Shown here: one piece after another, positions 1 to 64,000 of the stretch
Layout: the number at the start of each line of letters is the position of its first letter
How positions within the stretch are numbered: position 1 is the stretch's first letter
Virus genome (UHGV): UHGV-0373904
Length of the DNA stretch: 64,000 nt
Source of the DNA: a virus
Reading direction: 5' to 3' (one strand)
Notes under the pieces: model-generated
Told to the model about the DNA's origin: nothing
The model's database searches: none
What the model saw: the letters and a program-made list of their open reading frames with translations, nothing else
Program-made: the position numbers and the translations under genes

Positions 1-95
1 TTAGTATAAAGTACTTTACAAGGGGCTTATAGTTCGATAAAGTAAGCCCCAGATAAAGAGCTTTACCACTAAATCCTAAATTGGAGAACTTAAAA
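1..95 (+). repeat. Early intergenic element copy 1 (near-identical to 806-894 and 1147-1235): hairpin ggggcttat..taagcccc plus conserved leader
   Basis: About 88-bp unit repeated 3x nearly identically. Contains TTTACA(15-20)-N17-TAAAGT(38-43) promoter-like spacing, GC hairpin 22-50 and leader ending in GGAG 9 nt before the ATG. Confidence 0.6.
15..43 (+). promoter_or_regulatory. Candidate sigma70-like promoter embedded in repeat element (TTTACA-N17-TAAAGT)
   Basis: Hexamers with 17-nt spacing seen in sequence; the same arrangement recurs in copies at 806-894 and 1147-1235. Non-canonical -10. Confidence 0.35.
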
Positions 96-500
96 ATGGC
101 TATTAATAATCGTGAATTATCAATCTTAAAAGCACGTTTGACCGTTAACCGGATTAATGTCATCACGTCATCAGCACCAGATGAAACACTGCAAAACATT
201 ATTGGAAAGATTCAAAGTGTTATCTTAGACGTTGAAAGTGTAAAAAACTCATTGGCTGACGTTGCAGCAGGTATCACGCTAGACGGTGCACAACATGAGA
301 TGTCCGACATGTTAGGCAAATCAAAGGTAATGAATAAAGAATTAGACTTGAAGATGTTTAGATTTGCTGTTAAAGTGTGGCTATCCGTCGAGTATGACGC
401 CAATTTTGCAATTGCTGATTTCTTTGCCACTTGGTTACAACGTAATTTGACAAATCATGATTTTCGTGATATCTGTGATGCAATTTATGCAGAACTCTAA
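96..500 (+). CDS. Hypothetical early protein
   Basis: ORF track gives 81..500 (TTG start); the ATG at 96 lies 9 nt after GGAG in the conserved leader. No recognisable motif. Confidence 0.55.
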   Translation: MAINNRELSILKARLTVNRINVITSSAPDETLQNIIGKIQSVILDVESVKNSLADVAAGITLDGAQHEMSDMLGKSKVMNKELDLKMFRFAVKVWLSVEYDANFAIADFFATWLQRNLTNHDFRDICDAIYAEL

Positions 501-535
501 AAAAAAAAAAACTGTTGACACTGATTTTTAGATAG

Positions 536-606
536 ATTAAATTACACATCAACGGGAGGCAATAACCTCCCTACTAAGTAAAGTCCTTAAACTAGGAGAT
601 TCTAAA
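536..606 (+). promoter_or_regulatory. Intercistronic hairpin (gggaggcaataacctccc) plus conserved leader ACTAAGTAAAGTCCTTAAACTAGGAGAT
   Basis: Same leader found upstream of ORFs at 2187, 3321, 3649; hairpin sequence differs but pairing is preserved. Confidence 0.55.
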
Positions 607-804
607 ATGGCTATTATTAACGGCTTAACCATTGAAACAACACATATCAAAGACATCAAAGTTGGTGATGTAGTCCTTTCCCACGGCGTAGAGAAAACTG
701 TCACTGCAAAGGATATCAAAGAGGATTCTTTCATGGGTAGGACTCTCTTCGGTGATTCTTATTGCTTAGGTTATCTTGCAGTTTTAAAAGTTGTCAAAAA
801 TTAA
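607..804 (+). CDS. Hypothetical early protein (65 aa)
   Basis: ORF with ATG 8 nt after GGAGAT of the conserved leader. Confidence 0.5.
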   Translation: MAIINGLTIETTHIKDIKVGDVVLSHGVEKTVTAKDIKEDSFMGRTLFGDSYCLGYLAVLKVVKN

Positions 805-805
805 A

Positions 806-894
806 TAAAAAGTACTTTACAAGGGGCTTATAAGTCTGTACAGTAAGCCCCAGATAAAGAGCTTTACACAATCCTTAAACTAGGAGATTAAAAA
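806..894 (+). repeat. Early intergenic element copy 2
   Basis: aaaagtactttacaaggggcttataagtctgtacagtaagccccagataaagagctttac...ctaggagat; loop differs from copies 1 and 3 but the stem is retained. Confidence 0.6.
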
Positions 895-1146
895 ATGATG
901 AACTATCTCAATATCCCTGATACCTGCCGACTGTTGACACGAGAAGAAAACTTGGGTAAACCTTTTCTTTACCACATGCCAGACAACACACCAAAAACTT
1001 ATAGTTACAATGTCAACCGTTTTACCGCATACGCTGCAAAGAACGGTTATAAGTTGGTCACTCAAAAAGTAATGCTGGTTACAATCGCTGACGAGATTCC
1101 TACGGTTGCAGTTAAACTAATTTTCTCAAAAAAAAAAAAAAGTTAA
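895..1146 (+). CDS. Hypothetical early protein (83 aa)
   Basis: ORF following repeat element and GGAG. Confidence 0.5.
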   Translation: MMNYLNIPDTCRLLTREENLGKPFLYHMPDNTPKTYSYNVNRFTAYAAKNGYKLVTQKVMLVTIADEIPTVAVKLIFSKKKKS

Positions 1147-1235
1147 ATAAAGTACTTTACAAGGGGCTTATAGTTCGATAAAGTAAGCCCCAGATAAAGA
1201 GCTTTACCACTAAATCCTAAACTGGAGATTCAAAA
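1147..1235 (+). repeat. Early intergenic element copy 3
   Basis: Near-identical to 1-95. Confidence 0.6.
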
Positions 1236-1799
1236 ATGAAATGCTATCACGGAACTACCCTCAAAAACTTTGTAAACCTGCTGAATGGTGGCGACAAGCC
1301 GGAAGGAATCTGGAACTGCTCATACATGGATGATTGTTTCTACGTTTACCCAATGAACAAGATTATCAAAACGGAATGTCTGGAAGATGAGGAAGATTCT
1401 TACATTCGTGAACGCTGCATTCAAAACGCTTTAGAATCTGGGCTTATTACGGCAGCTTTCCAAATGGAAACGCAGGACGTAATTGTCATTGAGATGGATA
1501 TCCCAGAGGAAGAGCTAGAGGATGATTATTCTTGTGACAACATGAGCGATATCGCCAGCTTTACCGGACACTTTGATAAAGGTTGGGTTATTGGCCTTCA
1601 CTCGACGAAATTTAGTGCGATGTATGCACCTTTCTTTGTACCAGATGCAACTAACCGCAATTTAGGTTATGTTGACGATGATTTGTTAAGTATGGCGAAA
1701 ATTGTACAGAATAGCGGTGATAGTTCCGTGTTTTGTGACCTGCTGGATAAAATTACCAATAATCTCACAGAGCGCAATTTAAAAGACTTTTTAGGTTAA
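1236..1799 (+). CDS. Hypothetical acidic early protein (187 aa); candidate DNA-mimic/anti-restriction-type protein
   Basis: ORF after repeat element; strongly acidic stretch EMDIPEEELEDDYSCDNMSD and overall D/E-rich composition. Function is inference only. Confidence 0.55.
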   Translation: MKCYHGTTLKNFVNLLNGGDKPEGIWNCSYMDDCFYVYPMNKIIKTECLEDEEDSYIRERCIQNALESGLITAAFQMETQDVIVIEMDIPEEELEDDYSCDNMSDIASFTGHFDKGWVIGLHSTKFSAMYAPFFVPDATNRNLGYVDDDLLSMAKIVQNSGDSSVFCDLLDKITNNLTERNLKDFLG

Positions 1800-1862
1800 T
1801 CAGTACAAAGACACCAACTTCCAACTTAAGGCCCATACAGGGCCATTTAAAGGGCTTAAATC

Positions 1863-2105
1863 ATGCTTACAACCGTTTATCTTATCCTTTCTATTTGTAA
1901 TGGTCATTCATGTGATTTTAAAGGGCTTGAGGAGTTTACAGGGAGTAAAGAAAATGCTATTCAAGTTTGCCAGATAGCAAGACAAGACTATCCCGCCAGT
2001 GATGATATTCAATGCTACTTTAAGACAGAAGATGAAGACGGCGTCTATTTTGACAGTGTCGATGGTCAATATGAAATTATCATTGAAAAGACTAGACAAG
2101 CCTGA
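1863..2105 (+). CDS. Hypothetical early protein (80 aa)
   Basis: ORF preceded by hairpin ggccc-atacag-gggcc. Confidence 0.45.
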   Translation: MLTTVYLILSICNGHSCDFKGLEEFTGSKENAIQVCQIARQDYPASDDIQCYFKTEDEDGVYFDSVDGQYEIIIEKTRQA

Positions 2106-2117
2106 TAAAAGTCTGTA

Positions 2118-2186
2118 AATTGTCAATCAACGGGGAGGGAATGACCTTCCCCACTAAATAAAGTCCTTAAACTAGGAGATTCTAAA
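2118..2186 (+). promoter_or_regulatory. Intercistronic hairpin (ggggagggaatgaccttcccc) plus conserved leader
   Basis: Leader CACTAAATAAAGTCCTTAAACTAGGAGATTCTAAA precedes the ATG. Confidence 0.55.
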
Positions 2187-2528
2187 ATGGCTTATGTAAC
2201 TGTAATTACCGATAAAGAAGATTCATCTTGGTCAACTCAAGTCAGTGATAAGATGTCGCCTATGCAGTGCCTAAAATACTTTGAGCAGTGGAACAAAGGC
2301 GAGGATGTCAGCCCCTTTCAAGTGATGCAAATCATCCATACAGATAACGAAGGAAACAAAACGACACTTAATAGCGAGTATTACGCAAATCGTTTTGAGA
2401 GTCGAGTTGAAACGATGAAGGGTCTGCGTGAGGCCGGATATGGGCACATTGCCGCCTTGTTATGGGATAGCCTGCTAAAAAATCAGCGTATCAGCTATGT
2501 AAAACCTGAAAAAATATTCATCAGTTAA
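2187..2528 (+). CDS. Hypothetical early protein (113 aa)
   Basis: ORF after conserved leader. Confidence 0.5.
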   Translation: MAYVTVITDKEDSSWSTQVSDKMSPMQCLKYFEQWNKGEDVSPFQVMQIIHTDNEGNKTTLNSEYYANRFESRVETMKGLREAGYGHIAALLWDSLLKNQRISYVKPEKIFIS

Positions 2529-2560
2529 TCAATAACTTACAAAAAACTTTTAAAAAAATG

Positions 2561-2589
2561 TTGACAATCCCTCTTGACATTGGTAACTT
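2561..2589 (+). promoter_or_regulatory. Candidate sigma70-type promoter (A-tract, TTGACA, 17 nt, TAACTT)
   Basis: aaaaaaTGTTGACAatccctcTTGACAttggTAACTT; tandem TTGACA and inverted repeat ccctc/gaggg across the region. Confidence 0.45.
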
Positions 2590-2726
2590 TGTTCGAGGGG
2601 GTTTATCTAAAAGGGATTCACTTAAAAGATTCTTTATAGATAAACTTAAAAATTGCTTGCAATCACTTTCTAAAAATCCTATAGTATCTATCAAGCAAAA
2701 CAACTTCCTAAACTGGAGAAATCAAG

Positions 2727-3254
2727 ATGAATAAGTTCACAGCAATCAACACTATTCGCTCAAAAGACGTAATGAAAAAGCCTGTCAAGGATACTTTCGA
2801 ATTTACCCTGAAAGATAAAACTTTTGCAGTTATCACGAAAGGGGAAGATAAGAAATATTACATACATCGCCCAAATCAGCAAATGATAACAGCTAACAGC
2901 TTTATGAAGGCCGTAGCGGTTATCCTGCCGGATTATATGGTTATCGTCGCAGAAATTCACGAAATGGCTATCAAGGCGACTAAAAACGAGCTAAACCAAT
3001 ACAAAATGGCTTATGAACGCTCTATAAAGTCTCATAACCTTTTTATTGCAATTTTCTACACTGGCGTGTCTGCTACTGGTACGGGCAATCAACAACACCC
3101 AATCTATGAAGTTGAAAAACTGTTTACAAGTGAATACAAAACAGATATCTTTAAAGTAACGTTAGGCAAGGCATTAACAGACTTAATCAAGCTTTACGAA
3201 AAATCTTTAAAAAATTTAGAAAATGCACTTGACGAAACGTTATCAAATCTTTAA
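2727..3254 (+). CDS. Hypothetical early protein (175 aa)
   Basis: ORF with RBS ctggagaaatcaag-ATG. Confidence 0.55.
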   Translation: MNKFTAINTIRSKDVMKKPVKDTFEFTLKDKTFAVITKGEDKKYYIHRPNQQMITANSFMKAVAVILPDYMVIVAEIHEMAIKATKNELNQYKMAYERSIKSHNLFIAIFYTGVSATGTGNQQHPIYEVEKLFTSEYKTDIFKVTLGKALTDLIKLYEKSLKNLENALDETLSNL

Positions 3255-3320
3255 AGTATCTATCAAGGGGAAGAAATCACTTCCCCACTAAATAAAGTCC
3301 TTAAACTAGGGGTTATCAAG
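3255..3320 (+). promoter_or_regulatory. Intercistronic hairpin (ggggaagaaatcacttcccc) plus conserved leader
   Basis: Leader CACTAAATAAAGTCCTTAAACTAGGGG. Confidence 0.55.
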
Positions 3321-3584
3321 ATGGAAAACGTAGAATTAACCACACTATTGCAGATTGCAACTGACAAAGAAGATGTAGCACTGTTTCACCGTATCGAAAG
3401 CGATTTATTCAATGGTGAAATCATCAAAGAATCTTACGAAGTTGTCGGATTCAAAGATGGTAAAACATTTGGATTCTTTGACCTCGAAAAAGGCAACGCT
3501 GTTACAAAATATGATGTTTTATCTTGTGAGATTCTTACAAAATACAACGAAAAAAGGCTTGCAACATACGCCAATATGCAGTAA
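3321..3584 (+). CDS. Hypothetical early protein (87 aa)
   Basis: ORF after conserved leader. Confidence 0.5.
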   Translation: MENVELTTLLQIATDKEDVALFHRIESDLFNGEIIKESYEVVGFKDGKTFGFFDLEKGNAVTKYDVLSCEILTKYNEKRLATYANMQ

Positions 3585-3585
3585 A

Positions 3586-3648
3586 TTACTAATTAACGGG
3601 GGATGACCTCCCCCACTAAGTAAAGTCCTAAACTGGAGAATCTAAATT
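3586..3648 (+). promoter_or_regulatory. Intercistronic hairpin (gggggatgacctccccc) plus conserved leader
   Basis: Leader CACTAAGTAAAGTCCTAAACTGGAGAAT. Confidence 0.55.
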
Positions 3649-3897
3649 ATGTCAACTATCCGCGTAACTGTTAATGCTTATGGCTGCCACGAACTTGATG
3701 CAAAATTCGATATCGGTGGAACAAATAACACCTTTGACCTTATCAAAATGCTGATTCAGCAGGTGCTACCAGATTATAACCCTACCGATGACTTTTGGAA
3801 GGACGCTGTAAAAGAAGCCATAAACGAGGAATATCACTACCACTACTGGGGAGAAAAAATTGTCTCCCTGTACTACAACAAGCAAGATTATAACTAA
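3649..3897 (+). CDS. Hypothetical early protein (82 aa)
   Basis: ORF after conserved leader. Confidence 0.5.
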   Translation: MSTIRVTVNAYGCHELDAKFDIGGTNNTFDLIKMLIQQVLPDYNPTDDFWKDAVKEAINEEYHYHYWGEKIVSLYYNKQDYN

Positions 3898-3907
3898 TCG
3901 ACGCAGC

Positions 3908-3960
3908 GGGGCTAAATAGCCCCAGATACCTGAAAAGCTCCTTCTCATAGGGGCTTTTTT
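3908..3960 (+). terminator. Tandem terminator-like hairpins ending the + strand early cluster
   Basis: ggggctaaatagcccc (3908-3923), then aagctcc..ggggct followed by T6 (3935-3960). Confidence 0.5.
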
Positions 3961-5569
3961 ACGTCTATGTAATAGCCTCTATACAACCCTTTCCCTTTCC
4001 TTCCTAGAATCTATCCCACTAATTCGATAGAATCTATCTCATACCTTAAAAAGCAATAACTCTATAGTCTACTCTATAACCTTTTATCAAATCAACTTAA
4101 ATAAAAGCCAATAACCCCAGAAAGGGGATGGCCCATTTAAACGCTCTATAAAGCTCTATAACAGCCTTATCAACCTAACTTAAGGGATTGCATTAACCAA
4201 CCTTAAAAAGCTCTTTACAGGGCTTTATAGAGGCTTAAAAGAATCTTATAAGGTTATAAGCTTTATTATCTCGTTAGCTATCTTGTGAATATCTAAAAAG
4301 GGCTTGTTAGTGTCTTAAAAGTATGTTATAGGGGCTTAAAAGTTACTTCAAAGTTACGTAAAAGAAGCTATGAAGTTACGTAAATGCTAGCCCCCTTAAC
4401 ATTTTCTTAACAATTTCTTAACAATCCCTACATAGTTATGCTTGTTAGAGACTTGTTAGCCCCTTGTTAAATCTCTGTTAAGACCACGTAAAAGCCTTGT
4501 AAGAACCTTTGACATAGCCTTTAAAGCCCCTGTAAAGCCCTATAAAGAGGTATCTGTACAGTTGGGGTGTAATTACTAGGAAGAGGCTTAAAAGGGCTTA
4601 CAAGGAGCTATAGAGAGCTTTTAAGAGGTATGTTTAAGGAATCACTAAGAAAGGAAAGGGAACGATAAGAAAGAGATAGTGACCATGTTAATAGCTTGTT
4701 AAAAAGATTAAACACTTGTTAGAGACTTGTTAATTATCTTAACAAAATAACTCTTAAAAATTAACTTGTTAGCTCTTGTTAGTCATCTGTTAAGACTCTG
4801 TAAAGACCATGTATCGACTGTTAAGAACTTGTTACAGCCTTGTTAGTTCTGTTAAGAATCTGTTAAGACCTCTGAAGAGATGTTAAGAGATTGAGAGAGT
4901 TGTTAAGAGATTGTTAAGGATATTTTAAAATTCTGCAAAGTACTTGTAAGGGAGCTGTTAAGGGCTACCAAGCAGATATACATCTTCTACAGATATTTTT
5001 CAGTTCCTTCAAAGACCCTAAAAAATGACTTGATAGTCCTATTTTATAAAAATTTTAAAAATCTGAATAATTACCTATACAGTCTTTCTAAAATACAGGT
5101 AATAACAGGCTTATAAGATACCTTGTTAGTACCGTGTTAGACCTTGTGAGATAAGGTCTGTAAAGATATTCCTGTTAAGTTTGTTAAAACAGTCTATATA
5201 GAGGCTTAGTAATACCTAGTGAACACCTATAGAGAGTGTCATAGCTGACATAGAGATTAAGAGGTGTATAGGAGCTTCTAAGAAGGTGTAGAGAGATGGT
5301 TAAGGTGATTGTATAGGTTGTTAAGAAGGATTGTTAGAAGAGTGTTTAGAAGGGCTATTTAGAAGGGCTATACAGAGGGCTATTAAGACCACTAGATAGT
5401 TACTAAGATACTATATAGTACTATATAACTATATAGAGAGTAAGATTAAGAAGGTTGTTAAGAAGGATAGATATTTTATTCACATATGATGGTGACCCAG
5501 AGGTTGGGACAACCGATAAAATTTTATAAAAATTAAAAAGCCCCCAATTAAGGAGGCTCTTAAGATATT
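3961..5569. repeat. ORF-free 1.6-kb field of degenerate YTGTTARR / CTTAACAA repeats
   Basis: No ORF of 60 aa or more on either strand; about 30 copies of ttgttaag/ttgttaga/ctgttaag in both orientations, densest at 4395-4500 and 4715-4920; stop codons in all frames. Confidence 0.8.
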
Positions 5570-6193
5570 TTAAATCAGGCTTTCTAAAACTGTCTTCAAG
5601 GATGACTTAGTTGTCTGGTAAAAATGAGTGAACCCATTATTGTTATCGAATATCTGCATCATGATATCATCTCCCTTGATTGGGTACACTCGGATATCAT
5701 AGTGAAACCCATTAAAGACAGCAGAACCATTACAGAACACACTAAAATCACTTGCTGAGATGTACTCTTCATGACCTGTGATTTTTATACAGACACCCTT
5801 ACTTGGTCTCTTAGGGTTGATATCTTCCATCACAGACATACTCTGTCCACCAAGAGATACCATAGTGACCACTTTACGGTTCTTCTGTTTAAAGTACATC
5901 TTAACTTTCTGCAAAGTGTCTTCATAGAATGGATAAGACCTTTCTACAAAGATTCCTTCAAGTGGCTCTTTACCATTTTCAACTTCTCGGTTATGCCGTA
6001 CTGCAAAGATAATTTGTTCGAACCAGTCAAGATTTTCTTCGGAGAGTGCTTCCCGAACATCCTTCCAGTCAAGTACTAAGTAGTTACCTTCAACTTCTTT
6101 TAAGTTATCTTTTTCCATATCTATCACACCATTATCGTAAAACTTGATATTCTGGTACTGCGAATTTATTACTATTGTTCTTGATGAGGTCAT
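5570..6193 (-). CDS. Hypothetical protein (207 aa)
   Basis: ORF; overlaps the next ORF by 62 nt so the true start may be internal. Confidence 0.5.
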   Translation of the reverse strand: MTSSRTIVINSQYQNIKFYDNGVIDMEKDNLKEVEGNYLVLDWKDVREALSEENLDWFEQIIFAVRHNREVENGKEPLEGIFVERSYPFYEDTLQKVKMYFKQKNRKVVTMVSLGGQSMSVMEDINPKRPSKGVCIKITGHEEYISASDFSVFCNGSAVFNGFHYDIRVYPIKGDDIMMQIFDNNNGFTHFYQTTKSSLKTVLESLI

Positions 6194-6596
6194 CCTCTGA
6201 AACTAAAAATGTAATACCACATAAGTGTCTGTAACGACTATCATACTCGAATATCTTAAACAGATATTTACCATCATGATAAACCTGTTGCACTTCACCT
6301 TCTGCAACAATCTCGCCTGTAATAAAATTTTTTAGTTTATACACATTACCAACTTTAGGTACTGTTTTCATCTCAGGCTCTTTTAGTGCTACACCTATTT
6401 TTGCATCACCGAGTAAATGAGAACTCTCAAAAGCTACGTGTTTCATATAAGCTTCTGAGCATTCCCATATAAAACAGTGTACAAGAACCTTAGCAGCATG
6501 TCTTGAGCAGTTCAACTTATCACAAATTTCTGTGTACATCTCATCTTTAGTAGAATTGTCAAGCATTGCTCTTTGCACTACTTCTTTAATTTTCAT
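6132..6596 (-). CDS. Hypothetical protein (154 aa)
   Basis: ORF in the - strand block. Confidence 0.5.
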   Translation of the reverse strand: MKIKEVVQRAMLDNSTKDEMYTEICDKLNCSRHAAKVLVHCFIWECSEAYMKHVAFESSHLLGDAKIGVALKEPEMKTVPKVGNVYKLKNFITGEIVAEGEVQQVYHDGKYLFKIFEYDSRYRHLCGITFLVSEDDLIKNNSNKFAVPEYQVLR

Positions 6597-7014
6597 AAGC
6601 TCTCCGAATAACCCTATTAAGCATCTCTAAAGTCAGCTTTCCAGATTCTAAATGTGGCATAACAAGCTTTAAAGCTTTTTCAACATCATGCACAACATCT
6701 ATTATACCTTCTGCATAGGCTTCTACAAGGATATCTTTTACATTTTGTGATTTACCTTTTTGTGGTATCACTAGACGCATATCAAACTCATTTGCTTGAG
6801 GATGGTTCTTACCACGCCAGAAACCGTCCTTATCAAAGCTTATAAAGTTATCCTCATTAAAATTAATACCACAAACCTTAAACTTATCTAAAACTATGCA
6901 GTTGAGAGGGTAATCATCACTTGCATCATTCATTCCAAGAAACTTAACAGTAGCTATATACCTCTGTGTCTTTGCATCTACAACGTCAAGCTCTTTACCT
7001 ATAAGCTCTTTCAT
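6586..7014 (-). CDS. Hypothetical protein (142 aa)
   Basis: ORF; 11-nt overlap with the downstream ORF suggests translational coupling. Confidence 0.5.
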   Translation of the reverse strand: MKELIGKELDVVDAKTQRYIATVKFLGMNDASDDYPLNCIVLDKFKVCGINFNEDNFISFDKDGFWRGKNHPQANEFDMRLVIPQKGKSQNVKDILVEAYAEGIIDVVHDVEKALKLVMPHLESGKLTLEMLNRVIRRAYEN

Positions 7015-7066
7015 TTCGCTACCTTCTAAGTTCCTACAAAGGGGCTATCAAGTAACCCCTAAGTTA

Positions 7067-7291
7067 TTACTCAGACTTTTCAGTCTTCTTATCGGATTTC
7101 TTGCTAGTCTTCTTCTCAGCTTTCTGCTCAGGTTCCTTCTCAGAAGTTGCCTTGATAACCATATCAAGAAGCTCTGATAAGTCACTCTTCAGAAGCGTTA
7201 CAGGCTGCTCATTATAGAAGTTTTTGTCAAGATAAACTTTGAACTCTTCTATAGAAGGAAATCCAAAAATTGGTACAGGTGTCTTAATCAT
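7067..7291 (-). CDS. Hypothetical protein (74 aa), Lys/Glu-rich C-terminus
   Basis: ORF; C-terminal KAEKKTSKKSDKKTEKSE. Confidence 0.4.
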   Translation of the reverse strand: MIKTPVPIFGFPSIEEFKVYLDKNFYNEQPVTLLKSDLSELLDMVIKATSEKEPEQKAEKKTSKKSDKKTEKSE

Positions 7292-7367
7292 TACTTAGTC
7301 TCTCCATAGGCATCTTTTAAGATTGCCCTGTTAATCATTTCAGCGATTGCAAAACGAACACATACAG

Positions 7368-7901
7368 CTATAATTGTAGGTTGCATTCTTTACTTACCTC
7401 TTCAAGTTTAACCTCAGAATCCTTAAGTCGTTTCTTATGAACTCTGAACCTCATTAGTGAGATGATGATACCAGCTAAAGGAACAACATACAAGTACCAA
7501 ACATCATATACCTTTGCAGTAATCTGTGTAATGGTCAAGTCTTGAGCTATGTAGCTGATTGCTGATACAGCTAGTAATGTTGCTAAGAAGAAAACCAGTA
7601 TCATAACAATATTCAGACAACCTCTGGCATGGTATTCATGCTTAATGCACTTATTCTTCTCTTCAACAACCCTGTTGTAGTCATTTGTAAAGTCTCTGTA
7701 GAAAGCTTTTAAGTATTCTTGAGTGTAGCCTTCAAAGCAACCTGTACCGTACCAATAATCACCACCAAAATGTGCTATGATACCAGTATCCCCATTTGGT
7801 TTGGTTACTCTTAGTGAAGTATGATGACCAGTCTTCTGATAATCTATCTTGTATCTTTCTTCGTAAATCATTTCCCAACCCCTCTCAATCGTTTGTTCCA
7901 C
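7368..7901 (-). CDS. Hypothetical membrane protein (177 aa)
   Basis: Two hydrophobic segments (IVMILVFFLATLLAVSAISYI and LYVVPLAGIIISLM) in the C-terminal half. Confidence 0.5.
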   Translation of the reverse strand: MEQTIERGWEMIYEERYKIDYQKTGHHTSLRVTKPNGDTGIIAHFGGDYWYGTGCFEGYTQEYLKAFYRDFTNDYNRVVEEKNKCIKHEYHARGCLNIVMILVFFLATLLAVSAISYIAQDLTITQITAKVYDVWYLYVVPLAGIIISLMRFRVHKKRLKDSEVKLEEVSKECNLQL

Positions 7902-8086
7902 TCAAGGTCAACAAGTCTTTGCAGGACTTTCCCTCTAGGTGTTACACCTTTTAAATCTGCATCGTAGCAACGGTAAAAGTCACCTTCAGCGTGTTTACCG
8001 TAGCATTTTCTGATATTCTGGCTCCTACGATACTGCTCTAACAGGGACAGTTTGTAGTAGTCTTCAACTGTAGTTAGTTTTTTCAT
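7868..8086 (-). CDS. Hypothetical protein (72 aa)
   Basis: ORF overlapping neighbours by short distances. Confidence 0.4.
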   Translation of the reverse strand: MKKLTTVEDYYKLSLLEQYRRSQNIRKCYGKHAEGDFYRCYDADLKGVTPRGKVLQRLVDLEWNKRLRGVGK

Positions 8087-8628
8087 TCTTTCACCATAGC
8101 GTTTCTGAACTGGCGTTGTGTTTCTCTTGTAATTTCGTTTGGGGTAAACCCTGCTTTTAGCATATCTCTGAAAAGAACTTCTAAATGGTTCCTCTCAATG
8201 ATGTAAATGGCATTCTGAATAGCTGTTTTGCGCTCCTTCAGGTCACTACTAATCTCTTCGCACTTACTGGTAAGCTCTGTGTCAACTTTCTTATAGACTG
8301 GCATAACATGTGCGTAGCAACCTTTATTAGTCTCCATGAAAAATTTAAAAGATTCTTCAGAGTCCTTTAGGGCAATCCCTATAAAGTTTTTGTAAGCACC
8401 TGTGAAAGATAAGGAATCAATCTCAGCAGTTGAGTATACAGTCCCTGCACACAGTCTTGCAGAAGTACTGAATGTGTGGTTTGGTGTTGTGTCAAAGTCT
8501 AAGTTCTTCAGTGGTCGGAAATAAACTGTACCATTGTGTGAGATGTGTGTTACAACAGCCTCAACACTCTTTGAAGGATTCTGTTTAACATACAAAATAA
8601 TTTTATCGTGCTCTTTCACTTTAGCCAT
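8083..8628 (-). CDS. Hypothetical protein (181 aa)
   Basis: ORF; 4-nt overlap with the downstream ORF. Confidence 0.5.
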   Translation of the reverse strand: MAKVKEHDKIILYVKQNPSKSVEAVVTHISHNGTVYFRPLKNLDFDTTPNHTFSTSARLCAGTVYSTAEIDSLSFTGAYKNFIGIALKDSEESFKFFMETNKGCYAHVMPVYKKVDTELTSKCEEISSDLKERKTAIQNAIYIIERNHLEVLFRDMLKAGFTPNEITRETQRQFRNAMVKE

Positions 8629-8700
8629 AACTATTCTCCAGAAACTAAAAAGGGAACTACCTCTCGATAGCTCCCATCATAGTCAATATTGTATACTCGG

Positions 8701-9282
8701 TCAAGAGTATTTTTTAGGCAGCAATGCACTGCGCTTGTTACTCTCTTCACTCAATAGTGCAATGAAATCATCACTTTTACCTTTCCACGGGCTGAATGAA
8801 GGGATATGCTCACGAATGGCTTCAATCACCGTTTTCAGTGCTGTATTTTTCATCCACCAATCAGAATCTGCTGATGCTACCACGTAGTATCCACCGTCAT
8901 CAGTTAAAATTGGCTCTGAAATACATGGTGAAATCAAAGTGGTGATGATTGAACCGTTGTTCATGTAGTATGTGCGCTTCATAACCTTTTCAAGAAGCTT
9001 GTGAAGGTCACCAAACAGTGTTACAAGCTCTTTGTGGTCAATGTCTTTTTCGAGGTTTGCTCGATACTTCAATAGTGCGGCATCAACCTCTCTGTCATTG
9101 AACTTGAAATATTGAACTTCTTCAACAAGGCAAACACTGATGTTGTTAACATTCATAGTCAACTTACAAACTTTTACAGGAGAGTTGATATTTGGTTGAA
9201 AAAGTGCAATACACCCTTCAATATTTCCAAAATGCTGTACCAGTGTTACTTGTGGCGTGATATTCTGTTGCTCTTCGGACAT
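8701..9282 (-). CDS. Hypothetical protein (193 aa)
   Basis: ORF. Confidence 0.5.
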   Translation of the reverse strand: MSEEQQNITPQVTLVQHFGNIEGCIALFQPNINSPVKVCKLTMNVNNISVCLVEEVQYFKFNDREVDAALLKYRANLEKDIDHKELVTLFGDLHKLLEKVMKRTYYMNNGSIITTLISPCISEPILTDDGGYYVVASADSDWWMKNTALKTVIEAIREHIPSFSPWKGKSDDFIALLSEESNKRSALLPKKYS

Positions 9283-9626
9283 TACAGTTTCCTCATTAAA
9301 TACTTTTTAAGTTGTGTGTTAGGTTTCTCAAAAACTTCTATAGAAGATATCTTGACAGACTCACCACGCATACCAGTATGTTTGAATATGTAGTACTCTA
9401 ACATCCCTATATACTTTGCTGGTAAGTCATATTTTACATACACCGTCACAGAATCTTCAAACTCAACAACCTTTGTACCATCTTTGTAGTTAAACTCTTT
9501 AGGATGGTTGTAGTTGTCTATGTCATACATTAAAAAGAGTCTTTTCCGTTGCATATCAAGCTTGTTTGTTAAAGACTCTTTGATATCTGAGAAGTTTTTG
9601 TAAACTGTGACATGGAGCTTACTCAT
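9282..9626 (-). CDS. Hypothetical protein (114 aa)
   Basis: ORF; 1-nt overlap with neighbour. Confidence 0.5.
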   Translation of the reverse strand: MSKLHVTVYKNFSDIKESLTNKLDMQRKRLFLMYDIDNYNHPKEFNYKDGTKVVEFEDSVTVYVKYDLPAKYIGMLEYYIFKHTGMRGESVKISSIEVFEKPNTQLKKYLMRKL

Positions 9627-9912
9627 CGTTAAACTCTCTGACGAAGAAATAGTTGACTTTGTTATTACCTACCATAAGGTCAAAGCAGGTATTTTCAAAA
9701 GGCTTGTTGCAGGCATCGTATGAAACATATGGGTCAGCTACTTGCTTAGTGCTTAACTTCTTACTTGATGGATTTAAGAGGCCACCATACAGCTTCTTGA
9801 TAGCCTCTTCTACAACAGACCAGATAATTTCGTCAGTAATTTCTTCGTACAGGTCAAGTTCACGCTCTAGTGAGAAGTCACAAATAGGGAAAACAACCTG
9901 TACTTTACTCAT
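9619..9912 (-). CDS. Hypothetical protein (97 aa)
   Basis: ORF. Confidence 0.45.
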   Translation of the reverse strand: MSKVQVVFPICDFSLERELDLYEEITDEIIWSVVEEAIKKLYGGLLNPSSKKLSTKQVADPYVSYDACNKPFENTCFDLMVGNNKVNYFFVREFNDE

Positions 9913-10301
9913 TAACGAACAACCTGTGAGACTTGAATTGCTTCAGTTACAGACAAATCACCAACTTTCTCTTCTTTGATAAAAGTGAAGGTGAGTTCAA
10001 CAGGCTCTTGCTCTTCTTGCTCAACTGGAATGCCATTAAGCTCATCGCGGATTGATTGAGTTGTCCAGTCTTCTCCACCATCTGGATAATGGATGGCGTA
10101 AAGAGGAAACTCCATGTCATACCAGCCAAATACAGGGCAACCATCTGCATCATCTCGCATTCTGCGAAGGGTGCTACCTGAGCCTGTAAAGCGAAGACTA
10201 ATATTCCCATTACACTCAAAAATCACTGCGTCAGCAAGTCCAGCATCTTCTCGACCATCATGGCCAAAGGTGTCAACTTTTACTTGAATCTCTTTATTCA
10301 T
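9912..10301 (-). CDS. Hypothetical protein (129 aa)
   Basis: ORF. Confidence 0.5.
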   Translation of the reverse strand: MNKEIQVKVDTFGHDGREDAGLADAVIFECNGNISLRFTGSGSTLRRMRDDADGCPVFGWYDMEFPLYAIHYPDGGEDWTTQSIRDELNGIPVEQEEQEPVELTFTFIKEEKVGDLSVTEAIQVSQVVR

Positions 10302-10692
10302 AAAAACCTCTCTCTGCTTGTTCTATTTTTGCTCTTAAAGCTTCGCAATGTTGTAAATGATAGTTAGCTTCTTGTTCATGTGTTGCTAACTGCCTTTCCA
10401 GAACAGTTTTATAATAACTTGCGAGTTGCTCTTTTGTCAATGGGTGCTCTGAAATAATATCAAGTCCACTTTCGCCAAGAGGGTTGAATTGTCCATGTTC
10501 GTTGACATTGTAAGTCTCAAACTTGAACAGGCCATTGTTCACAGACTCAATAGGTGACAGTTCAACAAGCTCTACAGTAAACCGTGTATATACTTTGTCA
10601 CCTCTTGAAACCACATTGTTCCCGACAATGCGTACAAGCGAGCCATTACGAGTGTACTTAAAAGTTCCAAAGTCACTAGCCCAAAGTTTCAT
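10294..10692 (-). CDS. Hypothetical protein (132 aa)
   Basis: ORF immediately upstream of the terminator. Confidence 0.5.
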   Translation of the reverse strand: MKLWASDFGTFKYTRNGSLVRIVGNNVVSRGDKVYTRFTVELVELSPIESVNNGLFKFETYNVNEHGQFNPLGESGLDIISEHPLTKEQLASYYKTVLERQLATHEQEANYHLQHCEALRAKIEQAERGFYE

Positions 10693-10704
10693 AATTTTCT
10701 CCTT

Positions 10705-10734
10705 AGAAAATAAAAAAGGCTCCCGAAGGAGCCT
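10705..10734 (-). terminator. Rho-independent terminator (- strand) after lysozyme gene
   Basis: On the - strand: aggctccttcgggagcct hairpin followed by tttttttatttt. Confidence 0.7.
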
Positions 10735-10743
10735 ATGAAGATA

Positions 10744-11208
10744 TTACTTTGGATATACACTGTCAAGATAAATGTCAGCTTCCATTCTACGTCTGTTTTT
10801 CAGGCCGTTTGAAGTGACCTTCTTACCTTTGACTGTAACCTTGTTCCACCACTGCATAGCTTCTGCACAACCGACCTTATTACCAGCATTGTGGCGCTTG
10901 ATAAATGTAGAATCCTGCATAGCTGTGATACCGATGTTGTATGTTTCACTTACAAGTGCATCGAACTCGTTCTGAGAAGTTGGAACCTTGATAGCTTTAT
11001 TCACTGCTGCAACGAACTTCTCAACATCTGCAAGAAGATACTGTTCAGCTTGTTCAGCAGTAATTTTCATACCCATCTTAACAGGTTTTCCGTCAATACG
11101 GATTGTCCCATACCCGATTGTTGGGATTCCTGCAGAGTCTTCGTAAGCCTCTAACTTCAGACCTTCAAAGAACTTAATAGCCTCTAAACCTTTTCTTGAG
11201 AGTTGCAT
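10744..11208 (-). CDS. Endolysin, T4-lysozyme-like glycoside hydrolase family 24
   Basis: N-terminal FEGLKLEAYEDSAGIPTIGYG matches the catalytic E..D..T region of T4/lambda-type lysozymes; size 154 aa. Confidence 0.85.
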   Translation of the reverse strand: MQLSRKGLEAIKFFEGLKLEAYEDSAGIPTIGYGTIRIDGKPVKMGMKITAEQAEQYLLADVEKFVAAVNKAIKVPTSQNEFDALVSETYNIGITAMQDSTFIKRHNAGNKVGCAEAMQWWNKVTVKGKKVTSNGLKNRRRMEADIYLDSVYPK

Positions 11209-12341
11209 TATGCCTCCCCTGCTGGGTTAACTGTAACTGTTGCTGCATTAGATGTTACAGAGCCACCTGCACCAGTAACTACACAGGTGTAGCTTCCTGA
11301 ATCAGCAGCGGTTGCACCTTCTTTAGTGTAAGTTGCAGCGGTTGCATCAAGGATATCTTCCTCACCTTTCTTCCACTGGTAACCTGTTGCACCTGTTGCC
11401 ACAACATTCAGTGTTAAGGTCTCACCTTCATTGATTTCTTGATTGGTTGGCTGTTGAGTGATTACCGGAAGTGCATTCACAGTAACTGTTGCTGCGTTAG
11501 ACGTTACAGAGCCACCTGCACCTGTTACAACGCAAGTGTATGAACCTGCATCTGCTGGCAGAGCACCAGACTTGCTATAGGTATCATTTGTAGCTGAAGG
11601 AATGTCAGAGCCATCTTTCTTCCACTGGTAACCTGTTGCACCTGTTGCAGTAACTGCTAAGTTGATGTTTCCACCTTCATTAATAGTCTGGTTAGAAGGT
11701 TGCTTGGTAATCACAGGTAGTGCGTTCACAGTCACTGTTGCTGCATCTGAGGTAACACTTGTTCCACCTTCTCCAGATACAACACAAGTGTATGAACCAG
11801 CGTCAGAAGGTGCTACTGACTGTTTTGTGTAAGTTGCAGAATTGGCACTAGGGATGTCCTCACCATCCTTTTTCCACTGATATCCAGTGGCGTTAGTTGC
11901 TAGAATGGTTAGAGTAAGTGTGCCACCCTCATTAACTGTTTGACCTGTTGGCTGCTGAGTAATTGCTGGTGGCTTGATAGCATCCTTCAACTTAGCATTC
12001 AACATTGAGAACGGCTTAACTCTTGCCAACCATTCACAGTAAATTGTGTCAACATCTTTACCATTGATGATTGCATACTGCAAATCCATGAAGAAATCAG
12101 CAGTTCTCATCTGTGCACCAACACTGTAAAGCAATTCATCACTAAATGGAACTTTGTAGTCTGGTTTGTAGTCAAACTTCTCAACTTCTGCGATATCAGC
12201 TTCAGGCCAATATGAACTATAGGTAAGTGGTAAAATAGCTTCTTGATATGTTCTAAAATCATATCTCTTACCAGCCTTTACATTTGCAATGAAGCCCTTT
12301 ACAAATTCTTTGAAGTCTGGGTAAGTCTTTGCTTTAATCAT
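11208..12341 (-). CDS. Protein with three tandem Ig-like repeats
   Basis: C-terminal half has three ~90-aa repeats (..QPTxQTxNEGxxLTLxxxATGATGYQWKKDGxDIPSAxxxTYxxxxAxxxDxGSYTCVVxGxGGxVTSxAATVTVN). N-terminal ~120 aa is paralogous to the product of 12338..12709. Confidence 0.7.
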   Translation of the reverse strand: MIKAKTYPDFKEFVKGFIANVKAGKRYDFRTYQEAILPLTYSSYWPEADIAEVEKFDYKPDYKVPFSDELLYSVGAQMRTADFFMDLQYAIINGKDVDTIYCEWLARVKPFSMLNAKLKDAIKPPAITQQPTGQTVNEGGTLTLTILATNATGYQWKKDGEDIPSANSATYTKQSVAPSDAGSYTCVVSGEGGTSVTSDAATVTVNALPVITKQPSNQTINEGGNINLAVTATGATGYQWKKDGSDIPSATNDTYSKSGALPADAGSYTCVVTGAGGSVTSNAATVTVNALPVITQQPTNQEINEGETLTLNVVATGATGYQWKKGEEDILDATAATYTKEGATAADSGSYTCVVTGAGGSVTSNAATVTVNPAGEA

Positions 12342-12709
12342 TTCTTTTTAGCCTCTAAACGTGCGTTTAATCTAAAATAGCCTTTATGTTGTGGAGATAC
12401 ATCACTAACAACAATACCTTCAACTTTATAACCCTTGCCAATTACATACTGGATATCCATAAGAAACGTACCAAGCCCAACAATGTGGAACATCGGGTAT
12501 AGTAACTTATCTGAATCTGGGAGTTTAATTTCTGGGTTATAGGTGGGTTGTTCGGCAGTTGGTGTAATATCCTCTTCAGGCCATTTACTCATTCTCCATG
12601 TTAAAGGTGATGCAATAACATCGTTGAGATTATATCTTTCACCATTCTCTACGGAGTGGATATAGGATTGTAGGAAGCAGTAAAAGTCTTTTGCACTCTT
12701 AGCCTTCAT
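12338..12709 (-). CDS. Hypothetical protein, paralog of the N-terminal domain of the Ig-like repeat protein
   Basis: Shared motifs (W..KWPEEDI, DxQYxIxxG) with the N-terminus of 11208..12341. Confidence 0.55.
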   Translation of the reverse strand: MKAKSAKDFYCFLQSYIHSVENGERYNLNDVIASPLTWRMSKWPEEDITPTAEQPTYNPEIKLPDSDKLLYPMFHIVGLGTFLMDIQYVIGKGYKVEGIVVSDVSPQHKGYFRLNARLEAKKK

Positions 12710-12733
12710 TAAACATCCTTATAAATAGAGAAA

Positions 12734-12752
12734 GGGGCATCAGCCCCTGTTT
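12734..12752 (-). terminator. Terminator-like hairpin (aggggc-atca-gcccct)
   Basis: Perfect GC hairpin between convergently arranged ORFs; followed on the - strand by a T-rich run. Confidence 0.45.
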
Positions 12753-12756
12753 ATAC

Positions 12757-13347
12757 TCAAGCTTTGGTCTTAAGTAGGTTCTTAAGTTTTTTGAGATTCA
12801 TGCTCTCGTCAAACTTAAAACCAAATCCATTGACATAATCAATGAACTCGGATTTCTTACTCAGTGATAGTGCGTAACTCATATCGAAGTTATTACTTGT
12901 TTCTGCATCTGGACTAGAGTTCACATCAAATGAAATTTCTGTAGACTCTTGCTTGATACTTCTCATATTATCAATCAATAGACAGGTATAGTTTGCTGGA
13001 TAGAAGTTAACACTGCCATCAACATATCCATACTTGTTATTGTGAATAAGGCTGGAAAATACCTTAAGAAATGTTTCTGAGTCGTGGCATACAAGTTTGA
13101 ATTGACTGCATTCTCCAAGAGCCACTAAAGAGTAAGGACTTTCACTATCAATGTCGTAGTTTGGGTTTGATGTTGTAACCGTCACACGCATCAGGTTATT
13201 TGCAATAGTCTTCTGCTTTAAAGAATTTGGAACATAGTGAAGACCTCTATCACACTGATTAACTAGCTCTTTCAATAGGTCATTTGCATATGGTGAATTA
13301 ATTGATACAGAGCCATCACTATTATAATTAAAACTTACTGTTAACAT
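12757..13347 (-). CDS. Hypothetical protein (196 aa)
   Basis: ORF. Confidence 0.5.
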   Translation of the reverse strand: MLTVSFNYNSDGSVSINSPYANDLLKELVNQCDRGLHYVPNSLKQKTIANNLMRVTVTTSNPNYDIDSESPYSLVALGECSQFKLVCHDSETFLKVFSSLIHNNKYGYVDGSVNFYPANYTCLLIDNMRSIKQESTEISFDVNSSPDAETSNNFDMSYALSLSKKSEFIDYVNGFGFKFDESMNLKKLKNLLKTKA

Positions 13348-13574
13348 TTTTCAGTTCTCCTGCGATTTATGATTTTGCTGCAATAGAGAAACGAAGTAAA
13401 CTCACTGGAAGAAACCATTAAGTGTTGTTCACTAGATTGAGCCATTGCCCTGAAATACATTCCAGTCAAAGCATCATAGTGACTATTCTTTCCAATTGAG
13501 GTTATATAGCCATGACTCTTTGCAGTTTTATATAAATCTATAATATCTGCGATTTCTAATTGGGAACTACACAT
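13341..13574 (-). CDS. Hypothetical protein (77 aa)
   Basis: ORF at the head of the - strand block. Confidence 0.4.
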   Translation of the reverse strand: MCSSQLEIADIIDLYKTAKSHGYITSIGKNSHYDALTGMYFRAMAQSSEQHLMVSSSEFTSFLYCSKIINRRRTEKC

Positions 13575-13815
13575 AGATAATCCTCTTGTCTTCTGTAATT
13601 TTGAAAGAACAGGTACAGACCAATTTCAGAGGATGAATAGTAGAGTAACTCTACCCTTTTTGATTCCTTACAGTGATTGGTATTTTTACCTTTCTTCGGG
13701 TTATTTGATTTTCTCATTAAGTCTCCTTTGTAGAACAAGGCAGACCTACAGCTTAAGTAAGATGGTACAGTAATCCATACAACAAGTCAAGAACTATTGC
13801 AAGTTAAAAAAGTTG

Positions 13816-13856
13816 TTGACAAAGTACTTGACAAGGTGTAGGCTTATAAATACTTA
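13816..13856 (+). promoter_or_regulatory. Conserved tandem-TTGACAA element in divergent promoter region (second copy at 56649-56675)
   Basis: agTTGACAAagtacTTGACAAggtgt followed by tataaa; a near-identical 27-mer occurs at 56649-56675 in the other divergent intergenic region. Confidence 0.45.
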
Positions 13857-13965
13857 GAAGATAACTTAAAAGGTTCCTCTAAAAAGGCTATTTAAACAGA
13901 TATCTTTCTGGATATCTATCTTTTATCTTAAAAGCCTTTTAAGAGGTCTTATAAGAGGCATACCA

Positions 13966-14337
13966 ATGAAAAACAGAACAAACAAAGGCCAGTTTAAAAA
14001 AGGCCAGTCTGGAAACCCATCTGGAAGACCAAAAGGCTCTCGTAACAAAAGCTCACTCGTAAAAGCTCAACTGACCATTGATAATTCTGCTGAGTTTGCT
14101 GCAAAGCTGTTTGAGGCGATTGTTACAAGGGATGCTGCTAAGCTTGCAGAGTTCGGGTTAAACACAGACGATGTAACCATCAAGAGTATGATTGAGGTCG
14201 GTAAAACTATCATGACTCACTCAGCAGGTGAGATGAAAGCAATTGCAGCAGACACTAAGAAGGCTCCTGATAACGGTGGTCAGTCTCAGACAGACAACAA
14301 ACCAACGTTCTCTGCTGTTGCAACCCTTAAAAAATAA
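13966..14337 (+). CDS. Hypothetical protein (123 aa), basic Gly/Pro-rich N-terminus
   Basis: ORF; N-terminus KGQFKKGQSGNPSGRPKGSRNK. Confidence 0.5.
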   Translation: MKNRTNKGQFKKGQSGNPSGRPKGSRNKSSLVKAQLTIDNSAEFAAKLFEAIVTRDAAKLAEFGLNTDDVTIKSMIEVGKTIMTHSAGEMKAIAADTKKAPDNGGQSQTDNKPTFSAVATLKK

Positions 14338-14349
14338 TTTTAAAAGATG

Positions 14350-14378
14350 TTGACAGACTCTATAAAGTTACTCTAAAG
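14350..14378 (+). promoter_or_regulatory. Candidate promoter with embedded 9-bp inverted repeat (tgacagact / agtctgtca)
   Basis: aaaagatgTTGACAgactctataaagttactctaaagtctgtca; the -35 hexamer forms one arm of the palindrome. Confidence 0.45.
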
Positions 14379-14418
14379 TCTGTCACATCAAACAACAAAT
14401 GAGAGAAGAGAGTAAAAT

Positions 14419-15834
14419 ATGAGCGAGTTATTTAAACATGCGCACCTTCATGCAGGTCGAACTGAAAATGGTGCTGTAAACCATACTTCATCAATGTCTG
14501 CTCTTGTAGATTTTTACAAAGCTGCTGGTTCAAGCCGTAGCAATGTAGAAATCTTACCAGACTTGTTCTACAAAGCTTTGCGTGAGGATGTTGATGTTGC
14601 AGTTCGTATTTTGCTTCACATGCGAGATGTACGAGAAGGTATGGGTGAGCGTAAAGCCTTCAGAACTGTTTTACTTCAAGCAATCGAAGACAAAGTTTTA
14701 GAGCCTACACAGGTTCTTCGTATTATGGATAAGATTGCAGAACTTGGTCGTTTTGATGACTTCAAAATCTTCGTAGGTACTCGTTTTGAGACAGATGCCT
14801 TTAAGCATTTAGAAGCAGCATTACTAGACCATGAGACAGCAGGTTTAGCAGCCAAGTGGTTACCACGAGTAAAACCACGACACAAACAGTTTGTAAAACG
14901 TTTCTGCAAGTTTGCTAACTTGAGTGAGAAAGAGTACCGCACACTGCTATCTGCACTGTCTGATACGGTTGAGCAAAAAATCTCTGCTAATGAGTTTGGT
15001 AAGATTGATTACAGCAAGATTCCTTCACTTGCTGCTGCACGTTACCAAAAACTGTTTAACCGTAAAGATGGAGAGCGCTACAAAGCTTACATCGAGTCCT
15101 TATCAAAGGGTGAGACTAAGATTAATGCTGGTGCTGTTTACCCATACGATGTGATTAAATCTGTTAAGTATGGTAATGCAGATGTTGCTAATGAGCAGTG
15201 GAAAGCACTACCAAACTGGATGGCAGAGGGTGAAAACATTCTATGTATGTCTGATGTTTCAAGTTCAATGTCTTGGGTGAATTTTGGTTCAATTACTGCT
15301 CTTGATATTGGTGTTTCACTTGCATTGTATGTAGCAGAACGTAATACAGGTTGCTTTAAGAATGAGTTGATGGTTTATTCAACAAACCCTCACTTCATTG
15401 AACTGAGTGGTGATTTACGAAACCGTCATCGTCAGGTAATGCGTCATGTTGAATACGGTTCAACTAACTTACAAGCAGCTTTTGACCGCATTCTTGAGAC
15501 AGGTAAGAGAAACAACTTGACTCAGAAAGATATGCCAAGTAAGCTTATCATCTTCTCTGATATGGAGTTCAATCAGGTTGACGGTGCAAATGGTCGTACA
15601 AACTTTGAAGCAATTCGTAGTAAGTACAAAAAAGCTGGATACGAAATGCCACAACTGGTATTCTGGTACTTAGCAAACCGTAGTGGTACTTGCGAAGTAT
15701 CTGTTAAGGATAACGGTGTAGCAATGGTATCAGGGTTCTCTCCAGCCACTTTAAAAGCTCTTCTTGGTGGTGAGAAGTTTGACCCAATCAGCGTAATGCT
15801 CAAAGCAGTAATGATTGACCGTTACATCTGGTAA
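14419..15834 (+). CDS. vWA-like (MIDAS motif) domain protein, 471 aa; TROVE/Ro60-like RNA-binding protein is a hypothesis
   Basis: C-terminal half has DxSxS in ILCMSDVSSSMS followed by hydrophobic strands (LIIFSDMEF); N-terminal ~260 aa looks helical. Sits directly upstream of the tRNA array. Confidence 0.55.
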   Translation: MSELFKHAHLHAGRTENGAVNHTSSMSALVDFYKAAGSSRSNVEILPDLFYKALREDVDVAVRILLHMRDVREGMGERKAFRTVLLQAIEDKVLEPTQVLRIMDKIAELGRFDDFKIFVGTRFETDAFKHLEAALLDHETAGLAAKWLPRVKPRHKQFVKRFCKFANLSEKEYRTLLSALSDTVEQKISANEFGKIDYSKIPSLAAARYQKLFNRKDGERYKAYIESLSKGETKINAGAVYPYDVIKSVKYGNADVANEQWKALPNWMAEGENILCMSDVSSSMSWVNFGSITALDIGVSLALYVAERNTGCFKNELMVYSTNPHFIELSGDLRNRHRQVMRHVEYGSTNLQAAFDRILETGKRNNLTQKDMPSKLIIFSDMEFNQVDGANGRTNFEAIRSKYKKAGYEMPQLVFWYLANRSGTCEVSVKDNGVAMVSGFSPATLKALLGGEKFDPISVMLKAVMIDRYIW

Positions 15835-15851
15835 AAAGTTTTAAAAAGGGT

Positions 15852-15880
15852 ATTGACAATGTGTTTAATACCCTTTAATA
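15852..15880 (+). promoter_or_regulatory. Sigma70-type promoter (TTGACA-N17-TAATAT) overlapping a 9-bp perfect inverted repeat
   Basis: aaaaagggtaTTGACAatgtgtttaataccctTTAATAT; inverted repeat aagggtatt / aataccctt spans -35 to the spacer. Confidence 0.65.
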
Positions 15881-15943
15881 TGTTCTACATAGAAACGAAA
15901 TGAGAGCTTTTCTAAGATACTGAAAAATATTTTAAAAAAGTTC

Positions 15944-15972
15944 TTGACAACCACTAAAAAATAATGTTAAAG
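15944..15972 (+). promoter_or_regulatory. Candidate promoter upstream of first tRNA (A-tract, TTGACA) with inverted repeat aaccact/agtggtt
   Basis: aaaaaagttcTTGACAaccactaaaaaataatgttaaagtggtt; -10 ambiguous. Confidence 0.4.
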
Positions 15973-15999
15973 TGGTTACATAGAGTTTGAAAAGTTTAT

Positions 16000-16076
16000 C
16001 TCTGTTTAGCTCAGCTTGGTAGAGCGTTCCGTTTGGGGCGGTAAGGCCGGAGGTTCAAGTCCTCCAACAGAGACCA
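16000..16076 (+). tRNA. tRNA-Pro (anticodon TGG)
   Basis: Manual fold: acceptor ctctgtt/aacagag, T-arm ggagg-ttcaagt-cctcc, anticodon loop ttTGGgg, encoded CCA. Confidence 0.75.
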
Positions 16077-16083
16077 AATTAAT

Positions 16084-16161
16084 GTTCCAGTAGACAAAAT
16101 GGTAAAGTCACCACTCTTTCAAAGTGGATATCTGAGGGTTCAAATCCCTTCTGGAACGCCA
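16084..16161 (+). tRNA. tRNA-Glu (anticodon TTC)
   Basis: Acceptor gttccag/ctggaac, anticodon stem ccact/agtgg, loop ctTTCaa, T-loop ttcaaat, CCA. Confidence 0.8.
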
Positions 16162-16162
16162 G

Positions 16163-16252
16163 TTTTGACAGAAGACCAATTACAGCAAACTTAATCTTAT
16201 TCATCTGAAGGTAAATCGGACAAAGAAGAGATTTGGTCTGGTCATTAAGAAT
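16163..16252 (+). repeat. tRNA-array spacer element copy 1 (CAGAAGACCAAT...ATTTGGTCTGG hairpin-bounded)
   Basis: 5' cagaagaccaattacagcaa and 3' tttggtctgg can pair (agaccaa/ttggtct). Confidence 0.55.
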
Positions 16253-16329
16253 TGCGGGTATAGAGAAAGGGCGTCTCACATGTCTCATTAGCATGGTATC
16301 GGCAGGTTCGACTCCTGCACCCGCCTCCA
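16253..16329 (+). tRNA. tRNA with anticodon CAT (Met or Ile2/lysidine type)
   Basis: Acceptor tgcgggt/acccgcc (1:72 mismatch), anticodon stem catgt/gcatg, loop ctCATta, T-arm gcagg-ttcgact-cctgc, CCA. Confidence 0.65.
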
Positions 16330-16330
16330 A

Positions 16331-16403
16331 TTTTGCAGAAGACCGTATTCAGCAACAAAATACTTTTGCGGATAAAAGAAAAAACACGGTCTGGCAATGT
16401 ATT
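16331..16403 (+). repeat. tRNA-array spacer element copy 2 (CAGAAGACCGT...ACGGTCTGG)
   Basis: Same flanking motif with compensatory change (agaccg/cggtct). Confidence 0.55.
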
Positions 16404-16405
16404 AA

Positions 16406-16482
16406 GGTTAGGAAGCACATAAGGTATGTGCGGTCGCCTGTTAAGCGAATGGCACAGGGTTCGAATCCCTGACTAACCGCCA
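16406..16482 (+). tRNA. tRNA-Asn (anticodon GTT)
   Basis: Acceptor ggttagg/actaacc, D-stem gcac/gtgc, anticodon loop ctGTTaa, T-arm caggg-ttcgaat-ccctg, CCA. Confidence 0.8.
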
Positions 16483-16490
16483 AATTAAAT

Positions 16491-16578
16491 GTGTCGTTAT
16501 CCCGTAGATGGTAGCGGTGGGGACTGTAAATCCCTTGTCATTGAGACTCGGTAGGTTCGACTCCTACACGGCACACCA
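16491..16578 (+). tRNA. tRNA-Tyr (anticodon GTA), long variable arm
   Basis: Acceptor gtgtcgt/acggcac, anticodon stem gggga/tccct, loop ctGTAaa, 15-nt variable arm, T-arm gtagg-ttcgact-cctac, CCA. Confidence 0.8.
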
Positions 16579-16583
16579 ATAAA

Positions 16584-16660
16584 GGCTATGTAGTTTAACT
16601 GGAGAAAATACTCCCCTGTCACGGGAGATGATGTGAGTTCAAGTCTCATCGTAGCCGCCA
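16584..16660 (+). tRNA. tRNA-Asp (anticodon GTC)
   Basis: Acceptor ggctatg/cgtagcc, anticodon stem ctccc/gggag, loop ctGTCac, CCA. Confidence 0.8.
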
Positions 16661-16720
16661 ATTTTGAGAGGGCTATTTAGCCCCTCCCTTAAAGGGTTCT
16701 TACGAGTATCCTTTAAAGGA

Positions 16721-16800
16721 GCAGAAGACCAAATACAGCAAGAACGTATGAAAATTTCAAGCCAATTTAATTTTGAAAAATTTAAAACTTGGTCTGGCTC
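16721..16800 (+). repeat. tRNA-array spacer element copy 3 (CAGAAGACCAAATACAGCAA...TTGGTCTGG)
   Basis: Same motif; preceded by terminator-like hairpin agggc-tattta-gccct and a TTAAAGG..CCTTTAA palindrome (16661-16716). Confidence 0.55.
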
Positions 16801-16940
16801 AACAAATTTACAGAAGACCGTTTACAGCAAAACTTAAACAATCTATTTCTCGGTAAAGAAAAGGCGAAGGTTCGATTCCTTCACTCGGCAGATGTCGAGT
16901 TGGTGTAATGGTAGCACTTAAGATGATAAACAACGGTCTG
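16801..16940 (+). repeat. tRNA-array spacer element copy 4 (CAGAAGACCGTTTACAGCAA...AACGGTCTGG) enclosing tRNA-like fragments
   Basis: 8-bp closing stem agaccgtt/aacggtct; the interior holds a T-arm plus 3' acceptor-like segment next to a 5' acceptor plus D-arm-like segment. Confidence 0.55.
16863..16920 (+). pseudogene. tRNA-like fragments (T-arm gaagg-ttcgatt-ccttc plus actcggc, then gtcgagt plus D-arm-like tggtgtaatggtagcac)
   Basis: A canonical T-arm with 3' acceptor-like strand is followed 4 nt later by a complementary 5' acceptor-like strand and a D-arm; no complete cloverleaf could be folded in normal order. Confidence 0.4.
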
Positions 16941-17090
16941 GTAATTATCTTTGTAGATAAGTTATTAAGCTTACCTGTGAGTATGCGACCACAAAGGGTG
17001 AAAGGGTAAATTCTAGATTTAAACCCAAAAAGGCACATCGCTACAGACCTTAAGCAAGTCTGGGTAGCTTATCTGCAAAGATAATTTAAT

Positions 17091-17166
17091 GGAAGTGTAG
17101 CAGAATGGTGATGCGGCAGACTTTTAATCTGACAGGCGATGGGTTCGAATCCCTCCACTTCTACCA
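17091..17166 (+). tRNA. tRNA-Lys (anticodon TTT)
   Basis: Acceptor ggaagtg/cacttct, anticodon stem gcaga/tctga (one mismatch), loop ctTTTaa, T-loop ttcgaat, CCA. Confidence 0.7.
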
Positions 17167-17244
17167 AATTCACCCTTAACTGAGAAACACCTGCGCGGCT
17201 GGAAACACCCACTCAACAGTTTCTCTAACTAGGGTACTTATTCT

Positions 17245-17321
17245 GGTTCAGTCGCAGATAAGGTAATGCAGGGGTTTCATAAGCCCTATGAATGTGGGTT
17301 CGATTCCCATCTGAACCTCCA
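17245..17321 (+). tRNA. tRNA-Met (anticodon CAT); GGG/CCC in the anticodon stem is initiator-like
   Basis: Acceptor ggttcag/ctgaacc, anticodon stem ggggt/gccct, loop ttCATaa, T-arm gtggg-ttcgatt-cccat, CCA. Confidence 0.75.
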
Positions 17322-17322
17322 A

Positions 17323-17398
17323 GCTGGTATAGTTAAGAAGGTTATAACACTCCCCTGATAAGGGAACATCGGTGGTTCGATTCCACCTACCAGCACCA
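17323..17398 (+). tRNA. tRNA-Ile (anticodon GAT)
   Basis: Acceptor gctggta/taccagc, anticodon loop ctGATaa, T-arm ggtgg-ttcgatt-ccacc, CCA. Confidence 0.75.
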
Positions 17399-17413
17399 AT
17401 TTCAATAAAGTTG

Positions 17414-17442
17414 TTGACATTGAGATGTGACTACTTTATAGT
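17414..17442 (+). promoter_or_regulatory. Sigma70-type promoter inside the tRNA array (TTGACA-N17-TATAGT)
   Basis: aaagttgTTGACAttgagatgtgactacttTATAGT. Confidence 0.65.
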
Positions 17443-17445
17443 AAC

Positions 17446-17733
17446 TAAAACACTTCATAATATGTATAATTCAAACACCAATACATGAGCGTTAGACGTA
17501 ACACAATGTGGGGAAATTTGTTGTACATATTCTGAATAGTTTTCGTTGCGTAGCGTCTATTTTGAAAATTTAAAATAAATGCAAACGACAATGTTTTTCT
17601 GGCAGTAGCTTGATAGGCTAAACACCAGTGAGGTCTTCCAATCCCTCATCAAAGAATTTGGCGTACTCGCCCACGGTATGATTAATAAGGTGGGCATCTT
17701 TAAGGGCTTTCTAAGAGAGTCTTTAAAGATAAT
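17446..17733 (+). other. ORF-poor 290-nt segment downstream of a promoter inside the tRNA array; candidate non-coding RNA locus
   Basis: No tRNA fold found, no ORF of 60 aa or more; lies between promoter 17414-17442 and tRNA-Arg. Confidence 0.35.
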
Positions 17734-17810
17734 GCACCCTTAGTTCAATTGGATAGAGCAACGGTCTTCTAAATCGTTAGTTACAGGTTCGAATCCTGTA
17801 GGGTGTACCA
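17734..17810 (+). tRNA. tRNA-Arg (anticodon TCT)
   Basis: Acceptor gcaccct/agggtgt, D-arm gttcaattggatagagc, anticodon stem acggt/atcgt, loop ctTCTaa, T-arm acagg-ttcgaat-cctgt, CCA. Confidence 0.8.
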
Positions 17811-17952
17811 AATAGTTAGCAGATTACTTAGACGGCCTTAGCGGGTCTTCCTGTAGGGAGGTGGTCTGTATCTCATGTTTTCCAGAACATGTAAATAATC
17901 TGAGAAGAGGCTTGACAGTGTTGAGATAACAGGGTAAGCTTCGAATTATAAT

Positions 17953-18035
17953 ATGGGACGATGTTAAGACTCTAAGGCATGAGCAACGGCCTCCAAAACC
18001 GTTTCAAAGGGGTTCAACTCCTCCGTCCCATGCCA
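17953..18035 (+). tRNA. Non-canonical tRNA-like gene (possible anticodon CCA, Trp) with expanded D region and enlarged anticodon loop
   Basis: Perfect 7-bp acceptor atgggac/gtcccat plus GCCA end and T-arm agggg-ttcaact-cctcc; anticodon stem aacgg/ccgtt encloses a 9-nt loop cctccaaaa; D region is about 6 nt too long to fold canonically. Confidence 0.4.
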
Positions 18036-18048
18036 AAGTCTTATTAGG

Positions 18049-18136
18049 GGTAGGTAGCGGCTAATGGTAGCCAAACTGTCTTGAAAACAGTTGCCACTGT
18101 AGAGATACGGTGAGGGTTCGACTCCTTTACTTACCG
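18049..18136 (+). tRNA. tRNA-Ser (anticodon TGA), class II with long variable arm
   Basis: Acceptor ggtaggt/acttacc, anticodon stem actgt/acagt, loop ctTGAaa, ~20-nt variable arm, T-loop ttcgact; CCA not encoded. Confidence 0.75.
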
Positions 18137-18289
18137 CCTAATAAGATTTACTCCGTCCATGCTTGTTCGCATTGTCGGTTTATCCCTCGTGTATTGTCGT
18201 ACACTGTCAAAGCACCTAGTAGGTGTCACGGAGAAGAGATAATATCAAGCTCTCCAAAGGTTCTAGTCACCGGATTAAACAAGACTATG

Positions 18290-18312
18290 CAAAGACCTAT
18301 TTAGGTCTTTTT
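18290..18312 (+). terminator. Rho-independent terminator inside the tRNA array
   Basis: agaccta-ttt-aggtct perfect hairpin followed by ttttt. Confidence 0.6.
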
Positions 18313-18391
18313 AGAGGGCTTCTAAGGTTATTACAGCTTGTTGTGGAACCTTGTTGCTTAGGTTCTTAGAAGTTCTCTAAAAAGATTTAAT

Positions 18392-18468
18392 GCACCTATA
18401 GCCCAACTGGTAGAGGCAGCAGACTTAGAATCTGCTCAGTGTGAGTTCGAATCTCTCTAGGTGTACCA
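18392..18468 (+). tRNA. tRNA with anticodon TAG (Leu by code) but short variable region
   Basis: Acceptor gcaccta/taggtgt (close paralog of tRNA-Arg TCT), anticodon stem gcaga/tctgc, loop ctTAGaa, 5-nt variable region, T-loop ttcgaat, CCA. Confidence 0.6.
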
Positions 18469-18475
18469 AATTAAT

Positions 18476-18551
18476 GCAGGTGTAGCAAAATGGTTATGCG
18501 GCTGACTCTTAATCAGTAAGACGATGGGTTCAATTCCCTCCACCTGTACCA
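18476..18551 (+). tRNA. tRNA-Lys (anticodon CTT)
   Basis: Acceptor gcaggtg/cacctgt, anticodon stem gctga/tcagt, loop ctCTTaa, T-loop ttcaatt, CCA; paralog of tRNA-Lys TTT. Confidence 0.65.
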
Positions 18552-18557
18552 AACATT

Positions 18558-18633
18558 GGGGTCATAGTTTATATGGTTAAAATTCGAGTTTTGCAAACTT
18601 GGGAACTGAGTTCAATTCTCAGTGACTCCACCA
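18558..18633 (+). tRNA. tRNA-Ala (anticodon TGC)
   Basis: Acceptor ggggtca/tgactcc (G3-U70), anticodon stem cgagt/acttg, loop ttTGCaa, T-arm ctgag-ttcaatt-ctcag, CCA. Confidence 0.75.
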
Positions 18634-18639
18634 ATTAGT

Positions 18640-18714
18640 GCATCCATAGTTTAAACGGGAAAATTACAGTCTTCCAAACTGAGGTTGAGGGTTCGATTCC
18701 CTCTGGATGCTCCA
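18640..18714 (+). tRNA. tRNA-Gly (anticodon TCC)
   Basis: Acceptor gcatcca/tggatgc, anticodon loop ctTCCaa, T-arm gaggg-ttcgatt-ccctc, CCA. Confidence 0.7.
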
Positions 18715-18721
18715 AATTAAT

Positions 18722-18797
18722 GCTCCTATCGTATAATTGGCTATTACGGTTGCCTTGTAAGCAACTTATCAGGGTTCGAATCCTTGTGGGAGCACCA
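18722..18797 (+). tRNA. tRNA-Thr (anticodon TGT)
   Basis: Acceptor gctccta/tgggagc, anticodon stem gttgc/gcaac, loop ctTGTaa, T-arm caggg-ttcgaat-ccttg, CCA. Confidence 0.8.
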
Positions 18798-18887
18798 ATT
18801 CAGAGGTCAAGTGAAAGACCGCTTTGAGTCAACTGAAGACCGTAACAAATTCCACGGAGTTGAGTTAGCGGCACAACTCCAGACCTC
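18793..18887 (+). repeat. Structured spacer (agaggtc ... gacctct outer stem, inner hairpin ggagttg..caactcc, GAAGACCG motif)
   Basis: Nested inverted repeats; contains ctgaagaccgtaacaaa related to the CAGAAGACC spacer family. Confidence 0.45.
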
Positions 18888-18893
18888 TTTCAT

Positions 18894-18968
18894 ACTCGCT
18901 TAGTTTATATGGTAAAACATCACCCTTACAAGATGAAGAAAAAGGTTCAAGTCCTTTAGTGAGTACCA
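18894..18968 (+). tRNA. tRNA-Val (anticodon TAC)
   Basis: Acceptor actcgct/agtgagt, D-stem gttt/aaac, anticodon loop ctTACaa, T-arm aaagg-ttcaagt-ccttt, CCA. Confidence 0.7.
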
Positions 18969-18969
18969 T

Positions 18970-19047
18970 GTTCCAGTATCCCAATTGGCAGAGGATGCAA
19001 GCTCAAACCTTGTACTAGTGACGGTTCGAATCCGTCTTGGAACACCA
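18970..19047 (+). tRNA. tRNA with anticodon CAA (Leu by code) but short variable region
   Basis: Acceptor gttccag/ttggaac, anticodon stem gcaag/cttgt, loop ctCAAac, 6-nt variable region, T-arm gacgg-ttcgaat-ccgtc, CCA. Confidence 0.65.
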
Positions 19048-19052
19048 ATTTT

Positions 19053-19128
19053 GCAGGATTAGTTCAAATGGATAGAGCAACAGTCTACGAAGCTGTTAGT
19101 AGGGGTTCGAATCCCTTATCCTGCGCCA
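19053..19128 (+). tRNA. tRNA-Arg (anticodon ACG)
   Basis: Acceptor gcaggat/atcctgc, anticodon stem acagt/gctgt, loop ctACGaa, T-loop ttcgaat, CCA. Confidence 0.75.
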
Positions 19129-19146
19129 GATAAGCAAGAGGAATTT

Positions 19147-19389
19147 ATGCAAACATTAATCGTCGTTGAACATGAAAATCCCAATAGTATTGAGTTTGTA
19201 AGGGTTCCCACTATAGATACTCACATTTTCTTGAAAGTCGGATGGGAATGCGACCCGATAAAAGTAGGAAAATTTCTTGGTCATTACTTTGGTGGAAGAC
19301 AATTTAAAAGTATCAATTTTGAGACAGTATTACCAGAAAACTCAGAAACAGACAATAATACTTACCTCCTTACGAGGATTAGACAATGA
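19147..19389 (+). CDS. Hypothetical protein (80 aa) embedded in the tRNA array
   Basis: ORF with upstream aagaggaa RBS-like sequence. Confidence 0.4.
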   Translation: MQTLIVVEHENPNSIEFVRVPTIDTHIFLKVGWECDPIKVGKFLGHYFGGRQFKSINFETVLPENSETDNNTYLLTRIRQ

Positions 19390-19943
19390 GATACTTAAAA
19401 TATGTTTCATGGATTTTCTTAGCTTTGTTAGAACCATTTGCAGCAACCCTAGCAGTCATCTTAGCACCTTTCGTAGTTCCATTCTACAGTGAGAAGAAAG
19501 GGCATCTACCTTTTGGATTCAGATGGACGGAGACCTATGACAACCCTATTGATGGTGACAAAGGCCACGTTGAGAGATGGGCTAAGATTAGAAAGATTGG
19601 TAAGCTTGGTGTCTACATGCAGAGAGTTGGATGGCTCTGGAGAAACAAAGCTTATAACTTCTCTTACCATGTATTAGGAAGAGATGTAAAAGACGTTACT
19701 AAGTGGAAAGGTAATATCAACGTAAGTTCTAACCCTGAAGATAATCAAACAGGTTATCTCCTAATGTGGAACAGTAATGCTTGGGGATTATTCGCTTTTA
19801 TCCCATCAATTAAAATCTTTGGTAAACAGTTTTACTGGAGAATTTATATTGGATGGAAACTTAAAAGTGTTGTCCCAGAAGAAAGAGCATTCTCAAGGGA
19901 AAGAGTTATGTTGGCATTCTTTATTCATCCACTGAGAAAGTAA
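19386..19943 (+). CDS. Hypothetical membrane protein (185 aa) embedded in the tRNA array
   Basis: N-terminal hydrophobic segment WIFLALLEPFAATLAVILAPFVVPF; 4-nt overlap with the upstream ORF. Confidence 0.45.
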   Translation: MRYLKYVSWIFLALLEPFAATLAVILAPFVVPFYSEKKGHLPFGFRWTETYDNPIDGDKGHVERWAKIRKIGKLGVYMQRVGWLWRNKAYNFSYHVLGRDVKDVTKWKGNINVSSNPEDNQTGYLLMWNSNAWGLFAFIPSIKIFGKQFYWRIYIGWKLKSVVPEERAFSRERVMLAFFIHPLRK

Positions 19944-19951
19944 AGATTTAA

Positions 19952-20027
19952 AGGGGATTAGTTTACAAGGTTAAAACCTCGGTCTTTGAAATCGAAGAAG
20001 TTGGTTCAATTCCAACATCCCCCGCCA
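19952..20027 (+). tRNA. tRNA-Gln (anticodon TTG)
   Basis: Acceptor aggggat/atccccc (1:72 mismatch), D-stem gttt/aaac, anticodon stem tcggt/atcga, loop ctTTGaa, T-arm gttgg-ttcaatt-ccaac, CCA. Confidence 0.7.
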
Positions 20028-20029
20028 AT

Positions 20030-20108
20030 GCTCCATTACTCCAATTGGCAGAGAGGCCAGACTTAAAATCTGTGTTATGTATCGGTTCGAATCCGATATG
20101 GAGTACCA
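20030..20108 (+). tRNA. tRNA with anticodon TAA (Leu by code) but short variable region
   Basis: Acceptor gctccat/atggagt, anticodon loop ctTAAaa, 7-nt variable region, T-arm atcgg-ttcgaat-ccgat, CCA; paralog of the CAA tRNA at 18970. Confidence 0.65.
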
Positions 20109-20113
20109 AATTT

Positions 20114-20189
20114 AGCGGTATAGCATAACTGGCAATGCAACAGTCTCTGAAGCTGTCCTATTAAGGTTCAAATCCTTATGCCGCTGCCA
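20114..20189 (+). tRNA. tRNA-Gln (anticodon CTG)
   Basis: Acceptor agcggta/tgccgct, D-stem gcat/atgc, anticodon stem acagt/gctgt, loop ctCTGaa, T-arm taagg-ttcaaat-cctta, CCA. Confidence 0.7.
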
Positions 20190-20220
20190 CTTCTAAGGAT
20201 TCTTACGAGAGTCCTTAAAT

Positions 20221-20296
20221 GTGGCCTTATCATAAAAGGTAATGACCCATGCTGTGAACATGGTCTATACGGGTTCAAATCCCGTAGGTCACCCCA
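20221..20296 (+). tRNA. tRNA-His (anticodon GTG)
   Basis: Acceptor gtggcct/aggtcac, D-stem tcat/atga, anticodon stem ccatg/catgg, loop ctGTGaa, T-arm acggg-ttcaaat-cccgt, CCA; no encoded G-1. Confidence 0.75.
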
Positions 20297-20301
20297 ATTT
20301 A

Positions 20302-20378
20302 TAGTCCAAGTAGCTTATATGGTTAAAGCGCGTGTCTGAAAAACATGAGAAGAGGGTTCAAATCCCACTGGACTACCA
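20302..20378 (+). tRNA. tRNA-Phe (anticodon GAA)
   Basis: Acceptor tagtcca/tggacta, anticodon stem cgtgt/acatg, loop ctGAAaa, T-loop ttcaaat. Confidence 0.7.
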
Positions 20379-20394
20379 ATTTCAAAGGTGCTTA

Positions 20395-21129
20395 ATGAAA
20401 GAGATGACAGAACAAGGTAAGGAGATTTTTAATCTCTTAAAAACTGGTAAAGGGTTTTCTAACCCCCTTATTACTGGTGCAGCAGTTCTCGGTGGAACCG
20501 TAGCTGCCTCTACATCACTTGTAAGCTCTATTAGCTCTGTATCAGACCCTACAGTAAAGGATAAGCTTGTTGCTGCTGGACTTACAACAGTTCTGCTTAA
20601 CAGCTTTACCACGAGTCTGACAAGCACTACATCAACTACCAAAACACTAACAGATTACGGTCAAAAGTCCATTGATGAGTTTTCATCACGTATGCAGGTA
20701 GCAAAAGGTTACTCTAATGTTATGGGTGCAGCAGGTGAACAAGTTGGCTGTACACCGTTTAGTGGTATTATGGGCGTTGCTACAGAATATGGTCAAAAAG
20801 CTATTGACACAATTAACAGTGCACTAGATGTCGTTAATGATGTATTAAGTGACTTACAAGATGCTATTGACAAAGGTCTTGATACTATTTCTGATTTAGC
20901 TAACCAAGCTGTTAGTAAGATTAATGAAGGTATTTCGAAGATTACAGCTTATGCAGATGAAGTTGTGCAGATGATTGAAGAAGAAGCTGCTCTTATTGCA
21001 GAGTACCTTAAAACGAATATCAATGGGTTCTTAGCAGGTATCTTACCAGACTGGTTTGATGATGCTTGTAAAACTGGTGTGATTGACACTATTGCAACAC
21101 CAGAAATGAAGAACGCATTACAGAAATAA
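20395..21129 (+). CDS. Hypothetical Ser/Thr-rich protein
   Basis: ORF track start 20332 lies inside tRNA-Phe; the ATG at 20395 is preceded by aaagg. Ser/Thr-rich low-complexity N-terminal region. Confidence 0.5.
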   Translation: MKEMTEQGKEIFNLLKTGKGFSNPLITGAAVLGGTVAASTSLVSSISSVSDPTVKDKLVAAGLTTVLLNSFTTSLTSTTSTTKTLTDYGQKSIDEFSSRMQVAKGYSNVMGAAGEQVGCTPFSGIMGVATEYGQKAIDTINSALDVVNDVLSDLQDAIDKGLDTISDLANQAVSKINEGISKITAYADEVVQMIEEEAALIAEYLKTNINGFLAGILPDWFDDACKTGVIDTIATPEMKNALQK

Positions 21130-21130
21130 T

Positions 21131-21223
21131 GGAAGATTAACCCTAAAAGGTAAGGGAGCAGTTTGCTAAACTGCCAGTAGCTGAGAAATCGGTGTACCAG
21201 TTCAAGTCTGGTATCTTCCTCCA
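21131..21223 (+). tRNA. tRNA-Ser (anticodon GCT), class II
   Basis: Acceptor ggaagat/atcttcc, anticodon stem gcagt/actgc, loop ttGCTaa, 21-nt variable arm, T-arm accag-ttcaagt-ctggt, CCA. Confidence 0.8.
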
Positions 21224-21227
21224 ATTT

Positions 21228-21303
21228 GAATCCGTGACAGAAATGGCTATGTGCCTGTCTGCAAAACAGGTTTATAAGGGTTCGAGTCCCTTCGGATTCT
21301 CCA
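21228..21303 (+). tRNA. tRNA-Cys (anticodon GCA)
   Basis: Acceptor gaatccg/cggattc, anticodon stem cctgt/acagg, loop ctGCAaa, T-arm aaggg-ttcgagt-ccctt, CCA. Confidence 0.8.
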
Positions 21304-21340
21304 AGTTATTTTACTCTCTCTCAATTAAAATAATAATAAT

Positions 21341-21400
21341 GCCCTGCTATAAGTATTCTTCCTTTCGCTACCGAAGAGTATTTTTAGACAGGGCTTTTTT
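21341..21400 (+). terminator. Rho-independent terminator ending the tRNA array
   Basis: Long imperfect hairpin gccctg...cagggc followed by tttttt. Confidence 0.6.
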
Positions 21401-21525
21401 ACAGAGCTATACTTTATAAGAAGACTTATACAGTATGTCTCTGACGTACATTGTGGTTTCTCCTTGACGGTCTCTGTGCCGTCTTTTTTAAGGGGAAACA
21501 TGGTTAATTATTTGGAGAAAACATA

Positions 21526-21726
21526 ATGAGCGAGACCGTTTATAAAGAACTTTATGAAGCTAACAAGAAGCTAGAATTTATGCAGAATACTATCATGGCA
21601 ATTGCAGACAGATTATCTGTAGCAACAGGCATTGATATTAAAGAAGCATCTATGGATGCACTTCTTGATGCTGTTGATGCAAAGTTCGAAGTTAAGAAAG
21701 AAGAGACTGCTACAGACTCTGAATAA
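21526..21726 (+). CDS. Hypothetical small protein upstream of terminase (66 aa)
   Basis: ORF preceded by ggagaaaacataATG; too small for a typical small terminase subunit. Confidence 0.45.
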   Translation: MSETVYKELYEANKKLEFMQNTIMAIADRLSVATGIDIKEASMDALLDAVDAKFEVKKEETATDSE

Positions 21727-21747
21727 TTCTATTTGCGGAGGTGCTTA

Positions 21748-23349
21748 ATGGACTTAAATGCTGTTAAGCAGAAGCGAGTGGAAGATGTTAGGAAAGTCCT
21801 AGCTGGAGAGTTGGGGCTTTCTGATGAAGTAAAAGAAATTATCAAATCATTCGGTAAAGACCCCTCTAAATTCCTTCCAACTCAAATTCTGACTTTATTA
21901 AGATACACACCAGACCAAGTTCGCCTTATCTTTAAATTGATGACTGATAAGAACTATGTAGCCCCTCAGCCGGGTTCTCAAGAGGTCTTTTTAAATACTA
22001 ATGCTGACTTGGTTCTTTATGGTGGTGCTGCTGGTGCTGGTAAAACTGCTGCATTGTTAATGGACTCTTTAAGATTTATTGAAGACCCTAACTATAATGC
22101 TGTATATTTCCGTCGAAATACAACACAGTTACAAGGTGGTTTATGGCCTGCTGCAAAGAAACTATTTGGTAAGTTTGGTGGGATTCCTCACGAGCAGAAA
22201 ATGACTATTACATTCCCTTCTGGGGCAACTATTAAGTTTACCTACCTAGAACTTGAAAAGCACGCTGAAGGTCATCAGGGTATTGAATACTCAGCTATTT
22301 ACTTTGACGAAGGTACACATTTCTCTGCTTCACAGATTTCATACCTACAAACACGTCTACGTTCTGGTGCTGAAGGTGATTCATACATGAAGATTTCCAT
22401 GAACCCAGACAGAGACCACTTTATTTACGATTGGGTAGAACCATTCTTAGATGAAGAAGGTTATCCAGACCCTGAAAAGTGTGGTCGTATTCGTTGGTAT
22501 GTAATGAATGACGGTGTGATGGTTTCTGATTGGGAGAGAGACAAGATTCTTGAAATGTTCCCTCTTGAGATTCCTCAAACATACACCTTTATCTCTGGTA
22601 CGATTGATGATAACCCAATCCTTGACTTCTTAGAGCCTAAGTACCGTGGTAAGTTGGAAAACAACACCCCTGTAAACGTTGCAAGACTTCGTTTCGGTAA
22701 CTGGAAGGCTCGTGCAGAAGGTTCAAACTATTGGCAAAGACAATGGTGTGAGATTGTTGATTCACTCCCAGAAGATGTATTCGATGTTAGAGCATGGGAC
22801 TTAGCAGCAACTTTACCATCTGAGGTTAACCCTAATCCAGACTGGACAGCAGGTGTTAAGATGGGTAAATCTAAAAAAGACGGTTGCTATTATATCATTG
22901 ATGTAGTAAGATTTAGAGATAGACCCTCTGGAGTCGAAACACAAATTAATTTGACTGCTGAAAGTGATGGTAAGCGAACTGGTATTTTTATCCCTCAAGA
23001 CCCAGGCGCTGCTGGTAAATCCTACGCAACATCCCTCATCAGGAAACTTGCCGAGAAAGGCTATCGTGCAAGAGCTAAACCAACAAATAAAGATAAAGTT
23101 ACCCGATTTGCGGGGTTTTCTGCTGCTTCTGAAGCTGGACTTGTAAAAGTCTTGAGAGGTAGTTGGAATGAAGCTTACTTTCAAGAGCTTGAAGGCTTTT
23201 GTGGTGATGGCAAAACTAAAGATGACCAAGTGGATGCTACCAGTGATGCTTTCAACAGTCTTAACGAAGTTAAATTATTCAAGCCACCATCAATGGGTGC
23301 TCACACAGACTTAGTGAGAGGAAACCCATATGAGGGGCTTAGACGTTGA
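21748..23349 (+). CDS. Terminase large subunit
   Basis: Walker A YGGAAGAGKT near the N-terminus, size ~530 aa, sits directly upstream of portal. ORF track start 21733 is TTG; ATG at 21748 follows GGAGG. Confidence 0.85.
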   Translation: MDLNAVKQKRVEDVRKVLAGELGLSDEVKEIIKSFGKDPSKFLPTQILTLLRYTPDQVRLIFKLMTDKNYVAPQPGSQEVFLNTNADLVLYGGAAGAGKTAALLMDSLRFIEDPNYNAVYFRRNTTQLQGGLWPAAKKLFGKFGGIPHEQKMTITFPSGATIKFTYLELEKHAEGHQGIEYSAIYFDEGTHFSASQISYLQTRLRSGAEGDSYMKISMNPDRDHFIYDWVEPFLDEEGYPDPEKCGRIRWYVMNDGVMVSDWERDKILEMFPLEIPQTYTFISGTIDDNPILDFLEPKYRGKLENNTPVNVARLRFGNWKARAEGSNYWQRQWCEIVDSLPEDVFDVRAWDLAATLPSEVNPNPDWTAGVKMGKSKKDGCYYIIDVVRFRDRPSGVETQINLTAESDGKRTGIFIPQDPGAAGKSYATSLIRKLAEKGYRARAKPTNKDKVTRFAGFSAASEAGLVKVLRGSWNEAYFQELEGFCGDGKTKDDQVDATSDAFNSLNEVKLFKPPSMGAHTDLVRGNPYEGLRR

Positions 23350-23365
23350 TAGCTAGGTGAGAAGA

Positions 23366-24832
23366 ATGGCAGAAATTACAGAAACACAAGAAAGCTTACC
23401 ACCATTTAGAATGGGTGAAGTAGGTTCTTTGGGTCTGAAGGTTAAGAATGGAAGAATCTATGAAGAACCTCGTCAGGCACTAAGGTTCCCTGAAAGTATT
23501 AAAACTTTCCAATTAATGATGCGTGACCCTGCTGTAGCAGCATCTGTGAATATTATTAAGATGTTTGTCAGAAAAGTCAACTGGAGATTCGTACCTCCAA
23601 AGGGAAAAGAGCAAGACCCTAAAATGCTTGAAAGAGCAGACTTCTTTAATTCTTTAATGGATGACATGGAGCATGATTGGGCAGATTTTATTAACTCTGT
23701 AATGTCATTCTGCACTTATGGGTTCTGTGTTAACGAAAAGGTTTATAAGAAACGTCAGGGTAAAAAAGGAAAGTACCAGTCAAAATTTGATGATGGTCTA
23801 ATTGGGTGGGCTAAATTACCAATCAGAAACCAGTCAACACTTGATAAGTGGTATTTTGACGAAGACTTTAGGAAAGTTACTGGTGTTAGACAGAATCTGA
23901 GAAATGTTTCACATATTGCTGGAGCAATTAATCTTGGAGAAAGACCTCTAACAAGAAAACTTCCACGAGCTAAATTCATGCTGTTTAAGTATGACGATGA
24001 ATATGGAAATCCAGAAGGTCGTTCACCACTACTTAATGCTTATGTACCGTGGAAATATAAAGTACAGATTGAAGAGTATGAGGCTGTTGGCGTTTCAAGA
24101 GACTTAGTAGGTATGCCAAAGATTGGTTTACCACCAGACTATCTAGATGAAAATGCAGAACCTGAAAAGAAAGCTTTCGTACAATACTGCAAAACTGTTG
24201 TTAACGATATGATTGCTAATGATAGAGCAGGTTTAATCTGGCCTAGATATATCGACCCAGATACTAAAGAGGATATTTTTGAGTTCTCATTAGTTTCTAG
24301 ACAGGGTGCTAAAGCATACGATACAGGTTCTATTATTGACAGATATTCCAAGCAGATTATGATGGCATTTATGTCAGATGTTCTTGCTATGGGTCAGTCA
24401 AAATATGGTTCATTCTCTCTTGCAGATTCTAAGACGAGTTTACTAGCAATGTCAGTAGATATTCTGCTGAAGCAAATTAAGAACGTAATTAACCGTGATT
24501 TAGTTGCACAGACTTATGCTCTTAATATGTGGGATGATGAAGAACATGTACAAATCACATATGATGATATCGAAACTCCAGACCTTGAAGCAATTGGTTC
24601 TTATATTCAGAAGACTGTTGCAGTAGGTGCTTTGGAAGTTGACAAAGAGCTATCTAACAAACTTAGAGAGCATATTGGTCTCCCTCCTGCTGATGAGTCT
24701 CAGCCAGTATCTGAAAAGCTTTCTCCAAATAGCCAAAGCCGCTCAGGAGATGGTTATAAGACCGCTGGAGAAGGTACTGCAAAGACACCTTCAGCGAAAG
24801 ACCCAAGCACAGCAAATAAGGCAAATAAATAA
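23366..24832 (+). CDS. Portal protein (candidate)
   Basis: ~490-aa ORF immediately after terminase, acidic C-terminal region; call rests on position and size. ORF track start 23357 is GTG; ATG at 23366. Confidence 0.65.
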   Translation: MAEITETQESLPPFRMGEVGSLGLKVKNGRIYEEPRQALRFPESIKTFQLMMRDPAVAASVNIIKMFVRKVNWRFVPPKGKEQDPKMLERADFFNSLMDDMEHDWADFINSVMSFCTYGFCVNEKVYKKRQGKKGKYQSKFDDGLIGWAKLPIRNQSTLDKWYFDEDFRKVTGVRQNLRNVSHIAGAINLGERPLTRKLPRAKFMLFKYDDEYGNPEGRSPLLNAYVPWKYKVQIEEYEAVGVSRDLVGMPKIGLPPDYLDENAEPEKKAFVQYCKTVVNDMIANDRAGLIWPRYIDPDTKEDIFEFSLVSRQGAKAYDTGSIIDRYSKQIMMAFMSDVLAMGQSKYGSFSLADSKTSLLAMSVDILLKQIKNVINRDLVAQTYALNMWDDEEHVQITYDDIETPDLEAIGSYIQKTVAVGALEVDKELSNKLREHIGLPPADESQPVSEKLSPNSQSRSGDGYKTAGEGTAKTPSAKDPSTANKANK

Positions 24833-25332
24833 TGGCTGAAGTTATCTCTATTTCAAATGCTACACGAGTGCATTCGTATAGGGGTGTCCTTATCATTACT
24901 GCCAAGTTATCTGTAGAGGCTGGCTCAAGGGTCAGTCTTTCAGGTTATGTAAGTGATGGTGGAACCTCTGACGTTTTCACTATTTGCAGGTTACTTGATG
25001 CACCAATGAGTGGAAAACCGTTTATTTTAGGAAATTGTAGTGAAATTGTTAAAATTCCATTTGACAGTTCATGCCTTTTGGGTGTAAAGTTATATAACTG
25101 CGAGAATAAACGTATCAATGTTAATAGCATTGAAGCCGCTTTCATTACCCTCGACACTGCATTTCAATCTCCAATGACAGTTAATAAAGAAACAAACAGA
25201 CTTGAATACATTTTTTCACAAAATGATTACAAAGTACTTGTCAAAGGTAAAGTATATGCTATGATTGTAAATGTGGTAGATGAATCTGGTAACCATTCAA
25301 CAGTCCTTAAACAAAAAGTAAGGTTTAATTAA
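24832..25332 (+). CDS. Hypothetical head-module protein (166 aa)
   Basis: ORF between portal and prohead protease. Confidence 0.5.
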   Translation: MAEVISISNATRVHSYRGVLIITAKLSVEAGSRVSLSGYVSDGGTSDVFTICRLLDAPMSGKPFILGNCSEIVKIPFDSSCLLGVKLYNCENKRINVNSIEAAFITLDTAFQSPMTVNKETNRLEYIFSQNDYKVLVKGKVYAMIVNVVDESGNHSTVLKQKVRFN

Positions 25333-25664
25333 TGGGAACATTAACTATTGATGGTAAGAATAAAATCCTCGCCACGCTAAACCCAACGACTATTATTTTA
25401 CACAATGTAGACCCAACGGCAGACCCTACAGCAAATAAGGTTACTCAGCCAGTGGCTATTTATTTTTCTGAACCGGATAATGGCTTAATTGCCTCAGAAG
25501 ACACAGTTAATATTACTGTTCCAGCTTCTGCAACGGTCTCACACTATAGCTTGTGGGATGCTAACGATAAATGCGTGGCAACTGGTGCTCTTAGCAAACC
25601 TCAATTCTTTGCTGAAGAAGGTATCTATGTTATCTCTTCAGTCTCTGTAGATTTAAACAAATAG
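25332..25664 (+). CDS. Hypothetical head-module protein (110 aa)
   Basis: ORF; start overlaps the stop of the upstream ORF. Confidence 0.5.
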   Translation: MGTLTIDGKNKILATLNPTTIILHNVDPTADPTANKVTQPVAIYFSEPDNGLIASEDTVNITVPASATVSHYSLWDANDKCVATGALSKPQFFAEEGIYVISSVSVDLNK

Positions 25665-25675
25665 GGTGAGTAAAA

Positions 25676-27022
25676 ATGAGTTCGAATATCTTCAGACTTG
25701 CTGATAGATTATTCAACCAACCTTTACTAGCCACTGAATCATTAGCTCACTCAGCAGCAACTTATGTGAATAACAGATTGCTGGGTGATGTCCAAGCAGC
25801 AGTAAACTTTGATAAACCCAAAGGTGATGCAAGAAGTCTTTTAAAAGTAAAAGATGACATTGCTATTATCCCTATTATGGGTGGTTTAACCCATCGTATG
25901 ACATTCATTGATGCAATGTGTACAGGTGGATTAAGCTCTTATGAAGGTTTACGTAGAGGCTTTGATGAAGCTTTAGCAGATGAGTCAATTAAGACTATTG
26001 TTCTGCATATTGATTCTGGTGGTGGTGAAGCTTCAGGTTGCTTTGAATTAGCACGTCACATCATGGCTTCAAGAGGCCAAAAGAAAATTATTGCTTATGT
26101 AGATGAGTTCGCTTGTTCCGCTGCATATGCTCTTGCATCTTCTGCTGAAGAAATTATTGCATCACCAGATGCAGATGTTGGTTCTATTGGTGTAATCATG
26201 GTTCATCAGGAATTAACTAAGGCATTTGAAAAGAATGGCGTAACAATTAACGTCATCAAAGCTGGTGAGTTTAAAGGTATGGGTTCACCATTCCAAGCAC
26301 TTTCAGAAGAAAGCAAAGAAAGACTTCAAAAGAGAATTAATGATACCTACTCAACCTTTACAGGCTTTGTAGCTGAATCGCGTAATCTCTCTGAAGAAGC
26401 TGTAAAGAATACTGAGGCGAATGTTTATTCTGCTCAGGAAGCTCTTGAACTTGGTTTAATTAACTCAATCATGTCTCAAGATGATTTCTTAAATTACTTA
26501 CAAGGTTCTGAAGAGGCTCCTGTAAGTTTAAACGTTAACAATTCAGGTGAAGAAATGACTGAACAAGAAAAGCAAGAACTAGAAGCTTTGCGTCTTCAGG
26601 TTGCTCAAATGAAAGCTAAAGAACAGGAAGCTGCTTTGTCAGATTTGACTAATAAGATTTCTGCTTCTGCTGAAGCTTTTGGGTTTGATGCAAAAGAAGC
26701 TGCAACGACTATTTTAGGTGCTGGTCTTGATAACCCTCTGAGCGTTCTGTTTATGAATGCTATGGAAGGTGCTAACCAGAAACTTAATGAAACTATCGCG
26801 TCCCATGCTTCTGCAATGGAAGAAAAAGAATCAGAAATTACCAAGCTGAAAGAAACTGCTGGTGCTGTTCTTGAACATTCTAATGCTATGGAAGAAATGG
26901 GTAATGACGGCGAAGCTGATTTGGTTGAAGAAGAAAAAGAACCAGCTAAGAATGCTTCCGAAGACACCGCTGAACAACGCAAACTGGCTCTCCAGAATGC
27001 TCTAAAATCTCTTATCAAATAA
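25676..27022 (+). CDS. Prohead protease (S49/ClpP-like) fused to scaffold-like C-terminal domain
   Basis: IVLHIDSGGGEASG and FACSAAYALASSAEEIIASP resemble SppA/ClpP-family active-site regions; C-terminal 150 aa is Ala/Glu-rich and coiled-coil-like. Confidence 0.8.
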   Translation: MSSNIFRLADRLFNQPLLATESLAHSAATYVNNRLLGDVQAAVNFDKPKGDARSLLKVKDDIAIIPIMGGLTHRMTFIDAMCTGGLSSYEGLRRGFDEALADESIKTIVLHIDSGGGEASGCFELARHIMASRGQKKIIAYVDEFACSAAYALASSAEEIIASPDADVGSIGVIMVHQELTKAFEKNGVTINVIKAGEFKGMGSPFQALSEESKERLQKRINDTYSTFTGFVAESRNLSEEAVKNTEANVYSAQEALELGLINSIMSQDDFLNYLQGSEEAPVSLNVNNSGEEMTEQEKQELEALRLQVAQMKAKEQEAALSDLTNKISASAEAFGFDAKEAATTILGAGLDNPLSVLFMNAMEGANQKLNETIASHASAMEEKESEITKLKETAGAVLEHSNAMEEMGNDGEADLVEEEKEPAKNASEDTAEQRKLALQNALKSLIK

Positions 27023-27033
27023 GGAACACAATA

Positions 27034-27411
27034 ATGGCATATGAAGGTTTTACTCACTTAGGTAAAAGAGAACCTCTGAATGATATCATTCTTTGGGAAC
27101 AGGTTACCCCAACAGGTCACTCTCGCAAAGAGTACACTCCAGTTGCTTCAACAGAATACCGTGTAGGTGAAGTCCTGAAAGCAGATGGTACTAAAGTTGC
27201 AGCAGGGGAAGAAGCTCAGGCTGATTCTGTATGTATCGTTAACTTTTATGCAGACCTGCAACTGTCTTACCACGGTCAGTTGAAAGTCGTTGGTATTTAC
27301 CGCGACGCAGAACTGAAAGACATGCTTACTCTTGAGTCTGGTGTTAATGCTGAGAACGTCAAGAAAGCTCTGGCTGCTAAAGGTATTGATTTCGTACCAA
27401 CTGGCCTGTAA
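27034..27411 (+). CDS. Hypothetical head protein; decoration protein is possible by position
   Basis: 125-aa ORF between protease/scaffold and major capsid gene, as gpD sits in lambda-like head modules; no motif evidence. Confidence 0.35.
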   Translation: MAYEGFTHLGKREPLNDIILWEQVTPTGHSRKEYTPVASTEYRVGEVLKADGTKVAAGEEAQADSVCIVNFYADLQLSYHGQLKVVGIYRDAELKDMLTLESGVNAENVKKALAAKGIDFVPTGL

Positions 27412-27444
27412 TAACAATAATAAGACATTCTGGAGAATTTTACA

Positions 27445-28557
27445 ATGTTGACTAATTCTGAAAAAAGCAGATTTTTCCTTGCTGACCTGACTGGTGAAGT
27501 CCAGTCTATCCCAAATACTTATGGGTATATTTCCAACTTAGGTCTGTTCCGTTCAGCACCAATCACCCAAACTACTTTCCTTATGGACTTGACTGATTGG
27601 GATGTTAGCTTGCTTGATGCGGTAGACCGTGATAGCCGTAAAGCAGAGACTAGCGCACCTGAGCGTGTCCGTCAAATCAGCTTCCCAATGATGTACTTCA
27701 AAGAAGTTGAAAGCATTACTCCTGATGAGATTCAGGGTGTACGTCAGCCAGGCACTGCAAACGAACTGACTACTGAAGCTGTAGTACGTGCTAAGAAGCT
27801 GATGAAGATTCGTACCAAGTTCGATATTACTCGTGAGTTCTTGTTTATGCAAGCTCTGAAGGGTAAAGTTGTTGATGCTCGTGGTACTCTGTATGCTGAC
27901 CTGTACAAGCAGTTCGACGTTGAGAAGAAGACTGTTTACTTCGACCTTGACAACCCTAATGCTGACATCGACGCTTCTATTGAAGAACTGCGTATGCACA
28001 TGGAAGACGAAGCTAAGACTGGCACTGTAATCAACGGTGAAGAAATTCACGTAGTTGTTGACCGTGTGTTCTTCAGCAAACTGGTTAAGCATCCTAAGAT
28101 TCGTGACGCTTATCTTGCACAGCAGACTCCACTGGCTTGGCAGCAGATTACTGGTTCTCTGAGAACTGGTGGTACTGACGGCGTTCAGGCCCACATGAAC
28201 ACTTTCTACTACGGTGGTGTTAAGTTTGTCCAGTACAACGGTAAGTTCAAAGACAAGCGTGGTAAAGTTCACACTCTGGTTAGCATTGATGGTGTTACTC
28301 AGGATGGAACTGTAGGTGTAGGACATGCTTTCCCTAACGTTTCTATGCTGGGTGAAGCAAACAACATCTTCGAAGTGGCATATGGCCCATGTCCTAAGAT
28401 GGGTTATGCGAATACACTTGGTCAGGAACTATACGTATTCGAATACGAAAAAGACCGTGACGAAGGTATTGACTTTGAAGCTCACTCTTACATGCTGCCA
28501 TACTGCACACGTCCTCAGTTGCTGGTAGACGTTCGTTCTGACGCTAAACCAGACTAA
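27445..28557 (+). CDS. Major capsid protein
   Basis: 370-aa ORF downstream of protease/scaffold with strong RBS; size and position typical of HK97-fold or lambda gpE-like capsid proteins. Confidence 0.7.
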   Translation: MLTNSEKSRFFLADLTGEVQSIPNTYGYISNLGLFRSAPITQTTFLMDLTDWDVSLLDAVDRDSRKAETSAPERVRQISFPMMYFKEVESITPDEIQGVRQPGTANELTTEAVVRAKKLMKIRTKFDITREFLFMQALKGKVVDARGTLYADLYKQFDVEKKTVYFDLDNPNADIDASIEELRMHMEDEAKTGTVINGEEIHVVVDRVFFSKLVKHPKIRDAYLAQQTPLAWQQITGSLRTGGTDGVQAHMNTFYYGGVKFVQYNGKFKDKRGKVHTLVSIDGVTQDGTVGVGHAFPNVSMLGEANNIFEVAYGPCPKMGYANTLGQELYVFEYEKDRDEGIDFEAHSYMLPYCTRPQLLVDVRSDAKPD

Positions 28558-28578
28558 TATTCTTAAGGAGGGTTATGA

Positions 28579-29028
28579 ATGTGTTATACAGGCGACCCAG
28601 CCAATAACCCTCTTGATAGAGTAAGAATCCTCTGCACAGACACCAATAATGATGAAATTCTTATTGAGCAGTCTGTGCTAGAGTGGTTCTATCTAGAATC
28701 TGGAAAGGATGAAAAGAAAGCAGCCATCAAAGCTCTTAAATATTTACTCTTTCAAGTAGCCAAGATGGGAGATGAGAAAGTTGGTGGTGTCTATTTACGT
28801 AACTCTTCCAGATTCAAATCTCTGAAAGCTGTTTATGACGACCTTGTTAAAAGCTCTGTTTCAGGACTACCCTATGCAGGTGGTATTAATCAGTGTGATA
28901 TTGACATGCGTCGTCAGAATCCTTGCTCTGTCAAGAAATACACAGAATATGGTGATGCTGCCAGATACGAAGGCAGAGATTACTGCAACCGTGTTAATGG
29001 CGTATTTATTATCGAGCGAGATGAATAA
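28579..29028 (+). CDS. Hypothetical head-tail joining protein (149 aa)
   Basis: ORF between capsid and tail genes; function by position only. Confidence 0.45.
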   Translation: MCYTGDPANNPLDRVRILCTDTNNDEILIEQSVLEWFYLESGKDEKKAAIKALKYLLFQVAKMGDEKVGGVYLRNSSRFKSLKAVYDDLVKSSVSGLPYAGGINQCDIDMRRQNPCSVKKYTEYGDAARYEGRDYCNRVNGVFIIERDE

Positions 29029-29510
29029 TGGTTAAAAGGGTTATTCACCCCGCTAGAGCAAAATTAGTCGGGGCTATGAAGAACTTGCAAACGGCTAATG
29101 CTCAAGTTGGGTATTTTCAAGAACAAGGTCAACATAGCTCTGGTTTTTCTTATCCTGCTTTAATGTATTTACAAGAAGTTATTGGAATCCCTTCAGCTTC
29201 TGGTAAAGTATATCGTAGGTTGTTTGAAATCACTATGATGCTAAACAGACAGACCTTGTTAGAGCAGACTAAGAAGAATCTATATAAGCAACTTAGCAGT
29301 CTCAACACAGACCCTTCAAATACCTTAGAAGCATTTGCAAAGAATGCTCAAAAGGTAATTAAAAGAGGTTTTGGTAATTCTGCTATCCTCCCTCCTAACG
29401 CACCTTCCACAGTCAAGAAAAAAGGCTTTAATGCACCTCTTGTTGAGACAGGTGACTTAAGGGATAACCTTGCTTATAAAATTTCTACTAAGAAGGGTAT
29501 TAAGAAATGA
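29028..29510 (+). CDS. Hypothetical head completion/connector protein (160 aa)
   Basis: ORF, translationally coupled to neighbours. Confidence 0.45.
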   Translation: MVKRVIHPARAKLVGAMKNLQTANAQVGYFQEQGQHSSGFSYPALMYLQEVIGIPSASGKVYRRLFEITMMLNRQTLLEQTKKNLYKQLSSLNTDPSNTLEAFAKNAQKVIKRGFGNSAILPPNAPSTVKKKGFNAPLVETGDLRDNLAYKISTKKGIKK

Positions 29511-29908
29511 GACTCTTAAACAGACACAGCTTTGTAGTAAAGCGTAAAGTCTCTGAAGACGGTTATTATAACGATGATGGTGATTGGGTAGCTTCGCAAG
29601 ATATTGTAGAGGTCAACTGTAAAGGTAATATCCAGCCATATATCAAAGGTTCTGTAAAGAATGGTACACAGATTGCTTTACCGGAAGGTATTAGGCTTAC
29701 TGATACAAGAATCCTGTATACCACATATAAGCTTAGAACTTCAGATGATGTAGAGTGGAATGAGTCTGACATTGTTATGATTGATGGTCATGAGTATGAA
29801 GTATTTATGACTATGGATTGGTCACAGCAATTAGCCCATACGTCCCATTATGAATATATCATTATTAGAAGGGATAAAATGAATGCAGTTAGAAACAGCA
29901 GAACTTGA
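29507..29908 (+). CDS. Hypothetical tail completion protein (133 aa)
   Basis: ORF, 4-nt overlap with the upstream ORF. Confidence 0.45.
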   Translation: MRLLNRHSFVVKRKVSEDGYYNDDGDWVASQDIVEVNCKGNIQPYIKGSVKNGTQIALPEGIRLTDTRILYTTYKLRTSDDVEWNESDIVMIDGHEYEVFMTMDWSQQLAHTSHYEYIIIRRDKMNAVRNSRT

Positions 29909-30482
29909 AAAAAGTCTAGTTAGAACCTTAGTGGATGTTATTGGTCACAGACTAGCTCGTGATAAGAATAATAGACCAAATGTAATTAGAGCTTACCCTT
30001 CTGATAACTCAAATGACAAAGGTTTAAAACCTGACCAGCCATTTATCACCGTATACTGTCAAGATGCTGCAACACCTTATGGTTGGGTTCTTGATAAGTT
30101 TGTTGAGGATGATGTAGTTTGCTACAGAATTGCTTTTCAGATTCCAGTGTTAATTACGGTGAATGGTAAAGGTGCTCACAGTATTATGCTTGAGCTTAAA
30201 CAACGATTAGAGATGAGTTCAGTCAGAGATTTAATCCTTGAAGAAACAGGAGCTACAGTACTGGACACTGGAGCAATCCCAAATGATTACACTTATCTCA
30301 ATACAGATTTCGAAAATTCTGCACCTCTTGTTGTAACTCTTGTAAAAAACTCAGTCCTGAAAGATGAACGTGGAAGTATTATTGAGCGTGTCATTGTTGA
30401 TGGTGAGTTAGTTTATGAAGAAGGACAAGAGCCACCAGAATATACTATCCATCTAGATGTAGACTCCAAAGGGGTAAAATAA
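29883..30482 (+). CDS. Hypothetical tail protein (199 aa)
   Basis: ORF ending immediately before the sheath gene. Confidence 0.45.
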   Translation: MQLETAELEKSLVRTLVDVIGHRLARDKNNRPNVIRAYPSDNSNDKGLKPDQPFITVYCQDAATPYGWVLDKFVEDDVVCYRIAFQIPVLITVNGKGAHSIMLELKQRLEMSSVRDLILEETGATVLDTGAIPNDYTYLNTDFENSAPLVVTLVKNSVLKDERGSIIERVIVDGELVYEEGQEPPEYTIHLDVDSKGVK

Positions 30483-31835
30483 ATGTGGAATCCAATTGTT
30501 AATGTAGATATTACATTGAACACCGCAGGAACTACAAGAGAAGGTTTTGGTTTGCCACTATTCTTAGCTTCAACAGATAACTTTGAAGAAAGAGTCCGTG
30601 GTTACACTTCCTTAACTGAAGTTGCTGAAGATTTCGATGAAAACTCTGCTGCATATAAGGCTGCTAAACAACTTTGGAGTCAGACTCCTAAAGTAACTCA
30701 GCTTTATATTGGTAGACGTGCTATGCAGTACACTGTATCAATTCCTGATGCCGTTACCGAAAGTACAGACTACTCAATTACTGTAGCTGCTGGCGGTGGA
30801 ATTTCTCAACCATACCAGTACACAGCACAAGACTCAGACACTGCTGAGGTAGTGTTGCAACAGTTTAAAACACAGATTGAAGCTGACCCAACAATCAAAG
30901 ATAAGGTTTCTGTGAATGTAACTGGTAGCAATGGCTCTGCCACAATGATTATTACCAAAGCTGGTGATAATGACTTTGTGAAAGTAACAACCACAGCACA
31001 GACTGTATACATTGCAAGTACAACTGCCGATACAGCATCAACTGCTCTGGCAGCTATCGAAGCTTATTCTACTGACTGGTATTTCATTGCAGCAGAAGAC
31101 AGAACTCAACAGTTTGTCTTAGCAATGGCTTCTGAGATTCAGGCTCGCAAGAAAATCTTCTTTACGGCTAACTCAGATGTAGCAGCACTGCAAGGCACAG
31201 AATTAGCCAGTGCAAATGATGTTCCAGCACAGCTTGCTAAGAATATGTACACTCGTACAGTTTGCTTGTGGCATCACACAGCAGCAGAAGATTATCCAGA
31301 GATGGCATACATTGCTTATGGTGCTCCATATGACGCAGGTTCGATTGCTTGGGGTAATGCTCAGCTAACTGGTGTAGCAGCTTCTCTACAACCATCTAAT
31401 CAGAGACCTCTGACAAGTATTCAGAAGTCTGCTTTAGATGCACGTCACTGTAACTTTATTGACCTTGATGGTGGTGTTCCAGTGGTTCGTAGAGGGATTA
31501 CTTCTGGTGGGGAATGGATTGATATCATCCGTGGTGTTGACTGGTTAGAATCAGACCTGAAAACTTCTCTGAGAGACTTGCTAATTAACCAGAAGGGTGG
31601 TAAGATTACTTATGATGATACTGGTATTACTCGTATTCGTCAAGTCATTGAAACCTCTCTGCAAAGAGCAGTCAACAGAAACTTCCTGTCATCTTACACA
31701 GTTAATGTTCCTAAAGCCTCTCAAGTTGCTTTAGCAGACAAGAAAGCACGTATCCTGAAAGACGTTACCTTCGCAGGTATCTTAGCAGGGGCTATCTTGG
31801 ATGTTGACTTGAAAGGTACAGTGGCTTACGAATAA
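30483..31835 (+). CDS. Tail sheath protein (candidate)
   Basis: 450-aa ORF immediately followed by a 148-aa ORF and a tape-measure gene, the sheath-tube-chaperone-TMP order of contractile-tail phages; no motif evidence. Confidence 0.6.
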   Translation: MWNPIVNVDITLNTAGTTREGFGLPLFLASTDNFEERVRGYTSLTEVAEDFDENSAAYKAAKQLWSQTPKVTQLYIGRRAMQYTVSIPDAVTESTDYSITVAAGGGISQPYQYTAQDSDTAEVVLQQFKTQIEADPTIKDKVSVNVTGSNGSATMIITKAGDNDFVKVTTTAQTVYIASTTADTASTALAAIEAYSTDWYFIAAEDRTQQFVLAMASEIQARKKIFFTANSDVAALQGTELASANDVPAQLAKNMYTRTVCLWHHTAAEDYPEMAYIAYGAPYDAGSIAWGNAQLTGVAASLQPSNQRPLTSIQKSALDARHCNFIDLDGGVPVVRRGITSGGEWIDIIRGVDWLESDLKTSLRDLLINQKGGKITYDDTGITRIRQVIETSLQRAVNRNFLSSYTVNVPKASQVALADKKARILKDVTFAGILAGAILDVDLKGTVAYE

Positions 31836-31850
31836 TAGAGGTAAATTGGA

Positions 31851-32297
31851 ATGGCTATGTATCAGCAATATTCCCCTAAAGACGTTGTATGTAGCTGGAA
31901 TGGTATTGCCATTGAAGGCTTTGCCCCAGATTCATTCTTGCGTCTACAGAGAACATCACCACTTGTGACACCAGTTGTTGGTGCAGGTGGTCAAGTTGCT
32001 CTGACAAGAAATGCAGACAAGACAGGTACTATTGAGATTGAGTTAATGCAGACTTCTCTCTCTAACCAGATGCTTTCTGCAATTCAAGCTAAACAAGACA
32101 ATATGGAACTTGAAGAAGATATCTCTTCTAACTTCGTAATCTACGACCCATCAGGCTCTGTTCTGGCAACTGGTATTAATGCTTGGTTGCAGGAATTACC
32201 GCAGATTGAACTTGGTCGTGACCAGAACTCTAAAACTTGGATTTTTGGTTGTGAGAAGCTAGACTACACTTCTACAATTCCAGCGTCAAGTGTTTAA
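31851..32297 (+). CDS. Tail tube protein (candidate)
   Basis: 148-aa ORF downstream of the sheath candidate, followed by a strong terminator. Confidence 0.55.
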   Translation: MAMYQQYSPKDVVCSWNGIAIEGFAPDSFLRLQRTSPLVTPVVGAGGQVALTRNADKTGTIEIELMQTSLSNQMLSAIQAKQDNMELEEDISSNFVIYDPSGSVLATGINAWLQELPQIELGRDQNSKTWIFGCEKLDYTSTIPASSV

Positions 32298-32310
32298 TAA
32301 ATCCTATAAG

Positions 32311-32342
32311 GGGGAGACTTTAAAAGGTCTTCCCCTTTTTTG
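32311..32342 (+). terminator. Rho-independent terminator inside the late operon (after tube gene)
   Basis: ggggagac-tttaaaa-ggtcttcccc hairpin followed by ttttttg. Confidence 0.8.
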
Positions 32343-32370
32343 TTTCTTTTAAAAGTATTAAGGAATCACA

Positions 32371-32769
32371 ATGAAAACAGAATCTAGAGTAATTAATGGT
32401 AAGAAAGTAAATATCGTTCTGCTTGGGGCGAGAGATGGTATTAAGATGTCTATGAAGTTGGGTAAAATTGTTGTTCCAACTTTTGCACAGATGCTGTCAA
32501 GTCTGACTGACAAGGGTAAGAAAGAAGCTCCAATGGTTCCATTTAAAGAACTTGTTGAAGCTTGTTTTGACAGAATTGAAGAAATTAACCTTGAAGAAAT
32601 GGCTACCCTGTTATTTCAAGGGGCAACTGTTGATGACTTCCCACTTAATATTGATACGTACTTCCAAGCAAACTACGGTGAGTTTATTGATTACTTAGCA
32701 TTTGCGCTGGAGGCAAACTTCGGAAGTTTTTTCGAAGCAAGCATTTTCAAAAGCCTAACTTCTCAGTAA
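32371..32769 (+). CDS. Tail assembly chaperone (candidate)
   Basis: 132-aa ORF directly upstream of the tape measure; the following 79-aa ORF is in a different frame, as in chaperone pairs. Confidence 0.45.
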   Translation: MKTESRVINGKKVNIVLLGARDGIKMSMKLGKIVVPTFAQMLSSLTDKGKKEAPMVPFKELVEACFDRIEEINLEEMATLLFQGATVDDFPLNIDTYFQANYGEFIDYLAFALEANFGSFFEASIFKSLTSQ

Positions 32770-32771
32770 AC

Positions 32772-33010
32772 ATGGGTAACACTCTACAGACACCACTAAC
32801 TGATGCTGCTGTAGAGGCAACCTATGAAGAAGCAGACGAGATGAAATTTGTGCTTGCTATTTATGGTATGGAAGGGTGTAAAGAAACACTTGACCAACTC
32901 TTTGCTATGACATTCTCTGATTTATTATCATTGAGACAATTTCTTGAGATTCAGAGGTCGTATAAAGAGGAAATTGCTTACAACGAACTTAGAAGAGCAG
33001 GAAAAATGTA

Positions 33011-33011
<1 letters not shown>
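32772..33011 (+). CDS. Hypothetical protein (79 aa), possible second chaperone product
   Basis: ORF between chaperone candidate and tape measure; stop overlaps the tape-measure start. Confidence 0.4.
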
Positions 33012-41036
<8,025 letters not shown>

Positions 41037-41038
41037 TA

Positions 41039-42226
41039 ATGGCGGTAGGTGAAATTCAAATTAGTGCCTTGCCTCAAGCAGCCTTACCAATTGACCTTAG
41101 TGATATCTTCCATCTTAAGCAGGGTATTGAGGATAAGAGATGTACTCTTGAGCAATTACTTGCTCCACACTCAAGCCTAAGAAATAACCCTCATGGTGTG
41201 ACTAAAACACAAATTGGTTTAGATAACGTTATTAATGCTCTTCAGTTAGTCGCTGCAAATAACTTATCAGATATTGTTAATGTAGCTGAGGCAAGAGCAA
41301 ATCTACAGATTATGTCTTCAGAAGAGGTTAATAACCTTGTTCAGCAACATATCAAGGACAAGAGTAACCCACACAATACAACTAAGGCACAGGTTGGTTT
41401 AAGTAATGTTCAGAACTGGACAACATCTAACCTGTATAATGAAGATGCAGATAAGTATGCTACAGCAAGAGCAGTAAATAACTTGTACAAGGCTGTTCAG
41501 GCTTCTTATCCAGTAGGTACTATCCATCTTTCTATGAACTCTGCAAACCCTTCTACATACTTAATTTGTGGAGGTACTTGGGAGTTGGTTTCAAAAGGTA
41601 GGGCATTGGTTGGCTATGACTCTGATACAAGGCCAGCAGGTTCTGTATTTGGTGCTTCGACTGTCACTTTGTCAGTTAATAACATGCCTCAACACTCACA
41701 CTCTGTATCTCTTAGTGGTGGTGGTCACACTCATAATGCAACTGTTTCAATTTCAGCTTTTGACTATGGGACTAAGACTACCAACTCTTTTGACTATGGA
41801 ACAAAGACTACTAACACAACTGGTAACCACAATCACGTTGGTAGTGGGTCAACAAGTGCTGCTGGTGCTCACAACCACAGATTGACCTATGAAGCGGGTG
41901 GTGGCCTATCGGAGAGACCTGCAATGGTTTGGTCTACAAGAAATGACCAATCATGGTACTCAGCAGATGCTGTCTGTGAAGTCGCTGGTTCGCACACCCA
42001 CTCTTTTAGCGTTACCACTAACACAACTGGTAACCATAATCATACGGTGGGTATTGGTGCTCATAGCCATACAGTTGGTATTGGTTCACACACACACAAT
42101 GGTACTGTGGCAGTTTCTTCTTCTGAGCATACACATAGTGGAAACACTAATAGTGTTGGTGGTGGACAAGCTTTCAACATTGAGCAGCCATCATTCGTGC
42201 TGTATGTATGGCAGAGAACAGCTTAA
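41039..42226 (+). CDS. Tail fibre protein with His-rich GxHxH repeats
   Basis: N-terminal repeats NPHGVTKTQIGLDNV / NPHNTTKAQVGLSNV; C-terminal HSHSVSLSGGGHTHN, GNHNHVGSG, GAHNH, GSHTHSF, GNHNHTVGIGAHSHTVGIGSHTHNG; ends ..VLYVWQRTA. Confidence 0.7.
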   Translation: MAVGEIQISALPQAALPIDLSDIFHLKQGIEDKRCTLEQLLAPHSSLRNNPHGVTKTQIGLDNVINALQLVAANNLSDIVNVAEARANLQIMSSEEVNNLVQQHIKDKSNPHNTTKAQVGLSNVQNWTTSNLYNEDADKYATARAVNNLYKAVQASYPVGTIHLSMNSANPSTYLICGGTWELVSKGRALVGYDSDTRPAGSVFGASTVTLSVNNMPQHSHSVSLSGGGHTHNATVSISAFDYGTKTTNSFDYGTKTTNTTGNHNHVGSGSTSAAGAHNHRLTYEAGGGLSERPAMVWSTRNDQSWYSADAVCEVAGSHTHSFSVTTNTTGNHNHTVGIGAHSHTVGIGSHTHNGTVAVSSSEHTHSGNTNSVGGGQAFNIEQPSFVLYVWQRTA

Positions 42227-42235
42227 TTTCTTTAC

Positions 42236-42257
42236 AGGGGCTTTATAGCCCCTTTTA
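42236..42257 (+). terminator. Terminator-like hairpin between the two tail-fibre genes
   Basis: aggggcttt-ata-gcccct followed by tttaag. Confidence 0.45.
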
Positions 42258-42272
42258 AGAGGAAAATTTATA

Positions 42273-44654
42273 ATGGCAGATTACAAGTTGAGTGAATTAA
42301 ACTCAATCGATACAATCCGTTCAGATGACCTTCTTCATGTCAGAGTTAAAAAGAGACCTGAAATGCTGGGTGATGAAGACCGTCGAATGACCTATCAAGA
42401 TTTCTTAGCATCTTTTAAGCTTGAGAGATTTGTTCAGATTATTGGTAGTACCATGACGGGTGATTTAGGTATTGTTAAGTTACTTTATGGTGGTAAGACA
42501 GTATTTGACCCTACAGGCTCTTCTGAGATTAATATTGGGGATGTTTTAAAGACTTTTAAAATTAACGCAAACGGTCTTAAGCTAACTATTGCAGATGCTT
42601 CAAGGTCGGCAACTGTTTATCATACCCTGAATAAGCCAAGTCCTAATGAGCTTGGGATGAGAACTAATGAAGAGAATGATGCAAGATACTCAAGATTAGC
42701 TGCAAATAACATCTTTACCTTCCAACAGGTTATTCAAGCAAATGGCGAAGCTATTAGACTAAAAAATTCTTCTGAGAACTCACCGTTGTATATTAGAGGT
42801 CAGGACAGCACTGGTGCTAATAGGTGGTATGTAGGTAATGGTTCAGGGAATGATGATGTTATTATCCACAACTACAAGACAGGTTGTGAAGTGAATCTGT
42901 CTAGTGTTGCTGCTATCAGTAAAACACTTAGAATCACTGGTCAAGTCCAACCTTCTGACTTCTCTAACTTAGATGCTAGATACTTCACACAGACAGTTGC
43001 TAATCAGAGATTTGCACAGTTAGCTGCTAATAACAATTTCACTGGCACTAACACGTTTAGCAGAAACCTACTTATTATTAGTGACAGTGCTGCTTTAAGG
43101 TTGAAAAATACTGTAGCAAATGCTGCACTATACGTTAAAGCCGAAGCTAATGATGGTTCTGGTAAGTGGTATGTAGGAAATGGTGATAATACACCTGCTG
43201 TATTCATCAGCAACTATGTGTATGGTTCTTATCTTAGACTTGACAATGGTCATGTCGCAGTAAACAAGGACTTCAGAATCACTGGTCAAGTTCAACCTTC
43301 AGATTGGGCTAACATTGACTCTAGATACATCCCAGCAGCAACTTTGAGTAACCTACCTAAACTTAATGTTGCTAACACATTTGTGAATGTGCAAACTATT
43401 GTATCAAATAATGAAGGCGTAGTATTAAGAAACTTAACACAGGGACAGCCACAATATATCCGTGGTGTTGATACCCAGAATGTATCTAGGTGGTGGGTAG
43501 GTGTGGGTGGCGCAAATTCTACTGATGTGGCATTAAACAACAGCTACTCTGGGACTCAAATTACTCTTATGCCCTCAGCGATTAAGGCTAATAAGAATCT
43601 AACCATTACTGGTCAAGTACAACCTTCTGATTGGTCTAACTTAGATGCTAGATATTTCTTAAAAACAAAACTGTTAAACCAACCTTTAATGATAAGGACA
43701 ACTAATAGGCTGGATGACCCATCAGCATTCAATAAAGATTTTTCAGGGTTTGTAAGAAACAACGGTATTGAGCAGGGTCTGAAAGATTTAGCCATCCATG
43801 TAGCACATTCTGCTGGTATTGCTCATGCCAGAGGTATTGCTTTTACATATGGGTCTAAAGGTCTTGATGTCTTCACATATGCTTATGGGTCAGATGGAAC
43901 ATATGTTGGAGAGGCACAGTTGTATTCAACGGCATTTAAACCAACCCCTTCAGATATTGGTGCATACACTAAATCAGAAACTGACCAGAAGATTGCACAG
44001 GCAATTAGTGACTCTACAGACCTTAACAAAATCTATCCAGTAGGTATTGTAACATGGTTTAACAGTAATGTTGACCCTAACACAGCGTTGCCTGGGTTAA
44101 CTTGGACGTACCTGAATAATGGTGTTGGTAGAACTATCAGAATTGCAGCAGCAAACGGTTCAGATGTTGCTACAACTGGTGGTTCAGATTCTGTGACGTT
44201 AGCTGTTGGGAACTTACCATCACATACCCATAGCTTCTCTGCTACCACTTCATCTTTTGATTATGGTACGAAGGGAACTAACAGTACTGGTGGTCATTCT
44301 CACTCTGTAAGTGGTACAACAAGTGCTGCTGGCAACCACGCTCACCACTTAGGTCTGTTATTAGTTAATGGTGGTGATGCTCAGTATGGTTACACAACTG
44401 TTAGCAACAGCAAGACAAGAACTCTTGACTGGCTTGATAGAAAAGATAACAAGTTCCCTAACACTAACACAACTGGTAACCATACACACACGTGGTCTGG
44501 TACTACAAGCGGTGCTGGTGACCATTCCCACTCTGTAGGTATTGGTGCTCACACTCATACAGTTAGTGGTAACACTGGTGGTACAGGTTCTGGTTCGGCA
44601 TTCAGTGTTACTAACCAGTTCTACAAGTTAATGGCTTGGGTAAGAACTGCTTAA
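42273..44654 (+). CDS. Tail fibre protein, three internal ~110-aa repeats and His-rich GxHxH C-terminal domain
   Basis: Three repeats each containing ITGQVQPSD(F/W)(S/A)N(L/I)D(A/S)RY; C-terminal [43 protein letters not shown]; ends ..KLMAWVRTA, similar to the end of 41039..42226. Confidence 0.7.
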
Positions 44655-44733
44655 TCCCTTGTTGACTGATTGTTAAGATGGTGTTAATATTCTTTATGGG
44701 TATTCTCACCATCTTGGCTGATGAGGTGATTAA

Positions 44734-44928
44734 ATGCCTACAATCCTAGCAATTCTTCTAAAAAATCTAGGTAGCTTCTTCTGGAAACTCATTTTATCCC
44801 TTCTAAGTGAATACATGATTGAGAAAGTGTTCTTTAATCTTGCAAGATACCTTGCGAGTAAAACAGACACACCTATTGATGATGAGTTCGTAGATAACTT
44901 AGAAAAAGCTTTTAAGGGGGAGAAATAA
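44734..44928 (+). CDS. Small hydrophobic protein (64 aa); holin-like candidate
   Basis: N-terminal hydrophobic segment PTILAILLKNLGSFFWKLILSLL with charged C-terminus; sits after tail-fibre genes. Function is inference. Confidence 0.35.
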   Translation: MPTILAILLKNLGSFFWKLILSLLSEYMIEKVFFNLARYLASKTDTPIDDEFVDNLEKAFKGEK

Positions 44929-45300
44929 ATGAAGTGGCTAGAGGAAGCTTTTAAAAATAATATTGGTGCAATTGTAGTTGGTATTTTTAGTGTTATTGGG
45001 ATGTATACCACGATGCAGGTTTCAAGTGGTAAACAAGAAGTGTCTGTCACAACAAAGTTACAGCAGCTAGATAATTATTCCAAAAGTAACTATTCAGCTA
45101 TTCGTGATTTACAGTCTGACATGAGACTGATTCAGCTAGGGATGGAGAACCAGAAAGTTCAGTTAGAGAATGTTAAGGGTGAAAACGCAAAACTTACCAA
45201 AACTCTTGATAAATTCTCTGACAGTGTGAACAATCTGGCTCAATCAGTATCAGCCCTCCAAGCTATTACTGAAAAGAACACAAAGAATACTGAAAAATAA
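44929..45300 (+). CDS. Membrane-anchored coiled-coil protein (123 aa)
   Basis: N-terminal hydrophobic segment IGAIVVGIFSVIGMY followed by heptad-like polar sequence. Confidence 0.4.
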   Translation: MKWLEEAFKNNIGAIVVGIFSVIGMYTTMQVSSGKQEVSVTTKLQQLDNYSKSNYSAIRDLQSDMRLIQLGMENQKVQLENVKGENAKLTKTLDKFSDSVNNLAQSVSALQAITEKNTKNTEK

Positions 45301-45307
45301 AGTTTAA

Positions 45308-45335
45308 GGCTCCTTTTTACGGGAGCCTTTTTTTG
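45308..45335 (+). terminator. Rho-independent terminator at the end of the late operon
   Basis: ggctcc-ttttta-cgggagcc followed by ttttttt; lies between convergent + and - gene blocks. Confidence 0.8.
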
Positions 45336-45337
45336 TT

Positions 45338-46237
45338 TTATTTACCTACTGACAAAGGTGCTTCAATCTTTCCTGCATGTTGATAGTTGCTAATACCACC
45401 GATAAAGTCACTTGCAGTAAGATGTTTTAAGTCACTTAAAGTGTTAAGCTGTACACCAATCTCAAAAGTAGGTGCATGGAACTCTTCATTGTTTATCAGT
45501 TCATAAACCTGCTTCATATGGTTCTGATAAATCTGAGTATCTCCAAAGACACCTATCAAGTACCGTGGAGTGTATCCAGTCATCTTGCAAAGAACTTCTA
45601 AGATGAAGCCATAAGACGCAATGTTGAATGGAAGTCCTAAAAAGGTGTCTACAGAACGCTGATACCATTGCAAATCCACTTCACCTTCATTAGTGATATA
45701 AATCTGAAACAGAACATGACAAGGTGCTAAAGCCATTGAGTTTGCTGCAATATCTGCTGCATTCCAAGCATTAACAAGCATGTAACGGTCTGTGATATCA
45801 CCCTTCATCTTCGTTACTAAGGCCTCTAACTGGTCTACAACACAACCATTATGACCTTCGAAGTTTCTCCACTGAACCCCGTAGATTCTCCCACCTGCAT
45901 CTTCTAACCAGTCTTGCTCAGAAGAATAGTTAGAGCTTAACCAACGTTTAAAATCATCTGACCAGATAGTCCAACGTTCTCCATCATTTTCACCCCAAGT
46001 GCGATAACGGAGTTCACCAAGTTTATTCTCACCATTCAGGAACCATAAAGCTTCCCCAATGACTTGCCGTGTAAACACCTGTTTAGATGTTAAGAGTGGG
46101 AAACCAGTACGCATATCAAAACGAAACTGTGGTGGAGCAAATGCAGAGATAACATCTCCAGTTCGTGTAGTACGCAGTTCACCAACGGATAAAACATGGT
46201 TCAGGATATTTTTGTAACTTGAATCTGCTTGTGACAT
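45338..46237 (-). CDS. thyA: Thymidylate synthase (ThyA/Td family; a related pyrimidine hydroxymethylase cannot be excluded)
   Basis: MALAPCHVLFQIYI (active-site Cys region, compare LPPCH), YGVQWRNF (compare YGxQWR), GDTQIYQNH (compare GDxHxYxNH). Confidence 0.8.
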   Translation of the reverse strand: MSQADSSYKNILNHVLSVGELRTTRTGDVISAFAPPQFRFDMRTGFPLLTSKQVFTRQVIGEALWFLNGENKLGELRYRTWGENDGERWTIWSDDFKRWLSSNYSSEQDWLEDAGGRIYGVQWRNFEGHNGCVVDQLEALVTKMKGDITDRYMLVNAWNAADIAANSMALAPCHVLFQIYITNEGEVDLQWYQRSVDTFLGLPFNIASYGFILEVLCKMTGYTPRYLIGVFGDTQIYQNHMKQVYELINNEEFHAPTFEIGVQLNTLSDLKHLTASDFIGGISNYQHAGKIEAPLSVGK

Positions 46238-46238
46238 A

Positions 46239-46784
46239 TCAAAAGTGTCCTTTTACTTGTGGAACATAAATTTCAAAAGTTGCTTTACCATCCTCTGATG
46301 GTTTTGACTGTACCTTTGTAAATACACGGTTATCATACAGCTTCTCAAAGAAGTTTTCAAAAGGTAAATGCACAGTAGCCTCTTCAGTAACTTTATGGAA
46401 GACTGTATGGAACACCACACCAGCATACGGTAAAGCATTGACAAGGACACCTGCACCACCAATTACAAAGACATCTTCATCAATAGAGCTATCAAGATAC
46501 TTCAAAAATGCTCCAAAGGATTCTTTGCTGGCCTTAGCATACATTACACCATCTTTGCCAAAATCTATACCTAAGTATGGTACAGAATTTGTTAAGATTA
46601 GGTTTGCACGTTCTGGTAGAGGTTTACTACCCAGAGTCTTAAAAGTCTCATTACCCATGACTACTAAGTTATTTTTAGTGAGTCTCTTAAACTCTTGCAT
46701 GTCCTGTTTATGTCGAGGCCACGGCATACCAGTTGGAGTACCAAACTCCCCATTTTCACCACTTGCAAAGATTAATTTAATCAT
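46239..46784 (-). CDS. folA: Dihydrofolate reductase
   Basis: N-terminal MIKLIFASGENGEFGTPTGMPW and LVVMGNETFKTLGSKPLPERANLILT match the DHFR fold pattern; adjacent to and overlapping thyA. Confidence 0.8.
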   Translation of the reverse strand: MIKLIFASGENGEFGTPTGMPWPRHKQDMQEFKRLTKNNLVVMGNETFKTLGSKPLPERANLILTNSVPYLGIDFGKDGVMYAKASKESFGAFLKYLDSSIDEDVFVIGGAGVLVNALPYAGVVFHTVFHKVTEEATVHLPFENFFEKLYDNRVFTKVQSKPSEDGKATFEIYVPQVKGHF

Positions 46785-47041
46785 TTTGTAAATCCTTTCT
46801 TAATGAACCAGTTGATAACATTCTTCACGGCTTTATTGCTATGGTATATTAGGTGTGGTGTAGGTTGGTATGAACCATAAGCCCAGAATGATAGATGCTC
46901 ACCACAACCAACACATGTAGTACTTTCTTCAGCTATATGACCATTAACAATCACATGAACTTCACCTTGTAAGTCTGTACACCCACAATGTGGACATCGG
47001 ATAGGTGTCCCATCAGACTCATAGCAGTGTTCAATTTTCAT
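46781..47041 (-). CDS. Zinc-ribbon protein (86 aa)
   Basis: CPHCGC ... CVGCGEH cysteine pairs. Confidence 0.5.
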   Translation of the reverse strand: MKIEHCYESDGTPIRCPHCGCTDLQGEVHVIVNGHIAEESTTCVGCGEHLSFWAYGSYQPTPHLIYHSNKAVKNVINWFIKKGFTK

Positions 47042-47557
47042 CTATTTAACCTCAAAAACTGGTTCAAGAACCAATATAAAGTCTACACAGTCATCTTCTT
47101 CATCCAGAATACCATCAAAGTTCTTAGGTACAAAGTCGAAGAGGCTCATAGAATATCGGTCAGAAGTAACCCTGATAGTGTTCCCTATATTCTCTACAGT
47201 TAATATTGTACGGCTTTCTGTTACCTCACTTAGAAGATTACTCACAAAGTCATCTAAGAAGTGTTTCATCAGTGACTTGAAGCCTTTAGGGTAATCTGTA
47301 CCAGAGTATGTTTCAATCTGAGGAACAAGCTTAACATTTATACTAGTCTTTGTTAAGAACGTTTTAGAGAACATGCTATCAGGTAGCTTACAAACAGTCT
47401 TTCCAGTACCTTCATGTTCAATCTCAACAAAACCAGCTTCGTCGCCACATGTAACTATTTTAAAAGATGCTTCATTCTCATACTGTGAAGCCATAAACTT
47501 TTTAAGCATTTCTTTAAGGAAATCTGCATGAGCATCTTGTAAGTAGATATCAATCAT
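47042..47557 (-). CDS. Hypothetical protein (171 aa)
   Basis: ORF, tightly packed with neighbours. Confidence 0.5.
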   Translation of the reverse strand: MIDIYLQDAHADFLKEMLKKFMASQYENEASFKIVTCGDEAGFVEIEHEGTGKTVCKLPDSMFSKTFLTKTSINVKLVPQIETYSGTDYPKGFKSLMKHFLDDFVSNLLSEVTESRTILTVENIGNTIRVTSDRYSMSLFDFVPKNFDGILDEEDDCVDFILVLEPVFEVK

Positions 47558-47570
47558 AGTTAATCACCTA

Positions 47571-47930
47571 TTATGGGAACAAGCACTTAATGTCATCATT
47601 TTTGAAAACAAAACTTGTGTAGTTATGACCATCAACATCCAGCCAAACAGCCTGAACATCTACACCATCAAGGTTGTGGTAAAGCTCTTTGATGAAGTGG
47701 TCTTTTACAATCTGGCTGCTAGTTGTTTCCAGCTTAATGTTTGAGATTGCTGAACCTACAGCCATATAGCCCATGACACGTTTCTTCTCAGTATGCTTAA
47801 TCTTACCATCTTTGTAAGCCATAATGAGATTGGAGAGAATCTTCACACCATAATACTTTTCAAGGTGAGTAGGTACACCATAAAAGCCTAATGCAAAGTT
47901 TTCAGAGTGGATAATGTTTTCACGTTTCAT
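47571..47930 (-). CDS. Hypothetical protein (119 aa)
   Basis: ORF. Confidence 0.5.
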   Translation of the reverse strand: MKRENIIHSENFALGFYGVPTHLEKYYGVKILSNLIMAYKDGKIKHTEKKRVMGYMAVGSAISNIKLETTSSQIVKDHFIKELYHNLDGVDVQAVWLDVDGHNYTSFVFKNDDIKCLFP

Positions 47931-47931
47931 A

Positions 47932-48261
47932 TTAATCTGCCAACCTTAAATTAAAATTAACACCAAATTTTTCACATACTTCCAACATATACTCAAGAGA
48001 GACATTCCCAGTGAGGTGGATTATGTTGGATACACGAGCTTGAGAGATGCCACAAATTTTAGCGACTTGCTCTTGAGAAAGACCTCTAGATTTAATCTCT
48101 CTCTTAAAACGATGTGCAACGAAGTCTCTCATTTCGTCTACATCCATTGGACAAATATAACTCTCCATTTCAGCCTCTCTATCAGCCTCCCAATCATCTT
48201 GTGGAGCATAAGGGTCAAAAACCTCATTCATCTTTCTTCTTCCGTTTACGTGAAGTATCAA
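47932..48261 (-). CDS. Helix-turn-helix DNA-binding protein (candidate)
   Basis: LSQEQVAKICGISQARVSNI resembles an XRE-type HTH. Confidence 0.5.
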   Translation of the reverse strand: MILHVNGRRKMNEVFDPYAPQDDWEADREAEMESYICPMDVDEMRDFVAHRFKREIKSRGLSQEQVAKICGISQARVSNIIHLTGNVSLEYMLEVCEKFGVNFNLRLAD

Positions 48262-48436
48262 TCAATGAGTCTATGTTTGTAGCTCTGACCTTTTCACGTT
48301 CATCATTAAGATAATCGTCAAGAGCCTTTTCAATCTGTGAATCATCCTGACAGATGACTGTAAAGACTGTAAAGCCGTCTGTATCGTCAATTATCTTACC
48401 ATAACCGCTTCTGGGATGTAACTTTTTAAGAGCCAT
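48224..48436 (-). CDS. Hypothetical protein (70 aa)
   Basis: ORF; C-terminal RKRKKKDE. Confidence 0.4.
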   Translation of the reverse strand: MALKKLHPRSGYGKIIDDTDGFTVFTVICQDDSQIEKALDDYLNDEREKVRATNIDSLIDTSRKRKKKDE

Positions 48437-48437
48437 A

Positions 48438-48821
48438 TCAAATACCTGTGCAGCTTCTGTTTTCTAAGAAATACTCAACACCATACATAGCTTTTTGCAT
48501 CAAATCTTCTTTAAACTGGATACGATGATTGAGCATAGCCTGTACATCAATATCATCAGGGTGCTTCTCTTTAATATTTGCAGATTGCAGGAAATACTCT
48601 GCAAGAACACGATACTGATAGTCAGTTACCTTATCAGTCATCTCTGTTAAAGACTCTTCAGAGATTGGTTTAAGTAGTTCACCTTTAGATAGGGCAACAC
48701 CTTTAACAATCTGGCAAGTGTCTTCTGGAACACCTGATAAGTCCACATTTGGAAGTTCTGTTGCATTGACTGGTAAATTCATTGCCATAACCATTGCAGC
48801 AGCTAATAAAATCTTTTTCAT
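48438..48821 (-). CDS. Secreted/periplasmic protein with signal peptide (127 aa)
   Basis: N-terminal MKKILLAAAMVMAMNLPVNA has signal-peptide character (positive n-region, hydrophobic core, A-x-A-like cleavage site). Confidence 0.55.
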   Translation of the reverse strand: MKKILLAAAMVMAMNLPVNATELPNVDLSGVPEDTCQIVKGVALSKGELLKPISEESLTEMTDKVTDYQYRVLAEYFLQSANIKEKHPDDIDVQAMLNHRIQFKEDLMQKAMYGVEYFLENRSCTGI

Positions 48822-48865
48822 AATGACCTCAAAGTTATATTAAATTTTGTATTACATTGAGTATA

Positions 48866-48894
48866 AAAATAAGCTATAACACCTGACTTGTCAA
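48866..48894 (-). promoter_or_regulatory. Candidate sigma70-type promoter (- strand) for the secreted-protein gene
   Basis: - strand reads aaaatctgTTGACAagtcaggtgttatagctTATTTT, with A-tract upstream. Confidence 0.5.
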
Positions 48895-48940
48895 CAGATT
48901 TTATAGCTTATTTGGCAGATTTTTTATAAGGCTACTGCCA

Positions 48941-49015
48941 TCCTTCCAAACTATACCAAACCTAACCCCACCTAACCCCACCTAACCCTACCACACCAGA
49001 CCTAGCCTAACCTTG
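48941..49015. repeat. CA-rich, G-depleted low-complexity tract (CCTAACC / ACCAGACC-type heptamers)
   Basis: cctaaccccacctaaccccacctaaccctaccacaccagacctagcctaacc; almost no G on the + strand. Confidence 0.7.
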
Positions 49016-49048
49016 TTAAAAGACCCTCTTAAAGACCTTTTAAAAAGG
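49016..49048. repeat. Conserved 33-bp intergenic core, copy 1 (TTAAAAGACCCTCTTAAAGACCTTTTAAAAAGG)
   Basis: Identical 33-mer at 49148-49180 and 50427-50459; degenerate copy at 50590-50617. Confidence 0.75.
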
Positions 49049-49085
49049 TAAGTCTCATTTTAATGTAGCTGAGACTAACTACCCA
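49049..49085 (-). terminator. Hairpin agtctca..tgagact with T-run on the - strand
   Basis: On the - strand: agtctcagctacattaaaatgagact followed by tacctttttaaaa; repeated at 50460-50495. Confidence 0.5.
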
Positions 49086-49147
49086 TACCAGACCCTACCT
49101 TACCAAACCAGACCTCACTCTACCCCACCATACCGTATACTACCTCA
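49081..49147. repeat. CA-rich, G-depleted tract
   Basis: acccataccagaccctaccttaccaaaccagacctcactctaccccaccatacc. Confidence 0.65.
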
Positions 49148-49180
49148 TTAAAAGACCCTCTTAAAGACCTTTTAAAAAGG
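49148..49180. repeat. Conserved 33-bp intergenic core, copy 2
   Basis: Identical to 49016-49048. Confidence 0.75.
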
Positions 49181-49200
49181 AGCCTCCGAAGAGGCTACCT
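49181..49200 (-). terminator. Rho-independent terminator (- strand) after ORF 49208..49648
   Basis: On the - strand: agcctc-ttcg-gaggct (UUCG-type tetraloop) followed by cttttt. Confidence 0.6.
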
Positions 49201-49207
49201 AGTCAAC

Positions 49208-49648
49208 TTAGAAAGGTTTTCTGCGTTGCTTGTTAATGTTAGCTTTCATAGCAGCTAAGTGGTTTTGCTGTTCAATTAGTCGTGAACGTTCTTGGTGGCT
49301 AAGTGCCATAGTGTTCACATTCTCAATTGCTTGAGTAGCTTGCTTTAAAGCACGACCAATTTTACCAGACATTTTACGTTTTGCAATAGTTGCTTGATGC
49401 TTAGGTTCAACCACACGATAACCAACACCCATTGAAGCAACCAGATAAATCTTCTCTTCTTTAAGAAGCTTCTCAATAAACTTCTCAAGTCGGTTTAGAC
49501 GTGTAAGCGCATAAGCCTTCATTTCATCTTCGTACTTAACAATGTCACCTTGATAAGTTGGCTTCACAATACCTAAGAAGGTGTCCATCTCAGAGTGTGA
49601 TACAGTGTCACCGTAACTAAACTTTGCTGCTAATGCTTTTGTATTCAT
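49208..49648 (-). CDS. Hypothetical protein (146 aa)
   Basis: ORF; basic C-terminus. Confidence 0.5.
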   Translation of the reverse strand: MNTKALAAKFSYGDTVSHSEMDTFLGIVKPTYQGDIVKYEDEMKAYALTRLNRLEKFIEKLLKEEKIYLVASMGVGYRVVEPKHQATIAKRKMSGKIGRALKQATQAIENVNTMALSHQERSRLIEQQNHLAAMKANINKQRRKPF

Positions 49649-49650
49649 AA

Positions 49651-50256
<606 letters not shown>

Positions 50257-50330
50257 TTAGTTGATTGTTAAGTTGTTTGTAAAGAACCCTCAACAGAAGA
50301 CTCTTTAGAAACTTGGTAGATTTTTAACGT

Positions 50331-50426
50331 GGCTACTACCATCCACCCATACCATACCGAACCTTACCTTACCAAACCAGACCGCGCCTTACCAAACCAG
50401 ACCAAACATTACTTTACCCTACCTTA
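50331..50426. repeat. CA-rich, G-depleted tract
   Basis: ccacccataccataccgaaccttaccttaccaaaccagaccgcgccttaccaaaccagacc. Confidence 0.65.
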
Positions 50427-50459
50427 TTAAAAGACCCTCTTAAAGACCTTTTAAAAAGG
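50427..50459. repeat. Conserved 33-bp intergenic core, copy 3
   Basis: Identical to 49016-49048, followed by the same 37-bp hairpin unit. Confidence 0.75.
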
Positions 50460-50495
50460 TAAGTCTCATTTTAATGTAGCTGAGACTAACTACCC
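50460..50495 (-). terminator. Hairpin agtctca..tgagact with T-run on the - strand (second copy)
   Basis: Same unit as 49049-49085, downstream of the ligase gene. Confidence 0.5.
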
Positions 50496-50589
50496 GCACT
50501 TTACCGCACCGGACCTTACCGGACCGCACATCACCGCACTAAACCAGACATCACATTACCTGACCACACCAAACCAAACATCACATTAC
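50491..50589. repeat. CA-rich tract with ACCGCAC / CATCACATTAC words
   Basis: cgcactttaccgcaccggaccttaccggaccgcacatcaccgcactaaaccagacatcacattacctgaccacaccaaaccaaacatcacattac. Confidence 0.6.
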
Positions 50590-50835
50590 TTAAAAACCCT
50601 CTTAGAAGACTCTTAAGTGATGTTGGTGAGTACCCGTTGGTTTATGCTGCTCAGTATACTCACCAAATTTTCTATGTCAACAACTTTATATAAAAGTCCT
50701 GATAACTATATGCGTTACAAAACAGAAGATTGTGAACAAGACACCCATTGCAAAGGATGTGTTCAAAAGCTTACTTGTGATGTAAGACAACACAAAGATA
50801 ACTAATGCAAACAGAATGATTGTACTTAACATAGT

Positions 50836-51972
50836 TTATTCATAATCCCTAATAACTAGCCCGACAGGGAACTGTAAAGAACCCTTACGAGTCATCTTCT
50901 GGAACTGAACCGTTAAAGGCTTCCCGATAAACTCATCAGGATGCTCAGCAAGATACTGTTTCTTCTCATGAGTAGTCTTCCATGAGACATCTACAAAGAC
51001 ATTAGGAAGAGTCTCTACAACGAACTTGCCATGACCACGTTTATCAGTCTTGACACCAGTCACTTTAAACTCTTCAGTGTGCATCTTCTTGTGCTTAATC
51101 AAGAAGTACGAACGGTGACAACACTCATAGAAGGAGTCTTCAGAGATTGAACGGTACATTGCACCTTCAAACTTAGCTTCAACCCACTTATCATGAGCTT
51201 CATCAAACTCTTCCCAAGAGTTAACACGACGAGACTTAACAGGGACAACTTTACAGCCGTCTCTGAAGTCATTCAATGGTGAAGTCTCAATAATATCTCT
51301 ACGCTCAGGCCACGTCTTAGCACTGTCACAGATATCATACCAGTAGAACTGGAGTAGATGTCGGTCTGGATTGTCAGCATTCTTAATCATAGACACAATA
51401 TCTTCTAAGTCCCAACCATGAGCATAAATCTCACCATCAAAGTCTTCGACTTGTGGATGTAATTTAAGCAACAAAAGCAAATCTGGGATTAGTTCTACTG
51501 GGACGTTGTAAACAGTATTCTCACGAGAATAAGCCGTGAAGCTAACTGAATCAGTATCTCTTGAAATTCTACAACGAACACCATCAAGTTTTGGTTGAGC
51601 ATCAGCAGGGAACTTCAGATACTTTGCATGACTAACCTTTGCAGCATCATGAGCAAGCTGTACACCTACCTTCTCAGTATTCTGTGCAGACTCTTTTGTG
51701 TAAGCATAACCTTTGCGGTCAACTTGCTTTTTATACTTAGCAGCAACTTCAAAGAGAGCTTGCTGTTCAGCGTTACGCTCATTCTTTTTACCGATGTTTT
51801 TAGGTTCTGCTGTATACTCTTCAAACATCATCTTGCCATTTTCTTTACCGTAGGTTGTGATAACTTTGTCGCCTACAGCAACACATGACCAGACGTTGAA
51901 GGAACCATCTTTATTTTGTTTGTACAGAATTGTCATTTTTAACCTCTGAGTGATACCAAGTATTGCAAGCAT
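50836..51972 (-). CDS. ATP-dependent DNA ligase
   Basis: KLDGVRC adenylation motif (KxDG), downstream EGAMYR; size consistent with T7-type ligases. True start may be the internal Met (MTILYKQ, about 51936). Confidence 0.8.
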   Translation of the reverse strand: MLAILGITQRLKMTILYKQNKDGSFNVWSCVAVGDKVITTYGKENGKMMFEEYTAEPKNIGKKNERNAEQQALFEVAAKYKKQVDRKGYAYTKESAQNTEKVGVQLAHDAAKVSHAKYLKFPADAQPKLDGVRCRISRDTDSVSFTAYSRENTVYNVPVELIPDLLLLLKLHPQVEDFDGEIYAHGWDLEDIVSMIKNADNPDRHLLQFYWYDICDSAKTWPERRDIIETSPLNDFRDGCKVVPVKSRRVNSWEEFDEAHDKWVEAKFEGAMYRSISEDSFYECCHRSYFLIKHKKMHTEEFKVTGVKTDKRGHGKFVVETLPNVFVDVSWKTTHEKKQYLAEHPDEFIGKPLTVQFQKMTRKGSLQFPVGLVIRDYE

Positions 51973-52129
51973 TACATGCGTAAAGCTCTAAGTCATTTTT
52001 ATCTGGTTTATGGAAACAGTTTGACCCACAACGACACCGGAATAACTTACCATCAACACGAAGAATGAATGTTTCAAGCTCACCATCTTCTGTAAGAACT
52101 GCGTTCTGAAATTTATTATCTTTACCCAT
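51911..52129 (-). CDS. Small zinc-finger-like protein (72 aa)
   Basis: CRCGSNC ... CNACN cysteine clusters. Confidence 0.45.
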   Translation of the reverse strand: MGKDNKFQNAVLTEDGELETFILRVDGKLFRCRCGSNCFHKPDKNDLELYACNACNTWYHSEVKNDNSVQTK

Positions 52130-52285
52130 TTGTACTCTCGCCTGTGTCAGATTTTATATAAGACCTATCACTACGTCTTTTAATGAAATGTACAACGCAT
52201 TTTGGTGTATTTTTTGCATCTTTAATGTGCAACCTTTCGAAACTGTGTACTGTGAAGGTTGCATCTGTCATTGTTTGCTTAGGTT

Positions 52286-52591
52286 TCATTTTCTCTTACC
52301 ACCAATCTCTACGTCGATAACTTGAACATCACCAGCAACATCAAACTTATGAATGATACTTTCCACAGTGTAAGTCCAACCCTCAATGCGAACCAATTCA
52401 CCTTCTCGTGGGACGATTGGGTTACGTTGAGCTACGGTTGTAGTGGAGTGAACAACATCATAACAATAGATATAGTTTACTAGGGCTTCCATCGTGAAAA
52501 CCTCACTCAATAACCGTAGTATGTGATTGACCATTTTTGCCATAGCTATAAGATGTTGTTGTTTGAGAGTTTGGGCATCTGACAACAACAA
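52286..52591 (-). CDS. Hypothetical protein
   Basis: ORF; overlaps the lipoprotein gene as drawn, so the true start is probably the internal Met (MEALVNY, about 52492) preceded by GAGG. Confidence 0.4.
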   Translation of the reverse strand: MLLSDAQTLKQQHLIAMAKMVNHILRLLSEVFTMEALVNYIYCYDVVHSTTTVAQRNPIVPREGELVRIEGWTYTVESIIHKFDVAGDVQVIDVEIGGKRK

Positions 52592-52760
52592 TATCTCTGC
52601 TTATAGCATCACCATTGAGTTTGTAGATTTTGCAGTCTTGCATCTCTGGAGGGAGGCTGTAAGAAGCATCTTTGTTTTCATAAGATGGGTTGCAGCCAGC
52701 CAGAAAAATTACTCCAAGTGCAACCATTGCTTTCACACAACTCTTAACCTTATTGTTCAC
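52503..52760 (-). CDS. Lipoprotein (85-aa precursor) with LAGC lipobox
   Basis: MNNKVKSCVKAMVALGVIFLAGC: basic n-region, hydrophobic core, lipobox L-A-G-C. Confidence 0.6.
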   Translation of the reverse strand: MNNKVKSCVKAMVALGVIFLAGCNPSYENKDASYSLPPEMQDCKIYKLNGDAISRDIVVVRCPNSQTTTSYSYGKNGQSHTTVIE

Positions 52761-52892
52761 GATAGTCTACCTCTCTGTATGTTTTTAAATAGTGAGTGAT
52801 GAGTTCTGGTAATTCACTACGTTTAACGTTTGAACGAAGAAGTGTCCAGTCAAAACCTTTACCAACCCTCCCCCAGAGACTGTACATTTTCT

Positions 52893-53126
52893 TCATAGCA
52901 ACTCCAGAATATCAATACGTTCACCTTTGAGTACTCCAGTACGGTCTTTTGCAATCTTACCTTCAACAATAAGAATGTGTGCAGACCTTAAAGTGTCGCT
53001 GTTAAAGGTTTTTACGAACCTACTAGGCATGACTACAATGCACATCTCCTGAATTAACTCTGGAGTGTAGCAGTTATCATGAAGTTGCTGAATAACGTCT
53101 GCAAGTGTCATTTTTGATGTCTCCAA
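52893..53126 (-). CDS. Hypothetical protein (77 aa)
   Basis: ORF. Confidence 0.4.
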   Translation of the reverse strand: METSKMTLADVIQQLHDNCYTPELIQEMCIVVMPSRFVKTFNSDTLRSAHILIVEGKIAKDRTGVLKGERIDILELL

Positions 53127-53317
53127 TATTCAATATCTACAAGTTCTTGTGCAATGCTTTTCAGATTACCTTTCAAGAAAACCTTCTCAGAACCTGAAAG
53201 AGATGAATTGTCAATTAACCTGTTCATTCTCTCAAACAACTTCTGCTTACGATTTTTGATAGTTTCCTTTGAAGCACCTTTCATCATTGCTGCATGGGTT
53301 CTTCCACGGTGGCTCAT
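53108..53317 (-). CDS. Hypothetical basic protein (69 aa)
   Basis: ORF; Lys/Arg-rich. Confidence 0.4.
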   Translation of the reverse strand: MSHRGRTHAAMMKGASKETIKNRKQKLFERMNRLIDNSSLSGSEKVFLKGNLKSIAQELVDIEYWRHQK

Positions 53318-53368
53318 AAGCCCTCCTATACAAGATGTAGTATAAGGTACTCCTCCATGAGCACCTTG

Positions 53369-53920
53369 TCAACTTAGTTTTGCAAACTCTCCGTGGAGTT
53401 TCACAGCAGCTTCACAGTAAGCTTTATGGGCTTCTTCTGGTGTGTCAAACATACCAAGATGATAGTTTTTACCTTGTAAACGTATCATTGCTCGAAACCT
53501 TTTACTTATCTTCTGTACACCTTTTGGCAACCCAGATGGGGACTCTCTTGACCGATTGCAAGAGTTTTGTGAAGCTGTACAAACCCTTAAATTCAAGTAC
53601 CTATTGTCCCAACCGTCCCCATTCTTATGGTCAACCTGTAAGGTTTTATCAGGTAGATATCCATCCATATACAAGATAACTAAACGATTTGCTTGGTAAC
53701 CCCTTCCATCAATCAGCAACTGAACTGACTTGTGTCCATCAGTATTTGTTCTGTAGTTTCCAGCCCTCTTACCTCCAAATCTAGAGTTAAAGTTTGCATT
53801 ACCTTCTCTAAACTTCCAAGTAAAGACCCCTGTTTCGGGGTCGTAGTCCAATAGCTCCTTAAGACGAATTTCTGTAATCATTTCAACACCATCAATGTAC
53901 TTCCAACCAGCTCTTACCAA
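53369..53920 (-). CDS. HNH endonuclease with AP2 DNA-binding domain (homing endonuclease-like)
   Basis: HNH core LQVDHKNGDGWDNRYLNLRVCTASQN; C-terminal GVQKISKRFRAMIRLQGKNYHLGMFDTPEEAHKAYCEAAVKLHGEFA is AP2-like. Start may be the internal Met (about 53881), removing the overlap with the polymerase. Confidence 0.8.
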   Translation of the reverse strand: MVRAGWKYIDGVEMITEIRLKELLDYDPETGVFTWKFREGNANFNSRFGGKRAGNYRTNTDGHKSVQLLIDGRGYQANRLVILYMDGYLPDKTLQVDHKNGDGWDNRYLNLRVCTASQNSCNRSRESPSGLPKGVQKISKRFRAMIRLQGKNYHLGMFDTPEEAHKAYCEAAVKLHGEFAKLS

Positions 53921-56621
53921 CCTTACCTGTGCCAGTTACAAGCGTCTCACTCTTCAAACCTAAATTCTTAGATGCCTGACCATACATCCAGTCAGTTATG
54001 GCTTTAACTTCTTGAGTCATACTTTCTGGGCATTCCCAACTGTTTTCATCGTGGTATGCCAGCAAAAGCCTAGCACCAATTGCTGGTTTTCGTCCATTTA
54101 ATTTTGTCAATCCTTCTTCACATGCTCTTCTACAAGCAAGGTTAATTGCCTCATTTTGAATCTGAGCCTCTGAACCCATGAGCAAATAATTCAATAACTT
54201 ATGTGGAGATTTACACCACAACCAAGCTCCAGCAACCTTTACAAAACCCCCTTTAGAGATTGCAGCAGTCTTACCAAACACCTCTTCAAGTGCCTTTTTA
54301 GTTGCTTTGTAGTCAGCTTCCAAGTCATCTAGTAGCTTCTTAATTTTAGGCAAACGAATAAAGTAAGTTTGTTTAGTCAGTGCACCTTCCTGAGTAGTTG
54401 CAGCTTTAATCGTCTTAGCAAACTTCTCATCCCCTGCACCGAACAGCAGTGCATAGATACCATTCTTAGCTTTCTTACGACCTTTACTAATCTCATGAAG
54501 AAGATTCTCATCCTGAGTAGCTCGACAAGTCAAGATATCCTGCTCATCATTCAAGCTAAAGTAAATACTGTTCAGTGTGTGTGCATCAGTCCCTGAATAG
54601 ACAACGTAAAGGTCATTCTCAGAGTCATAGCGAAGGTACTTATCAATCTCTGGATTGAGGTACTCATCAAAATGTTTGCAGTAATAGCGTCCATCTTCTT
54701 GACGAATAAACTCAATCTCTTCTTTACCTTGCGTCACCGCTTTGGTGAAGTCTTTGTCACCCATAAAGTTACAAAGAAGAACTAGCTGGGCTGAGTTCAT
54801 GTCTACAGAGACGACGTTAGTACCTTCTTCACAAATCCACACTGCCCTCATTGGTTCCCCATAGACAGCAGCACCAGACGGTACGTTTACAATACCATAT
54901 TGTGTCATACGTCCAGTTGAAGTACCAAACACCATTGCACCAGCACTAAGGCGACCATCAGGACGAATCTGGTTCAACCAACCTTTTTCATCATCCTTTG
55001 AGTTCTCAATAGTTCTACGTCGGTGCATCAAAGTATAGTATTTAGCAATCTTCTGTCCAAGCTCGCCTTCAATCGTATCATAAGATGATTCAGTAAGTTT
55101 TGGTGAAGTACGGATTAAGCAAGGCTCAAGCAAATCTGTGTACTTCTTCACAGACCAGTTATGCTCAATGTACTGGACACCTTCATGTTCAACATAACTC
55201 AAGCCACACCGTTCAACCATCTCCTGCCACTTAGGATGCTTTGTAATCATCTTTTTGTTGTCTTTGAAACGACAAACTTTGACAGGGCGACCATCTGAGT
55301 CTTTCTTGTAGTTCCAGTCATCTGGAATCCAACCAACTGATTTCAAGTAGTCTTTAACAACTGCTACCTGAGTCATACGAGAAACTTCGAACTCAATTGG
55401 TGTATATGGTGCATCAATCAATCCTGTGTAGCGACTTGACTCAAGTTCAAAGTGGTTAACAACATGGCTGTTATAGTACTTCACAGTTTTAACAGTTTTT
55501 ACTGGCTTCCAGTCTTTGCATTTCTTACCAATCTTTGCATTCAACTCGTTGCAAATTGCACGGGCATCCTTCATTGCTACAAAGCCTTCCTTGTACTCTT
55601 CACCAGTTACAGAGTTGGTTGGTGTATAGCAATTTCTCTTTTCAATGTTAAAAATCTTTGTAGTTGGCTTACCAAATGGTTTTATTTCATAAGTCTGCAT
55701 CTCGCCATTACGTACCTGCTGACGATACTTTGTCTTAGGGTACTTGGTAATTCTTTTCAGTCCATCTGCATGACCAAATGCTTCAACATACTCATTCCAA
55801 GCTTTTGCAAACTCTTCTCCAGTCACTTTACCTTTGGTCTTAATAGTTGGAGGTAGGTGTGGTTCAACCTCTGAAGCAAGTTCGTTAGTTAACTTGTCAA
55901 GTTCCTTTACATGAAACTCCATAAGCTCTTTATCAGCTTTCCAACCATTGATAGCCTGTTGACTCATCCAGAAAGATGTCTCTTTAGCTCGCATGTAAGT
56001 TTCATAAGTGTCTATGCCACACTTCTTAAGCTTGAGATACTCGTTATCAAGTGCCCGTTTGGTTTTGGCGTTAATACGGATATCTTCTACAACACGAGTG
56101 AAGATTTCTGCATTCCACACACCCCAGTGTTCAATCTCTGGTTTACGAACACCAACACGAGCACCCCATGCAGCCAAACCATGAGCACCTTTATAACCCT
56201 TTGGAGTTGGTCTATCCATCCACTGAACACGAGACTGGATAAGAGAATCCTGAAAGAAATTACTCCACGGCTTACATTTTGGATTATCAAAGTTCCATAA
56301 ATCCGGTGCAATGTGATTGAAAACCCACCAGTCATAACCGAGACCATTATGGATACAAAGTCGTTTTGCCTTCAACGCAAACTCAATACCTTCACGTAAT
56401 CCACCCTTGATGTACTTAGTGTACTTGTGACCGAGAATAGGTTCATCAGTAAAGACCCATACTGGTGGTTCTTCGTCGTCAGATTTGTAGTCTGCGAAAG
56501 CCATTACGTGAACTTTAGTGAACTCAAGGAGTAAACCATCAGTTTCTGTATCACCAACTAAATGTAAGTTTTTAAAATCTACGTTTTCCATTTTTACTCC
56601 CTCTAAAATCATTAACCTCAT
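53892..56621 (-). CDS. DNA polymerase, family A with 3'-5' exonuclease domain
   Basis: Exo I motif DTETDGL; SVDMNSAQLVLL (motif A-like), KNGIYALLFGAG (motif B-like), LLAYHDEN (motif C). Likely true start is ATG at 56591 (MENVDF..) preceded by AGGGAG. Confidence 0.9.
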   Translation of the reverse strand: MRLMILEGVKMENVDFKNLHLVGDTETDGLLLEFTKVHVMAFADYKSDDEEPPVWVFTDEPILGHKYTKYIKGGLREGIEFALKAKRLCIHNGLGYDWWVFNHIAPDLWNFDNPKCKPWSNFFQDSLIQSRVQWMDRPTPKGYKGAHGLAAWGARVGVRKPEIEHWGVWNAEIFTRVVEDIRINAKTKRALDNEYLKLKKCGIDTYETYMRAKETSFWMSQQAINGWKADKELMEFHVKELDKLTNELASEVEPHLPPTIKTKGKVTGEEFAKAWNEYVEAFGHADGLKRITKYPKTKYRQQVRNGEMQTYEIKPFGKPTTKIFNIEKRNCYTPTNSVTGEEYKEGFVAMKDARAICNELNAKIGKKCKDWKPVKTVKTVKYYNSHVVNHFELESSRYTGLIDAPYTPIEFEVSRMTQVAVVKDYLKSVGWIPDDWNYKKDSDGRPVKVCRFKDNKKMITKHPKWQEMVERCGLSYVEHEGVQYIEHNWSVKKYTDLLEPCLIRTSPKLTESSYDTIEGELGQKIAKYYTLMHRRRTIENSKDDEKGWLNQIRPDGRLSAGAMVFGTSTGRMTQYGIVNVPSGAAVYGEPMRAVWICEEGTNVVSVDMNSAQLVLLCNFMGDKDFTKAVTQGKEEIEFIRQEDGRYYCKHFDEYLNPEIDKYLRYDSENDLYVVYSGTDAHTLNSIYFSLNDEQDILTCRATQDENLLHEISKGRKKAKNGIYALLFGAGDEKFAKTIKAATTQEGALTKQTYFIRLPKIKKLLDDLEADYKATKKALEEVFGKTAAISKGGFVKVAGAWLWCKSPHKLLNYLLMGSEAQIQNEAINLACRRACEEGLTKLNGRKPAIGARLLLAYHDENSWECPESMTQEVKAITDWMYGQASKNLGLKSETLVTGTGKVGKSWLEVH

Positions 56622-56648
56622 ACATTACTGCAAAAAATTATAAAAAGC

Positions 56649-56690
56649 AAGTTGACAATGTACTTGACAAGGTGTTAATCTTTGCGAAGT
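56649..56690 (+). promoter_or_regulatory. Conserved tandem-TTGACAA element, second copy, in the divergent region between polymerase and + strand genes
   Basis: agTTGACAAtgtacTTGACAAggtgt, matching 13813-13839 at 25 of 27 positions. Confidence 0.45.
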
Positions 56691-56848
56691 GGGTTTTTAC
56701 TTAAAAGGTTACTTAACAGTTTAACTATACAGATACTTTAAAACTCTTAAAAGATTATTTAATAGCTTTTAAAAAGCTTTAAAGTATAACGTATAGAATA
56801 CGTTAAGATAAAAGATTAAAACTTAATAGCTACTTAAAAGAGGCTTAC

Positions 56849-57271
56849 ATGCAGAAAATGTTTGTTCACCCAGACATAGCTGACTTTGTTAGAGCTTTGC
56901 AGAAGTTGGAAGAACTTGACATTGCTGCTCAACGGGAATATGCTCACCATCACAGGAGAATGGTTGATATACAACATGAAATAGAGTTGTCTGAAGACTA
57001 TGAAGATGACTTAAAATGCTCTGTATTTGAGCATATGAAAGATGTTGCTACAGCGAGACGTAAAGCTAAAGACACAGTTGCTTTACTAGATTCTCTTAAA
57101 AAGAGGTTGCAAAGTGGTACAGACCTGTGTAATCTAGCATCACTGATTAACGATGTTGAAACTTCTTGGGATAGGCACTATTATCCACGTTCTGAAAAGA
57201 CACTTGACTTTTCTTCATCTGAAAACTTAAAATGTTCTAGAAAGAAACTTAACCAACTGAGAGAGAAATAA
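56849..57271 (+). CDS. Hypothetical protein (140 aa)
   Basis: ORF with RBS aaagaggc. Confidence 0.5.
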   Translation: MQKMFVHPDIADFVRALQKLEELDIAAQREYAHHHRRMVDIQHEIELSEDYEDDLKCSVFEHMKDVATARRKAKDTVALLDSLKKRLQSGTDLCNLASLINDVETSWDRHYYPRSEKTLDFSSSENLKCSRKKLNQLREK

Positions 57272-57272
57272 T

Positions 57273-58073
57273 ATGAATATCGATGTAGAAAAGATGCTTG
57301 AAGAGAAAGGTGTTGATGAAGCATTCTTAATCAATGCCGTAGAAAGCATGGCTATGATTCTTCGTGGTAATAACTACACAGAACAGTTTATGCCTGCAAG
57401 CTATAACTTGCCTGAAGACAAGTCTGATAACGGTGCTTTTGCAGAACAGGTTAATATGATGTTGACAGACACTACACTTGCTCTGGCATCTATTGCGGTT
57501 GGTGTTGATGCACTTGCTGAGTTCATTTTTTATGAAATGCAAAAGAATGACTATATCAGGATGTCAGACGAAGATAAGGAACTGTTGCTGACTAAGGACA
57601 CAGATTTCATTATTGATACGCTTATCTCATCAACGAGTGCTGTTATGGCTGCTCTTGAGAAGCGAATGGAAGAGAAGCTGTCACGATATGAAAAGCTTGA
57701 TTGGGGTGTAGAGGAATTAAACCCACGAATCAAAGAGATTATCCAGCAAACCAAAGATTCTTTGGAAGAAGCTGTAAAAAATGATTCTGTAGCTGACATA
57801 GAACCACTTCAGGTGAAAGTTGCATTGATGATTCCAGCCATCTCTACGATGATGAATATCGTTGCACTAATCCAGCTTTCACAGATGATGGGCACAAGCA
57901 TTGAGTTCATTGAGAGTATGACTGGTGGTGTTAGTATGCAAGCAATCAATGATGTTCTGGTGAGCATTGGTGCTTCAATCATTGAAGAGAAGCTTCGCAT
58001 TAACTTTGGTGATGATTTTGTGAAGCAAATCTCAGCTATGGCTGAAAAAGAGTCTGCTGAGCAACTGCACTAA
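57273..58073 (+). CDS. Hypothetical protein (266 aa)
   Basis: ORF, coupled to the upstream ORF. Confidence 0.5.
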   Translation: MNIDVEKMLEEKGVDEAFLINAVESMAMILRGNNYTEQFMPASYNLPEDKSDNGAFAEQVNMMLTDTTLALASIAVGVDALAEFIFYEMQKNDYIRMSDEDKELLLTKDTDFIIDTLISSTSAVMAALEKRMEEKLSRYEKLDWGVEELNPRIKEIIQQTKDSLEEAVKNDSVADIEPLQVKVALMIPAISTMMNIVALIQLSQMMGTSIEFIESMTGGVSMQAINDVLVSIGASIIEEKLRINFGDDFVKQISAMAEKESAEQLH

Positions 58074-58091
58074 GTCTTTATAAATCTTACA

Positions 58092-58115
58092 AGCCTCCTT
58101 AGTTGGGGGCTTTTT
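58092..58115 (+). terminator. Terminator-like hairpin
   Basis: agcctcc-ttagtt-gggggct followed by ttttag. Confidence 0.45.
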
Positions 58116-58134
58116 AGTAATTAAGGGAGATAAA

Positions 58135-58878
58135 ATGAGTAATATTATCGCATTTACTGGAAAGGCACGCTCTGGAAAAGACACCTCATGTTCTATTGTG
58201 AAGAACATCTTAGAGGATGAGTACGGCTACAATGTTGCTGTAATGGCCTTTGCAGACAACCTTAAACTGTCTGCATCAAAGATATTTGACCTGACTTGGA
58301 ATGACCTGTATGGTGAAACTAAAGAGACTCCACAGGTATTTGACTTATCATATCCTGAACTGATGTTTAAAGTTACGGAAGCTATGGAGTTCACCTTCAG
58401 AGATGAACGTTACCATATGGACTTCAAGCTTATGTCAGAGTTAACCGGACGATTAATCATGGAGCTTAAGAAGGTTGCTAAACCTACCCTATTAACACGT
58501 CTGGGATTTAGTAAAAAGTATAAATTCTCATCAAGACAAATTCAACAGATTTGGGGTACTGAAGTTGTCCGTAAAGTAATGGGCGACAAGTTCTGGTCTA
58601 AAGACCTTGAAAAAAGAATGGTTAGATTCCATGAAATGTGCTCACTTAGAAATCAATATGGTTTTGTCTTAATCAGTGATTTAAGATTTGACTCTGAAGC
58701 TGAATGGCTGAGTAGATTTGCACACCAAACTATTGAAGTAAAAAGAGACAATGTGGACAAAGTTTCATCACATGTTTCAGAAAATGGGATTTCTACAAAA
58801 TATGAGCGTGACATTATTCATAATAATGGTACTCTTGCAGACCTTGAGAACAAGCTAAGAGCCATCATTAAAGTTTAA
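58135..58878 (+). CDS. Deoxynucleoside monophosphate kinase-like P-loop protein
   Basis: N-terminal IIAFTGKARSGKDT closely resembles the P-loop of T4-type dNMP kinase (LSGVKRSGKDT). Confidence 0.6.
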   Translation: MSNIIAFTGKARSGKDTSCSIVKNILEDEYGYNVAVMAFADNLKLSASKIFDLTWNDLYGETKETPQVFDLSYPELMFKVTEAMEFTFRDERYHMDFKLMSELTGRLIMELKKVAKPTLLTRLGFSKKYKFSSRQIQQIWGTEVVRKVMGDKFWSKDLEKRMVRFHEMCSLRNQYGFVLISDLRFDSEAEWLSRFAHQTIEVKRDNVDKVSSHVSENGISTKYERDIIHNNGTLADLENKLRAIIKV

Positions 58879-58886
58879 AAGAGAGA

Positions 58887-59087
58887 ATGAAGATGAGAGT
58901 AAAAGACAATTTTAAAGTTATTGACCACCGTTTAGTGGAACTCTCATCTCTTTCCAATGAGGTAATGATTGAACGTCTTAAGAGAGTTGAATCACGAAGG
59001 AAAGAGATTGCAGATGAAATTCATGAACTGGATAAGATTGAAAATGGATTGAAGGCAGAACTACAACGAAGAGGTGCTAATGTCTAA
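58887..59087 (+). CDS. Hypothetical small protein (66 aa)
   Basis: ORF; coiled-coil-like, charged. Confidence 0.4.
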   Translation: MKMRVKDNFKVIDHRLVELSSLSNEVMIERLKRVESRRKEIADEIHELDKIENGLKAELQRRGANV

Positions 59088-61065
59088 AGGTCGTAAATTG
59101 AAAGAGGCTGGTCAGTTTGTTGGCCATTGCGCATGTCCACGTTGTGGTTCATCAGATGCTGGTTCAATCTATCATCATGACGATGGTTCTTATTCAATGA
59201 CTTGCTTTAGTTGTAACAAAGGTTTCCCAGAGTGGGATTTTGATAAAGGACAAATCGTGAGCACTTATTCTACTGGTTCAGACAATAAAAACCGTACATT
59301 CCGTGGAATGGATTTAGACGATGTGAAAGAAAACCTTGAAGCAATGGACTTGAAAGATAGGAAGATTCCTGCAAAAGTCCTTGAACGCTTAGGTATCAAG
59401 GTTGACATTGACAGTGACGGTGAAATTGATGCGCACTTCTATCCAACTTACAAACGTAATGAAGATGGTAAGCTAGAACATGTTGGCTACCGTGTTCGTC
59501 ACCGTTACCCAGAAGACCATCCAAAAGAGCACCTACGTGGTAAGCTAAAAGACTTTTCAGGTGGTGTTGGAGACATTAAAGGTGAACTGGCAATGTTCGG
59601 TTCATGGATTGCTCCAGAAGGTGGTAACCGTCTATTCATCTGGGAAGGTGAGATGGAATGTGCGACAGCAATCTATATGACCTCTCTTGCGATTAAAGAC
59701 AAGTCTCGTCGTAAGAATTACTGTCATGTATCTGTTCCGTCAGGTGCAAACATCAAGTCTATCAAAGATAACTATCAGTACATCACATCATTTGATGAAA
59801 TTTACTTGTGCTTTGATAACGATGAAGCAGGTGCTAAAGCTACCAAAGAGGCCGCTGGTATCTTACCTATTGAGAAGGTTCGTTTATTCCAGTATCCAGA
59901 GGGTGTAAAAGACCTTAACGAATGGTGGACAAAGTTCTATAAAGAGAAAGACACAGTTCTGGAAGGATTTAAGCAGCGTATCTACAACGCACCTCGTTAC
60001 TGTCCTGCTGGTATCAAGAACTTTGCAGATGGTTTTGAGGCAATGAAGAATCGTGGTCAGATTCCATTGATTCCTTTCCCAGAATCTTTCGGGGATTTGA
60101 ACAGACTGACTTACGGTGGTTATGGTTTGGGTGAGATTACAACTATTGCAGCACCATCTTCAGTAGGTAAGTCAGCTTACACTCGTGAGATGATTTATTC
60201 AGCTTGGAAAGAAACTGATTATAATATCGGTGTAATTCCTGTAGAAGATACTTACGAAGAACTTATGGAAATGCTCTGTGCAATCCACCTGAGCAAGCAG
60301 ATTTCTGAGATTCCTTATGACGAACGTGATTGGGATGAACTAAAAGGGGCACACGCAGAACTGTCTAAAGGTCGTCGTATCCACATCGTTGACCATCAAG
60401 GGGCAATTGACCAAGATAACCTGCTGGAATTTGTTGACTATCTTGTTAACAGTTTAGATTGCAAGATTATCATTCTTGACCCTATCACGTTAGCTCTGTC
60501 ACGTTCAGATACGGATGAAGAGGAAGTTTTGTCTGAGCTATTGCGTCGTTGCAAACGCTACCAGTATGCGCAGGTAAACGTATGTCACGTTCGTAAGAGT
60601 GCAGGTGGTCAGAAAGCTAACTCTGAAGGTGGAGATATCTCTGAAGAGGATATCAAAGGTTCTGGTGCGTATTTTCAGATTTCTATGAATAACATTCTGT
60701 TAATGCGTAACAAGGTTGACCCAGACCCAGTTAAGAAAAACTTGACAAAAATCAAGTTAACTAAGTGTCGTCGTCATGGTAAGTCAACTGGTATTGCTGG
60801 TCATACTTGGTACAATCCAGATACAGGACGTCTCATTAAAGCCTCTGGTTGTGGAGTTGACATTGATGGCGCAGCAGAAAATATTCGCCAACAGTTTGGT
60901 ATTGGTGAAGCTGAAGACCATTACGATGACTCTTTGCCACATTATGAGGATGAAGTATTTGACCGTGAGACTGGTGAAGTCTATACTGAAGAGCAGCGTC
61001 AAAGCTCAACGATTCCACCTGTATTAAGTGAGGATGCAGATGACTGCCCATTCGAAACTGAGTGA
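59074..61065 (+). CDS. Primase-helicase (zinc-ribbon primase N-terminus plus DnaB-like helicase)
   Basis: N-terminal CACPRCGSSD...CFSCNKG zinc-binding motif; central acidic primase-like region; Walker A AAPSSVGKSAYT. Confidence 0.85.
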   Translation: MLMSKGRKLKEAGQFVGHCACPRCGSSDAGSIYHHDDGSYSMTCFSCNKGFPEWDFDKGQIVSTYSTGSDNKNRTFRGMDLDDVKENLEAMDLKDRKIPAKVLERLGIKVDIDSDGEIDAHFYPTYKRNEDGKLEHVGYRVRHRYPEDHPKEHLRGKLKDFSGGVGDIKGELAMFGSWIAPEGGNRLFIWEGEMECATAIYMTSLAIKDKSRRKNYCHVSVPSGANIKSIKDNYQYITSFDEIYLCFDNDEAGAKATKEAAGILPIEKVRLFQYPEGVKDLNEWWTKFYKEKDTVLEGFKQRIYNAPRYCPAGIKNFADGFEAMKNRGQIPLIPFPESFGDLNRLTYGGYGLGEITTIAAPSSVGKSAYTREMIYSAWKETDYNIGVIPVEDTYEELMEMLCAIHLSKQISEIPYDERDWDELKGAHAELSKGRRIHIVDHQGAIDQDNLLEFVDYLVNSLDCKIIILDPITLALSRSDTDEEEVLSELLRRCKRYQYAQVNVCHVRKSAGGQKANSEGGDISEEDIKGSGAYFQISMNNILLMRNKVDPDPVKKNLTKIKLTKCRRHGKSTGIAGHTWYNPDTGRLIKASGCGVDIDGAAENIRQQFGIGEAEDHYDDSLPHYEDEVFDRETGEVYTEEQRQSSTIPPVLSEDADDCPFETE

Positions 61066-61321
61066 TAGTTATAAAAGAGAGGGGTTCACACCCTTCTTTG
61101 AAGAAAAAAGTTTAAATAAATTTCAGGAAGAGTGTTTGACAAAGATTGATAGGTTCTATAGAATGCTCTACATGAAATGTGATGGTGGCGTTGAGGTAGA
61201 AGAAAAGTTCCATCACAGTATTATCACAGTCACTATTACTATACCTGAACATAATATTGGTTGGCTGTTTATAATGAAAGAAAATGTGTTTGAATATCAA
61301 GTATATCGGAGAATATCATGA
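61028..61321 (+). CDS. Hypothetical protein (97 aa)
   Basis: ORF overlapping the 3' end of the primase-helicase gene; coding status uncertain. Confidence 0.35.
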   Translation: MRMQMTAHSKLSDSYKREGFTPFFEEKSLNKFQEECLTKIDRFYRMLYMKCDGGVEVEEKFHHSIITVTITIPEHNIGWLFIMKENVFEYQVYRRIS

Positions 61322-61467
61322 AACACTCTAAAGCATTTGAAAAAGTTTTTGGGGACTCTTTAAAAGCCACTGCTGGAAAACCAGCAAAATACTATGAAGA
61401 AAAACGTGTAAGAACTGGAAAAACTGCACGTAAAGCAGCTTCTAAAGATAAGCACAACTTCCAGTAA
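61318..61467 (+). CDS. Small basic protein (49 aa, candidate)
   Basis: ATG-initiated ORF MKHSKAFEKVFGDSLKATAGKPAKYYEEKRVRTGKTARKAASKDKHNFQ, below the ORF-track threshold; Lys-rich. Confidence 0.3.
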   Translation: MKHSKAFEKVFGDSLKATAGKPAKYYEEKRVRTGKTARKAASKDKHNFQ

Positions 61468-61539
61468 TTAATGTTTGACAATAGAGTATCAACAAATTAG
61501 AATTGGTACTCTTCATAAATTGAGATAGAGGTTTAAATA

Positions 61540-62397
61540 ATGTCTAAAGTTGTTAAAATGAAAGCTCCGGTAGAGAAGTACAACGGTACTGAACGTCAAA
61601 CTCTGCGTTACCTGCTGAAAGATGTCTGGTTTTATTACCTGAATACTTCACCACGTCCGGGAAAAGGTAAGTCTATTGATAAGAAATTCCCAGGAAAAGA
61701 TTGTAACTACAGCGTATCAATTCTGGCAGAAGACGGTAACAAACTGTTTAAAGAGTTTACTAAGTCTAAGAAAAATCCAGAAGGATGGGATAAAGTTACT
61801 ACTGAAGCAGTTGATGCAGACGACTTCGAAGAGAAGTTTGGTTGTAAACCACCTTTTGAAGCAGACACTTACTACATCTTGAAAGTAAGTCGTGCAGCAG
61901 CTTATAAAGATGGTGCTGTATGGACAGCTAAACAGTCATTCCCTGTAATGCTGATTGAAGAAGTAAATGGTAAGCGTGTAGCTGTTAAGCAGCCGATGAA
62001 GAAAATCAAAGCTCAAGCATCTGACAAACATGAAGATGATAAGAACTATGATGTAATTCATCCAGATATTGCAGTTGGTAACGGTTCTTTTGGTAGTGTG
62101 ATTCTTTCTACTCACTTCTACACTTTTGAGAACAATGTCTTGACAAAGCCTATTCAGGAACAGTTTATCATTGATACTCTTGTACCTTACACTGGTGGTA
62201 ACGGTGCTAACGGTGAACCTGAACTGGATGAAGATGAACTGGCTATGCTTGGTCTTGATGGTGTCGAAGATAACGGTGAAATCACTGAAGAAGACGCAAC
62301 AGACCATAAATCTTCGAATGATTCTGATGATGGTGACGATGAAGACTTGCCAGACCCAGATGACGAAGAAGATGAAGACTTCGATACAGAAGACTAA
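61540..62397 (+). CDS. Single-stranded DNA-binding protein (candidate) with acidic C-terminal tail
   Basis: C-terminal DDGDDEDLPDPDDEEDEDFDTED resembles the acidic tails of phage SSBs; located in the replication module. Confidence 0.55.
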   Translation: MSKVVKMKAPVEKYNGTERQTLRYLLKDVWFYYLNTSPRPGKGKSIDKKFPGKDCNYSVSILAEDGNKLFKEFTKSKKNPEGWDKVTTEAVDADDFEEKFGCKPPFEADTYYILKVSRAAAYKDGAVWTAKQSFPVMLIEEVNGKRVAVKQPMKKIKAQASDKHEDDKNYDVIHPDIAVGNGSFGSVILSTHFYTFENNVLTKPIQEQFIIDTLVPYTGGNGANGEPELDEDELAMLGLDGVEDNGEITEEDATDHKSSNDSDDGDDEDLPDPDDEEDEDFDTED

Positions 62398-62416
62398 TCT
62401 CTAAAAGTTACTTTAA

Positions 62417-62445
62417 AGCCCTGTACTTAGTATGGGGCTTTTTCA
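62417..62445 (+). terminator. Terminator-like hairpin after SSB-like gene
   Basis: agccc..ggggct followed by ttttt. Confidence 0.45.
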
Positions 62446-62459
62446 TATGGAGAGTCACA

Positions 62460-63500
62460 ATGGAGAAGTACACATTAAAAAAACTTCCCGATTCAGTTAC
62501 ACATGTCTTTATTGACTCTGACAGCATTGCCTATAAAGGTGCTTGTGTAGTTGAGAAAGCAAAGTATAAATACGTTAATAAACTCACAGCAGAAGAATCT
62601 GAATCATTTGATAATGCAAAAGATGCTGCAAGATGGTTAGCAGACCAGAGAATCCTTGTAGAAGAGCTTGGCCTAGCATTTGATGAAGATGAATGGGAAA
62701 GACAGACTTGGAAAGAAGCTAAGAGTGAAAAAGAAGCTATCATGGCTACTCAGCAGGTTCTTCAGGAATGGCTTAAGGTTGTTGGTAAAGAAAGAACTTG
62801 GGTAGGTTATTTGACAGAGAAGGGTGTGCATAAACATAAAGATGTGAAAGGTCTTGAGCACCAATATCAAGGTAACCGTAAAGATGCTGTCACACCAACA
62901 CATTTAGTCGCTTGTCGTGAGTATCTTCTGTCAAGACCAGAGTTCAAACTCTTAAAGGGAGGATTCGAAGCCGATTCAATCGTAATTGCTAAAGCTGAAA
63001 AGATGGGTAAGAAGGCTGCTCTCATGAGTATTGACAAAGACCTTCGACAAGCTGAAGGGACTTATTGTATTGATATGACTTATGAAAAGTCACCACTAAT
63101 TTTTATTGCTGATAGTAATGTTGGTGATATCTGGGATTGTCCTATCAAATCAAAACCAAAAGCTGCAAAAACAGTTGGTGTAGGTTTTAAATTTTTGTGT
63201 TATCAGGCTGTTGCTGGAGATAATGCAGACAACTACTTCGGCCTTAAAGGTGCTGGTAAAGTAGCTGTGATGAATGCTTTAGAGGGTAAAGAGACCTATA
63301 AAGAGTGTCTTGATGCTATCTATGAACTCTATGCTAAAAAAGACTCTTACACCTATGTATCATGGGATGGACAGACTGTTACAAAGACACCGTTAGAGCT
63401 AATGGAACAGCATTTCTGGATAGCTTATCAAGAAAGAAATCCAAAAGATAATTTCTCTTTTAAGAAATATAATTGGGAGCCGTGTATGAATGAAGATTAA
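62460..63500 (+). CDS. 5'-3' exonuclease / flap endonuclease (FEN/RNase H-like)
   Basis: N-terminal FIDSDSIAYKGA, central GGFEADSIVIAKA (compare GxEADD), SIDKDLRQ (compare DKDL); typical placement beside primase and SSB genes. Confidence 0.75.
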   Translation: MEKYTLKKLPDSVTHVFIDSDSIAYKGACVVEKAKYKYVNKLTAEESESFDNAKDAARWLADQRILVEELGLAFDEDEWERQTWKEAKSEKEAIMATQQVLQEWLKVVGKERTWVGYLTEKGVHKHKDVKGLEHQYQGNRKDAVTPTHLVACREYLLSRPEFKLLKGGFEADSIVIAKAEKMGKKAALMSIDKDLRQAEGTYCIDMTYEKSPLIFIADSNVGDIWDCPIKSKPKAAKTVGVGFKFLCYQAVAGDNADNYFGLKGAGKVAVMNALEGKETYKECLDAIYELYAKKDSYTYVSWDGQTVTKTPLELMEQHFWIAYQERNPKDNFSFKKYNWEPCMNED

Positions 63501-63987
63501 AGGATTTGGCAATTGCCCCACCTATGGTCATTGGGTATCTTTATGTGGGGAAGTTGACCCCACTAAACATTTTGGTTTTATCTATTTAGTACACTGTAAG
63601 AAGACTGGACAATATTATATAGGAAAGAAACAGCTTAATAGTGTGACTAAAAGAAAAGTTGCTGGCAAGACTCGGAAGAAGGTAGTCACTAAGGAGAGTG
63701 ATTGGATGACTTACGAAACCTCTTCTGAGTATATTAAAAAAGATATTGAAAGCTTTGGAAAAGAATCTTTTGATTTTTACATTATTCAAACCTACTACAC
63801 AAAAGGTGGTCTAGTCTATGGTGAAGCAAACCTTCAACATAAATTCGATGTAATGACAAAAAGGATTGACTCGAAGCTCAGGCTCTTCTACAATGCCAAT
63901 ATTGCAGCAATTAAGTTTATTACTAAAGAAACTTATGAAGATGCTGAAAAAAGAATCCATAAGGTAATGAAAGCAAACTGTGCTTGA
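63490..63987 (+). CDS. GIY-YIG nuclease domain protein
   Basis: FGFIYLVHCKKTGQYYIGKK gives GIY, ten residues, YIG; downstream Arg and Glu/Asn residues consistent with the catalytic core; 165 aa. Confidence 0.75.
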   Translation: MKIKGFGNCPTYGHWVSLCGEVDPTKHFGFIYLVHCKKTGQYYIGKKQLNSVTKRKVAGKTRKKVVTKESDWMTYETSSEYIKKDIESFGKESFDFYIIQTYYTKGGLVYGEANLQHKFDVMTKRIDSKLRLFYNANIAAIKFITKETYEDAEKRIHKVMKANCA

Positions 63988-64000
63988 TAACTATTGAGAG

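Follow-up and report, generated by a model that had tools for sequence, protein, structure and literature searches.

The window, a 64,000-nucleotide stretch of a viral genome of about 88 kb, carries two complete open reading frames, one after the other on the plus strand, that encode a short tail fibre of 395 amino acids (STF; 41039..42226) and a long tail fibre of 793 amino acids (LTF; 42273..44654). The assignment of both products as tail-fibre proteins, proposed earlier from the DNA letters, is borne out by profile matches to PHROG 2097 ('tail fiber protein', E = 6.5e-138) for STF and, over the full length, to PHROG 4277 (1233 bits) for LTF, and by orthology to gp26 and gp27 of Escherichia phage JohannRWettstein (Bas63); STF is 75% identical to bas63_0026 and LTF 61% identical to bas63_0027, in both cases over the full length. 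The orthologous series extends to gp52 and gp53 of Shigella phage Sf14, gp74 and gp75 of VpaE1, and ORF76 and ORF77 of Salmonella phage Felix O1, and the whole region shows 95.6% DNA identity to the Felixounavirus Escherichia phage EF202P1. Gene order also matches that of Bas63, with upstream ORFs of 489, 285 and 100 amino acids completing the series wedge, wedge, platform, short fibre and long fibre. The 100-aa ORF (40734..41036, plus strand), which matches PHROG 4141 (function unknown), is the equivalent in position and size of bas63_0025, or Bas63 gp25, described in the Bas63 cryo-EM paper as the long-fibre platform on the baseplate. The pair is the already-described set of short and long fibres of the Felix O1 type, in a Felix O1-like E. 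coli phage. That there are two fibre sets, as the sequence-only reading had suggested, agrees with the cryo-EM of Bas63 and Sf14 (2025), in which both fibres are attached to the virion, and with mass spectrometry of VpaE1, which detected both orthologues in virions. A scan for promoters and terminators across 40600-45400 returned no more sites than shuffled sequence; of what it marked, only a stem-loop at 45306-45329, 3' of the fibre operon, is convincing.

Homology shows that each fibre consists of a genus-conserved N-terminal part docked on the baseplate, a shaft, and a receptor-binding module of the T4 gp37 type. The N-terminal baseplate-binding and shaft part of STF (residues 1-145; 41039..41473, plus strand), whose attachment to the baseplate is assigned from the cryo-EM study of Bas63, has a mean pairwise identity of 0.86-0.99 among 10 Ounavirinae homologues and contains the motif NPHxxTKxQ[IV]GLxNVxN twice, at residues 50 and 110. 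In LTF, three tandem shaft repeats (DNA repeat family D1) span residues 140-460 (42690..43652, plus strand) as units 140-236, 237-351 and 352-460. These units of 97-115 aa, each closed by a 17-residue motif, are about 34-45% identical in pairs, with z = 22-31 against shuffles in a self-alignment, which confirms the earlier description of three tandem repeats of ~110 aa in the larger protein. The Pfam family gp37_trimer (PF20744) matches LTF in three stretches, with 229.6 bits against a cut-off of 21.7, and by homology the LTF shaft includes three repeats of beta-helix type. Across the genus the linker motifs are kept while the bodies of the repeats vary.

The C-terminal module begins with a collar of the gp10/gp12/gp37 fold. 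That of STF (residues 146-217; 41474..41689, plus strand) is recognised by Pfam Gp10_C at 68.9 bits against a cut-off of 27, aligns with 2XGF, 2FKK and 5HX2, and is equivalent to domain D10 of T4 gp37 and to the C-terminal fold of gp10. The LTF collar (residues 577-649; 44001..44219, plus strand) resembles that of STF (z = 8.9), scores 22.9 bits with Gp10_C, under the same cut-off of 27, and has a conservation of 0.82-0.92 across relatives. By homology, a C-terminal strand at the far end of each protein returns to the collar. In STF this strand comprises residues 367-395 (42137..42226, plus strand), ends in FVLYVWQRTA and aligns with the T4 gp37 segment ending IAFNYIVRLA; its last bin (residues 381-395) has a conservation of 0.90. 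T4 gp37 D10 likewise takes in residues 1010-1026 (PMC6957217, the source of the T4 gp37 domain limits used here). The LTF return strand (residues 765-793; 44565..44654, plus strand) closes on a ten-residue segment ending KLMAWVRTA. The two C-terminal tails had been called near-identical, which is too strong, since VLYVWQRTA and KLMAWVRTA agree at only 5 of 9 residues; their relatedness stands, the last 29 residues being significantly similar (z = 12.5). In this arrangement, known by homology, the chain leaves the collar, runs down a needle strand to a small tip, passes back up and ends in the collar.

Between the collar and the return strand lie the histidine boxes for which the locus was originally singled out. 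STF has nine HxH motifs, seven of them GxHxH, with four on the descending needle strand (residues 218-280; 41690..41878, plus strand; motifs at 219, 230, 264 and 278) and five on the ascending strand (residues 317-366; 41987..42136, plus strand; motifs at 319, 333, 342, 351 and 364). LTF has six, five of them GxHxH, divided equally between the descending strand (residues 650-691; 44220..44345, plus strand; motifs at 651, 675 and 689) and the ascending strand (residues 735-764; 44475..44564, plus strand; motifs at 737, 751 and 760). The motif at LTF residue 689 reads HAHH. The STF descending strand also contains a 30-nt tandem duplication (41757-41815), by which FDYGTKTTNS is encoded twice. All seven G-x-H-x-H pentapeptides quoted in the sequence-only reading are present, and the counts are far above chance: whole-protein shuffles gave means of 1.4 HxH for STF and 0.46 for LTF, and the observed count was reached in none of 5000 shuffles of either protein. 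Among the other ORFs of at least 100 aa in the six frames of the 64-kb window, none has three or more HxH motifs.

The earlier comparison of this His-rich region with the metal-binding needles of fibre tips is well founded insofar as sequence homology is a guide. Searches of the PDB with phmmer aligned both STF residues 146-366 (E = 7.3e-26) and LTF residues 648-772 (E = 1.6e-21) with 2XGF, the T4 gp37 tip, whose needle binds iron. In all three proteins two HxH runs flank a central tip insert (4 + 5 in STF, 3 + 3 in LTF, 3 + 4 in T4); six of the seven T4 motifs align with HxH in both window proteins, and STF pairs with all seven and has two extra. T4 gp37 holds seven irons along the needle axis, and its iron-binding residues H929 and H931 are essential (PMC6957217). 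From this homology we infer metal binding by the STF and LTF needles. Two strands per chain would give a six-stranded needle in the trimer, and at each HxH position the three chains together would bind a single axial metal ion in octahedral coordination (iron in T4, with 7 sites), so that the motif counts predict up to nine metal sites in the short fibre and six in the long fibre. Since each HxH triplet would hold an axial ion, the histidine boxes are better regarded as putative structural rivets than as a receptor-binding surface. The Bas63 map has fibre densities too weak for side chains, and metal sites have therefore not been directly seen in any Felixounavirus fibre. The His-rich stretches might instead form a repetitive linker or a pH- or nickel-sensitive element, a reading to which the failure of structure prediction lends some room: a single-sequence AlphaFold2 monomer of STF residues 141-395 reached a pLDDT of only 34.6 and a pTM of 0.18, too poor for use. 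We nevertheless regard such a role as highly improbable, because the HxH motifs and the iron-binding motifs of 2XGF correspond one to one, with equal spacing and the same adjacent glycines, and because most of the HxH motifs are either fully invariant among relatives or conserved in at least 90%, in contrast to the variable residues in between.

The two modules have in common the collar, the HxH stem and the C-terminal return strand (37% identity, E = 5e-22), and conservation along them is uneven, at about 0.9 in the collar and C-terminus against 0.07-0.25 at the tips across 10-11 relatives. The distal tip, or head, of STF (residues 281-316; 41879..41986, plus strand) and that of LTF (residues 692-734, 43 aa; 44346..44474, plus strand) lie among the least conserved bins of their proteins; mean pairwise identity falls to 0.22-0.25 for STF residues 281-320 (20-aa bins) and to 0.07 for LTF residues 701-720, in each case across 10-11 relatives. 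Both segments correspond to the receptor-contacting tip residues 932-959 of T4 gp37, and specificity would reside in this tip, flanked by the HxH runs, with STF residues 281-316 as the probable receptor-contacting part of the short fibre. The two tips show no detectable similarity to each other (z = 0.6, with 232 of 1000 shuffles scoring as high). The earlier proposal of a shared tip on two different shafts is not supported by this comparison, as it is the scaffold that is shared and not the tip segments, and the related receptor specificity suggested by it finds no sequence support in this phage, given tips so dissimilar. With unrelated tips, the ligands of the two fibres are most likely distinct, and are probably separate parts of the LPS core, on which relatives of this phage depend; unrelated tips could still bind one LPS region.

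Two other accounts of the tips deserve consideration. Both fibres might carry essentially one receptor-binding tip on different shafts, with the same or closely related specificity and a two-stage binding to one ligand. Such an arrangement exists in the genus, as the tips of the two Felix O1 fibres are identical at 27 of 29 residues within a 270-nt block of 81% DNA identity, and it would accord with the dependence of relatives on the LPS core only and with the homology of the two C-terminal modules at large. For the present phage it is quite improbable, however, because the identity between its modules sits in the collar, the histidine boxes and the C-terminus, and the tip segments themselves align no better than z = 0.6; moreover, the distal modules of one phage's two fibres are only 22-47% identical in 10 of the 11 phages sampled. 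Somewhat less improbable, but still unlikely, is the possibility that STF serves chiefly in structure or triggering, as T4 gp10 or gp12 do, instead of determining host range, and that LTF alone decides specificity. The best Pfam match of STF is indeed the gp10 C-terminal domain, and the Bas63 authors suggest that short fibres may act in the T4 manner, after long-fibre binding. In addition, the STF tip variant of the window, found in Felixounavirus records only, hardly varies (93-100%) among 32 phage records with diverse hosts in E. coli, Shigella and Salmonella. Against this, STF has the whole gp37-type module of collar, stem and tip, and its tip is hypervariable across the genus (0.22-0.25), as expected under host selection.

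The sequence-only reading had also proposed module exchange, and exchange is evident, between the LTF gene and gp37 of T4-like phages and not between the two fibre genes of the window. A gap-free cassette of 316 nt (44248..44563, plus strand), covering the distal stem and tip of LTF and common to gp37 of some T4-like phages, shows 87.7% DNA identity to gp37 of Shigella phage SHBML-50-1, and identity drops to about 30% in the flanks. The junctions are sharp and fall in the sequences coding for FDYGTK and for a ten-residue motif at the other end. At the protein level the cassette matches gp37 at 86-90% in five genomes of Tequatrovirus size (SHBML-50-1 and the Escherichia phages sutha, BYEP01, N2 and AV122). 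Conserved motifs flanking the tip mark where the cassette is joined. A recent gene conversion between the window's own two tips was considered and rejected, since the two genes share only patches of 34-80 nt at 75-88% identity.

T4 gp37 requires the chaperones gp38 and gp57A (PMC6957217). Searches of the 64-kb window, about three quarters of the genome, with both proteins by tblastn gave nothing better than E = 0.75 and so detected a homologue of neither; folding of these fibres may differ from that in T4, or may involve an unrelated chaperone. The gp38 query matched 348 records of a phage collection by tblastn; among the ten matches listed, none is a genome of about 88 kb. Tentatively, the gp37-type distal stem and tip may be a self-contained cassette that moves between the unrelated Ounavirinae and Straboviridae by recombination in the conserved FDYGTK and VGIGAH/His-box coding motifs, and that in Felixounavirus folds without gp38, the chaperone adjacent to this cassette in T4-like phages. 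We hold this to be possible, though not probable; if it were true, the single-protein fibres of 395 and 793 aa would offer a chaperone-free chassis for swaps of T-even tips, and the broad Salmonella range of Felix O1 could reflect one tip on both fibre sets.

Overall, the region very probably encodes the two baseplate fibres, short (395 aa) and long (793 aa), of a Felix O1-like myophage (Felixounavirus). By homology each comprises an N-terminal docking part, a shaft and a T4 gp37-type module in which an HxH needle, presumably metal-bound, supports a tip unrelated to that of the other fibre and likely to determine specificity, and the long-fibre tip cassette is shared with T4-like gp37. The fibre system itself is already known. 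The GenBank entry for Felix O1 annotates ORF76 as 'Putative tail fiber protein GP37', a 2015 publication on VpaE1 reported that both C-termini are homologous to T4 gp37, and the two-fibre architecture with HxH needles comes from the 2025 cryo-EM of Sf14 and Bas63. As a discovery the locus matters little; its practical use is for predicting and engineering host range in this therapeutic and diagnostic phage group. For comparison or swapping, the tip segments STF 281-316 and LTF 692-734 are to be preferred to the conspicuous His-rich repeats, with the FDYGTK and VGIGAH motifs as natural swap junctions.

The T4 gp37 tip (2XGF; D10 and D11) shares with the window fibres the collar, the stem and the C-terminal strand, together with the GxHxH, FDYGTK and ten-residue motifs; the tips differ, however, as do the HxH counts (9 and 6 in the window fibres, 7 in gp37). 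In T4 the module forms the end of a four-protein fibre, whereas in the window it is borne by short single-protein fibres placed directly on a simple baseplate. Certain Tequatrovirus gp37 variants share the distal stem and tip cassette of the window LTF but are unrelated outside it (about 30% DNA identity), and in SHBML-50-1 gp37 is followed by a 'tail fiber assembly' gene of the gp38 type, unlike the window, which is without one. Among the closest known systems is that of Bas63, which has the same gene order, a long-fibre shaft built of repeats, and, as its authors describe, a collar, HxH needle and head in each fibre. It differs in that seven HxH motifs are reported for its short fibre against nine in the window STF, the two tip-adjacent HxH being absent from Bas63, and in that the window LTF has another, longer tip variant (43 aa), common to some T4-like phages. 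Felix O1 itself has the orthologous pair, ORF76 and ORF77, in the same order, but there the tips of the two fibres are almost identical (27 of 29 residues, with 82% identity for the distal module), whereas those of the window carry two unrelated ones.

The interval 41039-44654 contains exactly two open reading frames (ORFs), both on the plus strand and 46 nt apart, which encode a short tail fibre (STF; 41039-42226, 395 aa) and a long tail fibre (LTF; 42273-44654, 793 aa). Upstream ORFs of 139, 489, 285 and 100 aa match baseplate wedge families (Baseplate_J; PHROGs 6, 120 and 4017), and downstream two small ORFs are followed by a convergent thymidylate synthase/dihydrofolate reductase block on the opposite strand. 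The fibre region matches Escherichia phage EF202P1 at 95.6% DNA identity over its full length and has matches in 265 phage records, nearly all from Felixounavirus or other Ounavirinae, with E. coli, Salmonella, Shigella and Citrobacter as hosts; the EF202P1 identity and the Ounavirinae matches therefore place the window within a Felix O1-like myophage genome. The small ORFs directly 3′ of the fibres (44734-45300; 64 and 123 aa; PHROGs 402 and 4038, both listed as of unknown function) have, as judged by eye, hydrophobic N-termini, followed in the 123-aa product by coiled-coil-looking sequence; the latter is called 'holin' in the Sf13 and EcSzw_1 annotation, and the pair may function in lysis or, conceivably, in fibre assembly. 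A strong stem-loop at 45306-45329 (nine pairs, then a T run), terminator-like on either strand, separates the structural operon from the convergent block. Records KT184314, KT184315 and KT184316 (KhF2, KhF3 and XTG1) annotate a 'cos site' under or beside the tail-fibre match, joined in KhF2 by a 'terminator'. A 207-aa ORF at 37363-37986, the counterpart by size and position of the Felix O1 gene annotated 'baseplate spike', carries HTHH at residues 188-191, the same position as H188/H190, the di-histidine of the Bas63 tail needle protein proposed from cryo-EM work as an iron site (PMC12609058).

The C-termini of both fibres match the receptor-binding tip of T4 gp37 (PDB 2XGF; E = 7.3e-26 for STF 146-366 and E = 1.6e-21 for LTF 648-772), and STF has a further match, to the C-terminal (collar) domain of gp10. 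In T4, the needle D11 is inserted in the collar D10 (residues 811-881 and 1010-1026) and comprises a stem (882-931 and 960-1009) and a small tip (932-959), with seven iron atoms along its length; the iron-binding residues H929 and H931 and many tip-surface residues are essential (Islam et al. 2019; PMC6957217). HxH motifs in the T4 fragment also number seven, one for each iron. Mapping the T4 domain limits onto the window proteins gives, for STF and LTF respectively, a collar (146-217; 577-649), descending stem (218-280; 650-691), tip (281-316; 692-734), ascending stem (317-366; 735-764) and return strand (367-395; 765-793). All GxHxH pentapeptides quoted in the sequence-only reading are present: STF has nine HxH motifs, at residues 219, 230, 264 and 278 before the tip and 319, 333, 342, 351 and 364 after it, and LTF has six, at 651, 675 and 689 and at 737, 751 and 760. 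These counts were reached by none of 5000 whole-protein shuffles of either protein (means 1.4 for STF and 0.46 for LTF), and no other window ORF of at least 100 aa has three or more. Aligning the two fibres and T4 gp37 together pairs six of the seven T4 motifs with a motif in each fibre; STF matches all seven and adds one per strand (230 and 364), whereas LTF is without the last ascending motif. By homology to T4 gp37, we infer that both modules trimerise and bind metal. A 30-nt tandem duplication at 41757-41815 (copies 89% identical) accompanies the extra HxH sites and gives the descending needle strand two copies of FDYGTKTTNS; every enteric Ounavirinae short fibre sampled, as well as SHBML-50-1 gp37, has the doubling, so it is old.

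Three tandem repeats in LTF (residues 140-236, 237-351 and 352-460) are as originally described, with pairwise identities of about 34-45% (z = 22-31, z being the alignment score against shuffles); each closes with [17 protein letters not shown], and Pfam gp37_trimer gives three matches on LTF (229.6 bits). The following segment up to the collar (LTF 461-560; 43653-43952) is highly variable genus-wide (identity 0.22-0.32), gives way to a domain about 60 residues longer in typing phage 1 and ph2-2, and is a second exchangeable module of the long fibre. The motif NPHxxTKxQ[IV]GLxNVxN occurs twice in STF, at residues 50 and 110 (41186-41236 and 41366-41416), and STF residues from about 23 to 156 also match fibre-like proteins in large phages that are unrelated (Goslar, SPbeta-like phages, and Serratia and Ralstonia jumbo phages).

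A shared tip on two shafts, as first proposed, is borne out for the scaffold but not for the tip itself. STF 157-346 and LTF 588-764 are 37% identical (E = 5e-22), a likeness located in the collar (z = 8.9) and the strands that bear the His boxes, and in the return strand, the last 29 residues (z = 12.5); the tails VLYVWQRTA and KLMAWVRTA, called near-identical, share five of nine residues and are therefore better described as similar. The tip segments, when aligned with each other, show no similarity (z = 0.6, a score equalled or exceeded by 232 of 1000 shuffles). Across annotated phage records (13 short and 11 long fibres aligned, 10 of each profiled), N-termini, collars and C-termini average about 0.9 in pairwise identity, compared with 0.22-0.25 at STF 281-320 and 0.07 at LTF 701-720. 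The shared element is thus a scaffold, and the specificity-bearing part differs, leaving related receptor specificity unsupported for the window phage. Felix O1 is unlike the window in this respect: its two fibres share distal modules at 82% identity, their tips match at 27 of 29 residues, and a gap-free 270-nt block common to both genes (4248-4517 and 6707-6976 of the Felix O1 record, L003; 81% DNA identity) gives nearly the same tip. Going by these alignments, the related-specificity reading does hold for Felix O1. Overall, the initial observation is confirmed and its interpretation partly supported.

Module exchange likewise stands, although with a different partner. The STF and LTF genes share only patches of 34-80 nt (75-88% identity), so no recent conversion has taken place between them, whereas gp37 of five T4-like genomes (166-170 kb) contains the LTF tip at 86-90% protein identity. 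Specifically, the 316 nt of 44248-44563 align without a gap to SHBML-50-1 gp37 (Shigella phage; 87.7% DNA identity), with identity falling to about 30% on either side and junctions where FDYGTK and [10 protein letters not shown] are encoded. Judging from sequence, this block is a tip cassette common to different phage families. A gp38-type assembly gene adjoins the cassette in SHBML-50-1, whereas no gp38 or gp57A homologue was found within the 64-kb window, which is part of the genome. VpaE1 and REP10 have long-fibre distal modules that match the one in T4 itself at 91-92% identity; the STF tip variant was found in Felixounavirus records only. In the 1990s Tetart and colleagues reportedly described how T-even gp37 recombines at its conserved 'His box' motifs, and such exchange is therefore expected rather than new; its reach into Ounavirinae makes a tidy example.

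Each fibre would act as a homotrimer docked through its conserved N-terminus, with His boxes riveting the three chains round axial metal ions into a rigid needle, as T4 homology suggests, and the tip as the putative receptor-contacting part. The attachment points in Bas63 are wedge 2 for the short fibre and the gp25 platform for the long one (PMC12609058). Because relatives depend on the LPS core, the most economical guess is that STF and LTF contact different core moieties.

The two-fibre system is already known. In VpaE1, fibre proteins gp74 and gp75, with C-termini homologous to the T4 gp37 adhesin, were both detected in virions by mass spectrometry (2015; PMC4690856), and cryo-EM of Sf14 located fibres of 391 and 792 aa on the tail, for which possibly different receptors were proposed (PMC11821841). 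Cryo-EM work on Bas63 described short fibre gp26 and long fibre gp27, each with a collar, an HxH needle and a head as in T4 gp37, carrying seven and six di-histidine motifs, respectively, and reported fibre tips as highly variable across the genus (PMC12609058). For the orthologues, the refuting condition set at the outset, a single one of the two proteins belonging to the virion, therefore does not hold. Bas63 (MZ501086) has the same gene order around the two fibre genes as the window, and STF and LTF are 75% and 61% identical over their full lengths to bas63_0026 and bas63_0027.

Follow-up and report, generated by a model that had tools for sequence, protein, structure and literature searches.

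The window analyzed here, a stretch of 64,000 nucleotides (64 kb) from the virus genome UHGV-0373904, carries on its minus strand a small gene at positions 52503 to 52760 that starts with GTG (52758 to 52760), stops with TGA (52503 to 52505) and encodes a precursor of 85 aa. The reading frame is supported by the ORF list and the sequence, by an exact match to AAQ14697.1, and by pairwise dN/dS values of 0.02 to 0.22 in this frame among seven Ounavirinae orthologues. The precursor reads MNNKVKSCVKAMVALGVIFLAGC followed by NPSYENKDASYSLPPEMQDCKIYKLNGDAISRDIVVVRCPNSQTTTSYSYGKNGQSHTTVIE, with NPSY directly after MNNKVKSCVKAMVALGVIFLAGC. In the minus-strand sequence, an SD-like GAGAGG (52770 to 52775) lies 9 nt 5' of the GTG, within the 3' end of an upstream 48-aa gene on the ORF list that overlaps the lipoprotein start by 11 nt, and the next gene downstream begins 8 nt past the lipoprotein stop. 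A second in-frame GTG at codon 9 (52734 to 52736, minus strand) would give a 77-aa precursor that begins with MKAMVALGVIFLAGC and has the same lipobox; most relatives begin with MWK, within one codon of this alternative start.

Residues 1 to 22 of the precursor (52695 to 52760, minus strand) make up a predicted signal peptide with a basic n-region, MNNKVKSCVK, that contains three lysines, and a hydrophobic core of nine residues, AMVALGVIF. It ends in the lipobox L20-A21-G22-C23 (52692 to 52703, minus strand), whose Cys23 does not vary among 148 family members and is predicted to be lipidated and to begin the mature protein; Asn occupies position +2. Both signal and lipobox are kept in the orthologues despite their differing N termini. 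In a six-frame scan of the 64 kb, the combination of n-region, uncharged core and lipobox was found in this ORF only, at its two starts, and this uniqueness, together with the low dN/dS values, argues that the signal is more than a chance resemblance. From the sequence and the established rules for lipoproteins, it is a well-supported prediction that the product is a Sec/SPase II prolipoprotein, lipidated at Cys23 and sorted by Lol to the outer membrane, where it would carry a disulfide-stapled beta domain in the periplasm. The first-pass annotation had placed an 85-aa precursor at exactly these coordinates, although without naming the strand, and had called its signal (basic n-region, hydrophobic core, LAGC) a textbook one; the translation and the six-frame scan bear out that description.

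The mature domain comprises 63 residues (52506 to 52694, minus strand) and is of the DUF4884, or phrog_902, type, as indicated by a phrog_902 match at an E value of 2.9e-18 that covers residues 2 to 83, by the profile search and alignment described below, and by AlphaFold2 models. It contains the family motif Y.LP.EL.DCK.Y...VVRCPNS.TTT.Y..GK, which in the window protein takes the form YSLPPEMQDCKIYKLNGDAISRDIVVVRCPNSQTTTSYSYGK. Two mature-domain cysteines, Cys43 (52632 to 52634, minus strand) and Cys62 (52575 to 52577, minus strand), the latter inside the RCPNS motif, are invariant in the 148 sequences and are probably joined in a disulfide. Modeling with the 148-sequence alignment gave models of moderate quality, with pLDDT values of 71 (precursor) and 70 (mature domain), in which the mature part is predicted to be a beta meander of four to five strands behind a short tether. 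In a Foldseek search with this moderate model (pLDDT 70 to 71), no PDB entry matched at an E value below 1, and the viral library yielded only uncharacterized family members from phages, some carrying the name "Lipoprotein"; when the sequence of the protein was searched against the PDB, the matches were confined to lipoprotein signal peptides. Within the limits that model quality sets on such a statement, these results hint weakly that the mature fold may lack a recognizable solved counterpart. A reading of the "DIVVVR" strand as a TonB box was dropped, since it is an ordinary beta strand in the predicted fold.

The protein matches Felix O1 gp170 (AAQ14697.1, "hypothetical protein Felix01p170," UniProt Q6KGD0) at every residue, and an exact-sequence look-up found this sequence recorded on 116 contigs, in all of them as hypothetical. 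The 6 kb surrounding the gene shares 92 to 95% DNA identity with many Felixounavirus genomes, among them LMP34, Alf5, Mushroom and ekra. Together, these two observations identify the window, by its sequence, as that of a Felix O1-type virulent myophage. Between this phage and the Citrobacter phage Mordin, dS is about 1.7 and thus saturated; 8 of the 63 mature-domain positions differ (approximately 87% identity), and the replacements mostly fall in the signal peptide. The mature domain is nearly constant among phages of Salmonella, E. coli, Shigella and Citrobacter. By these comparisons the flagged gene is real and under strong purifying selection, and its sequence predicts a genuine small outer-membrane lipoprotein. 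Frameshifted copies also occur (P0012 and P0014), indicating that the gene is dispensable in some settings at least.

The lipoprotein gene lies within a probable transcription unit on the minus strand (50836 to 56621), which we infer from the overlapping or abutting start and stop codons in the ORF map and from the annotations of relatives. The order along the minus strand is DNA polymerase (53892 to 56621), an HNH endonuclease (53369 to 53920), three small ORFs, the lipoprotein, three further small ORFs and DNA ligase (50836 to 51972), so that the lipoprotein is the fourth of seven small ORFs between the endonuclease and the ligase. No strong promoter-like site was found directly 5' of the lipoprotein gene. 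Its position between polymerase and ligase is kept in Mushroom, ASO1B, wV8, Tribble, Mordin and ESh21, which represent Felixounavirus and Mooglevirus, and the neighboring small genes all belong to PHROGs of unknown function. Judging from gene position, the lipoprotein is probably cotranscribed with the replication genes and made at early or middle times, long before lysis. Elsewhere in the window, two tail-fiber genes (41039 to 42226 and 42273 to 44654) are encoded on the plus strand, 7.8 kb and at least 12 genes from the lipoprotein gene, and the endolysin gene (10744 to 11208, minus strand) is approximately 41 kb away. The ORF at 48438 to 48821 (minus strand) encodes a protein with a Sec-type signal, MKKILLAAAMVMAMNLPVNA followed by TE, and is preceded by a promoter-like TTGACA-17-TATTTT at 48894 to 48866. 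Thus, the earlier placement of the lipoprotein gene in the replication block was correct, and the nearby secreted protein that had been described as having its own promoter does have both a signal of that kind and a promoter-like site.

By its sequence, the window protein is a member of the DUF4884/phrog_902 family. A profile search that was built from the orthologues and run against 1.84 billion representative proteins recovered 652 clusters (50% identity) at an E value of 1e-3 or lower, 102 of them at 1e-10 or lower; among the best 150 of the 652 clusters, nearly all proteins are 61 to 128 aa long, with one of 137 aa. All 148 aligned family members match phrog_902. Every relative carries the label PF16225 (DUF4884) in precomputed tables; our own hmmscan against a local copy of Pfam-A gave no match for the window protein or for 148 relatives, and NCBIfam scans likewise gave none. 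The family consensus is LxGC, about 20 residues, YxLPxELxDCKxY, a loop and VVRCPNSxTTTxYxxGK, and the window protein has its hallmarks: the lipobox, two cysteines 17 to 19 residues apart and the VVRCPNSxTTT..GK core. In the alignment of 148 sequences, Cys23, Cys43 and Cys62 are invariant, and Pro37, Pro63, Thr67, Gly74 and Lys75 are at least 90% conserved. The lipobox and the two-cysteine core were present in 230 of the 248 relatives retrieved, with a cysteine spacing of 17 to 19 residues in 203 of these 230; RCPNS was found in 173 of the 248, and only 12% of relatives have Asp at +2.

The distribution of the family is wide. A tblastn search located it in 592 phage records, which annotate it as hypothetical, and outside the Ounavirinae its carriers include Vibrio Demerecviridae, Aeromonas phage PAc, the Acinetobacter T4-like phage Acj61, Obolenskvirus and ME3, jumbo phages of Serratia, Erwinia and Yersinia, Asteriusvirus-type jumbo phages of E. 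coli, and phages of approximately 140 to 155 kb that infect Cronobacter, Pectobacterium, Enterobacter, Serratia and Klebsiella. The family spans Felixounavirus and T4-like, T5-like, T1-like, rV5-like and jumbo phages of enteric, Vibrio, Aeromonas and Acinetobacter hosts. The T1-like members form a remote branch that is named "DUF4884 domain-containing protein" in the NCBI nomenclature; the protein of the T1-like phage JLBYU26 aligned with the family profile in hhalign at 94.7% probability over 64 columns that include both cysteines. The copies of Felixounavirus and of the E. coli jumbo phages are only 35 to 38% identical although the host is shared, a level of divergence that, as far as sequence can tell, agrees neither with a target that is strictly host specific nor with one that is obviously universal. 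Searches of the literature turned up neither a characterized family member nor a Felixounavirus transcriptome.

In every phage that was examined, the family gene lies among small early-type genes close to replication functions: a primase gene in Acj61, a helicase gene in BP10 and a ligase gene in Vibrio phage 70E37.1. A conserved two-gene module was rejected, since the flanking genes of six phage lineages have no mutual similarity, and a gene that keeps no conserved neighbor is best regarded as a stand-alone module. In Acj61, the family gene is directly upstream of p057, which is annotated as hypothetical and proved to be a Spackle homologue (phrog_1586; E value, 9e-17). It is followed by 61.1 and 61, an order that resembles the sp-61.2-61.1-61 cluster of T4. 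Acj61 thus encodes two periplasm-directed early proteins side by side, and the idea that the family protein serves there as a nonorthologous replacement for Spackle was discarded, because its neighbor is itself the Spackle homologue. The T4-like phage Aeh1 has no family member or comparable arrangement in its 41-61 region, and the Acj61 adjacency is a single case; a functional parallel drawn from so few cases would be guilt by association. The search for Spackle homologues gave 927 records, mainly from phages with names pointing to Escherichia, Klebsiella, Shigella and other enterobacteria; among the matches listed, their carriers and those of DUF4884 do not overlap.

Two other genomes are relevant here. 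In fEgEco12, the family gene clusters with a second, unrelated lipoprotein gene. The label "lytic conversion lipoprotein" attached to g526 and g528 of this phage is not backed by homology; of the two, g526 falls in DUF4884 and g528 in the unrelated phrog_31263. For the T1-like phage Henu8, ORF6 is listed as a DUF4884 protein, ORF45 as an RBP-linked Cor and ORF61 as a spanin, and this presence of all three in a single genome argues that the role of the DUF4884 protein is distinct from those of Cor and of the spanin. The cor gene of Henu8 is approximately 1 kb from the central tail-fiber gene, with two genes between them. Its relative pSf-1 has a Cor-like lipoprotein gene, approximately 1 kb from a tail-protein gene with one gene between them, and has no DUF4884 gene.

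Of the routes to superinfection exclusion in Gram-negative hosts, the one through small phage lipoproteins is understood best, and the first-pass annotation had proposed that the protein acts in this way, by blocking the phage's own receptor. To our knowledge, the characterized examples (Llp, Cor and Rtp45) all come from siphophages, are RBP-linked and block a protein receptor. The Llp protein of T5 (NC_005859) matches phrog_1119, "Cor superinfection exclusion protein," at an E value of 1.1e-19, and llp is 80 nt from the RBP gene oad. Like Llp and Cor, the window protein is a small lipoprotein of a virulent phage with an SPase II signal, an OM-type sorting residue, approximately 60 mature residues that include cysteines, and probable synthesis before lysis. 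Homology to them was nonetheless rejected: the window protein matches only phrog_902 and not phrog_1119, and an hhalign comparison of the family profile with T5 Llp aligned 19 columns, all in the signal peptide, and no part of the mature domain. Rtp45 of phage Rtp (PDB 9RPS) is a lipoprotein of approximately 6 kDa, with one disulfide and a beta hairpin, that binds LptDE and docks by beta-sheet augmentation at its periplasmic rim (PMC12685063). It would be a plausible mechanistic template for the window protein, in that it docks on a conserved outer-membrane machine, but it is RBP-linked and comes from a siphophage with LptD as receptor, whereas the window gene is not RBP-linked and belongs to a myophage of a type reported to bind LPS; the PDB searches found no Rtp45-like sequence or fold, provided that 9RPS was in the copies searched. 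T4 Spackle (gene 61.3, phrog_1586), the inhibitor of the gp5 tail lysozyme, is likewise small, early, periplasm directed and encoded among replication genes, but it is a soluble protein of another family, with a Sec signal and no lipobox, and the window protein does not match phrog_1586.

These comparisons bear on how the protein might act. The reading in which it is a component of lysis, as an o-spanin or as an accessory or regulator of the spanin or holin pathway that is encoded away from the lysis genes, is already largely refuted and retains hardly any likelihood. Like o-spanins of the Rz1 type, the window protein is a phage outer-membrane lipoprotein of similar length, with the LAGC lipobox and Asn at +2 as its OM signal; the lysis genes of the Ounavirinae are scattered, with the endolysin gene at 10.7 kb in the window and the spanin genes near rIIAB; and 6 of the 148 family members weakly match a "Rz-like spanin" PHROG (best E value, 5.8e-5). 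These matches, however, are at the level expected from a signal peptide only, and the window protein itself has none. In Mordin, an overlapping pair of Rz-like i-spanin and o-spanin genes is annotated just downstream of rIIA/rIIB, and homologues of its o-spanin, often annotated as o-spanin or i-spanin, occur in approximately 300 records that include the close window relatives Alf5 and adrianh. This canonical Ounavirinae pair is located outside the 64-kb window. No i-spanin-like partner was found beside the lipoprotein gene, whose 48-aa and 69-aa neighbors have no visible hydrophobic segment in their translations, and the gene itself sits in the replication string, away from the late genes and from any lysis context. 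The mature part of a typical o-spanin is a short proline-rich segment, unlike the conserved beta fold predicted here. Identity as an o-spanin was rejected on these grounds, the canonical pair elsewhere and the missing partner, and the first-pass annotation, which had argued against an o-spanin from the distance to the endolysin gene, was right on this point. Blocking of the phage's own receptor, in which the lipoprotein would bind the periplasmic face of an outer-membrane receptor as Llp and Cor bind FhuA or Rtp45 binds LptD, is also very unlikely. Its 63 mature residues and putative disulfide place it in the size class and topology of Llp (61 mature residues) and Rtp45 (PMC12685063), its expression probably precedes lysis, and the target of Rtp45 indicates that an essential, conserved outer-membrane machine can be blocked and that a TonB-dependent transporter is not required. 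Yet Felix O1-type phages are reported to use LPS rather than an outer-membrane protein as receptor (PMC8594841), which separates them from systems in which FhuA is inactivated from the periplasm. The gene is far from the tail-fiber genes and on the opposite strand, whereas llp abuts an RBP gene and genes of the cor and rtp45 type are located in the RBP locus. The receptor-binding tips of both fibers are highly variable within the genus (PMC12609058), while the mature domain is conserved. Moreover, the phages that carry the family differ widely in receptor type and adsorption device; Henu8 is listed with both Cor and DUF4884, remote homology of this T1-like branch having been confirmed on its relative JLBYU26; and neither phrog_1119 nor any solved chain shows homology to the window protein (Rtp45 being covered if 9RPS was in the PDB copies searched). 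Thus, of the earlier interpretation, the prolipoprotein in the replication block that is not an o-spanin stands, and the blocking of the phage's own receptor in the manner of Llp or Cor is poorly supported, given the reported LPS receptor and the lack of RBP linkage and of Llp/Cor homology. A broader role in superinfection exclusion or at the envelope would still be plausible.

Our own proposal, which we advance tentatively and rate as possible but short of probable, is that the protein is an envelope-directed effector that targets a conserved component of the envelope, in the service of exclusion or of envelope protection. The lipoprotein would be made at early or middle times with the replication genes and, once sorted by Lol, would operate as a stand-alone periplasmic effector, binding a conserved component of the envelope rather than a phage-specific receptor. 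The envelope of the infected cell would thereby be converted, most plausibly so that secondary infection is excluded or so that the envelope is protected until programmed lysis. The logic would be analogous to that of T5 Llp or T4 Spackle, with an unrelated fold and a different target. We count in favor of this proposal the strong selection, the width of the family, the polymerase-ligase synteny, the lipobox signal and the stand-alone placement, as well as the Spackle neighbor in Acj61, the second lipoprotein in fEgEco12 and the co-occurrence in Henu8. Against it we count the frameshifted copies, the divergence between copies from phages of one host, the moderate quality of the models and the isolation of the Acj61 case. 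The main competitor, which we regard as unlikely, is takeover of the host envelope or counterdefense rather than exclusion. Here, the lipoprotein would inhibit a conserved periplasmic or outer-membrane protein of the host, for which a lytic transglycosylase, a protease, an envelope-stress sensor or an outer-membrane biogenesis machine are candidates, and would thereby preserve envelope integrity, forestall premature or abortive lysis, or adjust when lysis occurs. Strong purifying selection and a spread over phage families and host genera would fit a conserved host target, as would the location of the gene amid accessory genes of early or middle type and its lack of a phage partner gene, and the short tether would put the domain at the inner leaflet of the outer membrane, near outer-membrane lipoproteins and the periplasmic turns of outer-membrane proteins. 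However, no homology or fold match points to any of these candidates, the copies from phages of the same host share only 35 to 38% identity, and the Spackle adjacency in Acj61 leans slightly toward exclusion. A more specific version of an envelope role, in which the family would represent a pan-phage class of effectors in the periplasm, docking on a conserved machine of outer-membrane biogenesis or tethering, such as LptDE, BAM, Lol or Tol-Pal, seems to us distinctly improbable as it stands.

The gene and its family had already been catalogued with no function assigned, and databases list the exact protein, under the Felix O1 genome record, as hypothetical. The new contributions are a delimited family, the rejection of both the spanin and the Llp/Cor interpretations, and the argument from co-occurrence; the protein is a well-documented candidate rather than a discovery. 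DUF4884 proteins differ from the characterized exclusion lipoproteins in that they appear unrelated to them in sequence and predicted fold, are not RBP-linked and are strongly conserved, and they are found across most major groups of virulent phages of Gammaproteobacteria, LPS-binding myophages included.

If docking on an outer-membrane machine is true, it would amount to "lytic conversion" of the envelope that is independent of the receptor. Felix O1 and other LPS-binding myophages could then stop superinfection, or the loss of progeny on debris, even in the absence of a protein receptor that could be blocked, and the retention of a DUF4884 gene alongside Cor/Llp or Spackle would be explained. 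Discovery of the target would show what a family of several hundred clusters does and could possibly reveal a conserved weak point of the outer membrane that is accessible from the periplasm. Felix O1 is used both diagnostically and therapeutically, and cross-exclusion, if it is caused by the lipoprotein, would be relevant to the design of phage cocktails.

The lipoprotein is accompanied in the replication region by the product of the gene at 48438..48821 (minus strand), a second protein that is predicted to be periplasm directed. This 127-amino-acid protein begins with a Sec-type signal peptide, MKKILLAAAMVMAMNLPVNA, which is followed by TELP, and it contains two cysteines. A promoter-like TTGACA-17-TATTTT element for the gene was read from the sequence at 48894-48866 (minus strand), and a terminator-like hairpin is located upstream of both the gene and this element, at 49196-49181 (minus strand). 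The first-pass annotation had described a secreted protein with its own promoter at this position; a predicted signal of the Sec type and a promoter-like site are indeed present. The protein matched phrog_4332, a family of unknown function, and had no match to the PHROG of Spackle, the periplasmic inhibitor of the T4 gp5 tail lysozyme.

The string of genes that includes the lipoprotein gene is adjoined by a mobile-element polymorphism, namely, the presence or absence of an HNH/AP2 homing endonuclease gene (53369..53920, minus strand) that shares 29 nt with the 3' end of the DNA polymerase gene. The endonuclease gene is found at this junction in the window, Mushroom, and ASO1B and is absent from the corresponding junction in wV8 and Mordin; in the Mushroom annotation, the polymerase is split into two coding sequences. 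Also within the replication region is a gene (57273..58073, plus strand) that is labelled a minor tail protein in its relatives and by phrog_4251. It is flanked by an unknown gene and by genes for a dNMP kinase, a primase/helicase, and an exonuclease, and the polymerase gene separates it from the structural block. Its label as a tail protein may be a misannotation passed on from earlier records.

In precomputed tables and in NCBI product names, the lipoprotein family carries the label PF16225 (DUF4884); however, our own hmmscan searches against a local copy of Pfam-A gave no DUF4884 match for the window protein or for 148 relatives, even at an E value of ≤10 for those scanned singly. This mismatch may reflect a different model version or a missing model. 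In Escherichia phage fEgEco12, two genes are annotated as encoding a lytic conversion lipoprotein: g526 (L006 3007..3258), which is a DUF4884/phrog_902 member, and g528 (L006 3620..3895), which encodes an unrelated lipoprotein of phrog_31263. The g528 product did not match the PHROG of the exclusion lipoproteins Llp and Cor, and the alignment of T5 Llp with the family profile, which was built with relatives of g526, was confined to the signal peptide. The shared name looks like a transfer based solely on the description "small lipoprotein."

Acj61p057 of Acinetobacter phage Acj61 (L007 3280..3591) is annotated as a hypothetical protein and matched phrog_1586, "spackle periplasmic" (E value, 9e-17). 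In this protein, a signal peptide is accompanied by two cysteines. Its gene lies upstream of 61.1 and 61, like sp in T4, and has the DUF4884 lipoprotein gene of Acj61 as its immediate upstream neighbor. No Acinetobacter phage was among the matches listed in a tblastn search with T4 Sp as the query.

One family member, with the lipobox LSGC (L004 8001..8255; also L005), is encoded on contig Ga0495683_0000001 of JGI metagenome 3300047323. At 2.23 Mb (28% GC), this contig is far larger than any known phage; an endosymbiont, a giant virus, and a chimeric assembly are possible explanations. Among the genes near the family member are those for ankyrin-repeat proteins, for a cysteinyl-tRNA synthetase, and for a dUTPase, together with many that have no Pfam match.

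Some subfamilies (P0025, P0034, P0095, P0166, and P0227; also P0071, P0121, and P0159) carry C-terminal extensions. One such extension is a tail ending in ALKKLTPEERKALGL, and another is made up of at least one copy of a short (T)VVIDGVxY motif, which occurs in 69 of the 248 relatives. Both are missing from the Felix O1-type protein. In two Felixounavirus-like metagenomic contigs, the lipoprotein gene is frameshifted (P0012 and P0014), and the products retain the N-terminal 43 to 47 residues before continuing into an unrelated cysteine-rich tail that includes CCCQMSKLSNNNIL. Some relatives thus carry an inactivated lipoprotein gene, which shows that it is dispensable, at least under some conditions.

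Follow-up and report, generated by a model that had tools for sequence, protein, structure and literature searches.

I-HmuI of Bacillus phage SPO1 is a monomeric nicking enzyme that is encoded by an intron, is tied to a phage family A DNA polymerase gene and carries C-terminal modules of the NUMOD/helix-turn-helix type. In the classification of His-Me finger enzymes it shares group 2 with the HNH-AP2 endonucleases (PMC5714182), which form an established family of homing endonucleases (Magnani et al., 2004, as cited in PMC10448857 and PMC5714182). HNH-AP2 genes adjoin DNA polymerase genes in 29% of cases and mark boundaries of genetic exchange (PMC10448857); among them are the 'IPA-HNH' genes of ICP1-like phages, with an N-terminal HNH and a C-terminal AP2 domain (Barth et al., 2023). 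Free-standing endonuclease genes of other types are found in comparable positions. The T4 gene mobE, which lies between nrdA and nrdB, has no promoter of its own and is kept in check by a terminator within it; its product nicks the adjacent gene in phages without mobE and brings about co-conversion (Wilson and Edgell, 2009; PMC2790892). In cyanophage S-PM2, the gene for F-CphI lies just downstream of psbA, a gene with an ORF-less group I intron, and the enzyme, which has an Endo VII motif, cuts the intron insertion site (PMC6083498).

Here we compare with these systems a gene found next to the DNA polymerase gene in the window, i.e., the whole stretch of 64,000 nucleotides of UHGV virus genome UHGV-0373904 that was analysed. 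We read it as a free-standing HNH-AP2 homing endonuclease gene lodged in a 5-nt spacer between the polymerase stop codon and a TTGACA box, and assign this reading a probability of about 0.8. As with mobE, a free-standing HNH gene directly follows an essential gene of nucleotide metabolism or replication and there is no room for a promoter between the two. MobE differs in belonging to a PF01844-type Mob family with another C-terminal domain, the window protein combining HNH_3 with AP2; moreover, nicking and trans-homing by MobE were shown experimentally, whereas the window gene is known from sequence. Among solved structures, I-HmuI (PDB 1u3e) comes closest to the N-terminal and catalytic part, and both are associated with a phage family A polymerase gene; unlike I-HmuI, the window gene is free-standing, lies past the polymerase stop codon and ends in an AP2 domain. 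It shares domain order and the marking of exchange boundaries with the ICP1-like genes, which are too divergent for Pfam HNH_3 (PMC10448857), whereas the window gene matches this family clearly.

The window is part of a Felixounavirus (Felix O1-like) genome. Over about 4.2 kb around the locus, identity to Escherichia phages Alf5, adrianh and LMP33 is 96-98%, and the polymerase region is matched by 262 phage records. The locus contains the following features:

53892..56621, (-) strand: family A DNA polymerase gene, contiguous and uninterrupted, 909 aa, with Pfam and PHROG matches
53882..53920, (-) strand: in-frame extension upstream of the endonuclease gene to a TTG, made up of the 10-nt spacer TGGTGTTGAA (53882-53891, with a Shine-Dalgarno-like GGTG) and the last 29 nt of the polymerase gene
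53369..53881, (-) strand: probable HNH-AP2 homing endonuclease coding sequence (allele A) of 170 aa, with its ATG at 53881 and its TGA at 53369-53371
53561..53695, (-) strand: HNH_3 motif (DH..N..NLR..QN) of an I-HmuI-like His-Me finger, Pfam PF13392
53390..53512, (-) strand: AP2/ERF-type DNA-binding domain, Pfam PF00847
53367..53372, (-) strand: TTGACA box of the downstream flank, which gives the endonuclease stop codon (AGT TGA CA) and is the 3' edge of the insertion in alignments of empty and filled sites
53108..53317, (-) strand: conserved downstream gene, the 3' flank of the insertion site (PHROG 5180, unknown function)

Elsewhere in the window, 24 tRNA genes are clustered at positions 16000-21300 on the (+) strand (Rfam RF00005, 33-65 bits), which is typical of Felix O1-like phages.

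A preliminary description of this DNA had placed the gene directly 3' of the polymerase gene and overlapping it. The adjacency holds; the overlap is an artefact of ORF calling. The ORF at 53369..53920 (-) has 183 aa if read from the TTG at 53920, and it runs 29 nt into the polymerase gene because the longest-ORF rule reads from that upstream TTG. The ATG at 53881 lies 10 nt past the polymerase stop codon (CAT TGA TGGTGTTGAA ATG), with GGTG ahead of it. Alleles A and B (defined below) begin at this same ATG, which also gives an N-terminal length like that of paralogues, and the start of allele C overlaps the polymerase stop codon (TGATG). The extension at 53882..53920 is thus probably outside the protein. 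The gene is free-standing, given that it begins past the stop codon of a contiguous polymerase ORF in a window with no intron match.

The preliminary description had also proposed, from the letters alone, an HNH nuclease with an AP2 domain, and profile searches bear this out. The protein matches PF13392 (HNH_3) with an E-value of 6e-12 and 45.4 bits, above the curated cut-off of 24.8, and PHROG 99 ('HNH endonuclease') with an E-value of 3e-60. A profile built from seven alleles matches I-HmuI (E = 5e-9, positions 43-139), and the motif aligns to DHKDGNKDNN..NLR..IN of that enzyme. Residues D84, H85, N93, N97 and N109 are unchanged in all seven alleles (catalytic motif VDHKNGDGWDNRYLNLR...QNSCN); by analogy with I-HmuI, they are taken to supply the catalytic Asp-His, the structural Asn and the metal-binding Asn. 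For the AP2 domain, the single sequence stays under the Pfam cut-off of 33.3 (PF00847, E = 3.5e-5, 24.4 bits), and the assignment comes from the seven-allele profile, which matches the solved AP2/ERF domains of WRI1 (E = 8e-11), ERF096 (2e-6), TEM1 (2e-5) and AtERF1 (5e-5). No paralogue of the gene was found within the window at E ≤ 1. Proteins 99.4% identical in LMP33, JK55 and ekra already carry the GenBank annotation 'HNH homing endonuclease' (tblastn), and the Mushroom record of the gene adds the note 'AP2/ERF domain'. The reading of the gene is well supported, and the finding is an ordinary one: near-identical copies are annotated and elements of this kind are known. A literature search for this enzyme in Felixounavirus or for a close relative returned no cleavage assay, target site or biochemistry.

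The insertion site was defined by comparison with phage Ro111lw, in which the endonuclease gene is absent: the polymerase stop (...CACTAAT) is followed by TAGTA and then by the TTGACA box (TTGACAAGG). The window gene fills exactly this gap, the 5-nt spacer, and its stop codon lies inside the box. The flanks on either side are conserved, identity in the PHROG 5180 gene being 95-98% whether or not a phage has the endonuclease gene. The flank at 53322-53372 (-), TTGACAAGGTGCTCATGGAGGAGTACCTTATACT, contains -35-like and -10-like boxes 22 nt apart. It is conserved at filled and empty sites alike, upstream of the PHROG 5180 gene, and may be a phage-specific promoter.

The preliminary description had suggested comparing this junction among related phages. 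A 74-nt probe across the junction finds it uninterrupted and empty in 104 records, so the gene is far from universal at its site; wV8, like Ro111lw, lacks it. Allele A, over at least 80% of its length, is present in 28 records (megablast), and a further 117 match solely its last 106 nt (nt 408-513; megablast). In every locus that was read, such a partial match turned out to be a full-length HNH-AP2 gene of another allele family; we name allele B (dune, S19cd, JLBYU28), allele C (Andreotti, EC106) and allele D (FelixO1 itself). Felix O1 has been reported to contain six HNH genes (PMC3185647). The other alleles share 44-58% protein identity with allele A, with an identical C-terminus, and the four families at this one site are 40-58% identical to one another. 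All of these counts refer to redundant GenBank records rather than to independent lineages. At exactly this position, between conserved flanks, relatives thus have either no insert or one of at least four allele families, among them that of the window gene.

Two stretches at the borders of the gene show how these states may be exchanged:

53369..53474, (-) strand: the 3' terminal 106 nt of the gene (C-terminus TPEEAHKAYCEAAxKLHGEFAKLS), with 87-97% nucleotide identity among otherwise saturated allele families
53895..54150, (-) strand: the last 256 nt of the polymerase gene, a distinct haplotype block beside the endonuclease gene, with bimodal identity and a block edge visible in alignments

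The first is a probable downstream recombination arm for allele replacement, judging from its conservation. For the second, identity to the window across records is at least 95% in 33, between 90 and 95% in none, and between 60 and 90% in 260; we interpret this block as a putative co-conversion tract imported with the endonuclease gene. Like the flanking haplotypes around mobE, such blocks resemble co-conversion tracts.

Gene and flank do not always travel together. The copies in LNA1 and HMD-P8 share 99.0% and 97.7% identity with the window gene, but the adjoining 256-nt polymerase tail just 78.9%, with a breakpoint within the last ~30 nt of the polymerase gene. In Andreotti the tail is 97.7% identical to that of the window, yet the gene is allele C. 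Copies 98-99% identical beside polymerase tails 79% identical indicate that the gene has moved by recombination, and the alignments thus demonstrate, as far as sequence comparison can, exchange between phage backgrounds, the breakpoints lying within the last ~30-256 nt of the polymerase gene and the last ~70-106 nt of the endonuclease gene. The claim of horizontal exchange of a selfish element made in the preliminary description is substantiated by this discordance in LNA1, HMD-P8 and Andreotti. Loss was also seen: in Shigella phage SflM004 (vB_SflM_004) a window-type tail is followed by just 14 nt from the start of the insert, among them the ATG, so that GGTGTTGAAATGAT remains after the polymerase stop, and then at once by the downstream flank. 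This junction is best read as a deletion scar, and the gene can evidently be lost by deletion. The possibility that the tail haplotype determines immunity to allele A was considered and rejected: LNA1 and HMD-P8 have allele A on a 79% tail, and the window haplotype occurs with allele C in Andreotti and with no gene in SflM004.

SflM004 contains a further peculiarity. Pieces of 32-45 nt, 97-100% identical to allele A and collinear with it, are spread over ~3 kb of Moogle-like sequence (L014, 3030-6100), part of which is a 1.9-kb stretch without an annotated gene. Shredding of a gene, patches of gene conversion or a chimeric assembly could each account for them.

A second mobile element occupies the polymerase gene of relatives. 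In Mushroom the polymerase is annotated as two genes, and the 311-nt gap between them is identified by Rfam as a group I intron (RF00028, 62.3 bits; cut-off 50). Its 5' exon has U as the last nucleotide, the intron ends in G, and in P1 AUGCGU pairs with GCGCAU. Matches to RF00028 of 61-65 bits occur in six relatives (L002 at 3191-3501 (-), L006, L008, L009, L012 and L015). Most GenBank records annotate the intron-split polymerase as two separate 'DNA polymerase' genes; the Meda record has a joined CDS. The announcement of Mushroom noted the split polymerase with a 383-bp gap and not the intron (PMC4392139), and the SPJ41 paper lists 'two introns' among ncRNAs (PMC9951933); our literature search for a described Felixounavirus polymerase intron found little beyond these two mentions. 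The corresponding positions are as follows:

54448..54449, (-) strand: unoccupied intron insertion site in the window, within polymerase motif B (KNGIYA|LLFGAG), placed by alignment with Mushroom, 567 nt upstream of the endonuclease ATG
1947-2429 of L007 and 2281-2741 of L005, (-) strand: intron ORFs of the Endonuclease_7 family (PF02945) in relatives

The window itself has no Rfam match to a group I intron, and the alignment shows the site to be unoccupied. Three forms of the intron were found in relatives. A form of ~800 nt encodes a 160-aa Endonuclease_7 protein (PF02945, E = 1.5e-19) with a zinc-ribbon-like N-terminus; in VpaE1 and PC79-13 this form was missed at the Rfam gathering threshold and was identified by BLAST to the ORF-less intron. 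In VpaE1 a probable frameshift divides the ORF into two that overlap. The two ORF-less forms are 311 nt (11 records) and 268 nt (45 records), the latter being the former minus a 43-nt loop. Mushroom and garuso combine the 311-nt form with allele A. The ORF-containing insert is bounded by a 15-nt overlap (GACTCCTAAAGCAAA), and the sequence suggests loss of the ORF by recombination between short repeats.

The state of the intron is associated with the state of the downstream site. All 22 scored genomes with an ORF-less intron have an HNH-AP2 allele downstream (A, B or C), and none of the 56 ORF-less-intron records is among the ~83 empty-site records listed. Among 23 genomes with an ORF-containing intron, the downstream site is empty in 20 and holds an HNH-AP2 gene in three. 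Fisher's exact test gives p = 6e-10, uncorrected for relatedness or duplicate records, and p = 0.003 when restricted to loci read in sequence, likewise uncorrected for relatedness. Among the combinations of allele and intron state, only the pairing of an ORF-less intron with an empty site is missing. A strict tie between allele A and the ORF-less intron was rejected, the combinations otherwise assorting fairly freely.

This association is the pattern predicted if a defunct intron is spread in trans by a neighbouring free-standing endonuclease. An ORF-less intron within 2 kb of the gene in the same genome, as expected of such a pair, is found in relatives and not in the window. As in the mobE system, a group I intron without a working endonuclease lies at co-conversion distance, here in relatives of the intronless window phage. 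We tentatively raise the idea, by analogy and with some doubt, that the HNH-AP2 gene might drive the spread of ORF-less polymerase introns through trans-homing, with co-conversion over 567 nt. If so, the window would represent a driver-only state, with the endonuclease present and the intron absent. The arrangement in Mushroom, garuso, LNA1 and other relatives recalls that of F-CphI, with the endonuclease gene just downstream of a gene bearing an ORF-less intron; unlike in S-PM2, however, the Endo VII-type protein is here the intron's own ORF in other relatives. Collaborative homing of the F-CphI type, in which the HNH-AP2 enzyme would cut the intron insertion site, was rejected as unlikely because the site in the window equals that in Ro111lw bar one nucleotide in ~40 nt, so that the phage would cut itself.

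Salmonella phage GEC_vB_BS (MW006475) shows an unusual arrangement in the same region (L074, 1560-1990), where the intron runs straight into the last 25 codons of an HNH-AP2 gene, with neither polymerase exon 2 nor the greater part of the endonuclease gene present. An older record of the same name (MG969407) differs, and MW006475 is either a defective genome or a mis-assembly.

Between allele A and diverged copies, dN/dS is 0.04-0.07 at dS 0.4-0.5. Such values show, as far as codon comparison allows, that the endonuclease protein is under strong purifying selection and is being maintained; together with the intact catalytic residues they would indicate an active protein. The gene has a GC content of 40.5%, against 39-41% in its flanks. 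A foreign base composition was accordingly rejected, and the equality with the genome argues that the family has long been established in these phages and did not enter the group recently from elsewhere.

Purifying selection is equally compatible with active homing and with a domesticated role. An HNH-AP2 protein that has lost homing and now serves under ordinary selection, as a DNA-binding regulator or a competitor-excluding nuclease, would be expected to show this dN/dS and the base composition of its host genome, and it would have precedents in the AP2 transcription factors found elsewhere and in phages that have co-opted the DNA-binding domains of endonucleases (PMC10448857). We nevertheless regard domestication as unlikely. 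Close relatives lack the gene in ~40% of cases and in another ~45% have alleles 44-58% identical in its place; with the deletion scar in SflM004 and the sharp breakpoints at the borders, this is how a dispensable mobile gene behaves. The catalytic residues have been preserved, and marker exclusion is itself a consequence of homing, not a competing function. Once fixed, homing endonuclease genes are expected to degenerate, and degenerate states do occur in relatives, namely the SflM004 scar and the copy reduced to its last 25 codons in GEC_vB_BS, which could be taken to mean that the window gene is itself an inactive relic, once mobile, fixed in its lineage and now decaying. This appears very improbable for a full-length copy in which every invariant motif residue is present and whose allele family shows dN/dS of 0.04-0.07, the more so as near-identical copies in different backgrounds imply recent transfer.

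Since relatives have a group I intron in the polymerase gene, many with an endonuclease ORF, it may also be asked whether the gene is, or is left over from, an intron- or intein-encoded endonuclease of the polymerase. To this we give practically no weight: the gene lies past the polymerase stop codon, the polymerase is uninterrupted and the window has no Rfam intron, and the intron ORF of relatives belongs to another family, Endonuclease_7, and sits 567 nt upstream. The preliminary description was right that the polymerase ORF is intact and that the gene is neither intron nor intein.

Taking the gene as a free-standing homing endonuclease gene, we propose the following course of events. The gene is probably promoterless, being only 10 nt from the polymerase stop, and would be co-transcribed with the polymerase gene. 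Its product, with an I-HmuI-like N-terminal region, a predicted His-Me finger (HNH_3) active site and a C-terminal AP2 domain, would in a mixed infection nick or cut the genome of a gene-less relative at or near the 3' end of the polymerase gene or the intergenic junction. The recipient would then be repaired with the carrier genome as template and so acquire the gene, along with more or less of the polymerase tail. Genomes already occupied would escape, either through disruption of the site by the insertion or through flank polymorphisms; in the simplest model, the target lies at or near the polymerase stop codon and junction and is destroyed by the insertion itself.

Expression of the gene may be restrained by an element within it:

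53825..53842, (-) strand: 18-nt palindrome GACCCCGAAACAGGGGTC (codons DPETGV), followed by TTTACTT, forming a terminator-like hairpin 40 nt into the ORF

The hairpin was flagged by a terminator scan and forms in both the minimum free energy and the centroid fold. Its stem, GACCCC/GGGGTC, is invariant in 59 of 59 instances (alleles A-D and paralogues at other loci, with ~41% protein identity), part of which were fetched by exact match to the 18-mer; loci fetched otherwise show the same stem. The 6-nt loop varies (GAAACA, GAAATA, GACAAA, GATACA). The stem uses the codons CCC and GGG, which in the polymerase gene encode 0 of 32 prolines and 4 of 64 glycines. The T-tract that follows is weak (TTTACTT) and is worse in alleles C and D; the scan gave seven sites in the region against 2.8±1.4 expected, so that this match is not decisive alone, and shuffled versions of the surrounding 136 nt fold just as well (z = 0.68). 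A terminator-like hairpin inside the coding region is also a feature of mobE, and by this analogy the GC-rich hairpin probably limits expression as the internal terminator of mobE does; we propose with moderate confidence that it is a conserved expression brake of HNH-AP2 genes.

Movement of the gene would account for the mosaic 3' end of a polymerase gene that is essential and otherwise ~95% conserved. Felixounavirus phages are much used in therapy and typing, and the locus marks a recombination hot spot relevant to their taxonomy and engineering. As a selfish element the gene is routine; what merits further work is the population anatomy of the locus and its intron association, i.e., four interchangeable alleles, an empty state, a scar and an intron of three forms that is non-randomly associated with them. 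With culturable E. coli and Salmonella phages, the locus offers a natural system for trans-homing and for competition between homing endonucleases.

Felixounavirus sequence also turned up under unrelated names: MG065664 and MG065668 ('Campylobacter phage A132/A126') and GU169904 ('Staphylococcus phage SA1') contain polymerase-intron or endonuclease sequence of this group at 91-100% identity, and are probably mixed or mislabelled assemblies.
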